A DNA stretch of 63,791 nucleotides, filler included, from Kipferlia bialata (Eukaryota): the NCBI GenBank assembly GCA_003568945.1. It is 7 parts of 7 records of this genome, joined end to end, with 100 filler letters (N's around TTAATTAATTAA, not from the genome) between each part and the next. Parts side by side here need not be neighbours in the genome. Positions count along the whole stretch, not along the records: positions 1 to 11,676 come from BDIP01001202.1; 6 more parts are not named here. One strand, given 5' to 3'. Under the pieces are notes generated by a model. It ran no database searches. It worked only from the letters and a program-made list of their open reading frames with translations, and was not told the origin of the DNA. This document shows, one piece after another, positions 1-63,791 of this stretch. The first letter of the stretch is position 1. The number at the start of each line of letters is the position of its first letter. The translations under genes and the position numbers were made by a program.

Positions 1-54
<54 letters not shown>

Positions 55-62
55 GACCCTAG

Positions 63-2663
63 GCTCAACACCAATGTGACTGTGTCCTCCCTAGTGCTGG
101 CAGACGGGTCCATCCAGATACTGCAGGAGCATTTGAGGTATATATATATAGATATAGTATATATATGTATATATGTATATATATATTATCACATATGTAT
201 GTATATAATGATAGTGTAAATATGGTAAGGTACTGGCAGATGGGTCCATCCAGATACTGCAGGATCACCTGAGGTACTTGAATGTGGATATATATATATA
301 TATACATATATATTATTATTATGTATATTTGTATAAAATGACAGTGTGTATATGGTATGGTACTGGCAGATGGGTCCATCCAGATACTGAAGGAGCATCT
401 GAGGTATTCATATGTATAGTACAGTATTATATATATTAATATAGGATATAATTATATTTTGGATATATATATACCCTCACTCACCCAGGTCCACCAAGAC
501 CGATGTCCTCATTCTGAGCAGGGCATTGTATATATGTATATATATATATATATATATATACAGTAATATATAATGACTTAGACATTAATACATAAATATA
601 CATATGACTATATTTGTATGTATGTGTTCCCACCCCAGGTCCACCAAGACCGATGTCCTTATTCTCAGTAGGGCACTGGAGTACCACACATCCACACCAA
701 CGCCATCGTACGTGACTTGCTGAACAGTATCCATGTACTTCTGTGTGATACATACTTTCGACAACATCATACCCAACGCCATCGTACGTGACTATAGGGA
801 CAACTTAGGAATATGAATAGTATACTTCAGTGATAATACTCTATATACTCCAAATCTGAGACCGAGTCCTCAGTATCTATACAATATCTATATATCTATA
901 TATTCTATATATACTATATAATACAACACTATCTGACACATAGCCCCAATGAGGCCGAGTCCTCCAACCGGTGTGTCAGTGCATGTGCCCAGGCAGCAGA
1001 GGCCGCAGGGGCAGTGTTTGTGTGGGCTGATATAGCCGGTAAGTGTCTATGCATACACTATGTATATATATATATATGTATATATATAAGTATGTGTGTA
1101 TGAGTGTGTATCTCTCCAATGGTGTATGGGCTGACATCGCCGGTGGGTGTATACTATATATATTTGTATATATTCATATATATACTTACATATGTTTAAC
1201 ACATACATACCTAACACCAGGTATGTTTGGGGCCATGTTCCTCAATGCTAGCTCATGGCATATAAATGTATATATATTATGAATCTATATACACTTATAC
1301 ATAGTAATATTATACTATATGTTTATATATATATATACTAATATATGTACCTGATTCCAGGTATGTTTGGGGCCATGTTCCTCAATGCTATATATNNNNN
1401 NNNNNNNNNNNNNNNNNNNNNNNNNNNNNNNNNNNNNNNNNNNNNNNNNNNNNNNNNNNNNNNNNNNNNNNNNNNNNNNNNNNNNNNNNNNNNNNATGTA
1501 TATATATACATATACTATACCCACCCCCAGGTCCAGGAAGTGCAGTGGTCTTGGCAGGCCTCTCAGTGAGGCACTCACTAAGGTATGCTTTACTAGTTAC
1601 ATTATAATACATTATACAATATAATATATTATAAATATTACACGTAATGAGTGTCAGACCTCTCAGTGAGGCACTCACAAAGGTAGTTATAGGCTCTTTA
1701 ATGAGTGTAATTCACATAATATGTGGTATTTACAGAGATAATTGAAACATTGTGATGAGTGTTACCATTATTGATTCATCATCACTGACTATAATTGATT
1801 CATAATCATCAATCAATTGATTTATCATCACTGATTGTCAGGGCAGGGACGGCCTCTGGACCAAGCTGGCTGGGGTCACATTCCCCCCTGTCGCATCTGT
1901 GGTGGGAGGTAAGGGTATATATATGCAATTATATACCCATATATATATATGTATATATATAATTGTATACATGTCCTTGTAGGAAGTGTAGACTCAATTT
2001 ACTAATACATTTCGTATATCCATGCGGTAACCCCCTCTTGCATCTGTGGTGGGAGGTATATGCACTATATAGTGTAATAAACACACATATAGTATATATA
2101 TATAGATGTGTATCTTGAGGTATTATATCTGTGGTGGTATGTATACTATGTGTTCCACATAAGCAAGTGGTGAATCATTATATATATATGTATATATACA
2201 TTACACTGACGCTGACACTGCAGGTCTAGTGTCAGTAACTATAATATTAGCTAATTTATATATATACATACACTGAGACTCCCTATATATACATTTTCAT
2301 ACACTGACACTGACACTCCAGGTCTAGGCAGCAGAGAGGTCACAACCATCGTCACAGGGGTCGGACAGGTATTCATGTGTATGTATATATAGTAGTAATG
2401 AACAGTGAGATATATATATTATACAATACCATGTGCGTATATATAAATAAGTCACAACCATCGTCACAGGGGTCGGACAGGTATGCATATGAGTGGTAAT
2501 ATATTTGTGCGGCTATATTAGCATATAACCAATCTCCCTAAGATTGATACTATTGTACATTTGAATATATACATAAATGTGTATAGTCTTACCCCAGATT
2601 GCTGGCAACTTTATGTTCTCAGACATGACACAGAATGCAGTGTACATTGAGAAGCACGAGTGA
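63..2663 (+). CDS. SAE1: SUMO-activating enzyme subunit 1 (SAE1/Aos1)-like E1/ThiF-family protein, multi-exon, 5'-partial, internal N gap
   Basis: Stitched exons read LNTNVTVSSLVLADGSIQILQEHLR/STKTDVLILSRALEYHTSTPTPS/...GAVFVWADIAG/MFGAMFLNA.../GRDGLWTKLAGVTFPPVASVVG/GLGSREVTTIVTGVGQ/IAGNFMFSDMTQNAVYIEKHE*. The C-terminus parallels SAE1 (APVCAVVGGILAQE...NNFFFFDG). Stop TGA at 2661-2663. Confidence 0.75.
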
Positions 2664-3140
2664 CAAGTGTGACATATCTGACATACACAATCGAGTGACA
2701 TATGGTCATGTATGTATGATTCAATAGATTCTCTGAACTGGACCGAATCAATCCCTGTGCTTCGAATATACAAAGGACAGTAATAGGAAGAGAGCGTCAA
2801 TGAGCCTGTCAATACGTCTTGGGGCCCAAGTCTAGCGTATTCTAATAGATATGTATAGATAGATTCTGTATCCCATATATCACTGCAGTGCCTCAGAGAC
2901 TCTATGGCCTCATCTCCTCTCTAGTGCACTGTTAAGTGGCACTTCATAACACTTTATACCAACATGTCGCCGTCTACACCCTTTGTCATGACAAGAAACC
3001 GGATTTTCCGAGAACCCTTCAATTGCCAAACACCCTCACACCCGAATCATTCTCCATACACAACAGACCCGTCCTCTTCACTATTCTGAGAGCTATTCAG
3101 ACATAAAGGAGCGTCGACCCAACAGTCTGTTGGTGTCGAT

Positions 3141-4419
3141 ATGGATGTGTCCTCCCCGAGAACTGTGTCTCTTTTGTCACAAAAGAGTCTTTTGTGCTAT
3201 GAGGGAGACTCCGACCCTGAGTGTGACATGGAGCAGGTATACTGCTATACTACTATGAATGTATATATATATATGTATTCATATATACTACGGTAGACTC
3301 TAAGTGTGACTTGGTAAGGGTATACTACTATATTGTATATATATCCAATGAATATTATCCATAGAGTATAACTATCTACAAGTGTAGATATACTATGGTA
3401 GTGTCTGAGTCTCACTTGTGTAGTATTGAAATAGTATAGACAATACAGTATTGTGTGTATATAGTATATATACTATGCATGGTATATATGGTATATACAT
3501 TGTTACTAACACTGTTAGTAACAATTTGTTAGAAATTGTATATATATAACTGTATATAGTGTATATAGTGTATATATAGTATATACATCGTTAGTACTCA
3601 GTTCCAGGCCCTGGGCGATGAGGAGGTCTGGGTGCTATTCGTGGCTTGGTTGTGTAAGGGGTGAGTCTCTCTTACCAAACTTGGCTGGTCATATGTGTCT
3701 CTTTCTCTCTTCTCTTCGGTCCCATACTTCTCTCACCTTAGGATGATGGCCACGACAGAGAACCCGATTACTGATGAGGTTCTGTATGACAAGTATGACT
3801 CTGTGTTGCGTCAGTACTTGTTGGGCTGGATCAGGCGAGGGAACAGAGTGTATGGTGAGATTGAGAGCCGGGGGGTAAGGTATGATATACTATATGTATA
3901 TATATTAGGTATGATATATACTATATGCATATATACACTTGGCATGATATGGTCACTGACGCATTATGTTTGGGTGCATATGTATTCGAACATTTCTCGA
4001 CGAGAAGTTCTCGTGTATGTCTCAACTCAGGTCATTTCGCGAGAAGTATGAGAAGCAGATTCTTGCCAAGGGATACATCACCAAGGTAGGGATATATATA
4101 TATATAGGTATATGTATAGACACAGAGAGAGAGAGAGATACATCACCAAGGTAGGGTCACTTTCATAACCATGTGACTATCATACCCATGTAATTATCAT
4201 ACCAATGTGATTATGTGTTCATGTTTCCGTTATCCTCATACCCAGGAAGAGTTAGCGGATTACAATTTCTTGGTCTCCCTGTTTGGGCATCACCTCTCGT
4301 TCGACACACCCTGGAAGCAGGACTTAGCTCACTATCGTCAGTTTGTGCCCCTCAGGCCTCTTCTCAGGGAGACCCTGGATGATATGATTGCATGCGGGTT
4401 GGATGACTGGGGGAGGTGA
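3141..4419 (+). CDS. Hypothetical protein, about 5 exons
   Basis: GT-AG-bounded exons: MDVSSPRTVSLLSQKSLLCYEGDSDPECDMEQ/FQALGDEEVWVLFVAWLCKG/MMATTENPITDEVLYDKYDSVLRQYLLGW.../SFREKYEKQILAKGYITK/EELADYNFLVSLFG...DDWGR*. No family recognised. Confidence 0.55.
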
Positions 4420-5232
4420 AATAGATATTACAAGACCATATGTATATGAATATATGTTTGTAATAAGACAGAATGTATACATATATATACATACATTGTA
4501 TATCATGTTACATGATAATCATGAATGCTGTATCCATAATTGATGATTGGATGAGTGGGGCAGGTGAAATTGACGGTATAGATGGTGATGTGTGAGTGTT
4601 GCCCTTACAAATATTTATCAGACGTATAATTGTGGTGTCACCATATCCCTCACCTACTAGCAAGGTTGGATGGGGGCACAGTATGCAGTGTTCCAAGACC
4701 ATATGTAGAGTTAAAAGAGAAGCTTGACATAACTCGGAGGGCGTCTGGGGTTAGATATAGAGGGGGGGGGCGAGACAGAGACTTGTAGATAGGAAGGGGG
4801 GTACTTGTGTCTTCAATTCCCTCTAAGTGGATGTCAAGAGGGAAGGGAGAGAGGGGGTGGAGGAGAGAGAGAGACATAGGGCTACCTGCTTCCAGACACC
4901 GTGTGGATAGAGAGAGTGTGAAGGAGAGGGCTGGGGGAAGAGTGCATATACACAAAGAGAAAGGACAGAAACTGCAAAACAATTCGGATTGTCAGATCGA
5001 ACCACACGAGTCATTGACCATGTAGACCCTCTAGTCTCTCTTTGCGACACCCTTAGACAGATTAGACAGATGCGCCTCCGTATCTGCCTGGGCCTAGCGC
5101 TCGTCTGGCTCTGTGTTGAGAGTGCGTGTACTACGTCGGTGGACGCACCATCATTCACCTGTCCCACCAGACTACCAAGGTATCAAGGCACAGCTATCTT
5201 ATATAGTGTATCCCTCGGGGGGGGGGGGAGGA

Positions 5233-5276
<44 letters not shown>

Positions 5277-6240
5277 GAGAGAGAGAGACGTGGGGAGCAA
5301 AGGAGTAAAGAAGGTTATGTATACATCATGTGTGCACTCTTGGTCTATAATGCCCCACCCTAACTGGGTGAGATCTGAGTGTTCCAACTTGGTCGGTACC
5401 ATCCATATCGTATCATATATATCCCCATCATATTGACACACCACATCGGATACATCTTCTCTCTCACTACCCGGCTATATACTGCATCGTTATAGTCCTA
5501 ACCCATACGCCATGACCATTAATCGAGAATACCCTCTACATGGGTATTGACAGAGGAATCATGCCCTCCACCCCATATGGGAGTTTCTTACCACTTCATA
5601 CTGATACTGATACCTGCTAATGAACAGCAGGTTGGGAAGGTACAGCGTATACCACTCTCCTAACATGCAGCAAGTCGGGAAGAGTCACTCTTCAAGAGTT
5701 GAGGCATGTGCTGAGCACAATGCACATCCTGCTACACCCTTTCGTGTTTTTGAATATGACTCATTGTCACAATATGATATTGTGAGGCCATTTGCTGTGA
5801 TAGTATTTCTATGATACCATTTGGCATCACCAAATTCTCTCTAGAAGTTGAATCACGACAGTGGAAGGACTAGAGATTCACAAGTTGTATAGGTCTTTCC
5901 TTGAAACGAATCGAGCACGGTTAGAGAAAACAGTGTAGTGTTTGCAAACACTAGTATAAACCCAATATGCATATAGTACGAAACCCAGCGTTCTCTGTGA
6001 CTTGGTACAAGTGTGATACACCGTGTATGTGGAGACAGCAGACCCCTCAGTCTCCAAGAGACTCTTAAGTATTGTTATGTTGAATTCAGTATATAATTGA
6101 ATTCACAATTAATAATCTAACAGTAGAGAGTACAGCGTCTCTGAATTTTGCAATAATAATACAGGCCAAAGACCTTTCTGGTGGCTTATGATATCCTTTG
6201 TTATACTACACTCTGGGATGACAACCCACTCTGATACCCT

Positions 6241-9200
6241 TCACAGATACGCTCCAGATATTGAATAGAGAGGCTCTCCAAGGGTCTTTCGAGAGTTCTT
6301 CCTAGTCAGACAGCACTCTTGGGTGACCTCACTGCATCTGGGCAGAACAGAGTGCAGCGCAGTCCCTAGCATAAGATAGCATAGTAATATTACGTATATA
6401 CATATACTATACAGTATAATAGATAAAGTAGTATATATATAGTAATATATATAAGATACATTGGGGTGTACACAAATGTATAGTGAAAGAGAGAGAAAGA
6501 GAAGTACTTGCACTACTGTAGCAACAAAGCGCACCCCCACTAGAGTGAAATCAGCTGGAGTATATACCGAGTAGAACGGCATAATATATTGGGATTTTTA
6601 TAGTAGAGAGAAGTACCTGAAAAATAGTGGCGACTAGACATACACCGACTACGGTGAAGTCGGCGGCGGCAATTGTAAAGGATACCCATCTGGATATGGT
6701 GTTGGTGCCATACTCTCTCTGGGTGTAAGGTACTACATACATATATATGTGTATATGTGTATAAGTATATACATATATATACATATATATATATCTGTAT
6801 GTGTGTATAGGCCAGGACATAGGGTGTATTTATGTATAGGAATATAGCATATCAAACGATGAAACGATGAAACTGCGGCTCCGGATAAGTGCTTCTACTT
6901 TGCTGCTTGATATAGTATGCAACGTGCAACCCACGTCACTGCAGTGGCGGCAGATGGGAACGAAAGTATACAGAGAAATTAGTATATACTTGTGACATAT
7001 AGTATGTATGTGTCCACATAGATACCTTGATGTAGTATGCAACGTCGAACGACGTCACTGCAGTGGCAGCGGAGGGGAAGGTGATGGCCCACCATGACAG
7101 CTGGAACTCAGTCCTATCATAAGGTGGATAGAGAGAGAGAAGTAGAAATGATATTGTCTTGAGCGGTAAAGAGAGAGCGGGGGAATTTGAGTGATGAGCC
7201 ACCAGACAGGGGGGAGAGAGAAGAATGATAGAGACAAGGGAGGGGAGACCTTGTGTCACAGTTAGATTCTATTGGGGCGTAGTGAGAGAGAGAGAGAGAG
7301 AGAGAGTACCTCATCCATGGAATAGCTCTTATGACTAGGAACACCATGGCCAGACACCAGAAGTACAGGCAGGAGTATGCAAACAACCTGGTGGTGAGGT
7401 CTGGTCACAATATACGTTCTCTGCGTCGTATACCAATATAGACAGATACTGGTACATAGTATTACAGATGCGAGGCACCAGAAGTACAGGCAGGAGTATG
7501 CAAATAGCCTGATGGTTAGGGGTCAAGTATCACGAACCTCTGTTTTCTTCTTTATTCAGAATCGATGTCTGCCTCATGTGAAAGAATATTAGGCTATTAC
7601 GTCCCACCGAAGAGGGCAGAGTAGAAGATGCATTTATACATATCTACCTTTGTAAACTAGACCACTGGTATATATACAAATATACGTATATATATAGTTC
7701 AATGTACCTCGATACCACGTCCCATTCCCCCCCTGTGAGGGCAGAGTATGAGATGAAGGCAAGGCCTCCTGGGGCAGCCTGGCGATATGAATATTCAGTG
7801 AATACACTTTGTGAGACAGAGTTCCTACCACATGTCACTTACCAGTATAAATATAGATGGTGTCAGTGCCGGTGCGAGGCTGTGTCCACTGACCATGGAC
7901 ATGAGGCACATGGAGAAGACACCAATATAGAGGATAACACCTATGGTTTAAGAGAGAGAGAGAGAGAGAGAGGTTGACTATGGAGAAGACAATTGAGCAC
8001 AACGCCTATATGATAAGCCAGGTATAGATACGAAGAGTGATTTCACATATGGGGACGGTAACGCCTTCCCAAACGTCTCTGTCACTACACGATACAGTGT
8101 ACCTGCCCCCCAGAACAGCCACCCCAGCTCTGTCCTGTCACATGTGCCCATGCATATGGCCATGAAGAGATTGGCAACGGGGGGGATCTGGGGTAAGATA
8201 CAGTGAAGTATACATATATATATATAGATGAAATAGTGATATTCTAACAACGTATTTGTATTGCGTATATAACATATGGCCATGAAGAGATTGGCCACAG
8301 GGGGGATCTGGTATCAATCCATACGACACTATTGCAGAACTGCCCTATAGACTGTATAGATGATTCTATACGTGTGTTCTACAAGATTTGTTGGGTTGAT
8401 ACTGTCTTTGGGCACTGTTCTCTATATATATTACGAGATGTGACTATAAGTAGATCTAATATTCGCTATTGTGCATGGGATGTCTTACCAGGTTTGTGGG
8501 ATTGATGCTCTCTTTGAGCACTGGCCTCTCTGACAACCACTCCATGAATATGGTGAATTACTACTGTATAGTGTGAAAAGATGATTCTTTATCTATTACT
8601 TACCAAGTTCGTGGGATTGATAGAATCCTTGGGCACTGGTCTCTCTGACAACCACTCTATGAATATGGTGAAGGAGACACCGATATGTGAGCCGGAAGCA
8701 ATATAGCACAGAGCTAATCCTACTGGTAAGATAGCTTGAGAGAGAGAGAGATAGCATTGGTGTAGGAGAGAGCTATATGGGACCCGGAAGCAGTATAGCA
8801 CAAAGTTAACCTTGCAAGTAAGATAGAGAGATACAATAAAGAACACAATGGTATAGATAGATGTGACCATGCACAACATCATGCGGTGGGAGTCGTTTTA
8901 GTGAGAACGACAGAGGGAAAGAGAGAGATCGACAACCAGGGGGATCAGTAAGGAGGAAAGAGAATATCTTCTTCCAGCGGTTGTGTTTCAACCTATGCAC
9001 CCACCCACCTGTGTAGTACCAGGTGTTATGCACCCCTGTGCTGGTATAGACACCCTTCCATAGGTCAGCTACCCCTAGGTATGAGAGAGAGAGAGGCAGA
9101 GGCTAGATAGAGATATAGCACATATGTAGAATTCATATACACTCAGTAAGGCGGAAGCAGAAAGGAGAGGTCCTGAGACGGAGGCTATCGGAGCTAAGTG

Positions 9201-10332
9201 AGTCTTAGAGAGGGAGAGGGGGAGAGAGAATTTGAAACAGATGGGTAAATCCACACCTAGACAAATGATAGCCAGACATATCCCAATGGCAGGGAAGAAG
9301 TTGCGCTTTACTGGGTGCTGATGGTAAGAGCGTAGTGACGAAGAAATTACGTGTGTGTCGAGAGAGAGAGAGTTTAGAGAGGGTAAGACCACAGTGGCAT
9401 TCCCAACTATAATACGTGTTTGTGTCGAGAGAGAGAGAGTAACTGGATTGCGGAAGGAGAGTGAAGTGAGAATTGCGAAAGAAATGGAGAGGAAGGGGGA
9501 GGGAATTACATACCTTGAACTCCATCAATGCCAATATATATTGAGGCTATAGAGAGAGAGAACAGAGAACATACCTTGAACTCATCCGAATACAGCACAC
9601 TGGAGGGGTCCTAAGGGTGTAGAGAGAGAGAGACAGAGAATATAGAGACAGAGAGAGAGAGAGAGACCATACCTTGAACTCTTCCACCACACTGGAGGGG
9701 TACTTGATAACCCTGAGGGTAAGAGAATAGACATATATAGGGAAAGAGAACTATATGAGAAGCTAAACAGGGAGCGATAGAATGAGATAACAGTGATATA
9801 GATATTGGTGCTGATACTATATGTAGGAAACACACCTTGCTATAAACATGACTAGGAACCCAGTGAAGACTGCAGTGCCCAGTGCTAGATAGAGTGATGC
9901 CACAATTGAGGGCAAAGCATAGTCTCTCTGGAATAAGGGGCCAGGGAGAGAGAGAGAGAGAGAGGGGGGACGAAAGAAGATGTTGCATGTACCCGGATAT
10001 ATATGCAATAGTAGTATATACCTGTATGCGTCTGAGCACCAGTGTAGGGGAGAGGAGGCCCATGAAACCTGACAGTAAGGGTGTAGCTTAAGAGAGAGAG
10101 AGAGACAGGAGGCCCATGAAACCTAGGGGTGAGGGTGTAGGCAGAAAAGAGAGAGAGAGAGAGAGAGAGAGACTGAACCGGGAAGACCTGAGAATCAGGC
10201 ACATAGGAGAGAGGGGAGAATTGTCGAGAGAGATATAGTTACAGGAGAGAGAGAGACAGAGACTGACCTGGGAAGAATGCGATGCTGACATGCTCCAGCC
10301 AAGTGGTGGAGGCATGAGGCACTGGGGAGTAA

Positions 10333-10384
<52 letters not shown>

Positions 10385-10967
10385 GAGAGCATCAGGCACT
10401 GGAGAAAGGGGAGGGGGTAGCGGCAAGGGGGTAAACACTATGCTGAGAGAGAGTCTCTGTGTAATATGGGAGGAAAGGGAAGAGAGTTCACATACCTATA
10501 TCCACTGAAGTGTCCGGTGTCTTGCCTAGGCGTCTCTCATTACCTGGGGGGTGAGAGAGAGAAGAAGGAGAGATTACGGAGAGGGGGGGATATTGAAAGA
10601 AACTCAGAGCAACTAATTAATAGAGGGGAGAGAGAGAGAGACGAATGGGGAGGGGGGGGGGGGTATGTCAGGAAGACAAGTATATACATACAGACCCAAA
10701 GTATTGTGCAAGAGAGAATGTGTATCTGCAGAGAGAGAGAGAGAGAGAGAGAGTACCTGTGTGCTCAATCTGGGTGCAGTCCCTATCCAGCACCACCTCT
10801 ACCTCCATCTCTTCCAGAGTGCCACACAGCTCTGGAGTAACAGCTACAGACACATCCCCCTCCCTCAGGACTCTATCATCCATATGGATACTCCACACTA
10901 CGTATGGACACTCACGAAGATAGGTGTCAAGCAAATTGACTAATTCCGAATCGAGAGTAAAGTACAT
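6241..10967 (-). CDS. SLAC1/TehA (TDT family) anion channel/transporter, many exons
   Basis: Stitched minus-strand exons contain VIKYPSSVVEEFK/HPVKRNFFPAIG (SLAC1 HPVRVNFF), WLSERPVPKDSINPTNL/IPPVANLFMAICMG..ELGWLFWGAG (TehA LPTVANNF), AAPGGLAFISYSALTGGEWDVVSR, and FQLSWWAITFPSAA (conserved WxxxFP gate motif). Confidence 0.85.
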
Positions 10968-11098
10968 AGATATACCCTTTTCTAGTTTTTGAGTGACCCC
11001 AACCCTTTTGCTGTTTTTGCCTCTTGTCTACACGCCAGCTCTCTTCAGCATGTCTTAGTCTACACTGTCTTTCTACCCCGCGTACTAGAGATACAGGC

Positions 11099-11507
11099 AT
11101 GAACAATGGTTCTCTCTTGAGTGTGTCACCCCGCACACTTGTCTTTGAGGAGAGGGAGGGGGGGCAGCACGTGCCACTGAGGTATGTGTATAAGAATGTA
11201 ACTTACACCAAGTATATTTGCACTCTATGTACAGAGGCTAGAATACAGGAGGTAGAGAGAGTTAACCAGCAGAATAGTAACGTATCTTAGTACAAAATAG
11301 TATTGGATAGAGGGAGAGGGAGAGGGAATAGGCAGCACGTGCCACTGAGGTACATCTCTCACACACACTTCACTGTCAATACATATGTGTAGACACAATA
11401 TATATTCACTGACTAGTTAGAACTGGTGTCATATGGTTGTTTCTCATCTCTCCTCTCCTAGAGACACAGTATTCACAGTGATACCTGACTCTCTCTGTTT
11501 CATAGAT
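11099..11507 (+). CDS. 5' fragment of a hypothetical spliced gene, truncated at scaffold end
   Basis: MNNGSLLSVSPRTLVFEEREGGQHVPLR|gtatg followed by an AG-bounded exon DTVFTVIPDSLCFID; divergent from the SLAC1-like gene. Confidence 0.35.
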
Positions 11508-11625
11508 CGTGTACCTCACTCGGTTCTCATCACACATCTTCACTGTGATATGAATACCTTAGCCAGCATAGTGCAAGGGTTACTACCGCCACTGACATTC
11601 ACTTTACCCTCTCTCACTCACAGAT

Positions 11626-11676
<51 letters not shown>

Positions 11677-11776
11677 NNNNNNNNNNNNNNNNNNNNNNNN
11701 NNNNNNNNNNNNNNNNNNNNTTAATTAATTAANNNNNNNNNNNNNNNNNNNNNNNNNNNNNNNNNNNNNNNNNNNN
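11677..11776. other. Artificial contig linker
   Basis: 44 N + TTAATTAATTAA (stops in all six frames) + 44 N. Confidence 0.97.
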
Positions 11777-12261
11777 GATATGGCCCCCTAATTTCCCCAC
11801 CCCCCCCCCCCCCCCCCCCGTCCCTCTCTCTCTCTCCCTGCCTTCCTCTCCTTGCCTTCCTCTACTTGCCTCTCACTATGTTGATGGGTTGATGAAGAAG
11901 TAATAGAAATATTCTAGTCACATCATATATCATAAACATCATGTGTCATATATCATTGGGTTGATGGAGAAGTCCTAATCCTACTCTAGGCATATCATCT
12001 AATTCGATATGTCTTATATCATGTTCAGAGCTATGTCATGTAGTGTGCACAGAGGTAGTGTAACTGGCCGCACTGTACCCCCCCCCCCCTTCCCCATTTC
12101 CTCACCTTGGGGCTCATGGCACCACGCCTCCTGTCTCTGTATAGATACTGATACTGATACTGGCTCATTAGAGGCAATGTCACCTCCACCCACTGCCTTC
12201 TGTCTTCTCTATACTCGCCCTATACATATCCTATACATATCCTATACTCACCCTAGGGCTC

Positions 12262-13698
12262 ATGTCCCCCCGTCCCCTGACTGTGTCTGACCTACTAAAT
12301 GCCACAGACTCATTCATGTGGCTGGAGAGGGTGACCGACTATTCGAAGGGGATGGACATCAACGACAGCAGTCACAACCTCACCCACATATCCCACAACA
12401 CAGTCCTCAACCTCTGTGACCTATGTATGTATGCAGTGGCATATGAGTCTGATGATGAGGGAGGAGAGGAGTATCCCACTCTGAGAAGAACCTCTGGTCC
12501 GATTCTTCCCCCTGTCCGTAACTGTATATACTACTGTATCAGGGTAGGGTCATGTCTCTACCTCAAGAGGGAGGATGCAACAGACTTGCATACTGATGCC
12601 ACAACAGACCCTTCGTCTTGGGACGTGTACCACATGCATACAGGTGACTTCACGAGATAACTACCCTTTCTTTCAAAGCCTATATTATTCATAGTGTATA
12701 GTGTGTCTCGCAGCAAGGCGAGTTTATATTTATATGTCGTGTGAGATTTATATGTCGTGTCTCACAACCAGGTGTCTTTACCCAGTGTAATCCCACCACT
12801 GGCCCCCCACGGTGTGAAGAGACATCTTATGGGAGTCTCTCACCATCACCAGCCAGTGACAAGATCCTGCACTACTCAGCAGATGGGCTGTGGCTCTTTG
12901 ACACTGAGAGTGAGACATGGCAGCGGGTGTCAGGGAGCCCACCAGATGACTCAGGTGGGTATGGTCTCTAGACGAGTGTGGCATGCACTCTCCATATCTC
13001 AGATATAGAAACACTGAGAGATATGGACCATCTCTCATCACTCCTGTTGGTCCTTTTGTTAGTCCTATGCTCAGCTGCGTCTCACACTAGGGCAACATCA
13101 CTTCTCTCTGACTACCAATACAGTTGGGGATAGCACTGTGTTTGTCGACTTTAGCGCATTTGATGATGAACGCCTTCGGGTGACATCTTTCAGTGAGACA
13201 CGTGGGTGGGAGACTCTTGTTCCTCTGAATGTACACCACTACTTCTGCACTGGGGTTAATGCGTCTCTTGGCAACAACCAGACTATCTGTGTGTCAGAGG
13301 GAGGGGTATCTGTCGTTGATCTGATCACCAATGAGATTAGGCAGCTGGTGGACGTGGACTTTGACTGCGTGGGTGTCCAGATAGGGCCAGGGCTCTGTCT
13401 GGTGCAGTGCAGGCCACCAGTGTACAGGTGTGTAATATATGGTACTAAATGTGGAGAATACTAAATGTTGATCAATACTAACACTGAGACGAGTCGCATA
13501 CATGTCCCCACTCATACCAGAACCGATGACAATGAGGCTGACGACGAGGGGCATGATGAGGAGTCTAGTGCTAGCATGGATACTGGGGGGCATGCAGACG
13601 AATGGGATGCGTGGTACCTGCTCCATCTGGACCTGTCTATGCTACAGCAGACAGGGGGGCAGCTCACAGCAGACATGTTACTGGGGGATCTGCACTGA
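12262..13698 (+). pseudogene. Divergent kelch-type beta-propeller gene, interrupted (pseudogene or unresolved introns)
   Basis: Consecutive ORF pieces with kelch-like blade ends (WDVYHMHTG, LWLFDTESETWQRV, SFSETRGWETL, VVDLITNE) broken by stops and frame changes. Confidence 0.5.
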
Positions 13699-27921: not shown

Positions 27922-28491
27922 TAGTGCGACAATACCATACACGTGCTCTCCCATGGACTCTTCTGATACTGATACCAGTCGGGTACAGTCGTCTAGAGAG
28001 GGGTGGCATTGATGATTGATCAGAAAGGGTTTGCGTTGATCGGTTCTGCATTCATTACGGAATAGATTCTACCTGTCAGTGTTCTGAGGGTGGTCTACTG
28101 TTGAATGTAGCTGAATAGATACTGGTAGTTGAATTACCAGTGTCGAATTACATTAATTCGGCACATACAGTCGCTTTAGTCATATAATGGTTCTCCCAGA
28201 GGAATATAGAGACTACGCGAGTCACTGGAAGTCACAATACGACAACATGTGTTGAAGGAATATTGTTCGTGGTTAGCATCTAAATACTGATGGTCTCAAC
28301 GGCTGGGACGATTTCACTCGCCTTCTTGCTCTCCTCGTGCGTTCAGTTGACACTTTCAGCATTTATGCCTGGACCTCGCATTGGCCGAACTACTCTGGCG
28401 AGTGACACTCTTTAGCAAGAGAACGATTGCCAGACTTCAATACAAGTTGTGCTTCCGTGACCGCTATCGAGGTGCAGACTAGTAGGCCAAC

Positions 28492-30192
28492 ATGTCCTAT
28501 GAATGTGCTGCAGGCTTAGGCCCTAACCCAGTGTGTCCCACTCAGACAGGTGTCAACAATTCACCATTTTTCCCTCACACTATTTAATAGTGTGACACTA
28601 TTACACCTACGTCTAACTGGTAGACTGCATTGCATGAATGATATATCAATGATTGATACCAGTGTGGGAGGCTGTCTTTGGGATCACCCTTGTGTCAGTA
28701 TTCCTATGTGGCAATGTCAGTCAGGTAAATGGGTATTGCATAATTCAAGTTACCTAATAGCCAATATGTATGTAGCTTCACTTTCTTTTAATGCAGAACC
28801 GGAATGTATAGTCCATTACATAGACGGAACACAGCTCAATCGTTACAGACAGCTATATCTCCCCTAAAATGTGGATTCCACATCATCTCTCTTCCACCCA
28901 GCTGCTTCGTCTGCTGAAGAACAAGAGCACTGTCGGTGTCAGCGGCGGTTTTCTGATGATAGGCACATTCAGTTGGGCAGCACTTGTGGTCAACAGTTTG
29001 ATTCTGAACTACCCTGAGGTCAGTTGACACCTGTGTTGTCAACACATATGAGAGTATTGATAACGTGTCTGTGTATCTGATGACAGGTCGTTCACATCCC
29101 GTCCAGCCCCATCTGCACCGTCACTGTCCTGTCCACATTACAGTTCTCAGCCACTTTACTCATGTTTGTATCCATGTGGGGACTCTACATTAAGGTGCGT
29201 GGATGAGGAGACATTGACATAGTACTGTACTCGTTTGAGTCGGATGGGACATGTCAGTAAGTCGCATACTTCGAGTATACAAAAGAACTCTCTAACCACC
29301 AGTACTATCGAGTCGAGATGGGGACCGACAACCATCTGGTCTTCCACACTAGAGCATATACAGCTGTTATCTGTGGGTCATCGTGTGCGTTGGCAGCAGC
29401 TGTTCTTGTCAGTGCAACTGTTGGGCGATGTGACAGGCATGGGTCTATAGTAATCATAATACTGATTGTACATTGTAATACCATAGTAGTGTCTGACTTG
29501 ACTCACAATAGAGTCCTGTATGGCACAGCTGTCGTGTGCGGTGTTGTGTCCACTATCACCACTGGCAGTATGTATGTGCCGCAGATAGTCAACACATGCA
29601 GACTCAAGCAGCAGGTGGTGAATCGCTAGTGCATGTAGTAATACCACGCATTGTTGTGTCAACAGCGCGACTGATCCCCCAGGGCTCCTTCAGCATCAGA
29701 ATGCTCTGCTACACGATACCCGGCTGTGCCCTCAGTATATTCTACCTTGTCTGGGTTGCCAAGCAGACGTGGTCATCGTACCTCTCCTTCGTGATAGGGG
29801 GCGTGCAGCAGCTGGTCCTGCTATCCTGCATCCTGTACTACAAGTACATGTACAAGGTTGGATATATATAGTACACGTTCGATATACATACAAAGAGGAA
29901 TATAGTTGATACGGCACTACAAGTACATGTATAAAGTGGGAACACTTGAGTGTGATTGAATTCCGCAGTGCGGGTTGGTGATATAGAACGTCGCATTGAA
30001 ACCCTGTGTTACACTCCCACAGTGGGAGTCCCACTATGGTCTCATCCCCAGGGAGTTGTTCCTGATCCCAAGACAGTCCCCAGGTTGTTTGCTAGAGAGG
30101 CACCACCGCAGCAAGACTTGCCCAAGCGCCACACAACAGACAGTGATACTATAGCACACGAAAGGGAAGCAGTGCAGGAGCAAAAGGTATAG
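28492..30192 (+). CDS. PQ-loop repeat membrane protein
   Basis: Two repeats: FLCGNVSQ/LLRLLKNKSTVGVS and SMYVPQIVNTCRLKQQ/GSFSIRMLCYTIPG, each followed by hydrophobic helices. Confidence 0.75.
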
Positions 30193-30638
30193 AGAAACTA
30201 GTTATCCCTCGACCCAAGGAGCCGGCAGACTCTTTCAGTCAAATAGAACGGACTTGAGTACATCAGTATGATTTGTGTCATATAATATGACTCATATTCA
30301 CTGAGTAATACTGAGATAGTGGGTCAACCACGGTGACTACACATCAATACCAGTGAAGAGAGGACAGTGGAGAGAGAGTCTCTACACAGTGAGAGACACG
30401 TGACTGATCATCTAGATCTGTGGTTCGATCACATATATTGGTACTATATGTTCTGTGTTGAGACTAATGAATAGACTATGTAAGCTCCACTATGCAGCAT
30501 AGTCTATGCAGATACTAATAGTATCATACTATTGTGAAGTCAACTATCACAGTGATGCCAGACTGACATTGTCAGTGACTGACTCAGTCTCCTGCTGGCC
30601 TTCAAATCACGGGGTCAGCTCATTGATCACAGGTCGCC

Positions 30639-31790
30639 TTACTCCATTTGATCCAGGTCAGCGTCCGACACCATGTCGAAGCTTCTCCGTCTTGCAGAGT
30701 TGATCCCCCACTCTAGCTCAGAGTCCGGGTACAGCAGAGACTCATCAAATGAGAGCACATACAACCTTCCATTCCCAGTAACGATGGCGGTGTCGTGAGA
30801 GTACATCACACTCTCGCGATACTCGTGTTTCTCTTCATCCAGATTACTTTCCCACACCTCTACCTCGCCTGATATGGTATCAAAGGCAACAAGCTCTATG
30901 AGGTGAGTTGGAGCGGCCCCCTCTGCTTCAACGCCTCGGTACCGTCTCCTCATGACAAGGAACTGACCCACAACAAGGGCCTTGCTCTGATCATGGGACT
31001 TGTACAGTAAGTCCTTGTCCTCTATGGGCTCCATCTCCCAACCCCTCCCCTGGCGGTATGTGACGTGAGTCTCCCCCCCAATGAAGTGCGCTGTCCCACC
31101 AACCACACCACTGTAGTATCTGAATAGACAAACAGGGCTCTGAGGAAGAGTAGTCCACTCACCAGTGTACGGATCAAGTAACCATGCCTTGCGGGAGCGT
31201 ACCAGAAGCTCTCTCTCCCTGTGGTCATGGCCACAGTATCCACCATCCGTGACCAATAACCTGCCGTCCATTGGTACTAAGGCTTCAAAAATATAGTAAA
31301 ATGCCTATACTATATAGTAAAAACTCTCATTGACATAGGGCCCCAGTAGTGTCTGTAGGCCTCTGCCGCAGTGGGACCCCCTGTGTCGAGAGGGGGACTG
31401 TACTCAAGGTCATGCTGCAGGTATCCCCCTTCGCCTTGGAGAATGTCAACATCAGACAGGTCATGCACAAGAAAGGAGTGGCCATCAAAGAACACCATCA
31501 TACCTCCCACTACACCAACAGGAACGACCTGGTCGTAGACCCTCACTCCCTTCCGGACAGTGATGTCTGCATACATCTGATACGGGAGACTGAATCCTAG
31601 GATGTATGAGTCTTGGCAGTAGTCGTCCTCATCATAAGACAGGTCACTGAAGGTGCTGATGGCATACACCTGGTTGTGACCCACTTTGACCATGGGGAGC
31701 ATCCGTGTCAGTCCGCAAGGTCCCGTCTTGACCAGGTGGCGGTGCTCGCAGCAGACAAACGCGAAGGGAGTCGGACTCATCAGGTGTTTG
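30639..31790 (-). CDS. Divergent kelch-type beta-propeller protein (about 1 intron)
   Basis: ORFs 31310-31810 and 30639-31271: GRLLVTDGG, AWLLDPYTGEWTTLP, GGTAHFIGG, VAFDTISGEVEVW. Confidence 0.7.
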
Positions 31791-32068
31791 GTGGTTGACT
31801 GATACCACACTCTGGCTCTACTCTGGAGAGACAGGAGGTCCGAGACAGGGACCCCGTCAACTAGACGGTATCAACAGTAACTGTACAACACCCGTACAGT
31901 ATACGTATGCTGAATGTCATCAATGAAATATACAGTTAGGGGCTAGTTCCTACCAATTGCTCACTCCCAGGAAATACTCAATCATATGATTAGTCACAAA
32001 AAGAATGAGGGTCTATTCTGTCAATGGCTTGTGTCGACACAGTCAGTTGTCACTCTTCAACCTAGCCC

Positions 32069-35000
32069 ATGTCCAGAGGGACTGGTCGCAGGGGTGGCCC
32101 CCCAGCACAAGAGAGGAGGAGAGAGAGTAGGGGTGGACAGAGACAGAGACCGCACTCTGGTGTGCCTCGAGCGAGGATCAGAGAGAGAGAAAGAGGGAGG
32201 GGTGGAGAGAGAAGAGAGATACCTGACCGGGGACGGAGAGAGGGTGGAGGGGGAAGGGCCAGACAGGGCAGGGGAGCCGGTCCCTACCGAGGAGACCGGG
32301 CACCTGGCAAGGGAGCCAGCAGGGGCAGGAGAGGTGGTGTTGATAGGCATGACAGGCACTGTAGGGGACCCCCCAGGCCTAGGATAGGTCCTGTGAGGAT
32401 GAGTGACAGAGACATAGCCCACCTCATGGCCAACATATCAGAGGAGAACAGTCCAGAATACACAGAGCTGGCCAATGGGTTTGCAGACTCTGCTGCTCAA
32501 TCCATGTGAGTGTCATCATATTTGGATACATGCTGCTAGTAGTAATTATCTCTCTCATTCCATGTGTGTCTATTATCTCTCTATATATGTCTCTGTTTGC
32601 CCCCCCCCCCTCTCCTCAACATTGTCACTCCTCCCTCCTAATCCTCACCCCCAGGGCCCTCCTCTCCTCCCGTGTCCTCTGCTGTCCCTCCCTATTGACC
32701 TGCTCTGACACCTCGGTGGGTGCCCACATACTGCACAGACTAGTCACCAGGCATGGCATCTGGGGCAGGAAGGAGATGGTCGCAAAGCTGCTGGGTGAGT
32801 AGATGTATTCTATCGATATGCACTGATCTCTCAATTGCCGCAACACAGGTAGATATATATTGTCAGACTCATATTTCTATACCTTGCTCCATCGCTCTCT
32901 GATATCTAGGTGTCTCTGGCCGGGACAGACTGCAGGCACACGGCACAATGAAGTTGCTGAGGTATCATATTGTGTAACATTAGTGTTACTTCTTTGTTCT
33001 CTATTAGGAGTATCGGTCTCCTATATTTCTGACCATCTCAGCCGGTGCCTCTCCCTCTGTGGCCCCTCGTGTGTCCCCCTCTCCCTGCTGAGCCCTCTAC
33101 AGGGTGCTGCTGCCATGCACCCCGAGGTATCCCTCATAGCCAGGGACGTCATAGCACAGGTGGAGGGGGAGAGAGACAGGGTGCTGGCCCTGACGCAGCA
33201 GAGAGAGGCCCAGCCCATATATGGGGTGGGTCAGTTCGCAGGCCTCCCCCGCTCTGACATCCACCCTCTCTCCATCCTGCCCTGGGAGGAGAAGGAGAGG
33301 GAGAGGGAGCTGGGGGCTGCACCCTCTGCCTCTGCCTGTGTTACTCCAGGGTATGCCTCTGTGGGTGCCATGCTCAACACATACACACATCTCGAGAGGG
33401 CCAACTTCACAGTGCAGCCTAGACAGTTGGTGCAGGAGATGCTGGCTGGGCTGGTGGGTGACTCCAGAAACATGCTTAGGATGCCTGCTGGGAGGTGCGA
33501 GAGAGTGCTGGAGGGGGGGAGGAGGGGGTTACACAGGGGTAGGAGTGAGAAGAGCGAGGGGGAGAAGAAGGGGCAGATTGAGCTTGTCATCACTGTGCAA
33601 TGCGCTGAGAAGAAGAATCACGTCTCTGCAGATGTATTCTCACACGGAAAGGTTAGTTCAGAATTGATAGATCTCTCTCCTCACCATTTTACCCTAACCC
33701 CAGCTGCTCCTGCTGTCTGCGGATAGGTGGGAGCACTACCTGGCCGTGGAGTGCCTTGGCCTCAAGATAGACTACGATGCCTTCCAGAGGAGGATGGGAC
33801 AGGGGGGCAGGGGCAAGAGAGAGAAGGGCGTCGTCAATGCCAGGGGGGACAACACCCTCGTGGTCACCCCCAAGCTCTCTCTCTCCCAGACCACCGAGGA
33901 GCACACCCACGCGGTGCTCACCAGAGGCTTCTCTGCGGTGGCCTTTGGTGACGCTCTGATCCCTGCCTATGTGCCTGTGATGCACAACCTGCAGGCCATG
34001 GCAGATGAGGACGTGCCATTCGGCGCAGTGCTGGCAGGCATAGACACACAGCCACAGAGACCCGCCTACATACCAGCGGGAGAGAGTACCGTGGATATGA
34101 GCTACCTCTACACTGGGGTTGGGGGAGGGGACCTCCCTGAGGATGTGGAGGACTCGTTCGAGACACTAGAGATGACGGAGCCATTCCTAGGTACAGGGTA
34201 TATACTATACTATGAAATATATAGTATATATATATCATAGATATTAATATCCATGTATTTTGATGAGTCTTGAGTGTGAAAGGAGTCTCTGACGAATAGG
34301 AGAGGATACTCTTGGAGCTCCCGAGCTGCCTGCCGGTGTCATGTGCAGAGCAGACCCAACCCAACTCAAGGTCAGGATATATATGTGTGTTTTACTCGTA
34401 GTATTTCAATCATAGTGAGCATACTTGTATGTATACGCGAACTTGTATGTCTTGCGTATCTCTTTCCGTTATCCCTGACTCCAGGCCATTAGGCACACTC
34501 TGAACAACCAAGTTTCTGTCGTCAGAGGCGGACCAGGGACAGGTATATTTCAATAATTACAGTGAAATATGTATTATCATAAATACATTGGTATATACAT
34601 TGTATGTAGGTATTTGTTGGGGGTCACCAGGATACCACTGTGGACTCAGGGCATGTAGGTGTTGTGTATAATGATACCGTCTTACCAGCAGGCAAGTCAT
34701 ACACAGCCATGCGACTGCTTGAGAAACTCTACCACGAACACGGGTAAGTGATAGCAGTGTATTTTTTGTTAATTGGAATTGTACTGTAATGGACTCGCAT
34801 ATATATCGAAGCATACACTCACTTCAGTTGTGGTCGCCTTGGTGGCGTTGTTCTGCTACTGACCAAGACCAACCAGGCTCTGGACACACTTCTCGAGGTG
34901 TGATAGAATTACCTATTATCATACTTCTCAAGCATGCTATAAAGATATCTAATCCCAGGGCATACTGGACTTTGCCTCCTCTGAGAACCTGCTACGCATA

Positions 35001-35217
35001 GGGGGTAGGCCCCGTACCAAGGACGAGAGGATCCTCGACAGGATGCTCAACAAGTGCCGGAGGGAGGTCTCCCACACCCTGGGGATGGGCCTGGCCTCAC
35101 TCTATGAGGACAGGGAGGAGGCATACTTTGATGGGGTGAGTGCCATTGGCAGGGCAATGCACATGGCAGGGCCTCTCAGAGACACCCTGGTGGCAATGCA
35201 GGCAGGGGAGGTCGATG
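32069..35217 (+). CDS. ZNFX1-like SF1 (UPF1-like) RNA helicase, 3'-partial
   Basis: YASVGAMLNTYTHLERANF; AYVPVMHNLQAMADEDVPF (ZNFX1 AYRHVLEGLQ..EEDVPF); Q-motif and Walker A PTQLKAIRHTLNNQVSVVRGGPGT/GKSY; motif Ia LLLTKTNQALDTLLE; LLRIGGR. Confidence 0.8.
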
Positions 35218-35317
35218 NNNNNNNNNNNNNNNNNNNNNNNNNNNNNNNNNNNNNNNNNNNNTTAATTAATTAANNNNNNNNNNNNNNNNNNNNNNNNNNN
35301 NNNNNNNNNNNNNNNNN
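35218..35317. other. Artificial contig linker
   Basis: 44 N + TTAATTAATTAA + 44 N. Confidence 0.97.
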
Positions 35318-35990
35318 AAACAGAAGAAGGCGTGAGTGTTGAATTAAGCGGCCTCTGGACATAAGTGGATCCAGAAAACAATGTTTATGTACCACACCCT
35401 TAGGGCAAAAACAATTCCAACTCGATTAGTGACTGACTCAATTCAATGGAGTCAGTTGCTATTTCTTGTCATCAGTACTCAGTACCTATTATACGGAAAT
35501 TGACCAAGCACTTAACAAACATATCTATGAATCGTGAACAGCGGTGAACCGACTTGTACTAGTTGACAATGATGTTGGTAATAGGCCTAGTACCCCCGTG
35601 GAACACAGAGTGGACATGCCACATACAGTCTGCGTCAGTGTCTATGCCAGTACAGCCATGCCCATCAGAGCACACATGCTGTGCTGCACATTGTCTATCC
35701 TGGGGCAGCGTAATTCACACTGTAACTGTAGATCTAATATACATATTATGTGATTACTGACTCAGAGTTGGCAAAAAGAAAACAGTGATCTATTTCTTAA
35801 CCATTTCGCCTCATCTACTACCGTTGTTAACTAGACATACCCGGCTTCTCTCGTGAAACCGACCACACACACCTCCCCCCCGTCTCTCTCTCCTCATTGT
35901 TGTCCCCACCACTTGTATACACCTTGTCCACACACTGACTCCCTGTCTGCCGGGATAGACTCTAATCACCCCAGGGCGCACCCCCCCCCC

Positions 35991-38900
35991 TCACTGTCCC
36001 TGTGGGTGGGGGGTGGGTGGGGTGCGTGTCCCCTGCTTGTGTCTGAGGGAGTGGGCAATCTCCCGAATGATCTCCCTTCTCTCAGCCACCATGTCATCCT
36101 GGACATCAATCAATAATTAATTAGGGGGGCAGGGCACACACTGGGTATACATATGTATACTGTACATATGTACATGGTGGGTATGTCAGCCACCCCAATG
36201 ATATCCGCAGACACCCAATTCCCCGTCCCACTTGCTTCTGCCCCTTCAGCTTATCAGTATCAGTATATATATATGATCTTTTATGATGATACCGATACTG
36301 ATATATGACACTGATCCAGACCCCACCAGTATATAGATATAGATATATATAGATATATATATATACAGATATATATAGATATAGATATACATAGATATAG
36401 ATAGATATAGATAGATATAGATATATCCCACCTGCTTCTGCCGCCTCAGCTTGTCAGTATCAGTATATATATATATAGATAGATAGATATGGACAGATAG
36501 ATATATCCCACCTGCTTCTGCCTCCTCAGCTTGTCCTCCAGCACCCTCTGGTCCATGTCGAAGGTCAGGGCCAGGCCGCCCTCGCTCGTCTCCTTGTATC
36601 TGCTGTGCATGTCGAGGCCTGATAGCTTCATACTACAGGGTCAGACAGCTACATGCTATAGTAGTATATAGTATATCATATATATATATATATATATACA
36701 GTAAGACAGCTACATGCTATGGTAGTATATAGTATATCAGCGATATATAATATCAGCTATATATAATATCAGCTATATTGTATATCAGCTTCATGCTGCA
36801 TATATATATACATGTATACAGTCAGACAGCTTCATGGCATGTATGATATATACAGTATAGATATGTATGATATAGACAGTATAGATATATACAGTATAGA
36901 TATACTCATGCTGCACAGTCAGAGGCCCTCTGACTCAGAGGGAGATGGTAAATGTAGTGTGTGTAGTATATAGTATATATACATGTACATACAAGTGCAG
37001 CATAGCTTCATGCTGCACAGTCATCGGCAGTAGGGGGTGGTATACATATATACATGCTTCATACAAACATAGCTTACACACAAAACGCGTAGCGCACACA
37101 AGTCACTAAATATATACATACAATCATATGCTATGTACTGCATATATCCACATATATACACACACACCCATACCTGTGCACACACTCATCGTATGACACG
37201 AGGTGGTTCCCTTCTCCCATCAAAGCCAGGTCGGCACAGTCGAGGGCCCTGGGGTGAGATACAAACATATACACTATATATGGTATATAGTATGTATATA
37301 TACAGTATGTATAGTATGTGATCAGGTCGGCACAATCCAGGGTACGGGGGGAGGGGGAGTATGGGGGATAAACAAACACCTATAATGAGTCTGTGTTACA
37401 CATATACACATCTGGGACCATTATGTGAGAAAAGACCCATACATAGAGGGATACTATCAGTTATACATATGAATGATGAGGAGAATCATGCATCAAACGC
37501 CGTGCTCTCGCTGATAGGATACTGACACTGGTGTGTCGCGGGGCCTCACCTGAGTGCGGCGTGTCCATTCCTCTCTATGCAGGGCACAATGACCTTGCCA
37601 TGGACTGGGTCACACTGGGATAAGGCATATATTTAGGGATATATCTAAGGATATATATACATACATAGACATATACATACATAGACATGGGTATATACCA
37701 ATGACCTTGCCATGGACTGGGTCACACTGGGATGAGATGTATACACGGTATAGATAGAGACACATACACATACACACACATATATATATACATAGACATT
37801 GGTATGTGCCAATGACCTTGCCATGGACTGGGTCACACTGGGGTAAGGATATGTATAGGGATATACATAAGGATATATAAACACACATAGACATACACAT
37901 ACATAGACATAGGTATATATCAATGACCTGGCCATGGACTGGGTCACACTGGGGTAAGGATATGTATAGGGATATATATAAGGATATATAAACACACATA
38001 GACATACACATACATAGACATAGGTATACATCAATGACCTTGCCATAAACACTGGGGTCGGGGGGGTAACCGTATGTGTATGCATGTATATATGTCAACA
38101 CTATACATAAATATCCATATAAATATCTGTATCTGCATCCACATCCATGGCAACGTATATATCGTATCTAACGTACAATCAGGCCTAGCTGGTGCTCCAG
38201 GGCACTCTCTGCAGCCGTCTCTATCTGCTGGGGTCCCCCGCCCATGAGGTATGCCGCTGCCGCTGCGGCCATGGATGTGGCAACACCAACCTGGGGGGAG
38301 GGGGGGGGGGTCCTATAGCAAGGTCACTGCCACTGCCTCCTTGAGACATATACACTGATATACACACACTCATATACATACACTCATACAGTGCAATGAC
38401 ACTATCCGACTATGTCATATATACATATATTAGTACACATGTCTATACACACCCACCTCCCCCTGGCAGCCAACCTCTGCCCCAGAGATGGACGAGTTAG
38501 CCTTTGCCACGTTGCCCACCAGCCCTGCCACGGCTATGGCATTGATGATGTCACAGTCCGACAGACCCAGCTCATCCTCTGGAAGGTAAGGGGGGGAGGG
38601 TATAGAGGGTATATATAGAGAGAGAGGCACAGAGAGCAGTGGGGGTGAGAGGGAGGAGGTGTATATATGGGTACGCACACATACACAGGCATATATATCC
38701 ACACATGCCACTCACTTAGGTACACCAGCACCGCAGGCAGCACACCACACGATCCACAGGTGGGGGCAGTCACCACAACTGGGGTGAGGGTGAGGGGTGA
38801 GGGGTGAGGAGCTAGGAGACACACTATGCACTATATATATATATATTCATATATATATATATATACACTATGAGGGGACTGAGGGTCAATGCCAAATAAT

Positions 38901-39273
38901 ATATATGCTCGGACTGTGGAATACATCTCATACACATATCCAACTATACAGCTGTACATCTGTACAGTGTGGTGTATACACCAGTCCATACCATTGGCTG
39001 ATGCGTTCTGCTCACTCACAGCATGTGCATAGGCATTGACGAGGGAGGTGCGACGTCTGTCAGGTAAGGTGCAGTATATACAATGGTGCAAACTCGTACA
39101 TATAACCACTGAAGTATCACAAATGAACTCATCCAGTGTGTCTAGATACACTGAGTGAAACATACACCCATGCACACATCTATCCACCCCCACCTTGATG
39201 GGGGCATTGTCCTGCTGCGTCGGTAGAACCTAGCTGCCTTCCTTGGATATGTCATGTCATCTGTCAGTACCAG
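35991..39273 (-). CDS. sdaA: Iron-sulfur-dependent L-serine dehydratase (SdaA-type), bacterial-like, intron-containing, 5'-partial
   Basis: [87 protein letters not shown]. The three 4Fe-4S cysteines (GCQ, CDP, PCIERN) are present. Confidence 0.92.
37587..38060 (-). repeat. Five-unit tandem array (period about 111 nt) of acceptor + exon start (CDPVHGKVI) + TA-rich spacer
   Basis: 'caatgacc' recurs at 37587, 37699, 37810, 37921 and 38032. Confidence 0.9.
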
Positions 39274-39327
39274 CTGGGGGGGTCAGGGGGGGGGGGGGGG
39301 GGGGGAATGGGGGGGGGGAGGGGGGGA

Positions 39328-40297
39328 NNNNNNNNNNNNNNNNNNNNNNNNNNNNNNNNNNNNNNNNNNNNNNNNNNNNNNNNNNNNNNNNNNNNNNNNN
39401 NNNNNNNNNNNNNNNNNNNNNNNNNNNNNNNNNNNNNNNNNNNNNNNNNNNNNNNNNNNNNNNNNNNNNNNNNNNNNNNNNNNNNNNNNNNNNNNNNNNN
39501 NNNNNNNNNNNNNNNNNNNNNNNNNNNNNNNNNNNNNNNNNNNNNNNNNNNNNNNNNNNNNNNNNNNNNNNNNNNNNNNNNNNNNNNNNNNNNNNNNNNN
39601 NNNNNNNNNNNNNNNNNNNNNNNNNNNNNNNNNNNNNNNNNNNNNNNNNNNNNNNNNNNNNNNNNNNNNNNNNNNNNNNNNNNNNNNNNNNNNNNNNNNN
39701 NNNNNNNNNNNNNNNNNNNNNNNNNNNNNNNNNNNNNNNNNNNNNNNNNNNNNNNNNNNNNNNNNNNNNNNNNNNNNNNNNNNNNNNNNNNNNNNNNNNN
39801 NNNNNNNNNNNNNNNNNNNNNNNNNNNNNNNNNNNNNNNNNNNNNNNNNNNNNNNNNNNNNNNNNNNNNNNNNNNNNNNNNNNNNNNNNNNNNNNNNNNN
39901 NNNNNNNNNNNNNNNNNNNNNNNNNNNNNNNNNNNNNNNNNNNNNNNNNNNNNNNNNNNNNNNNNNNNNNNNNNNNNNNNNNNNNNNNNNNNNNNNNNNN
40001 NNNNNNNNNNNNNNNNNNNNNNNNNNNNNNNNNNNNNNNNNNNNNNNNNNNNNNNNNNNNNNNNNNNNNNNNNNNNNNNNNNNNNNNNNNNNNNNNNNNN
40101 NNNNNNNNNNNNNNNNNNNNNNNNNNNNNNNNNNNNNNNNNNNNNNNNNNNNNNNNNNNNNNNNNNNNNNNNNNNNNNNNNNNNNNNNNNNNNNNNNNNN
40201 NNNNNNNNNNNNNNNNNNNNNNNNNNNNNNNNNNNNNNNNNNNNNNNNNNNNNNNNNNNNNNNNNNNNNNNNNNNNNNNNNNNNNNNNNNNNNNNNN
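39328..40297. other. Scaffold gap (N run)
   Basis: About 970 N flanked by poly-G and poly-C. Confidence 0.97.
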
Positions 40298-40359
40298 CTT
40301 GGGCCCCCTCCCCCTTTCCCCCCCCCCCCCCCCCCCTTCCTCCATCTCCTGATGAGTAG

Positions 40360-40779
40360 GTCTGAAGATACCTTGCTACATCCAGTTCTGGACAGGTCAG
40401 GCCTGCCACATGGGGTCTCTGGCATTTGCCACATTCCTCTCCATAGAGGTCTATCGCTCAGTCACGTACTCAGTGCGGTGCACACCCAAGTACGGCATTC
40501 ATTACATACATCTCTCTCTCTCTTGTGGATATATATATGCTTACCCCCCAGGTATGAGTGGCTGTACCTTCTGCTTGGGTTTGGCTACACTGCCCTGTCT
40601 GCCACATCCATCCTGCTGGCAGGGGAGGTGGGGGTCCCTCTCTTGCTCTGTCTCTCTGCCCCCCCCCCCTCTCTCTCCCTTTCTGACTGTAGGTCTGGTC
40701 GTGTGAGCCGGGTGACATGCTAGAGTGTCCCCACAGATACATATCAGCAGAGGCATCGTACTTTGGGTATGGGGTTGTG

Positions 40780-40810
<31 letters not shown>

Positions 40811-41710
40811 TTTACCCCTGTCCCTCCCCTCATTATGTACATACATATATACTAACTCTAGGTGCTACATTGAGTCCAAGTGGGCCATGCTCCGCAACCT
40901 CACCTTCGTCCTGCCGTGTCTGCTGCTGTCCATATGCTGCCTGTTCTGTTTTGTGGGGTCGCTGCTCCGTATCAGAAAGGCATTGGCATCTCACTCCAAG
41001 GTGCGACTGTTGTATACGAGGGACTGTATGACTGGATCATCTGTTCCCAACCCGAGTATCTATATATCGTGTCTACCATATAAATATCACCCTGTCTCAC
41101 TGACCCTAGGTCCGTGCCTCCCGGCGTCTCCTCGTCATCACAGGCACTACCATCTGCCTCATCATAGTGCCCTGGCTCTACAGACTGGTCCAGTCCACAA
41201 GCACACACGGTGGGTCCATTGTATACATATATAGATCTATCTATATATATACCGGACTGTATTGTACACGGTGGGTCCAGTGATTCCAGTATTGTAGCCA
41301 TCCAGTCTTCTATATAAATATTTCCAAGGCCCAGCCTCTGGATACGGTGTCTTACCCGTTACCCCGAACTCATCCCTCTCACCCCAGCCAGTGCACCCTG
41401 GTGGATCATTGTGTATCACTCCCTGGGCAATGGGTGGAACGGGGCAGTCAACGTGGTGCGTTTAACGCTTAATCCTTTCATCACACAATTACCGGAAGTG
41501 TTCATGCCCCCCCCCCCCCCCTCATGCCAGGTCCTTGCCTGGTGGAGACTAGGGGTGGTGAGGGACCTGAAGCAGAGGAGAAGGGACGGCAAGGCAGAGA
41601 GGGCCCTGCAGAGGACTCTGGATGCCAGGCATGGTGGAGGGTCTGTGCCGCACTCTCCGTCTGGCAGTGTGGGGGACGGCAGTGCCAAGGGGGAGGAGGT
41701 GTGGCTCTAG
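40360..41710 (+). CDS. cAMP-receptor-like (Dicty_CAR/GCR1-type) 7TM GPCR, 5'-partial
   Basis: TM3 PCYIQFWTGQACHMGSLAFATFLSIEVYRSV; TM4 KYEWLYLLLGFG; ECL2 FG/CYIE; TM5 RNLTFVLPCLLLSICC; TM6 RRLLVITGTTICLIIVPWLYRLV; TM7 APWWIIVYHSLGNGWNGAVNV. Confidence 0.65.
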
Positions 41711-42315
41711 GGAGGGTGGGGTTGGACATACCCTGAGCCTATGAATACGAGGTTGTTTGTGACCTCACAATTATCATAACATATACGCCAGTTAACGTTC
41801 CATGTCGAATATATAGTTTATCATTATTGGAACCAACGCGCGTGGTGGCATACTCGGGTGCAATGAACATGTATAGTTAACTATGTACTGGCAAGGTACA
41901 GTATGAGAATGAGAAGAAGGAAAGCTAGTGAAGAGTCTTCACTAGCTAGCATGTCGACAATACACTGATGACACTACTTGCTTTCCTCTGAGAGTAGTTT
42001 GGCCACATCGGTTTGTGAACCAATCTTTGGTTCAAGTAAATTATGTACTACATATGTATATGTGACGCCATATTATGGGCCCCATAAGATCACATATACT
42101 TTGGAATCTCCGCAGTCCCATATAACGCAGCCCTGGTTGTATGCAGAGATTCAGCCTTTCTCTCAGCAGATCATAATAGATCCAGATATTTCCATGTTTG
42201 CCACTATTACTCTTGACTCTACACTTAGAGTAGATCAAGGTGTCACTGTAATGAAGTCTACAATGCAAAAGATACGCTACCAGCCTCCAGCCTGGTCTCA
42301 CTCAGAGACGTCGAG

Positions 42316-43344
42316 ATGACATTCCCCTCTTACAACACTGTTAGTGACGCAACCATGGTACTAAAGGCCTGGTATGACCACTACACACTGGCACTGCCTG
42401 ACTCCACCTGCCTCCGGATAAGGATACAACTGGTCCCTCTGGAGTACAACACCGCTCTGTTGACATATCATGAGGGCGGCATCGGCCAACAATGGAGACT
42501 GCTGGCACTGAATGGCGATCACACCGTCACAGAAACTCAGATGTGTGTTCCAGACTCCCTCGCTGCCATGTCCTATCCAACAATAGCCAGGGTAGGCAAC
42601 CATGTAGTTGTCTACTGTGTGTACAGAGATGGCAACCTCTACGGCTCCTGCGTGTACATATACAACCTTGAGGATCAGTCGTGGGAGCAAATGACAGCAG
42701 TTGGAGAGGGTCCTCCTGCAAGGGAATATGGTGTCATGTTTCCACTATCAGACAACTTTGGGAACACCAGTGCCATTCTGACAGGAGGTGTCGATAGAAG
42801 TGACGAAGACAGACCACGTTTTACTGACGCCTGGCTACTTGACACCCAGTCCAAGCAGTGGACTCAGCTCAATGATCTGCCACGTTCACTTACGCTCCAT
42901 GATACTTGGGTGTCTTTCAGCAATCACTATGTGATCATTAACACTATTCACCAGAGTTTTAGTGCTACTCTACAGGATGACACCCTTCACACTGCCTATG
43001 AGGACACACTGTATTGCACCAGGGGAGAGAAAGTGCCATATTCGCTTATGCGCTCGCTTGGAAGCAACTGCAAGCGTGTTCTTCTGGGTCCCTTGGAGGA
43101 CACATTCCTTCAAGCGAGAGACCACCTCAACATGTGTGCTGTCTGCCTCTATGATATAGTGTCCAATGAGATTACTACCGGGAAGCCACTACCTATAAGA
43201 GGATCTCTCTTCACCTGTGGTGCTGTTATGCTCAACCCGACCACAGCTCTTGTGGTGGGTGACAGACAGACGCTGGTGGTGGATGTGCTGCCAGGGATAC
43301 TAGACACAGACCCACATCCTATAACGGTAGGCAGAGAGAACTGA
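42316..43344 (+). CDS. Intronless kelch-type beta-propeller protein, 342 aa
   Basis: Long ORF with IYNLEDQSWEQM, GPPARE, ILTGG..FTDAWLLDTQSKQWTQL, LYDIVSNE. Confidence 0.8.
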   Translation: MTFPSYNTVSDATMVLKAWYDHYTLALPDSTCLRIRIQLVPLEYNTALLTYHEGGIGQQWRLLALNGDHTVTETQMCVPDSLAAMSYPTIARVGNHVVVYCVYRDGNLYGSCVYIYNLEDQSWEQMTAVGEGPPAREYGVMFPLSDNFGNTSAILTGGVDRSDEDRPRFTDAWLLDTQSKQWTQLNDLPRSLTLHDTWVSFSNHYVIINTIHQSFSATLQDDTLHTAYEDTLYCTRGEKVPYSLMRSLGSNCKRVLLGPLEDTFLQARDHLNMCAVCLYDIVSNEITTGKPLPIRGSLFTCGAVMLNPTTALVVGDRQTLVVDVLPGILDTDPHPITVGREN

Positions 43345-44253
43345 GTAACTGGCTTGAACGTGATGTACCTCTACCCCTCGTTATTGTCGGTTACTGAGAG
43401 TAGATGCTGATAGTGGTAGGCCTCTGTGATAGCCTGTTCTTAGAGCAGTGCTCTGAATATGATACTGGCCCAATTAATTGGGACTATACTGTGACAGTTT
43501 TACTGTAAGTGAAGTCAATAGACTAACAACAAGTATCATTGTAGAGGAGAGGCAGTGTGCTTCTTTTTCTGTCTCTAACCTGAATATAGTTGCAAATATC
43601 GGAGTCTCCTGGAATAGTGGACCACAAGACAGCTTTCTGTGACACTACTATGCTAAGTATCCATTGGTTTAGCCATTCCCTTTTCACTCCTTCAGGCTAG
43701 GCTGGAAGCGGACTCCACTTGAGGTCCTCGAGAGCAACATACAGGCTATCGAGGCCCAGAGAGAGATGTCCCAGGTGCAGTGGGTGCCAGGTCCATGTGG
43801 CCCACTTGTTCTGAAAACAATATATAGTTTACGACGTAAACTGTACGTAGGTGTTACAACTACGTAACAACCATGTATTATGTGTGAGGCTATAGGGTAG
43901 ATTAACTGATACTGATACATACACGTATGCACAGTTAATGGTTGAGCATATAATTAGTATAATCACTATTACAGCAACAACACGGTGATTCATCGATCTC
44001 ATTATCACTGATACAAATCTAATACACTAATCCCACTGCAACCCGGTCGGGTTGCTAATGACCCACACTATCCCAATAAAACATCTGACACAGCAAGTTG
44101 CATCACTATCCCATTACTAATCGGTGGTATCATCAACACCCTCTGGATGCTCATTGAGCATTGCTCAACCACGTCATTCTCCCATTCTCAGAGCAACCAG
44201 AAAGAGGTGCGACGTTCCCGACGAGTCTCACTCTCTCGGATACTCTCACTCCC

Positions 44254-46820
44254 TCAGCCCCGTGCCCTGTGACCCATGGGTCTAGGTGCCAGGGGGGCCA
44301 GGGAGGAGGGCTTCTTGGAGGCACAGGTGTCCTGTACCTTGCGCACAATCTCACATAAGGGGACAGGCTGGGGTAAGTAAGAGTATATAGTGAGGGAGAG
44401 ATAGAGTGTCACTGAGTGGGAAACTAGGGGTCCTAGGATGACTGCCAGCGAAGGGCAATACACTGGACAATATTTAAATAGACACTCACGCACGTTGTCC
44501 GAACCGGTCTGCCCCATCTTCTCGTCGTAGAGGAACACAGGCATCTCCATGTCGATGTTGGCCTGAGACCCATACACTGCACGCACTATGTTGGAGAGAT
44601 AGTCGTGGCGCATGAGCTCAGCACTCTTTGGACCCTTGTAGAAGAGCACGCACTGCACGTCTATGCCCCTAATGGCCCTGGTCATCTCAGTCACATGGAC
44701 GTTGGGACGCTTGCCCTGCATGTAGGAGAAGACAACCTGGGGGGTTCCAGGCTTGGGCTTGGCACGGCGCAGAGCTGCCACGGCAGGAGGCAGGGATGCA
44801 GGGTTCTTGGCGATGACTAGTGTGGCACCAGCCCCAGGCACCACACCCTCTGTCCACAGCTTGTCCAGACCGGCTAGACACTCCGGAGAGGCATGGCCTC
44901 CCAGCAGGTGCAGCTTGCCAGTAAGCACACCACTGCCAGCGGCTGATACGGGGGGAGGACGAGCCGCAGTAGGCTTGGTGGCCACCCTCTTGCGGGGTTG
45001 GGCCCTCTCAATAGTAGTAGGCACTGTCACTGGACGGGATGGGGATGGGGCTGGTTGTACTGACTTCCAACAGGTGGTGCACATACGTGTTACGTTCTCC
45101 ACTGAATCTGACTCAGCCCCGACGTACACCAGCACAGGGGGGGCGGGTGCGTTAGGGCGGGTGGCGAGGGAGTGGGTGAAGAGGTCAGAGAGATGGGACC
45201 GGAGGTTGCTCTGGACACCGCAACTCTCTGTGGCGGCCATGTCACACACCACAATGGCCTGGATAGTGGTGTGGTTGGGGAGAACCAGGGGGGAATAGTG
45301 CTGTAGACTAGAGTACAGCTCCACCACGTCTGGCCTGGGGTCCGTCTCAGGTGCCCCCCTGATGAGAATGGTCTTGCCCGTAGGCACTGCCATGGACCTG
45401 AAGACCAGAGGGCCTCCCTTGACGATGGCCTCGGCCTCAGTCACCATGGCGGCACTAGCAGGGGCGCCAAAGACGTGACGGCACTGGGAGCCATCTCCAT
45501 TGGGGATACTCAGTGGCCCTTGTGTGGCCTGTGCCTCACCCTCCCGCTCCACCTTCTCCTTCTCGTTCTGGACCTGGGTGAGTGGTCTGATGCAGTGGTT
45601 TAACGGATACGCTACCGGGTAAATGTACGAACCTCCTCCAGGTCCTGGCCGAATGTGGCGAAGAGGGGAGACCTCTGGCCAGACTGCTGGTGGTACCTGG
45701 AGTGAGGGCAGTGAGAGAGTTAGAGAGTGGAAGGGGAAGAGAAAGGTTGTAAGGACATACACGTACTCGTTATCCAGGCTCTTCATCTGCTGCAGCACTG
45801 AAAGGGGAATGGTGTGCAGCATCCGGGTGTGGTAGGCCTGGAGTCAGTGGGGATAGACTCACTCCCAGCACCAGAGCTATCTCTCTCTTAGACATAACTC
45901 CTAATACCAGGGGATAGTGCTCTCTGTAAGTGTATGGGTGTACAGTGTCATACCTTCCTCTGCTCCTCCTTGACAGCCTGTACCATGTCAAGAAGCTGAG
46001 CACAGTTGGGGCGCTTGTTGGGGTTGCGCTGGTAAAAGAGGAGGAGCATTAGACGAGTCATGCGGCTATGGACATACTGCTAGATTGAAGTACCTCGAGC
46101 ATACTGTTGACAATCGCAGCAACACCAGGGATACCGGTCTCCTCGTCTGTGAGACGCCTGGGCTGAGAGAGGGAGCATCAGAGGGAGGGCATTGCCTTAA
46201 AGGGAGACTAGTCAGCAAATACAAATTAGCATCCCATAGACACTGATCATACTTCAGTATCGACACCACTACCTAGCAGGGACAGGGAGAGAGAGCCTGG
46301 CCACCAGGGCCTTCACACTCTGTGGGTTCCCTAGCACACACTCAGGGGTGATCATCTGGGGTGGGGGTGGGGTCAGGGGATAGCCATGAAGACAGCAGGA
46401 GTGAGTCTGAAGAAGAAAAGGAAGCGTTGAGTTTTGGCGATTAGGTGGTCAGATACTGCTGCAGAATGAGAAAGCGATCTCCCTCACCGTGCTGAGTGTA
46501 ATACCGAGGGCCCATATGTCAATGGACAGCCCATACCCCTGGCCGTTGATGGACTTTTGCTTCTGATGGTGGGAAAGTGAGAGGAAGAGAAACCACGGGG
46601 GGGGGGAGGGGAAGAGAGACAGAGAGAGAAATACTATGCAAATAGAGTGAAAACCAATGGCATGGGCCTCTCCAAGCATTGTGGTTCTGTAAAGAGATGA
46701 TACTTGGTACTGTACATACTGTAAATAGCAACGATATGACAGATCCGCTTACCTCTGGGGCACTATAGATGGGAGACACACAGTCGTAGGTGATGGCAAG
46801 TGTCTGAAGGTCAGCCGTAG
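44254..46820 (-). CDS. Ser/Thr protein kinase (C-lobe) with a long unknown C-terminal region, 5'-partial
   Basis: CVSPIYSAPE; GYGLSIDIWALGIT; QRNPNKRPNCAQLLDMV (subdomains VIII, IX, XI), followed by a large exon within ORF 44254-45822. Confidence 0.7.
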
Positions 46821-46928
46821 GGAAGAGTAGGGGGGGGGGGGGATACGCGTACACTCTTATAAACATATAGGTCTCATACTTATCATGTTGGACACTCTAT
46901 CCTTGCCGGAAGTGAGATATAGAGAGAT

Positions 46929-46981
<53 letters not shown>

Positions 46982-47081
46982 NNNNNNNNNNNNNNNNNNN
47001 NNNNNNNNNNNNNNNNNNNNNNNNNTTAATTAATTAANNNNNNNNNNNNNNNNNNNNNNNNNNNNNNNNNNNNNNNNNNNN
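46982..47081. other. Artificial contig linker
   Basis: 44 N + TTAATTAATTAA + 44 N. Confidence 0.97.
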
Positions 47082-47361
47082 ATACATGGATATATGTATA
47101 CTATTCACTGTGTATATGTAGATATATATGCATATATAGAGATAGTGGCATCAGTCACAAGAGGGAGGGTATGTACTCATATATATGTATGTATATTAAT
47201 ATGTATATATATATGTAGTTGTGGGTTTATCTGTGTGTCTCAATCAATATGATCACCACTTTGTCACCATGTAGCAGTGTTTTCTGTGGGATAGCATGTA
47301 TCATGTCGGATACACACATAAATATATATATGTATATGTGTATATATGCCCTCTCACCCAG

Positions 47362-49206
47362 GACTGGATGTATGGCAACCAGGACAATGGAGAGACAGGA
47401 ATAGTGCACGGCCGCACTGGAAGGGTATGTACTGTACCAGTGGTACCATTGGCATTGTTTCATATTTGTCTTTGTATGTTGCTATATATACACTATTCTA
47501 TATATATAGATCATATCACACCCATATACTCATTATAAAAACTACATGCATCAATAGTATGTAGCAGTGTCTGCGTCACTGTGTATCATCTCACCCATAG
47601 ACCGGGTGTGTCGCTGTCACGTGGACTGGCAACCCCTGGTCTAACCAATACAGGGCAGGCAGAGGCGGCATGTACGTTACCCAGTACATCCTTGTAGCAT
47701 AGATATATGTACATATAGCTTGTTTATATACATGGGGGATAGCGTGTAGATATATAGGCAGAGGCGACAAATACGTACATAACATGTAACCCAGAGTACT
47801 TCTATTTCTGGTCATACGTATATATAGATTGATACAGGGCAGGCAGAGACGGCATCTACGTACACTTCAATACTATTACCCAACAGTTCTCCAACCTCAT
47901 CCGTGAAGTGCTGTATGCCATATACATACTGCAATGCATGACTAATACTCATGCTCACTATCACTAATAGGTAGGTATGACCTTGAGTACAAGGAAGCAG
48001 AGCCAATCACTGAGACAGCGGGTCAGGTAAGAGCTTGGTTTTGTGTACAATACTACCTGCTAGATGTAAACATTGGAAATAGGACCCCACCACATCTCTC
48101 GTGCTACACACACACTCATGAATATCCATAAACTGCATGTCTAGACCTCTTGAACATTGTTTAGACATACACCACTGTACATGAATCATTTGAGCATACT
48201 CCTATGCTGACCCCTCTATCTATAGGTGCCGTGTACTAACATCCAAGAAGATACTCTGTTTGTAACACAGCAATACTTGTATGATTCATCTATATACACT
48301 ACTGTGTAAACAGATGAGATTATATATGAGTAGTGTTGCACTACTAGTGTATGTATATAGAAGGGCTGTGTGTTTGCTAATGTGCAGACCCTCACCCCTG
48401 ACACCGTGTGTGCCTCGTCTGTCCGTGTGGGTGCCAGGGTGATGAGGGGTAGGGACTGGAGGCTCACAACGTAAGTAGCACATGTGTAGAAATGTGTATC
48501 TTTGTATCATTGTCTATAATAGTATATTTACAGTATATATTCTAGTACTCATATATATAAGAAGGACCGGTAGAAGCGTGTTGGTTACATGCTATTACAA
48601 GTGTAATTTACGCACCACTATTACAAGTATGTATTGCATTATACATTTTCCTTCACACCTCACCGCATGGGACAGTCTAAGTGACAGTATAGTGTGATAG
48701 TCACAGTATATACTACCGATATATATTGTACACTATGTTTAGTCTTCACACCCCACATGTGGTTCGGCCCACTTGCGGCATATTCCTATATACATATAGA
48801 TATCGTACCCCTCCTCCCTAACCACAGATGGGACTGCCCAGACGAGGGTTATGTAGGGACCATACTCGATGGACACAGTATGGTATGTGACACACTTCCT
48901 ATAGGACATTTGGATATACTACGTATAGGGAGTGAATATTTAGTGATTATGTTCATGTGATGTGACACCGGATGGTACGTGACCCACCTATTGGAGAGGT
49001 TCTGTTTATAGTCCATTCATATATATATAAGAGCCTCTATATGTGTCGTAGAGTTATATATACACTCTCGATGGGCACAGGCTGTCACCACGTACGTTGT
49101 ACGTTGTACGTTGTACGTTGTACGTTGTACGTTGTACGTTGTAGAGTACATGCTGGCTGGGTCTCTGTCAAGTGTGTATAATACTCTGGCTATAGTATGA
49201 ATATAT

Positions 49207-49237
<31 letters not shown>

Positions 49238-49303
49238 GTAGTACATACTAACGCTAGGCTGGGTGGGTCACTGTCAAGTGTGTATAATACTCTGGCTATA
49301 GTA

Positions 49304-49342
<39 letters not shown>

Positions 49343-51000
49343 GTACATACTAACTCTAGGCTGGGTGGGTCACTGTCAAGTGTGTATAATACTCTGGCTN
49401 NNNNNNNNNNNNNNNNNNNNNNNNNNACTGTCAAGTGTGTATAATACTCTGGCTATAGTATACGTATATGTATATATATATATCTTTATACATATAGTAG
49501 TACATACTAACCCTAGGCTGGGTGGGTCACTGTCAAGTGGGACGACAGGGAGGGTCTATACAGACACAGGGCTGGATACCAGGGGAAGTACGCATGCCTA
49601 TTTACTTACATGTTCATATATGGTTTCTTCTACGTATGACAAGAGCATCTCTCTCTTTCCCTCACTTCCCTGAGTTCCCTCACTCCCAGGTATGGTCTTC
49701 TCTCTTCTGACTAGGAATACTATAGATTTATAGTATACTGTATGTACGTGGATAGAGAGATGCCCCCACCCCAGGCATGACCTTGTCTACTTTGGTGGCA
49801 TTGACCATGGGTCCCTGGGCAGCAACTACTACCCAACACCCCCCCTACAGGAGTGGGCAGACGACAACATCAGTGACTCACACACTGACACTGAGACTGA
49901 TTTTAGTCCCTCAGTGGAGGAGTATAGCGCTGGTGAGAGGTCTGAGGCGTCATCTGCTTACATGCCAGAGGCAGGAGAGGCTGTATCTGTCCTAGATAGA
50001 CTGAGGATAGGAGCTCGGGTCATGATGGATCCGGACCGTCTGCGGGTATGCAGATATATACAAATATTCGTCTCCATATATATTCATATATAGAAGTGAT
50101 GCTGCAGACACTGGGCGTCAAATGTTGAGGTATAGGGCTATGGTATTGAGATGTAATATATATATATCCTACCAAACGTATATATATTGTAAATGATTAA
50201 AGGTATATGTACATATGAGTAGAGGGGCAGGGTGGACAGACACAGTATCAGGTACAAACCTCTGTACTGTTAATATCCATTTTTGGAATCATGTATATAC
50301 ATATTAGTGAATGAAGTATGAGTAATAGGGGCCAGAATGGTCGGCCTTTCTTACTGTGTAGATGTGTTGAACACCTTGACCTTTTACTTACACTATATCC
50401 TCTTGAGAACCAGGTTTATCTCTCTTTCCTCACTATGTCTCATCTCTAGGGAGTACGTGATCACGTTGGCATAGGCATTCTGGTGGGAAGGTGTGGTGGG
50501 TTAGTGCGGGTCAGGTAGGAGCTATATGTGGTTTCAGTCCAACTCTATATTACTTCACATTGAAGTCATATCACTTGTTAAGTGAGATACATGTTGCAAC
50601 ACGGTGAACTGGTTGTGACTACAATGCATATTCCCCATATGACTATTTCTCATTGCATAAATATATATCGTTCTGTAGATGCCCTCTCACAGGGGCGATG
50701 CCCCTGCTGTTATACATAACACACTTTGTATACACTCATGGCACACATAGGAGATATATACAGTGTACATAATATATGCATACACTCCTCCGATACACTT
50801 ATATGTATACATATATATATATATATATGCTTCTATCACTTCACTCTTACTCCTAGGTGGCCAAACGGAGAGGAACCCAAGCTCCATTTTGCCAATCCTG
50901 TGTGTGACTACAGGGACCTGGGTTTCGGTGAATGTGAGCTCGTATACGCCGACTTGGAGAGCGGCTGGCTGGTATGTCAAGTGTACATGTATACATGCAC

Positions 51001-51036
<36 letters not shown>

Positions 51037-52850
51037 GTACACATGGGAAATAGGCGTTTGTAGATATATCTGAGAACCAGTTTCAACCGGCAGTGTAAAG
51101 CTAGAACTCATACCAGGATTAAAGTCCTTCTGATGATGCTGCAGGCACAAATATATCATATGATATATGTTCTGTGTATATATATATGTATGCATGTATA
51201 CAGTAGAACTAGTGTTAGTCACCGCGTGGTTTGACCTCATCACAGGACTCTGGCCCTGGTTCTGACACCGAGGACTCAGAGTCAGAACCAGACCAGCAGA
51301 CTGCAACAAGGTGACAAGTATCACATATTTATATACACAACACATACATCGTGTAGATAGTGTTCAGTATATTGTGAAAAGAATCCTACTGGATATATTA
51401 TTGGCGATTCTAGCTCTGCCTTCTCAGGGCCGGTTCTTCAAATAATGACTATATATAGTACCATACATTCTTAGACCAGAATAGGTACCCCCCCTTGCAT
51501 AATTACTCTTACCCCAGAATGGTCTACTTTGGAAGGCCTGATTCCGGCACTGTTGTCCCGGAAGATGCATATATATATATATATATACCTGTACACATAC
51601 AATGACATCTGACCTCCTAGATGCTAACAGACCACTGATTACAATATATTGTTTATATAGTGTATGTAGACACGCTAGACACGTGTAGAGTATTATCTAC
51701 ACGTACTGCCTGGCCTGGCACTGGTGCTGCACTGTGTTCTATACTGTATACCTATATACTCTTACCCTCTAGGTCTGACCCCGCCTGGCCTGGCACTGGT
51801 GCTGTTGTGCAGGCTGACAGACTCAGAGTAGGAGCCAAGGTGCTGAGGGGACCAGACTGGAAGTGAGTATTGGTGTGGTATAGTATTGTGTATACAGTTG
51901 TACATATGTGTGGGGCAGGCATTGAGTGTGTGTATTCCACATAGTATATATATGGAATGTGTATATATACTGACCTCCCAGGTGGGGCAACCAGGATGGT
52001 GCAGAGGGAGAGGAGACACCCACCCCAGGCACAGTGCTAAGGAGGGATGGCACGGGGATGGTGCGGGTACGGCATTAGGATACGTAATAATGTAATATAC
52101 ATGTATATGTAAGACGGTACTGAGTGCATCATAGAGTGGTGGCACGAGGTTGGGGGAAATGGCATAAATGCCAATATGTATTTTATACATGCCATAGCCG
52201 TACTGACCCCTAGGTGGAATGGGCCGATGGCTCTCTCAATGTGTACAGGGCATCTGATCCCGACTTCGACCTTGTCTATGCAGACAGTGACTCGGTAGAG
52301 GACACTCTGGTGTGTACACTTTACACTGTACATATACCATGTGCACAATGTATATAATTTATATGTACTGTGTACACATGTGATACATATGACGTTGTCT
52401 ATGCAGACGACTCTTTTGGAGAGACCACTCTGGTAAGTATAGACACTACACCTATTCTATACATGTTATATTCACAATGTAGAGTCTTCGATCACATATA
52501 TCTATATTCTAGATATGTGCTGATAATTGACTAATCGCTGCAGACTCTTCCTATGAGAAGATATGCCTGGTAAGAGTAGACACATAATATGTAACGTATA
52601 TATATAGCTATGACCTAATGTGTTTACGATGGGTTGACATGACTGCTTGAGCATAGTACAACCATAGCTTGCTCCCCTCTCACATTGTAACTCTGCTTCT
52701 CTATCTCTCCTAACCCCAAGACCCTATATAGTGGTGTGTGCCTTCATGGGAATCAGTTTAGTAGATATAGTCTCATATGCTCTCTATGCTCCCCATACCC
52801 TGTCATATATCACCCCAGACCCTCCACTCCCTATTTGAGTTCCCATGAGG
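47362..52850 (+). CDS. Tandem MIB/HERC2-domain protein (about 4 repeats), 5'-partial, 3' end uncertain
   Basis: DWMYGNQDNGETG; VGARVMRGRDW; GARVMMDPD; VGAKVLRGPDWK/WGNQDGAEG..GTV..VEWADGSLNVYR..FDL. These match the MIB_HERC2 consensus GxRVxRGxDWxWGxQDG. Confidence 0.8.
49165..49539 (+). repeat. Intronic tandem repeat, about 102-106 nt unit, containing a (TA)n tract
   Basis: 'aggctgggtgggtcactgtcaagtg...ataatactctggctatagta' recurs about 4 times, with a small N gap inside. Confidence 0.85.
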
Positions 52851-54233
52851 TTTGATTGGATATAATGCCTCGGGACGTACACCAAAGAGGTCAAGCAGCC
52901 AGCACTGACAGACTCCCCATCCGTCACTGAGCTATTCACAACCCGTTTGTCAATACATGCTCGTATAGGGGCATCTGTTGATTACCTGAATAGAAGTTGC
53001 ATTAGAATACCTTGTTGGAAACACAGACCCATAACAGTGCATTCCGATGTGTTATTGATGCTCTCAGATAATGTATGCCTTCAAGGGTAAAGAAGCGACG
53101 AGGGAGTAATTGTTGATATCCAGCAATAAGGGCCCTATTAATGCATACTATACGGTATCGCAGAAACACTCGACGGCTGTCCAACAAAAGGTACACCCCT
53201 TCTGTACAGACACTGAGCAATATTGGCACTCATAATTGAGAACGCTACATAGTCGAAACTCCGTATAGCGCTTCTGATATATCCAGGCCTAGAACATTCA
53301 CTCTCTCATCATATCGCATGCTCCACCAAACCTCTTACTACCAGGAATATGCTCTCTCCACAGTGATTGGGATGGTTGCCAGTGTAGTGCCGCAGTTGAA
53401 GTTAAGGACTCAACATACGAACCCGTGCTACTTTATGCTAAACAGTTGCGTACACGTCCAGTTCAGTAGCCACTGTGCGCATGCAACACCCGTCTTCCTC
53501 ATATTCAAGTACTGTAACGTCTCTCTCCCTCTCCCTCTCTCTCTCGCCCCCAGGTCTACCCCCTGACCCTTCTCTCCCTCTCCCTCTCTATCTCACCTTT
53601 AGGTCTACTTCAACCCTTCTCTCTCTCTCTCCCTCTCCCCCATCTATCTCACCCCAGGTCTGCTTCAACCCTGCCTTCTGCTCTGTCATGGTGGGTGAGT
53701 CACTCAGCATACACTATATACACTCATAATATACACATAAATACACTACTCGTCTTTGATTCCAGGGGAATCACTCAGCATCGCAGTGGTGCTGCTCCCA
53801 TACTCTGCCCTGTCCTCCAAGTGGCACGTGAGGCATGGGTCTAGGCAGTGGACCTCGGATGTGTCGGTATAGTAAATACATATATAGAGAGAGTTTATGA
53901 TGCAAGTACTATCCTCTTCTCTCTTTCTGACTGTTATAGTGAGTGTATACACGCAATATGGGGAATGGAGGCATGTGTTGAGAGCTTCTACTCGAGTCAA
54001 TGGTCATCAGATGTGCGTGTGGGAAGAAAACCATTTCTTCTTCGAATCAATACTCCAACTATTAAGGAAGTGATCAGTTAGTAAATGTTGCACGTTACCA
54101 TGCCCTTTATGGCATCGGAACTACATTGATGTTGTCCATTATCTGGTCACTCACAGACGGGAACTCTCTGCATAATCTCTGAGAAGATCTCCATTATCCA
54201 AACGATAAGAGTATATATTGCAATTCTGAACAC

Positions 54234-55234
54234 TCATTCCGCATCGTCTGCAACGATGACCGCCCCTGGGGGAAGCACTGCCCACCTCATGTTGGTGTGT
54301 GGGTACTCTAGGCCAGGGTCGATGTAGTCGAGTGTGTCACGGTAGTACCCAGGCCTAACTGCAAGAGCAGGGGAGAACATTATACCGCACTGAGAGTCGG
54401 GAACATTGTCGGAGAACCTGACTGCGTCGTTGGACACTGTGTCAAAGCAATACCACTGGGTCCTGCCTCCTACAAAAGGGAAACGCACCCGGAAGCACAT
54501 CAGAAGCAGCCTCCCAACTGCTAAGAGTGCCAGACACGCTGCTTCCTTTGGAAAGACTGTATCCGACTCGCAGTCCCACCCCACTGATGTGCGAAAGGAT
54601 ACAACCTGCTGGCTGGCATTCAGTGCATATGCCCTCTCCCCTATGACTGGAAGGTAGGCAGCGCAAAAGGGGTGTAGCTGTGGGGCCTTCCAGTTGAGCA
54701 ACACCCACCCGTCACACTGTCTCTCCGGGTCAAAGCGCCACATACAGGCGTTGCTTCCTGCTGTGCTGGCATCTCTCTCCACCAGGTAGCAGCAGGTGTC
54801 CAGTGTGAATGCTGACAAGGCTGAGGTTGAGACTCTTGGCGGCCCTCTCAGGGAAGGGAACGTAACCTTAGTGAATGATGCCGGGCCACCCAGATTCATT
54901 ATTGACACTGTAAGAACAAGACTGTTCCCGTTCTGTTCACAGCCACAGGCATACAGAATGCCCCAACGTAGAACAGGTGGGGAACAACAAGGCCAGGTGT
55001 GTTTATACGCTGATGCACGATTCTGCCTCCGTCCAGTAGTTGGTCGAGATACATCACCGCCTCCACTGCGTCCATCGCAGCGTGGGTGTTATGTCCAAGA
55101 TCGACGCCCGGAAAGGCAGCACCCAATATTATGTCGACTCTCGTGTGGGCAATACACAGTGGGAGGTGGTGGGCCATGTTTGACTGGATTAAGACTTCTA
55201 ATATAGAAGTATCAAGCAGGGCACACGTGGTCAC
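54234..55234 (-). pseudogene. Kelch-like gene split into two overlapping ORFs (frameshift)
   Basis: ORFs 54899-55234 and 54234-54908; MWRFDPERQCDGW, VIGERAYAL, WYCFDTVSND. Confidence 0.55.
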
Positions 55235-55679
55235 TTACTGGAACCAAGAGATGAAGACGTCACCGGCAGTGATTCACCGCTGTAGTGCTACTTCGGGGCC
55301 ATCAGCAATACCGCCAAGAGATACCCAATTCCTTCTGATACCATGTTGTTAACTCTACAGTCAGCTGTGATGAGAGATCCTTGGCAGATGGATTGAGTTC
55401 CGGACATGCTACGCAGATTCTGTAGCAATATTGACATTTGCCAATTGCAGCCAGTGGAACGACGTGGGAGGTTGTGGGCTGTGGGATTTAGTCGCTAATG
55501 GCCTGTACCCTAGAGGTAACCCCGTCTATATACAACGATATCATTCACAATAGACTTCTAACAGAACGTCATGTTATCCCGTTGAGTAATAATGAAACAC
55601 CACTCCAATTCGGGATCGAAGTGTGTTCAGTATAAGTATCAGTACTAACACTACATGGACTCCATCCATAGCCCTCTTA

Positions 55680-56823
55680 TCAATACTCCTCATCTGTGTC
55701 CTCCCAGTCGCTCTCACTCTCTTCCACCCATACATCTGCTGGTGGCGTTATGTCCCACACATCATCGAGGTTGACAGTACTGGGCGACAACAGAGCTATG
55801 TTCAGTGTTCTCACAATCAACTCACCCTCCCCCAACATCAGAAACTCTGAGGGCGACACGTATGCCAGCATCTCTCCAGTGCAGAAGCACCCATCAATAT
55901 CCTTACTAAGGATAATCCTTAGGCGATCTCTCTTCATCATAGAAGGGATCACTGCGGAACTCGCCAGACACTGTATCATACAGAAACATCCACCCTCTAC
56001 TATCCGTATCGCAGTCACGAAGGATGAGTAAGCGATCTGTGGCAAGTACCATCTCAGTATCAAACGGCATGCTAACTGGGGTGCCCCACCCTGAGCTCTT
56101 GGTGAACTCACACACACTCCGACGTATATCCATTGAGGTTACGGAGCCAAGGGCAAACACGTTGCGAATTGGAACCGATATCATAATGCGACGTATTTGT
56201 AGGTGATCATCCGACCAAACAAACTTCTTTTGGGTTCCGTAACGAAGTATAGCAGACAGCGGCTGGTTTGAGGACGATCCAAAATCCTCCCACGTAGCTG
56301 TAGTGCGACTGTGGACTAGGTGTTGCAACCTAGTCAGCGGCTCACACCCATTCCAAGCAAAACAACACACCTGGTCCTCACATACAAATGGACGGCTAAC
56401 ACTGACCAGGTCTACGTCAATATCCAACCACTCCCCAGTGTCAACTGAGACAATGCCCATGTGGTCTTCAGAACAGACATAGACATACCCACCTGTACAG
56501 AGCAGAGTGGACAAGTCTTTCCTCTGACATAGAGGGAATTCCCCCGGCACAACACCAAGATTCTCTTGCGTGATTGAGCCATCGGTGTGTATATGGATGT
56601 CATAGCAGAATACATCACGCCGAGTCTCTCTGGCAATGACCAAGGGGAAGTTCCATTGCGATGTTGGACTGTCACTGTCATAAGTCAAGACCTGTTGCAT
56701 GTCACCAGCTACGAGCATGAAGACGTGCCTTGGGGTGGTAGCTACCATACTAAGCACCTTGGGTGTATTGGCATACTTGTATACAACGTCATGTGACACT
56801 AGGGGCTCAGGTTGGTTGGGCAT
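55680..56823 (-). CDS. Kelch-like gene, 305-aa ORF (possibly frameshifted or spliced at the 3' end)
   Basis: IVSVDTGEWLD, EFTKSSGWG, FLYDTVSGEF. Confidence 0.6.
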
Positions 56824-57503
56824 GGGATGGAGAGAGTGGGCACAGGTGGGTAGTTGAACGGTGTAGACTGGGTGACTTAGACCGACTGATGGTTTGGCTG
56901 TTATGTGGTATATCGGCGACTGGTGCTCTTCTCCTGACCATCGACCTTGGTAGAAGTGGAGTATGATGACCTCCTGGATAGCGGATACCAGTTCGGGTAG
57001 GTTTCTCGTGGTACTGTAGAGTGAGACTACAGTGATAATAGCAGACCGTAGTTTGGTAGCCTCAGTGCGAGGAGGACATCATGTCCTCTACGCTACTGTA
57101 GAGTATCAGTATCAGTATCTTTATACTGCAGTACAGTAAGAAATCTCATTCACCCATAGATTGTGACATATAGTCCGGGTCAGACTGTCAGACTTTGGAA
57201 ATGCAGAAGCTACATTCCATACTACTCCGCAAGGGTTTAGCTGAATCTCAATTAGATTTGTGTCCTCCAATAGGTGATAGTGACTATAGTGACTATGTAT
57301 ATGTATTCTATCATATCATCAGGAAACTCCTCTCTGCACTATCATACTACACATAGTGCAGCACTATGTGCCCTAGTCTTGTACAGAAAGAGCAGTGCTC
57401 ACTATACGACCGTACTCGACTTACTGGCATTTCTCTTAGACGTGCATGTGTCTCTCTTCAAACAGGGTGTGAGGGGGGAGTAGTATCACCAGTCACCCCA
57501 TCC

Positions 57504-58376
57504 TCAGAACACCCTGTCGATACTAGGTGTGTACCTATACACCCAGAAGACCACACCAGCAGCAAGAGCAATCCCACAAGCTGTGTTGGTGAGTACTCTC
57601 TGCCAGCGTTGTCTGCGGGGGCGGGGGTACCCCATGGGAGGGTGTCTGAAGAGAGAGACCACTGCAGTGATGTTGTCGAAAGAATTGTGCTCGTACGCAT
57701 ACTTGGACAAGCACTGGGCGGCGTTGTGGGCACTAGACTCTACATCAGTCCCTTTGGTGGCAGCCAGAGAGCCTTGGACCTGCTCTACGGCCAGTGAAGG
57801 TGAGATGGAGTCAATCCAGAGGCCATCACTGGCTATTATGAGACCCTGGTGCTCCTGGGGTCAAAGAAGTATTGCACATATGTCATAATATACCATACAA
57901 AGCTAAATAGTGAACTGGATACTGGTATTTTAGGCTTACTTGGGTCTCATAGACTTTTAGGGAGGAATAGAGGGTAGAAGTCCAATGTCCAATATTCAAA
58001 ATGTATATGTGGCGTGTAGTATTAGCAGTTTGAATCTGGGGGGAGGAGTGAGGATGTGTGCTGTCATATATACACACACAAGTGCATACATATGGCGACA
58101 CCTCTGTGATTGCGTGCATCTGAATATGCCATTCTATATATATATATATACTATATATACTATACATATATACATATGTATATATATATGTGGTGGTACC
58201 TCTGTGATGGTGTGTATCTGTAGCTCAGGCACACTGCTGAAGATGGGCACTGCGTACTTGTTTCCAAAGCCGCGAGTGACGTTCAGAGTGGTAGCCTCCC
58301 AAAGGGACCCTCCAGTGTGGAAGTACCTCTCACTCACATGACCCCCCTGTGCTACAACTCTCCGCCTCTCACTAGC
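57504..58376 (-). CDS. PP2C/PPM-family phosphatase C-terminal part with a C-terminal transmembrane helix, 5'-partial
   Basis: SERRRVVAQGGHV..LNVTRGFGN..SSVPE/EHQGLIIASDGLW..NSFDNITAVV, then ACGIALAAGVVFWVY. Confidence 0.85.
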
Positions 58377-58738
58377 CTAGTGTCAGTCAATCATCTGTGG
58401 TATGCTGCCACTGATACATAGCATACAGGTACAGTGTGTCAATTATAGGGAATATGATATATCGGGTATATGTGTATCCATTTAATGTGGGTGTATTTCC
58501 AACACTAGTGCAGCGTGACCCTTCGGGTCACCAGTGTGGTATATATCTGAGTATATATTCTACTAACTGGTATCAATAGGCATATGATTCACACGTATAC
58601 TATGTATTCTCCCGCTGATCAAGTGATATTTGTGGTACAATGCCAATACTGTTCCTAGAGTCTTGGCCTAGACGTGGCATATATAATAAGAATACTATAT
58701 GTATATCATAGCAATGCTATACCATGATTACCTGTATA

Positions 58739-58838
58739 NNNNNNNNNNNNNNNNNNNNNNNNNNNNNNNNNNNNNNNNNNNNTTAATTAATTAANNNNNN
58801 NNNNNNNNNNNNNNNNNNNNNNNNNNNNNNNNNNNNNN
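58739..58838. other. Artificial contig linker
   Basis: 44 N + TTAATTAATTAA + 44 N. Confidence 0.97.
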
Positions 58839-58939
58839 TGTCCATCAGTTCATCATGACATCCTACGACCCCCCCCCCCCCCCTTCCCCTTCTTACACAC
58901 ACACATACTCTCTTCCATTATACTCCCCTCTTATACCAG

Positions 58940-59447
58940 GATGCGCCAGTTCGATCTGGCCAAGGGAGGCAACACCCCCAAGCACGTCCACGCATGGGAG
59001 CATGAGGTATACATATATACTCAGTATGTGAACAAATATAACACTGAGTCGATGACATCTATGTTGACTCTGTTAGATCATTGTGCTGAGTTAGGAGGAG
59101 TGAGCTGTTGTTTAGTGACATATCAGGTTCCATGTACATATCTGGACATACACTCACATTTTGTGTCTCTTGTCCCCCTCCTGACCCCAGGTGTATGTCC
59201 TTGCTGGCCAGGGTGAGCTCTACACCCCCTCTGGATACAAGCCAGTGTCTGCCGGTGACTGCATCCTCGTGCCATGCAACGAGGAGCACCAGGTGCAGCA
59301 TTCTATAGACCCTCCACTCTGTCTCCTCTGCCTGCTGTCAGACTCTATATGTATATATGTATATATACACAGTCTCACCCTTAGTTCCGTAACACTGGAG
59401 AGAACGTGTTCAAGTTCCTGTGCCTGGTGCCTAACAGCGCTAACTAA
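58940..59447 (+). CDS. Cupin_2 barrel protein (TM1459-like), 3 exons visible, 5'-partial
   Basis: MRQFDLAKGGNTPKHVHAWEHE/VYVLAGQGELYTPSGYKPVSAGDCILVPCNEEHQ/FRNTGENVFKFLCLVPNSAN*; HxH...H metal motif. Confidence 0.9.
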
Positions 59448-59449
59448 AT

Positions 59450-59504
<55 letters not shown>

Positions 59505-59979
59505 TATAGATATAGGTGCAAACGCCATACGTGTTTGTGTATATAATATCCATATCGCTCTCTAGCGACCATAGCATCCACCCTCTCTATACATAGTGGT
59601 CTTGTGTGGTCTACACGCATGTTGTGTTATGTTACACTGAAACCGACCTCAGCTTGGACTTGGCGGTTCACAAACGACTTTGAGTGTCAAATATATTATG
59701 CCCCCTATCTGCACTCTGGCACTATATATATGCCCCAGAACGACGAAAAGAATGCACGTAGTCCCCCAGAGACACTGCGTGTGTGGTGAGAGTGTATATA
59801 GAGGCTGTTCTGGGTCATTGAAATAGAAAAAGAGGCTTTAGATAATCAACCAAAAGGGGTTTGCGCGGCATATCGGTGCTCCTTCTCTTTCCTCACTCGT
59901 CCAGGGCTGCATCTTCTGTAAACACCTTCCAAGCCTCCAGTCTGGCCGCAAGCGTCACGTACGTACGCGGTCACCCCAG

Positions 59980-62412
59980 CGCTCCGATGCATAGCAGTTT
60001 CGTGCAGTACCGCACCCCGGGGCGGCATGGCGAAGTGCCGCAAGTGGCAGAGGGGGAGAGAGGGAGGGACCACGTTGACTGGGGGGAGGCAGAGACTGAG
60101 AACACAGCTCCAGCGGTCACCCCACGAGCCCCCTTCGGCGCCAACTCGTCCACGATCAAGTGGGGTGAGCCTATATCGCTGGGACCCGAGACGGTGTTTG
60201 ATGTGCCGCAAAGCCTAGGGCGGCCTCGGGAGGGTGACCCAGATGGCGGGAGCATACTCTCTGACCACAGCGCCTCAGTTCTGTCCACGCACTCTGCCTC
60301 GCAGCACATGCCGGGTGCCGAGTACAGTGGTCTTGGCATGTCTGCCCTGAGTATGTCCGGCATATACACGTCCCACCTGGAGACCTCCCACCTCGACCCA
60401 GACGACACACACAGCATACTGGCCCCGCACTCCCCCACGCAGGCCGCACACCCCACCCACAGCTCCCAGCTGGACCCGCCACATGCCATGTCATTCTCAC
60501 AGGGAAACGCCCTCTCTCTGTCCCAGGTTAGTACAATATCCTCTCTCTCCTCCCTCTCTTGTGAGCTTGATAGGGTAATTACTCTCTCTGCAAGCGTGTG
60601 ATTGCCCTGGACATCGCTCTCTCATACTTCCTATGCATCCTCTCCCTTTCTCTCTCCCTCTCTTTCCCGCCCACCCCTCCACCGTCAGGTCCGCGGTTCG
60701 AGCCGCTCCCCCCACTCTGGGTCCCTGAGTCTGCGAGTGAGCAGGAGAGGCAAGGACAGGGGGGACAGCAGAAGGTCATCCATGTCCCTCTCGGCCTCTC
60801 TGCGGGAGAGAGAGAGAGCCCGCTCCCCCACCTCCCTCTCTGCCTCTATCCACAGACACAGCAGCAGAGAGAGGGCCAAGGGGGCCAGTAGGCTCATACA
60901 CTCCCCGGCTGAGCAGGTGTGGTATCTCTCTCTCTCTTTCTCTCTCTCTCTCATGCCCAGACTGAGGATGTGTGCCACGTATACTCTCTCTCTCTCTCTC
61001 TCTCTCTCTCATGCCCAGACTGAGGATGTGTGCCACGTGTATGCAGACCTGACAGAGGGGGAGGCAGACACAGTCGCCAGGTACAGCGTCATATATGGAA
61101 TACTGAGTGTATATTCTATGCTCCATAATACATTTCTCCTTCCCTCTCCCTTTCACCCCAGTACCCCTAGCCGTCTGCTGCGGCCTGAGGTTCAGGTCCG
61201 GTCCATCCTACAGAGACTGCAGGCCATGAGGGTGGTCGTGCCAAAGACAGATGGGGTGGGTGGATATATATATATATGTATATATATATATATTACTATC
61301 AAGAGAGAGAGAGAGAGAGAGAGACTGCACGCCATGAGGGTGGTGGTGACAAAGACAGACGGGGTGGGTGGGAATCTATACTATGTGTCATTCTTTCACT
61401 ATATATTTAATGTCTCTGTATACAAGACAGCCGGGGTCTCTCCCTCTCCGATTCTCCTTGCATTCTCCACTCCATGTACTCTCAATTGCTATCTGGTTCC
61501 ACCTTTCTCTTTAACCCTCTGGGTCTACTCCCATCCTCACCCCTCCAGATCTGGGAGAACCCCCTCAAGACCATGGTGTCCCCTCTGCACCCCTCTGCCC
61601 TCCATCCCCCACACTACCACAAGAGGTATATACACGAATGAAGTATATATATAGTATATATATATAGTATATATACACTTCTGCACCCCCCACACTACCA
61701 CAAGAGATGGGCATTTGAGTATAAACATATATGTACAAGTATTAGTATACACTCTTCCCTACACCACAACAATATGCATATAGTAATTTATCGTCACTCT
61801 ATTCTCTCTCTCCCCCCCCCCTCTGACCCAGCAACCTGCACTTCCTGTCTGACCCCATCGATGTCAAGACCATACCCTGGGGGGCAGTCGCCACAGGTAC
61901 ATACCTCTCGCACATACACGCACACACACTCTCTCTCTCTTGCCCTCACCCCCAGCCTCCACCCGCAATGGAGAGTATGTGTACAGTCTGAGGGGTGAGG
62001 TCTGTCACGGTACGTGCCAAGAGGCAGTGTATACATACACTGTCTCATTCAAGTATCCCTCTCCCTCTCTCTCCCCCCCCCCCCTCTCTCTCGCCTTCTA
62101 ACATCAGTCAGCCCTAGACATGTCCTGCCCCCTCTCTCTCTATCTATCTTGATATATATATATGTAGATGTATATGTATCTCACCCTCAGTCAGCCCCAG
62201 ACATGTCCAGCCGTCCCACCTGGCAGTGGCAGATGGCCTGTTGGTGCCAGTCCTCTCAGACGAAGAGTGAGTGTAGTACCGTCCATCTATGTCTATAGGT
62301 ATTGCACCCATTGTACTCTCCCTCACCCCCCAGGTGTGATGAGGATGAGGTTGTGGACATAGAGGAGACACCCCGGGAGAGGCAGAGCAGGATGTGGAAC
62401 ACAGCCATATCA
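59980..62412 (+). CDS. Hypothetical multi-exon protein with Ser/His/Arg-rich N-terminal region, 3'-partial
   Basis: Large exon within ORF 59861-60601 followed by many small GT-AG exons (TEDVCHVYADLTEGEADTVAR; IWENPLKTMVSPLHP...). No family recognised. Confidence 0.5.
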
Positions 62413-62434
62413 GGTGGGTACATATATGTATATA

Positions 62435-62489
<55 letters not shown>

Positions 62490-62589
62490 NNNNNNNNNNN
62501 NNNNNNNNNNNNNNNNNNNNNNNNNNNNNNNNNTTAATTAATTAANNNNNNNNNNNNNNNNNNNNNNNNNNNNNNNNNNNNNNNNNNNN
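62490..62589. other. Artificial contig linker
   Basis: 44 N + TTAATTAATTAA + 44 N. Confidence 0.97.
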
Positions 62590-62719
62590 GTATGCCTGTA
62601 TATACACTTCTTCTAGCCCACTACTCCCCCCCCCCCACCCCTGACCCCCTAGGACTCCGGTGAGATCACTGACGAGAACAGCAGCCCCCCCCCCCCTCTC
62701 TCTCTCTCTCTTACTCTAG

Positions 62720-63729
62720 GACTTCGGTGAGATCACTGAGGAGAAGGGTATCTCCTTCTTCGCTGGCAAGATGGACGGAATCCTCGGACTCGCCTTCCCC
62801 CGCATCTCCCTCGACAACTCCCTCACCGTCATGCAGGTATTAGCTTAGTATACTCAATGCTCATGTTATTTGCCTCATATATTATAAACCTTTAGTTCTC
62901 TCTCTCTCTCCTCTGACCCCTAGAACGCCTGGAACCAGCAGGCCCTTGACGAGAACATCTTTGCCTTCCTCATGACCCTTGAGGGTGCGTGTTGTGTTGT
63001 ATATATATTTATGGTTGAGTAGTATATATAAGGTACCCTGTATCCCAGTCCCTCCTTCGAGGAGCTTTCAATGTGTTATATTTCTTACCATCTCTCCCTA
63101 CCTCGCTATTTACTTACCCCCAGGCGGCCACATTGACTTTGGCGGCCTCGACCCCACCTACATGGTGACCGAGCCCACCTACTTCCCCGTCACCCTTGCT
63201 GCTTACTGGTGCGTAGAGTAGTGCTCTATATATCACTGCCCTGAGTAGTAGTGTGCCAGTGCCTCTCTCTCTCTCTCTCCTTACCCTCTCTCACTCTCAG
63301 GGAGACCAGGTTTGACGGCATGACCGGACCCTGGGGCACTGTCGGATCCAACGGCCGCGTCATCCTCGACACCGGCACATCCATCATCGTGGGTGGGTGA
63401 ATATTGACTTGGTGTGACTTAGCATGACTGATTGTGACCCCCTCTGACCCCTCAGGACCCACCGACCTCATCCAGACTGTGATTGAGTCCTACCCCGTCG
63501 ACGCCCAGTGCCACTCCCTGGCCTGGCTCGAGCCCGTCACCTTCGGCATCTACGGCCAGGACTTCACCCTGTCCGCTGACCAGGTACACAGATACATACT
63601 GCATACTCACACTCACTGTAGACATATGCCTGTTTGGCAACACCCGTCTCACCCCCCAGCTTGTTGTGCAGGAGCAGATCACCCCCACCCAGACCCAGTG
63701 CATGGCACCCTTCGAGGGCATGGACCTCG
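62720..63729 (+). CDS. Pepsin-family (A1, cathepsin D/E-like) aspartic protease, internal part
   Basis: DFGEITEEKGISFFAGKMDGILGLAFPRIS; GGHIDFGGLDP; AYW; VILDTGTSIIV/GP (second catalytic DTG motif). Confidence 0.93.
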
Positions 63730-63735
63730 GTACGG

Positions 63736-63791
<56 letters not shown>

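Follow-up and report, generated by a model that had tools for sequence, protein, structure and literature searches.

In the first 2.7 kb of the window (the term is used here for the whole 63.8-kb stretch of Kipferlia bialata DNA that was analysed), the ends of exons recur as short copies within the adjoining introns of gene A, a model of eight exons, bordered by canonical AG/GT and open in frame once spliced, which we tentatively take to be SAE1-like (SAE1/Aos1) from motifs in its spliced form. The assignment to K. bialata agrees with a 100% match between a 360-aa exon of a gene other than gene A and proteins of this organism. These copies, here called echoes, raise the question of what they are, how common they are and how they came about. 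The analysis reported below indicates that they are genomic, intronic copies of exon ends with a splice signal of their own, and that they are real, frequent and no artefact.

Echoes in gene A and across the window

All the pairs that a preliminary description had listed in gene A were recovered when the sequence was re-examined (Table 1). The differences are synonymous in four of four cases between 489-528 and 639-678 and in three of three between 1020-1038 and 1124-1142 (donors gtaagt/gtgggt), the changes AGG/AGA and ACT/ACA are present between 1553-1582 and 1653-1682, and the exon part is identical in the pairs 697/773, 1221/1361 and 2339/2451. The donor echoes at 230 and 360 have a common upstream junction (184-285 and 314-415 are 83% alike), and the 40 nt following the donor echo at 2451-2480 are only 55% alike, which is the background level. 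The differences in gene A are not all silent; five non-synonymous ones had been omitted, namely E/D (copy at 230), Q/K (360), G/V (1652), V/L (2031) and A/T (857-871), and the tally is 14 synonymous to 5 non-synonymous. That nearly every junction is echoed was borne out: an echo is found in 6 of the 6 modelled introns and, by eye, at 10 of the 12 assessable junctions if the one at 2322 is counted, where the echo consists largely of intron sequence; no echo is visible for the acceptors at 1842 and 2598. The copy at 1361 enters a gap of 100 N (1396-1495), so that either the copy at 1221 or the one at 1361 may be the used exon. Read-level support for gene A consists of a share of 31-mers, DNA run X1 containing 98% of 890 sampled from 1500-10000; the contig-level check was made in gene C.

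Table 1. Coordinates of used exons and echoes in genes A and C (positions along the window)
Feature	Position	Strand	Remarks
Gene A exon, used copy	63..137	+	AG..GT, open spliced frame
Donor echo 1 of 94-137	230..273	+	4 synonymous, 1 non-synonymous; GT follows
Donor echo 2 of 94-137	360..403	+	3 synonymous, 1 non-synonymous
Acceptor echo of 639-678	489..528	+	4 synonymous; own CTCAC branch motif and AG
Gene A exon, presumed used copy	639..707	+	spliced gene model
Donor echo of 697-717	773..793	+	identical; 10 intron bases included
Older acceptor-side echo of 950-964	857..871	+	1 non-synonymous; absent from the first list
Gene A exon	944..1038	+	spliced gene model
Donor echo of 1019-1038	1123..1142	+	3 synonymous; followed by a donor of its own, gtgggt
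Acceptor echo identical to 1361-1390	1221..1250	+	branch motif CTAAC vs CTGAT
Gene A exon start, truncated by assembly gap	1361..1390	+	sequence
Gene A exon	1531..1582	+	spliced gene model
Donor echo of 1552-1582	1652..1682	+	2 synonymous, 1 non-synonymous
Gene A exon	1842..1908	+	spliced gene model
Donor echo of 1884-1908	2031..2055	+	V/L codon
Acceptor echo of 2300-2327	2202..2229	+	mostly intron 3' end, 6 exon bases
Gene A exon	2322..2368	+	spliced gene model
Donor echo of 2339-2368	2451..2480	+	30/30 identical
Gene A last exon	2598..2663	+	with stop; spliced gene model
Acceptor echo of 8187-8153, gene C	8273..8307	-	RNA contig differs by 2 letters
Donor echo 2 of 8642-8604, gene C	8383..8421	-	GT kept; spliced out
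Donor echo 1 of 8672-8604, gene C	8489..8557	-	TCT/AGC serine switch; spliced out
Gene C exon used in RNA contig	8604..8719	-	0 differences
Decayed acceptor echo, gene C	8758..8809	-	4 synonymous, 5 non-synonymous; AG lost; spliced out

Across the window, 106 introns of 16 genes were modelled with a small gene finder followed by hand correction, and the models were checked against RNA at one locus, where an acceptor was shifted by 15 nt (8734 to 8719). When exon ends are aligned to the adjacent intron, echoes appear in 30 of the 106 introns (18 donor and 17 acceptor), at a chance level of 0.13% (the same score in 6 of 4,693 mismatched pairings of exon end and intron), and none of 70 wrong-side controls reaches the echo score. 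The earlier claim that the pattern recurs across unrelated genes therefore stands, with echoes in 8 of the 16 modelled genes, and the genes differ (6/6 introns in gene A, 7/14 in gene C, 1/22 in gene E; P 0.0004). Introns with echoes are longer than the others (median 240 vs 93 nt). The echoes themselves measure 15-69 nt (median 26, n=50), the distance between the used junction and the nearest of them is 54-184 nt (median 99, n=40), and all pairs are in direct, head-to-tail orientation, 46 of 50 extending to the splice site. The arrangement noted at the outset, with donor echoes downstream and acceptor echoes upstream of the used exon, is present but needs no special rule, since selection for an intact exon would leave just this geometry. 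Between echo and used junction lies a stub of median 68.5 nt, against 147 nt for the piece on the far side (n=22). Runs of (TA)4+ number 0.86 per 100 nt in echo introns versus 0.30, and 0.31 in long echo-free introns; this enrichment may be either a cause or a consequence of the echoes.

Four echoes in gene C served as a test locus. A separately made assembly of run X1 contains one contig of 2,019 nt that covers 8235-9080, all four echoes included, at 0 differences, X1 possibly being the source of the window DNA and hence the same sample, and no second X1 contig was found at 80% likeness over this interval (846 nt). The echoes, whose absence from PCR or long reads the preliminary description had named as the sign of error, are thus present in the DNA assembly at this locus. 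A contig of 1,372 nt from X2, taken as RNA on the strength of its splicing at CT..AC joints, the record having no RNA label, is exact on exon 8604-8718 and skips both donor echoes; it is 2 letters off the acceptor echo at 8273-8307, so the other copy (8187-8153) is the one used. The variants of the echoes, which had been proposed as something to look for in the transcript, are accordingly not in the dominant mRNA at this locus, where the RNA contig uses the outer sites and the extra splice sites of the four echoes are silent. Contigs drop rare variants, and 3 of the 4 echo sites here are weaker or broken.

Several further features of the window were observed alongside. Units of 3-5 echo copies lie at 37587-38051 (-), 49152-49539 (+), 36233-36535 (-) and 53552-53687 (+), and the young copies in such amplified units have their intron flanks in common. 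A 541-nt intron at 36633-37173 (-), in a gene presumed to be L-serine dehydratase-like, holds by eye several short, decayed acceptor echoes below the score cut. The product of 44254-46562 (-) matches three K. bialata gene models at 100% identity, among them one labelled protein kinase, and the gene, with echoes in 0 of its 7 introns, is read as recently multiplied or as a repeat. The one GC donor, at 16554, belongs to a 23-exon gene that we assume to be BPI/LBP-like, with 1 echo in its 22 introns. Other gene models presumably encode a TDT/SLAC1 transporter-like protein (6600-10883, -), a glucosylceramide synthase-like protein (23705-27787, +), a PP2C phosphatase-like protein (57543-58371, -) and a cathepsin D-like protein (62720-63729, +). 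Six joins of 100 nt, in each of which a 12-nt stop linker is flanked by 44 N on either side, are found at 11677-11776, 23452-23551, 35218-35317, 46982-47081, 58739-58838 and 62490-62589; as the window consists of joined contigs, gene order across them is not secure.

Flanks, splice signals and silent changes

The exon parts of the pairs have a median identity of 0.93, against 0.60-0.65 for the next 40 intron bases and 0.53-0.55 for unrelated introns. Flank identity is below 0.8 in 37 of 46 pairs, and exact identity extends a median of 4 nt past the splice site, reaching at least 12 nt in 4 of 39 pairs. Echoes that have a junction in common show the same contrast between exon part and flanks when compared with each other (0.93 vs 0.70-0.75; 1.0 vs 0.68-0.78), which weakens the argument from the flanks, as intron-like DNA may change faster; faster change of TA-rich DNA is indeed part of the explanation of the contrast.

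The splice signals of the echoes are largely intact, GT being kept in 20 of 23 (21 in the corrected register) and AG in 19 of 23. The kept sites score about as high as the used ones (5.45 vs 5.65; 8.69 vs 9.18), and about half of their non-core positions differ from those of the used sites; in the test for decay of splice scores, ungapped counts with background base composition were employed, by which P is overstated. The branch motif YTNAY is present at 18 of 21 echo acceptors and 74 of 87 ordinary acceptors, versus 47 of 346 internal AGs, and in 9 of 17 pairs the motif of the echo differs from that of the used site at the free N, in 6 in spacing. The splice signals of the echoes thus show a 'silent' divergence of their own. 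In the 74 of 87 non-echo acceptors that have it, YTNAY lies 5-10 nt before the AG. The echo acceptors at 489, 1221, 10122, 26187, 62108 and 62653 outscore the presumed used site and would nevertheless be skipped by the spliceosome.

For the codon changes, 50 of the 61 alignments were kept, 11 being dropped for a score <24 or a distance >13 nt from the splice site. They contain 108 unique substitutions, 61 synonymous and 47 not, distributed over codon positions 1/2/3 as 27/14/67, with a pN/pS of 0.23-0.33. With a neutral copy next to an exon under selection, 37-46% of the differences are expected to be synonymous, not 25%; part of the silent bias is thus to be expected in any case, as silent changes are the only ones open to the used exon. 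Tested against this null, the share of 61/108 has a P of 5e-5 to 0.017, or of 5e-6 to 0.004 if the exon also tolerates some replacements. Without gene A, 47 of 89 substitutions are synonymous (P 0.0002-0.095); without genes A and C, the share is 26/52 and not significant (P 0.01-0.29 by null); with one pair per exon side it is 52/93. The silent bias first reported for gene A is hence real but was overstated, since not all changes are silent and some of the bias follows from selection on the exon, and the excess leans on two genes, A and C. No clear direction of codon shift was seen among the synonymous changes (27 GC-to-AT vs 20 AT-to-GC), and a directional shift was rejected as their cause.

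At the gene C exon end, the used copy and its two donor echoes form three versions, including TCT/AGC/AGT for one serine, that differ pairwise over 13 codons by 5:2, 8:1 and 6:3 synonymous to non-synonymous changes, the last being echo versus echo and the second belonging to donor echo 2 (8 synonymous and 1 non-synonymous codon differences). The presence of three versions at one junction points to a polymorphic population rather than to one hybridisation.

Origin of the echoes

On balance we lean towards the reading that an echo, together with its splice site and the intron attached to it, is a piece of a long-diverged allele joined by imprecise homologous repair. A break in the TA-rich intron of one allele would be repaired on a second allele, whose intron is too diverged to pair, so that the neighbouring exon would be the sole anchor for strand invasion. 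Synthesis would copy the whole intron of the second allele and overshoot slightly into the end of its next exon, and the new end would then be joined, with no annealing, to the untrimmed stub of the first allele, giving the order exon, stub, echo and intron. In a two-step variant, a local tandem duplication would come first and the echo would later offer the closest homology on which another allele could anchor a conversion, which would lead to the same product and suits the arrays. Under either route both copies would have evolved as working junctions in separate lineages, which would account for codon changes that are silent and for splice signals that are altered yet valid; neutral decay of the echo after transfer would bring non-synonymous changes and lost sites, and only events that leave the outer junction intact would survive. 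The mark of such an origin is present in the pN/pS of 0.23-0.33 and in splice signals that are valid but different, and the short stub, the long far piece and the enrichment of TA runs fit one-sided repair.

Ordinary short tandem duplication across splice sites in one haplotype, by slippage or microhomology repair at TA repeats, is the strongest competitor, and we regard it as unlikely though worth serious weight. The echo would then decay neutrally, the TA-rich intron would mutate faster and the used exon would add silent changes. Such duplication accounts for the geometry and the unit size, it fits the arrays of 3-5 copies with common junctions, the likeness of young units extends from the exon part into the intron part (flank identity at least 0.8 in 9 of 46 pairs), the faster divergence of flanks than of exon parts between echoes is what it expects, and it predicts 37-46% synonymous changes, where the genes other than A and C give 26 of 52. 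Against it stand simulations of 38 junctions, to which the detection filter of the real data was applied. In six neutral-duplication settings of 60 runs each, 38-39% of the changes were synonymous and the observed 56.5% was attained in 0 of 360 runs, so that the neutral decay expected of intronic copies is not matched, a result that is not significant outside genes A and C; those settings with a flank identity of about 0.62 kept too few acceptors (29-36%) and donors (53-62%), where 79% and 90% are observed. Tandem duplication also leaves unexplained the 8:1 ratio in 13 codons of gene C and the branch motifs that differ at the free N with T and A intact. Four allele-origin settings, on the other hand, gave 60-64% synonymous changes, reaching the observed share in 72-97% of runs, with flank identities of 0.59-0.78, three of them near the observed 0.63. 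The observed retention of acceptors (0.79) was attained in only 0-27% of the allele-origin runs, and this excess over the prediction leaves room for a present use of echoes.

Such a use, in minority transcripts, in another life stage or through collapse of the DNA between echo and exon, by which selection would maintain the echoes, is a second alternative and a rather improbable one. Besides acceptor retention, it draws on echo splice sites that are as strong as the used ones, some of them stronger, and on the echo at about 9575-9612 (-), which differs in length by 6 nt without loss of the frame and possesses an AG and a GT of its own. At the gene C locus, however, the RNA contig takes the outer sites with 0 differences, and among the DNA joints listed none skips an echo; most echoes, moreover, would seem to have no splice path back into frame, many carry non-synonymous changes (47/108), indels or lost sites, and no full tandem exon pair occurs among the 61 alignments. 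As a separate observation, a 36-nt echo at 9575-9610 (-), with an AG and a GT belonging to it, could be included as a cassette micro-exon without a frame shift.

That the echoes are the remains of whole-exon tandem duplicates, long spliced in a mutually exclusive way and then half deleted, or result from conversion by a paralogous gene elsewhere, would yield the silent bias and the valid, different splice sites with no need of diverged alleles, and is nevertheless very unlikely, because intact exon pairs would be expected about as commonly as half pairs and none is found in the 106 introns, and because neither DNA nor RNA yielded a paralogous contig for the gene C locus at 80% likeness. An assembly artefact, with two haplotypes or strains placed in tandem, is scarcely credible: alike exons beside unalignable introns are how two haplotypes compare, and the scaffold has gaps and linkers, with three pairs abutting gaps, but the X1 contig reproduces the gene C locus with 0 differences and no second contig (the same sample being possible), X1 contains 98% of the sampled words of 1500-10000, the junctions themselves are duplicated and diverged (echoes at 230 and 360, 83%), and donor and acceptor echoes do not abut as they would in a concatenated bubble.

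Three further candidates were rejected. Two-step (recursive) splicing does not hold as a rule: the exon ends in AG at 15 of 18 echoed donors, compared with 61 of the 88 remaining ones, and an initial GT is missing from many echoed exons. Conversion confined to exon and echo would erase differences and could not enrich silent ones, and selection on echoes through rare collapse would be too weak unless diversity is extreme.

The repair of breaks on a diverged allele would require alleles at least about 20% diverged at silent sites, and such alleles are hypothetical. No donor allele was found, a single X1 contig being recovered at 80% likeness over the 846 nt; two metagenome scans for relatives gave 126 and 437 pattern hits with 0 confirmed, which is no evidence on diversity; and a protein search returned one cluster, all K. 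bialata, and no second strain. As for the machinery, metamonads are without Ku70/80 end joining and DNA-PKcs, and all examined Fornicata are without Rad51A but have two Dmc1 (PMC8516963), and Dmc1-type residues favour repair on templates at least 20% diverged (PMC6719624). Somewhat less probable than not is the broader idea that roughly one Kipferlia intron in four is a scar left by exchange between alleles whose introns cannot pair and whose exons are the sole anchors. If so, whole introns would have been swapped between haplotypes, with their overshoots fossilised as echoes, in what would be the main engine of intron growth. Fragments of other alleles would then number in the tens of thousands per genome, and they would document cryptic sex and extreme diversity in a relative of Giardia that is free-living and repairs breaks without Ku or Rad51.

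Implications and comparison with known systems

The K. bialata genome paper gives 124,912 introns (PMC5874029); if the 28% of the window held genome-wide, some 35,000 introns would have an echo, an extrapolation from one window whose genes differ strongly. Were echoes that common, allelic divergence and past recombination could be read from the single genome of a free-living fornicate, and such a record would bear on whether and how free-living fornicates have sex and would connect the pattern with reports that Ku and Rad51A have been lost and Dmc1 is used. Echoes make up much of the tail of long introns and thereby bear on intron growth. With a spliceosome reduced to 87 of 174 proteins (PMC6679479), thousands of valid competing sites beside used ones would amount to a natural experiment on splice-site choice. 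In practice echoes mislead gene prediction, the gene finder having called exons at 489, 1221, 9610 and 26187.

No published description of the echo pattern was found in the main texts of the openly available full-text literature, and in the main text of the genome paper 'duplicat' and 'heterozyg' have 0 occurrences (PMC5874029). Mutually exclusive tandem exon duplicates resemble the echoes in lying side by side, in differing silently and in having splice sites that are valid. Echoes differ from them in comprising 15-69 nt of one exon end, with only partial near-exceptions (9612-9575, 18030, 18090), and in being absent from the mRNA tested, the RNA contig holding the outer copy alone (at one locus, contigs dropping rare variants).

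The closest repair route is one-sided invasion, in which a homologous template is copied from one end of the break, the other end is attached by a non-homologous joint, and template sequence is duplicated as a result; it is reportedly due to Belmaaza and Chartrand (1994), as homologous synthesis finished by end joining. Duplication of template sequence would be common to both cases. One-sided invasion, however, is known from induced breaks in cells, whereas here a natural, genome-wide footprint with a diverged allele as template is proposed, in a lineage that is without Ku and Rad51A.

Among duplications that touch splice sites, a segmental tandem duplication may create an intron (PMC3265369), and it resembles the echoes in that a local copy at a splice motif alters intron structure and leaves the mRNA unchanged. 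In Kipferlia, by contrast, no new intron was seen: at one locus the RNA connects the outer sites that were there before, and an intron already present becomes longer through the echo. Intron 7 of human F7 contains a 37-bp minisatellite with silent 5' pseudo-sites (PMC1557585), and there too the unit spans the exon-intron border and extra donors follow the real one, the most upstream being used. F7, however, is one locus with identical pseudo-sites, whereas in Kipferlia 30 of 106 introns are concerned, on the donor and the acceptor side and mostly with two copies. The likeness over the whole unit that a case of the F7 type leads one to expect gives way to flanks below 0.8 in 37 of 46 pairs, and the Kipferlia echoes, unlike the F7 repeats as described there, combine these diverged flanks with splice-site sequences of their own and an excess of silent changes.

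Follow-up and report, generated by a model that had tools for sequence, protein, structure and literature searches.

Intron gain by tandem duplication was reportedly worked on by Gao and Lynch in 2009. Tandem exon duplication is also the origin of mutually exclusive exons, in which adjacent exon copies carry mainly silent differences, and one-sided invasion, or aborted synthesis-dependent strand annealing ended by end joining, is known from plants, Drosophila and mammals as an occasional form of repair. Intron gain through tandem genomic duplication of an exon segment containing AGGT has been described (Hellsten et al. 2011, PMC3265369) and is treated in a review (PMC3443670). Tandem duplications of ~10-500 bp are described as common in a study whose accessible text contains none of the words "intron", "exon" or "splice" (10.64898/2026.02.28.708716). 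Introners and break-repair introns are accompanied by repeats of 3-9 bp that flank the new intron (PMC9860276, PMC3443670).

Here, we analysed a stretch of 63,791 nucleotides of Kipferlia bialata DNA (the window), whose pieces are joined by N44-TTAATTAATTAA-N44 spacers and to which all counts below are limited. Over a third of the introns examined (21/56, in the six best gene models) carry copies of exon ends, here called echoes, that have diverged like two working versions of a gene.

Exon echoes in the window

The K. bialata genome paper describes a short-read assembly with 124,912 introns and two k-mer peaks, which are read there as suggesting diploidy (PMC5874029). We catalogued 52 echoes across 12 gene models, including the following genes:

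63..2663, plus strand: gene A (P0020, 161 aa), with 10 catalogued echoes
6306..10967, minus strand: SLAC1/TDT anion-channel gene, 16 exons, 15 GT-AG introns, 438 aa
23706..27993, plus strand: ceramide glucosyltransferase gene (P0019), with 8 catalogued echoes
35995..39056, minus strand: serine dehydratase gene (PF03313), with 6 catalogued echoes, among them acceptor echoes that form a head-to-tail array at 37699-38046

Reading frames were set independently of the echo pairs from P0001, P0019, P0020 and Pfam-anchored serine dehydratase exons, and those of eight further genes were taken from a small gene predictor. The catalogue was derived from 56 matches by removing four unanchored ones and one deleted array unit, merging two diagonals and adding two SLAC1 echoes by hand (6508-6555 and 9508-9522). 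A first pass with the best frame per pair was circular and served to pick candidates only. The exon end at 4416 is off by one base and was omitted from the intron profile, from parts of the divergence and simulation analyses and from the site-retention count.

The first exon of the SLAC1 gene matches P0001, a K. bialata voltage-dependent anion channel, at 100%, and the gene product matches Pfam PF03595 over the membrane domain (E 1.7e-38, 133 bits, cut-off 27.9). The start of its exon 9 was set to 8719 from P0001; the acceptor there is a tandem CAG-TAG at 8717-8722 (minus strand), the distal one being used by P0001 and by a spliced contig. Beyond Kipferlia and Dysnectes, the closest relatives of P0001 are proteins of 280-334 aa at 27-32%, two of them named tellurite resistance protein, and the fornicate channel may have come from a bacterial-type protein. 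A paralogue, P0002, is 53% identical. The transcript of a paralogous channel, consistent with P0002, aligns at ~80% at 7056-7108 and 7717-7779; its contig depth is higher, which is no measure of expression. A Pfam search with four exons of gene A returned no match. Long intron-poor frames at 30639-31870, 42229-43344 and 54234-57078, several with kelch-like or propeller-like words by eye, carry no echoes and are conspicuous among the short exons typical of this genome.

Exons matched the adjacent intron in 38/210 pairs but an intron of another gene in only 3/738, and 50 of the 56 matches were anchored at the expected exon end. These data bear out the layout proposed in an initial annotation of this DNA, in which an exon end and its splice site are copied into the intron. 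The polarity is strict: the acceptor and exon start are copied upstream, and the exon end and donor downstream. Echoes hold 14-69 nt of exon at a median period of 98.5 nt. In the duplicated intron part, identity exceeds the control for the first 15 nt, and this part is alignable in 14/51 pairs. Nearly all spacers are missing the far splice site. The echoes are thus head-to-tail duplications that span a splice border, each unit comprising exon and intron parts. In the six best models, echo-bearing introns have a median length of 268 nt, compared with 95 nt for echo-free introns; subtracting the echo units leaves a median of 133 nt (shortest 47-85), so that what remains is an intron of normal size. 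Echo units make up 34% of the intron bases of these models and have thus contributed heavily to the growth of introns in this intron-rich fornicate. The parasitic relatives of Kipferlia are almost without introns.

A further 31 repeats with periods of 45-300 were found, most of them, by eye, at splice borders or within expanded arrays. None was found in 7.0 kb of putative intergenic DNA, a roughly assigned class, which fits a process tied to exon homology.

Several arrays were observed. At 37699-38046 (minus strand), four acceptor echoes form a 111-nt head-to-tail array, in which each unit has an internal AG|GT that could yield a 21-nt in-frame microexon; the intron part of the third unit is 22-27% diverged and its exon-like part identical. 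Over the whole array, the exon-like 28 nt differ at 0-1 sites and the intron parts of the same units at 2-22 of ~82, the latter changes being mostly transitions in alternating purine-pyrimidine DNA (15/22). Near-perfect units including the intron part occur at periods of 58 and 81 and as two serine dehydratase units, and no second allele is needed for these. In a few young units, the first bases belong to CT or TA repeats. At 1203-1390 (plus strand), two copies of an acceptor and exon start lie beside an assembly gap and may have reversed polarity. About four near-identical acceptor echoes of period 102-106 lie at 49152-49539 (plus strand) around a 27-N gap, where the copy number may be mis-assembled; the host gene presumably encodes repeated domains like those of MIB/HERC2. 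A 3' echo at 52268-52439 (plus strand) encodes a shifted orthologue-like peptide and, being unanchored, was excluded from the counts.

Divergence between echoes and exons

The features of the SLAC1 gene to which the following comparisons refer are:

8604..8719, minus strand: exon 9, source of three echoes
8489..8557, minus strand: 3' echo of exon 9 with donor GT, 69 nt, period 115; 5 silent and 3 replacement codons
8383..8423, minus strand: second 3' echo of exon 9 with donor GT, period 221; 8 silent, 1 replacement
8758..8809, minus strand: 5' echo of exon 9, period 92; 4 silent, 5 replacement
8272..8307, minus strand: 5' echo of exon 8187-8103 with acceptor AG, period 120
7469..7508, minus strand: 5' echo of exon 7387-7310 with acceptor AG, period 121
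7603..7630, minus strand: decayed 3' echo of exon 7778-7708, period 125, donor lost
6906..6960, minus strand: 3' echo of exon 7113-7026, period 119/120 (1-nt gap), donor lost
6508..6555, minus strand: 3' echo of exon 6718-6617 with donor GT, period 109
9575..9612, minus strand: 3' echo of exon 9712-9673, alone among the 52 in having a strong acceptor and a strong donor
9508..9522, minus strand: short second 3' echo of exon 9712-9673 with donor, added by hand
10104..10122, minus strand: 5' echo of exon 10068-10022 with acceptor, period 54

All five exon-echo pairs named in the initial annotation were confirmed base for base at the stated coordinates. 8604-8636 and 8383-8415 both encode VPKDSINPTNL, with 8 of 11 codons differing, all silently and including a Ser TCT/AGT; the five differences between 7348-7387 and 7469-7508 are all silent, as are the three between 8152-8187 and 8272-8307. 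Between 6617-6664 and 6508-6555, 14/16 third and 0/16 second positions differ (13/15 and 0/15 in the scored alignment), but five amino acids change; the nearer echo 8489-8557 is present, but its amino-acid changes had gone unmentioned. In the second 3' echo of exon 9, the intron part that follows is alignable and differs at 11/34 positions, and two of the five replacements in the 5' echo match the paralogue P0002. Within exon 9, the limits of the 5' echo and of the nearer 3' echo all but coincide (8666-8672, minus strand), so that the two jointly cover the exon nearly once, probably by chance. No other pairs in the window are as strong as the named ones: SLAC1 has 37 silent and 19 replacement codons, compared with 38 and 40 in the other genes.

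The annotation had also held that a neutrally decaying copy should show more replacement than silent differences. This is the wrong null: since the exon itself goes on accumulating silent changes, the ratio of fourfold to zerofold divergence (d4/d0) is expected to be 2, corresponding to ~40% silent differences by arithmetic from the site counts. Neutral decay simulated through the same aligner (250 runs) gave a median d4/d0 of 1.98 and a 99th percentile of 3.40. The observed value for the nearest echo per exon side (42 echoes) was 4.34 (bootstrap 2.7-6.8), which was reached by none of the 250 simulations, and would be ~3.8 by arithmetic without the hand-added 6508-6555. The codon-patterned divergence that had been pointed out in the SLAC1 gene therefore exceeds the proper null as well. 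For all 52 echoes, d4/d0 was 3.74, and for the SLAC1 echoes 5.16. The 33 nearest non-SLAC1 echoes gave 3.77, reached by 4/250 simulations. The alignment of exon ends with their flanking introns, which the annotation proposed for the genome and which here covers the window, thus shows a silent excess that is weaker outside SLAC1: the full set of 41 non-SLAC1 echoes gave a d4/d0 of 3.10 (bootstrap 1.8-5.1; P 0.11 for the departure from 2), and 17 echoes in predicted-only genes gave 2.30. Overall, the excess holds up at roughly half the size that the chosen examples imply, and it is modest outside SLAC1.

Where the intron part could be aligned (14/51 pairs), the intron differed at 85/446 positions (19%), third positions at 21/111 (19%) and zerofold sites at 9/223 (4%), where neutral decay would give ~10% (P 0.0008); the restriction to alignable pairs biases against this outcome. 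Across 41 pairs, intron identity and third-position divergence were not correlated (rho -0.13, P 0.41). Third-position divergence was overdispersed (P 0.00085). Differences at fourfold sites were mostly transversions (19 transitions, 30 transversions), which rules out CpG-type deamination of exons as their cause.

Nine exon sides with several echoes allowed changes to be assigned to one copy. Echo-private codon changes comprised 15 replacement and 11 silent ones (zerofold sites 13/253, fourfold 6/62), indicating that echoes decay now, while exon-private changes were all silent at the codon level (6 silent ones and, in addition, both halves of the Ser change). The suggestion in the annotation that echoes "are or were" constrained, or were copied from a constrained source, is accordingly supported for the past or for the source but not for the present. 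The history of echo and exon therefore includes either a long period of shared constraint or rates that depend strongly on context.

The main rival to the reading that we prefer below is that sister-chromatid or slippage tandem duplication (microhomology-mediated, ~55-150 nt) left the exon intact and the echo decays neutrally at uneven rates in hypermutable TA/CA-rich intron, the excess above 2 reflecting chance, selection of striking cases and rate variation. We consider this possible, if doubtful. The near-perfect units, the near-neutral echo-private changes, the transitions in the array introns, the non-significant excess of all 41 non-SLAC1 echoes and the reported commonness of such duplications agree with it. 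The simulations with and without SLAC1 speak against it, as do the echo with 13/15 third and 0/15 second positions changed and the empty intergenic DNA, and intron hypermutability leaves unexplained why third positions diverge at the intron rate while zerofold sites do so five times more slowly.

Renewal of exons by error-prone cDNA- or RNA-templated repair, with echoes as frozen fossils, was another candidate of the annotation. The silent exon-private changes would agree with such renewal, as would some echo residues that look ancestral in matching the paralogue or Dysnectes where the exon differs, and transcript-templated repair has been discussed for metamonads (PMC8516963). However, the intron DNA is not frozen, its duplicated parts being 19% different, as much as third positions, or unalignable, and the intron number given in the genome paper would speak against heavy cDNA conversion; we regard this explanation as highly improbable. 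Frequent conversion or collapse between echo and exon, removing replacement changes from the echo, appears very unlikely. It could yield the greater uniformity of the exon-like parts of the array relative to the intron parts, but collapse loses the echo whether a change is silent or not, and by the same reasoning silent and replacement differences would be erased at an equal total rate, so that conversion or deletion between the repeats could not raise d4/d0 above 2. The deletions between echo and exon that the annotation proposed to look for were absent from the DNA joints listed, three further joints not being shown.

Assembly, transcripts and splicing

DNA contigs of run X1 (542-2019 nt) run through all of the named exon-echo pairs with 0 differences and at a uniform depth of 447-472; the assembly may have been built from run X1, which is then not an independent sample. 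Mis-assembly of haplotypes or paralogues is extremely improbable: the assembly is a short-read draft with gaps adjoining two arrays (1396-1495 and 49400-49426), but the X1 contigs cover the pairs evenly and the strict polarity of the echoes is unlike mis-joins. No second allele at a level of at least 80% over 3.9 kb was found among the X1 contigs, which drop variants, and no alternative letters were listed.

Run X2, which is presumed to be RNA, was taken to be spliced, since GT-AG introns present in X1 are skipped by the joints of X2; its evidence consists of joints, and bins covering only echoes have no X2 cover. An X2 contig of 1372 nt joins the exon copies with 0 differences and skips four echo-bearing introns of the SLAC1 gene (8188-8603, 7388-7707, 6719-7025 and 6366-6616), so the echo letters that the annotation proposed to look for in mRNA are replaced by exon letters throughout, in this one gene and in contigs, where rare forms are invisible. 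The spacer, echo and old intron are missing from the transcript as one stretch, for example of 416 nt, which is also compatible with stepwise removal.

Echoes might serve in minor splice forms, or in conditions other than those sampled, with protein-level selection in place. The codon-patterned divergence and the retention of splice dinucleotides (GT in 22/29 and AG in 15/21 echoes) agree with this, and the transcript evidence comes from contigs that drop rare forms and from one gene. The spliced contig nevertheless carries exon letters across all four introns, the period is a multiple of 3, which would keep the frame through the echo's own splice site, in 16/51 echoes (chance 1/3), such use is free of stops in 8/51, echoes cover only part of an exon, and echo-private replacements outnumber silent changes. 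Only 1/52 echoes has both a strong acceptor and a strong donor; this cassette-like echo (9575..9612) is out of phase with its exon, and the length of the spliced contig leaves no space for it. These data make splicing use of the echoes unlikely, and we rate their maintenance through minor forms as quite improbable; the unusual splicing proposed in the annotation finds no support in the skipped echoes or their periods.

Decoy splice sites in echoes often score as high as the real site. In the SLAC1 transcript, the sites nearest the exon are used in both echo orientations, which would point to exon definition in this one transcript. Echoes are natural decoys of equal strength on which exon definition can be tested, skipped by a reduced spliceosome of 87/174 proteins (PMC6679479). 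They also mislead gene finders, and the predictor used here took several for exons.

Possible descent from diverged alleles, and known systems

The reading that we prefer, with moderate confidence and as favoured rather than proven, is that echo and exon go back to diverged alleles, which homologue-templated break repair or later allelic recombination brought together; capture from diverged alleles was among the candidates of the initial annotation. Its other proposed source, a paralogue, is ruled out for P0002, which at 53% identity is too distant. The silent differences of the copy would have arisen while it was still a working exon. By one route, a break in an intron would be repaired on the homologous chromosome, with exons as the sole good homology; synthesis would copy the intron of the other allele, enter its exon and halt, and the halted end would be joined to the unresected end by microhomology, giving the own exon, the own intron stub, a piece of the other allele's exon and its intron. 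By a second route, an ordinary tandem duplication would be followed by allelic recombination that exchanges the exon-side copy. Only border echoes would remain, because selection would purge whole-exon copies that have both splice sites and a switch within an intron would leave no visible trace.

Descent from diverged alleles would account for polarity, border specificity, the order of divergence and overdispersion by one process, the overdispersion being as expected for donors of differing depth, whereas plain duplication would call for two distinct rate effects. The d4/d0 values above the simulated range, the serine dehydratase array with its uniform exon-like parts and diverged intron parts, and the echo residues shared with the paralogue or Dysnectes but not with the exon also favour it. 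By arithmetic, the silent excess would correspond to a mean fourfold divergence between donors of about 0.15-0.2, with a few near saturation. The partial intron stub on one side and the whole intron on the other fit homologue-templated repair, and sister duplication predicts the same. Metamonads are reported to lack Ku-type end joining, and all fornicates examined to have lost Rad51A and kept two Dmc1 (PMC8516963), and Dmc1 tolerates mismatches that Rad51 does not (PMC8682777); this repertoire fits the homologue repair route.

Some points stand against the allele reading. Two extreme echoes (8/11 codons; 13/15 third positions) need near-saturated donors, deeper than ordinary alleles, and there is no second allele among the X1 contigs, while several units are near-perfect; some echoes are plain same-chromosome duplications. 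The modest excess outside SLAC1 and the missing correlation between intron identity and third-position divergence also count against it. We found no other Kipferlia that could serve as a second isolate, and a metagenome scan gave two loci at 32% identity that are not Kipferlia.

More tentatively still, Kipferlia, with mismatch-tolerant Dmc1 and neither Ku end joining nor Rad51, may, once lineages have crossed, routinely use strongly diverged homologues to mend breaks, exons being the sole islands of homology, and its introns would then form a genome-wide archive of thousands of other-allele exon fragments. If so, past sex or hybridisation and allele diversity would be readable from one genome that is now nearly homozygous, and diverged-homologue repair would be a main driver of intron length in Kipferlia. 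The allele reading in itself would mean that one genome records former outcrossing between diverged lineages, and would bear on what Dmc1-only repair does to a genome and on the question of sex in Giardia's relatives. The echoes look like a by-product of repair and recombination, and the idea of a dedicated system, raised in the annotation, is unsupported.

Our literature search, with subscription journals and supplements outside its scope, returned no account of such echo density or allele-like divergence in Kipferlia; the main text of PMC9860276 does not mention Kipferlia, and that of the genome paper does not contain "duplicat" (PMC5874029). With AGGT intron gain, as described in the sources cited above, echoes share a short intragenic tandem duplication that is removed by splicing and leaves the protein unchanged. 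In contrast, the echo unit straddles an existing splice site, the decoy donor or acceptor is kept, and an existing intron grows: no new intron was found between the copies, and spacer, echo and old intron are removed together. Microhomology-mediated tandem duplication (10.64898/2026.02.28.708716) shares the unit size, the head-to-tail layout and the secondary expansion of arrays, but its copies are identical at birth, which predicts d4/d0 of 2, compared with 4.34 and, without SLAC1, 3.77 found here (2.30 in predicted-only genes), and it predicts no tie to exon borders.

Introners and break-repair introns likewise involve direct repeats tied to introns, in the form described in PMC9860276 and PMC3443670, whereas echoes repeat 14-69 nt of exon and their spacers share no element. 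An Introner or transposon with target-site duplication was rejected, spacer-to-spacer identity between loci in the window being at background (control 0.50).

Mutually exclusive exons resemble the echoes in being adjacent exon copies with mainly silent differences, but an echo copies only part of an exon and has a single splice site, and the transcript that was checked skips it; an own acceptor and donor over a whole exon, as in mutually exclusive or cassette exons, was not found, the 1/52 with both sites being out of phase. One-sided invasion would leave a copied stretch bounded by one homologous and one end-joined border, giving a tandem duplication, and, with a homologue as template, would bring in the letters of the other allele. 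Elsewhere these are occasional events, not a genome-wide source of a third of the intron DNA. Taken together, the echoes work like a known kind of event, intragenic tandem duplication tolerated by splicing, and their density and allele-like divergence are apparently new.
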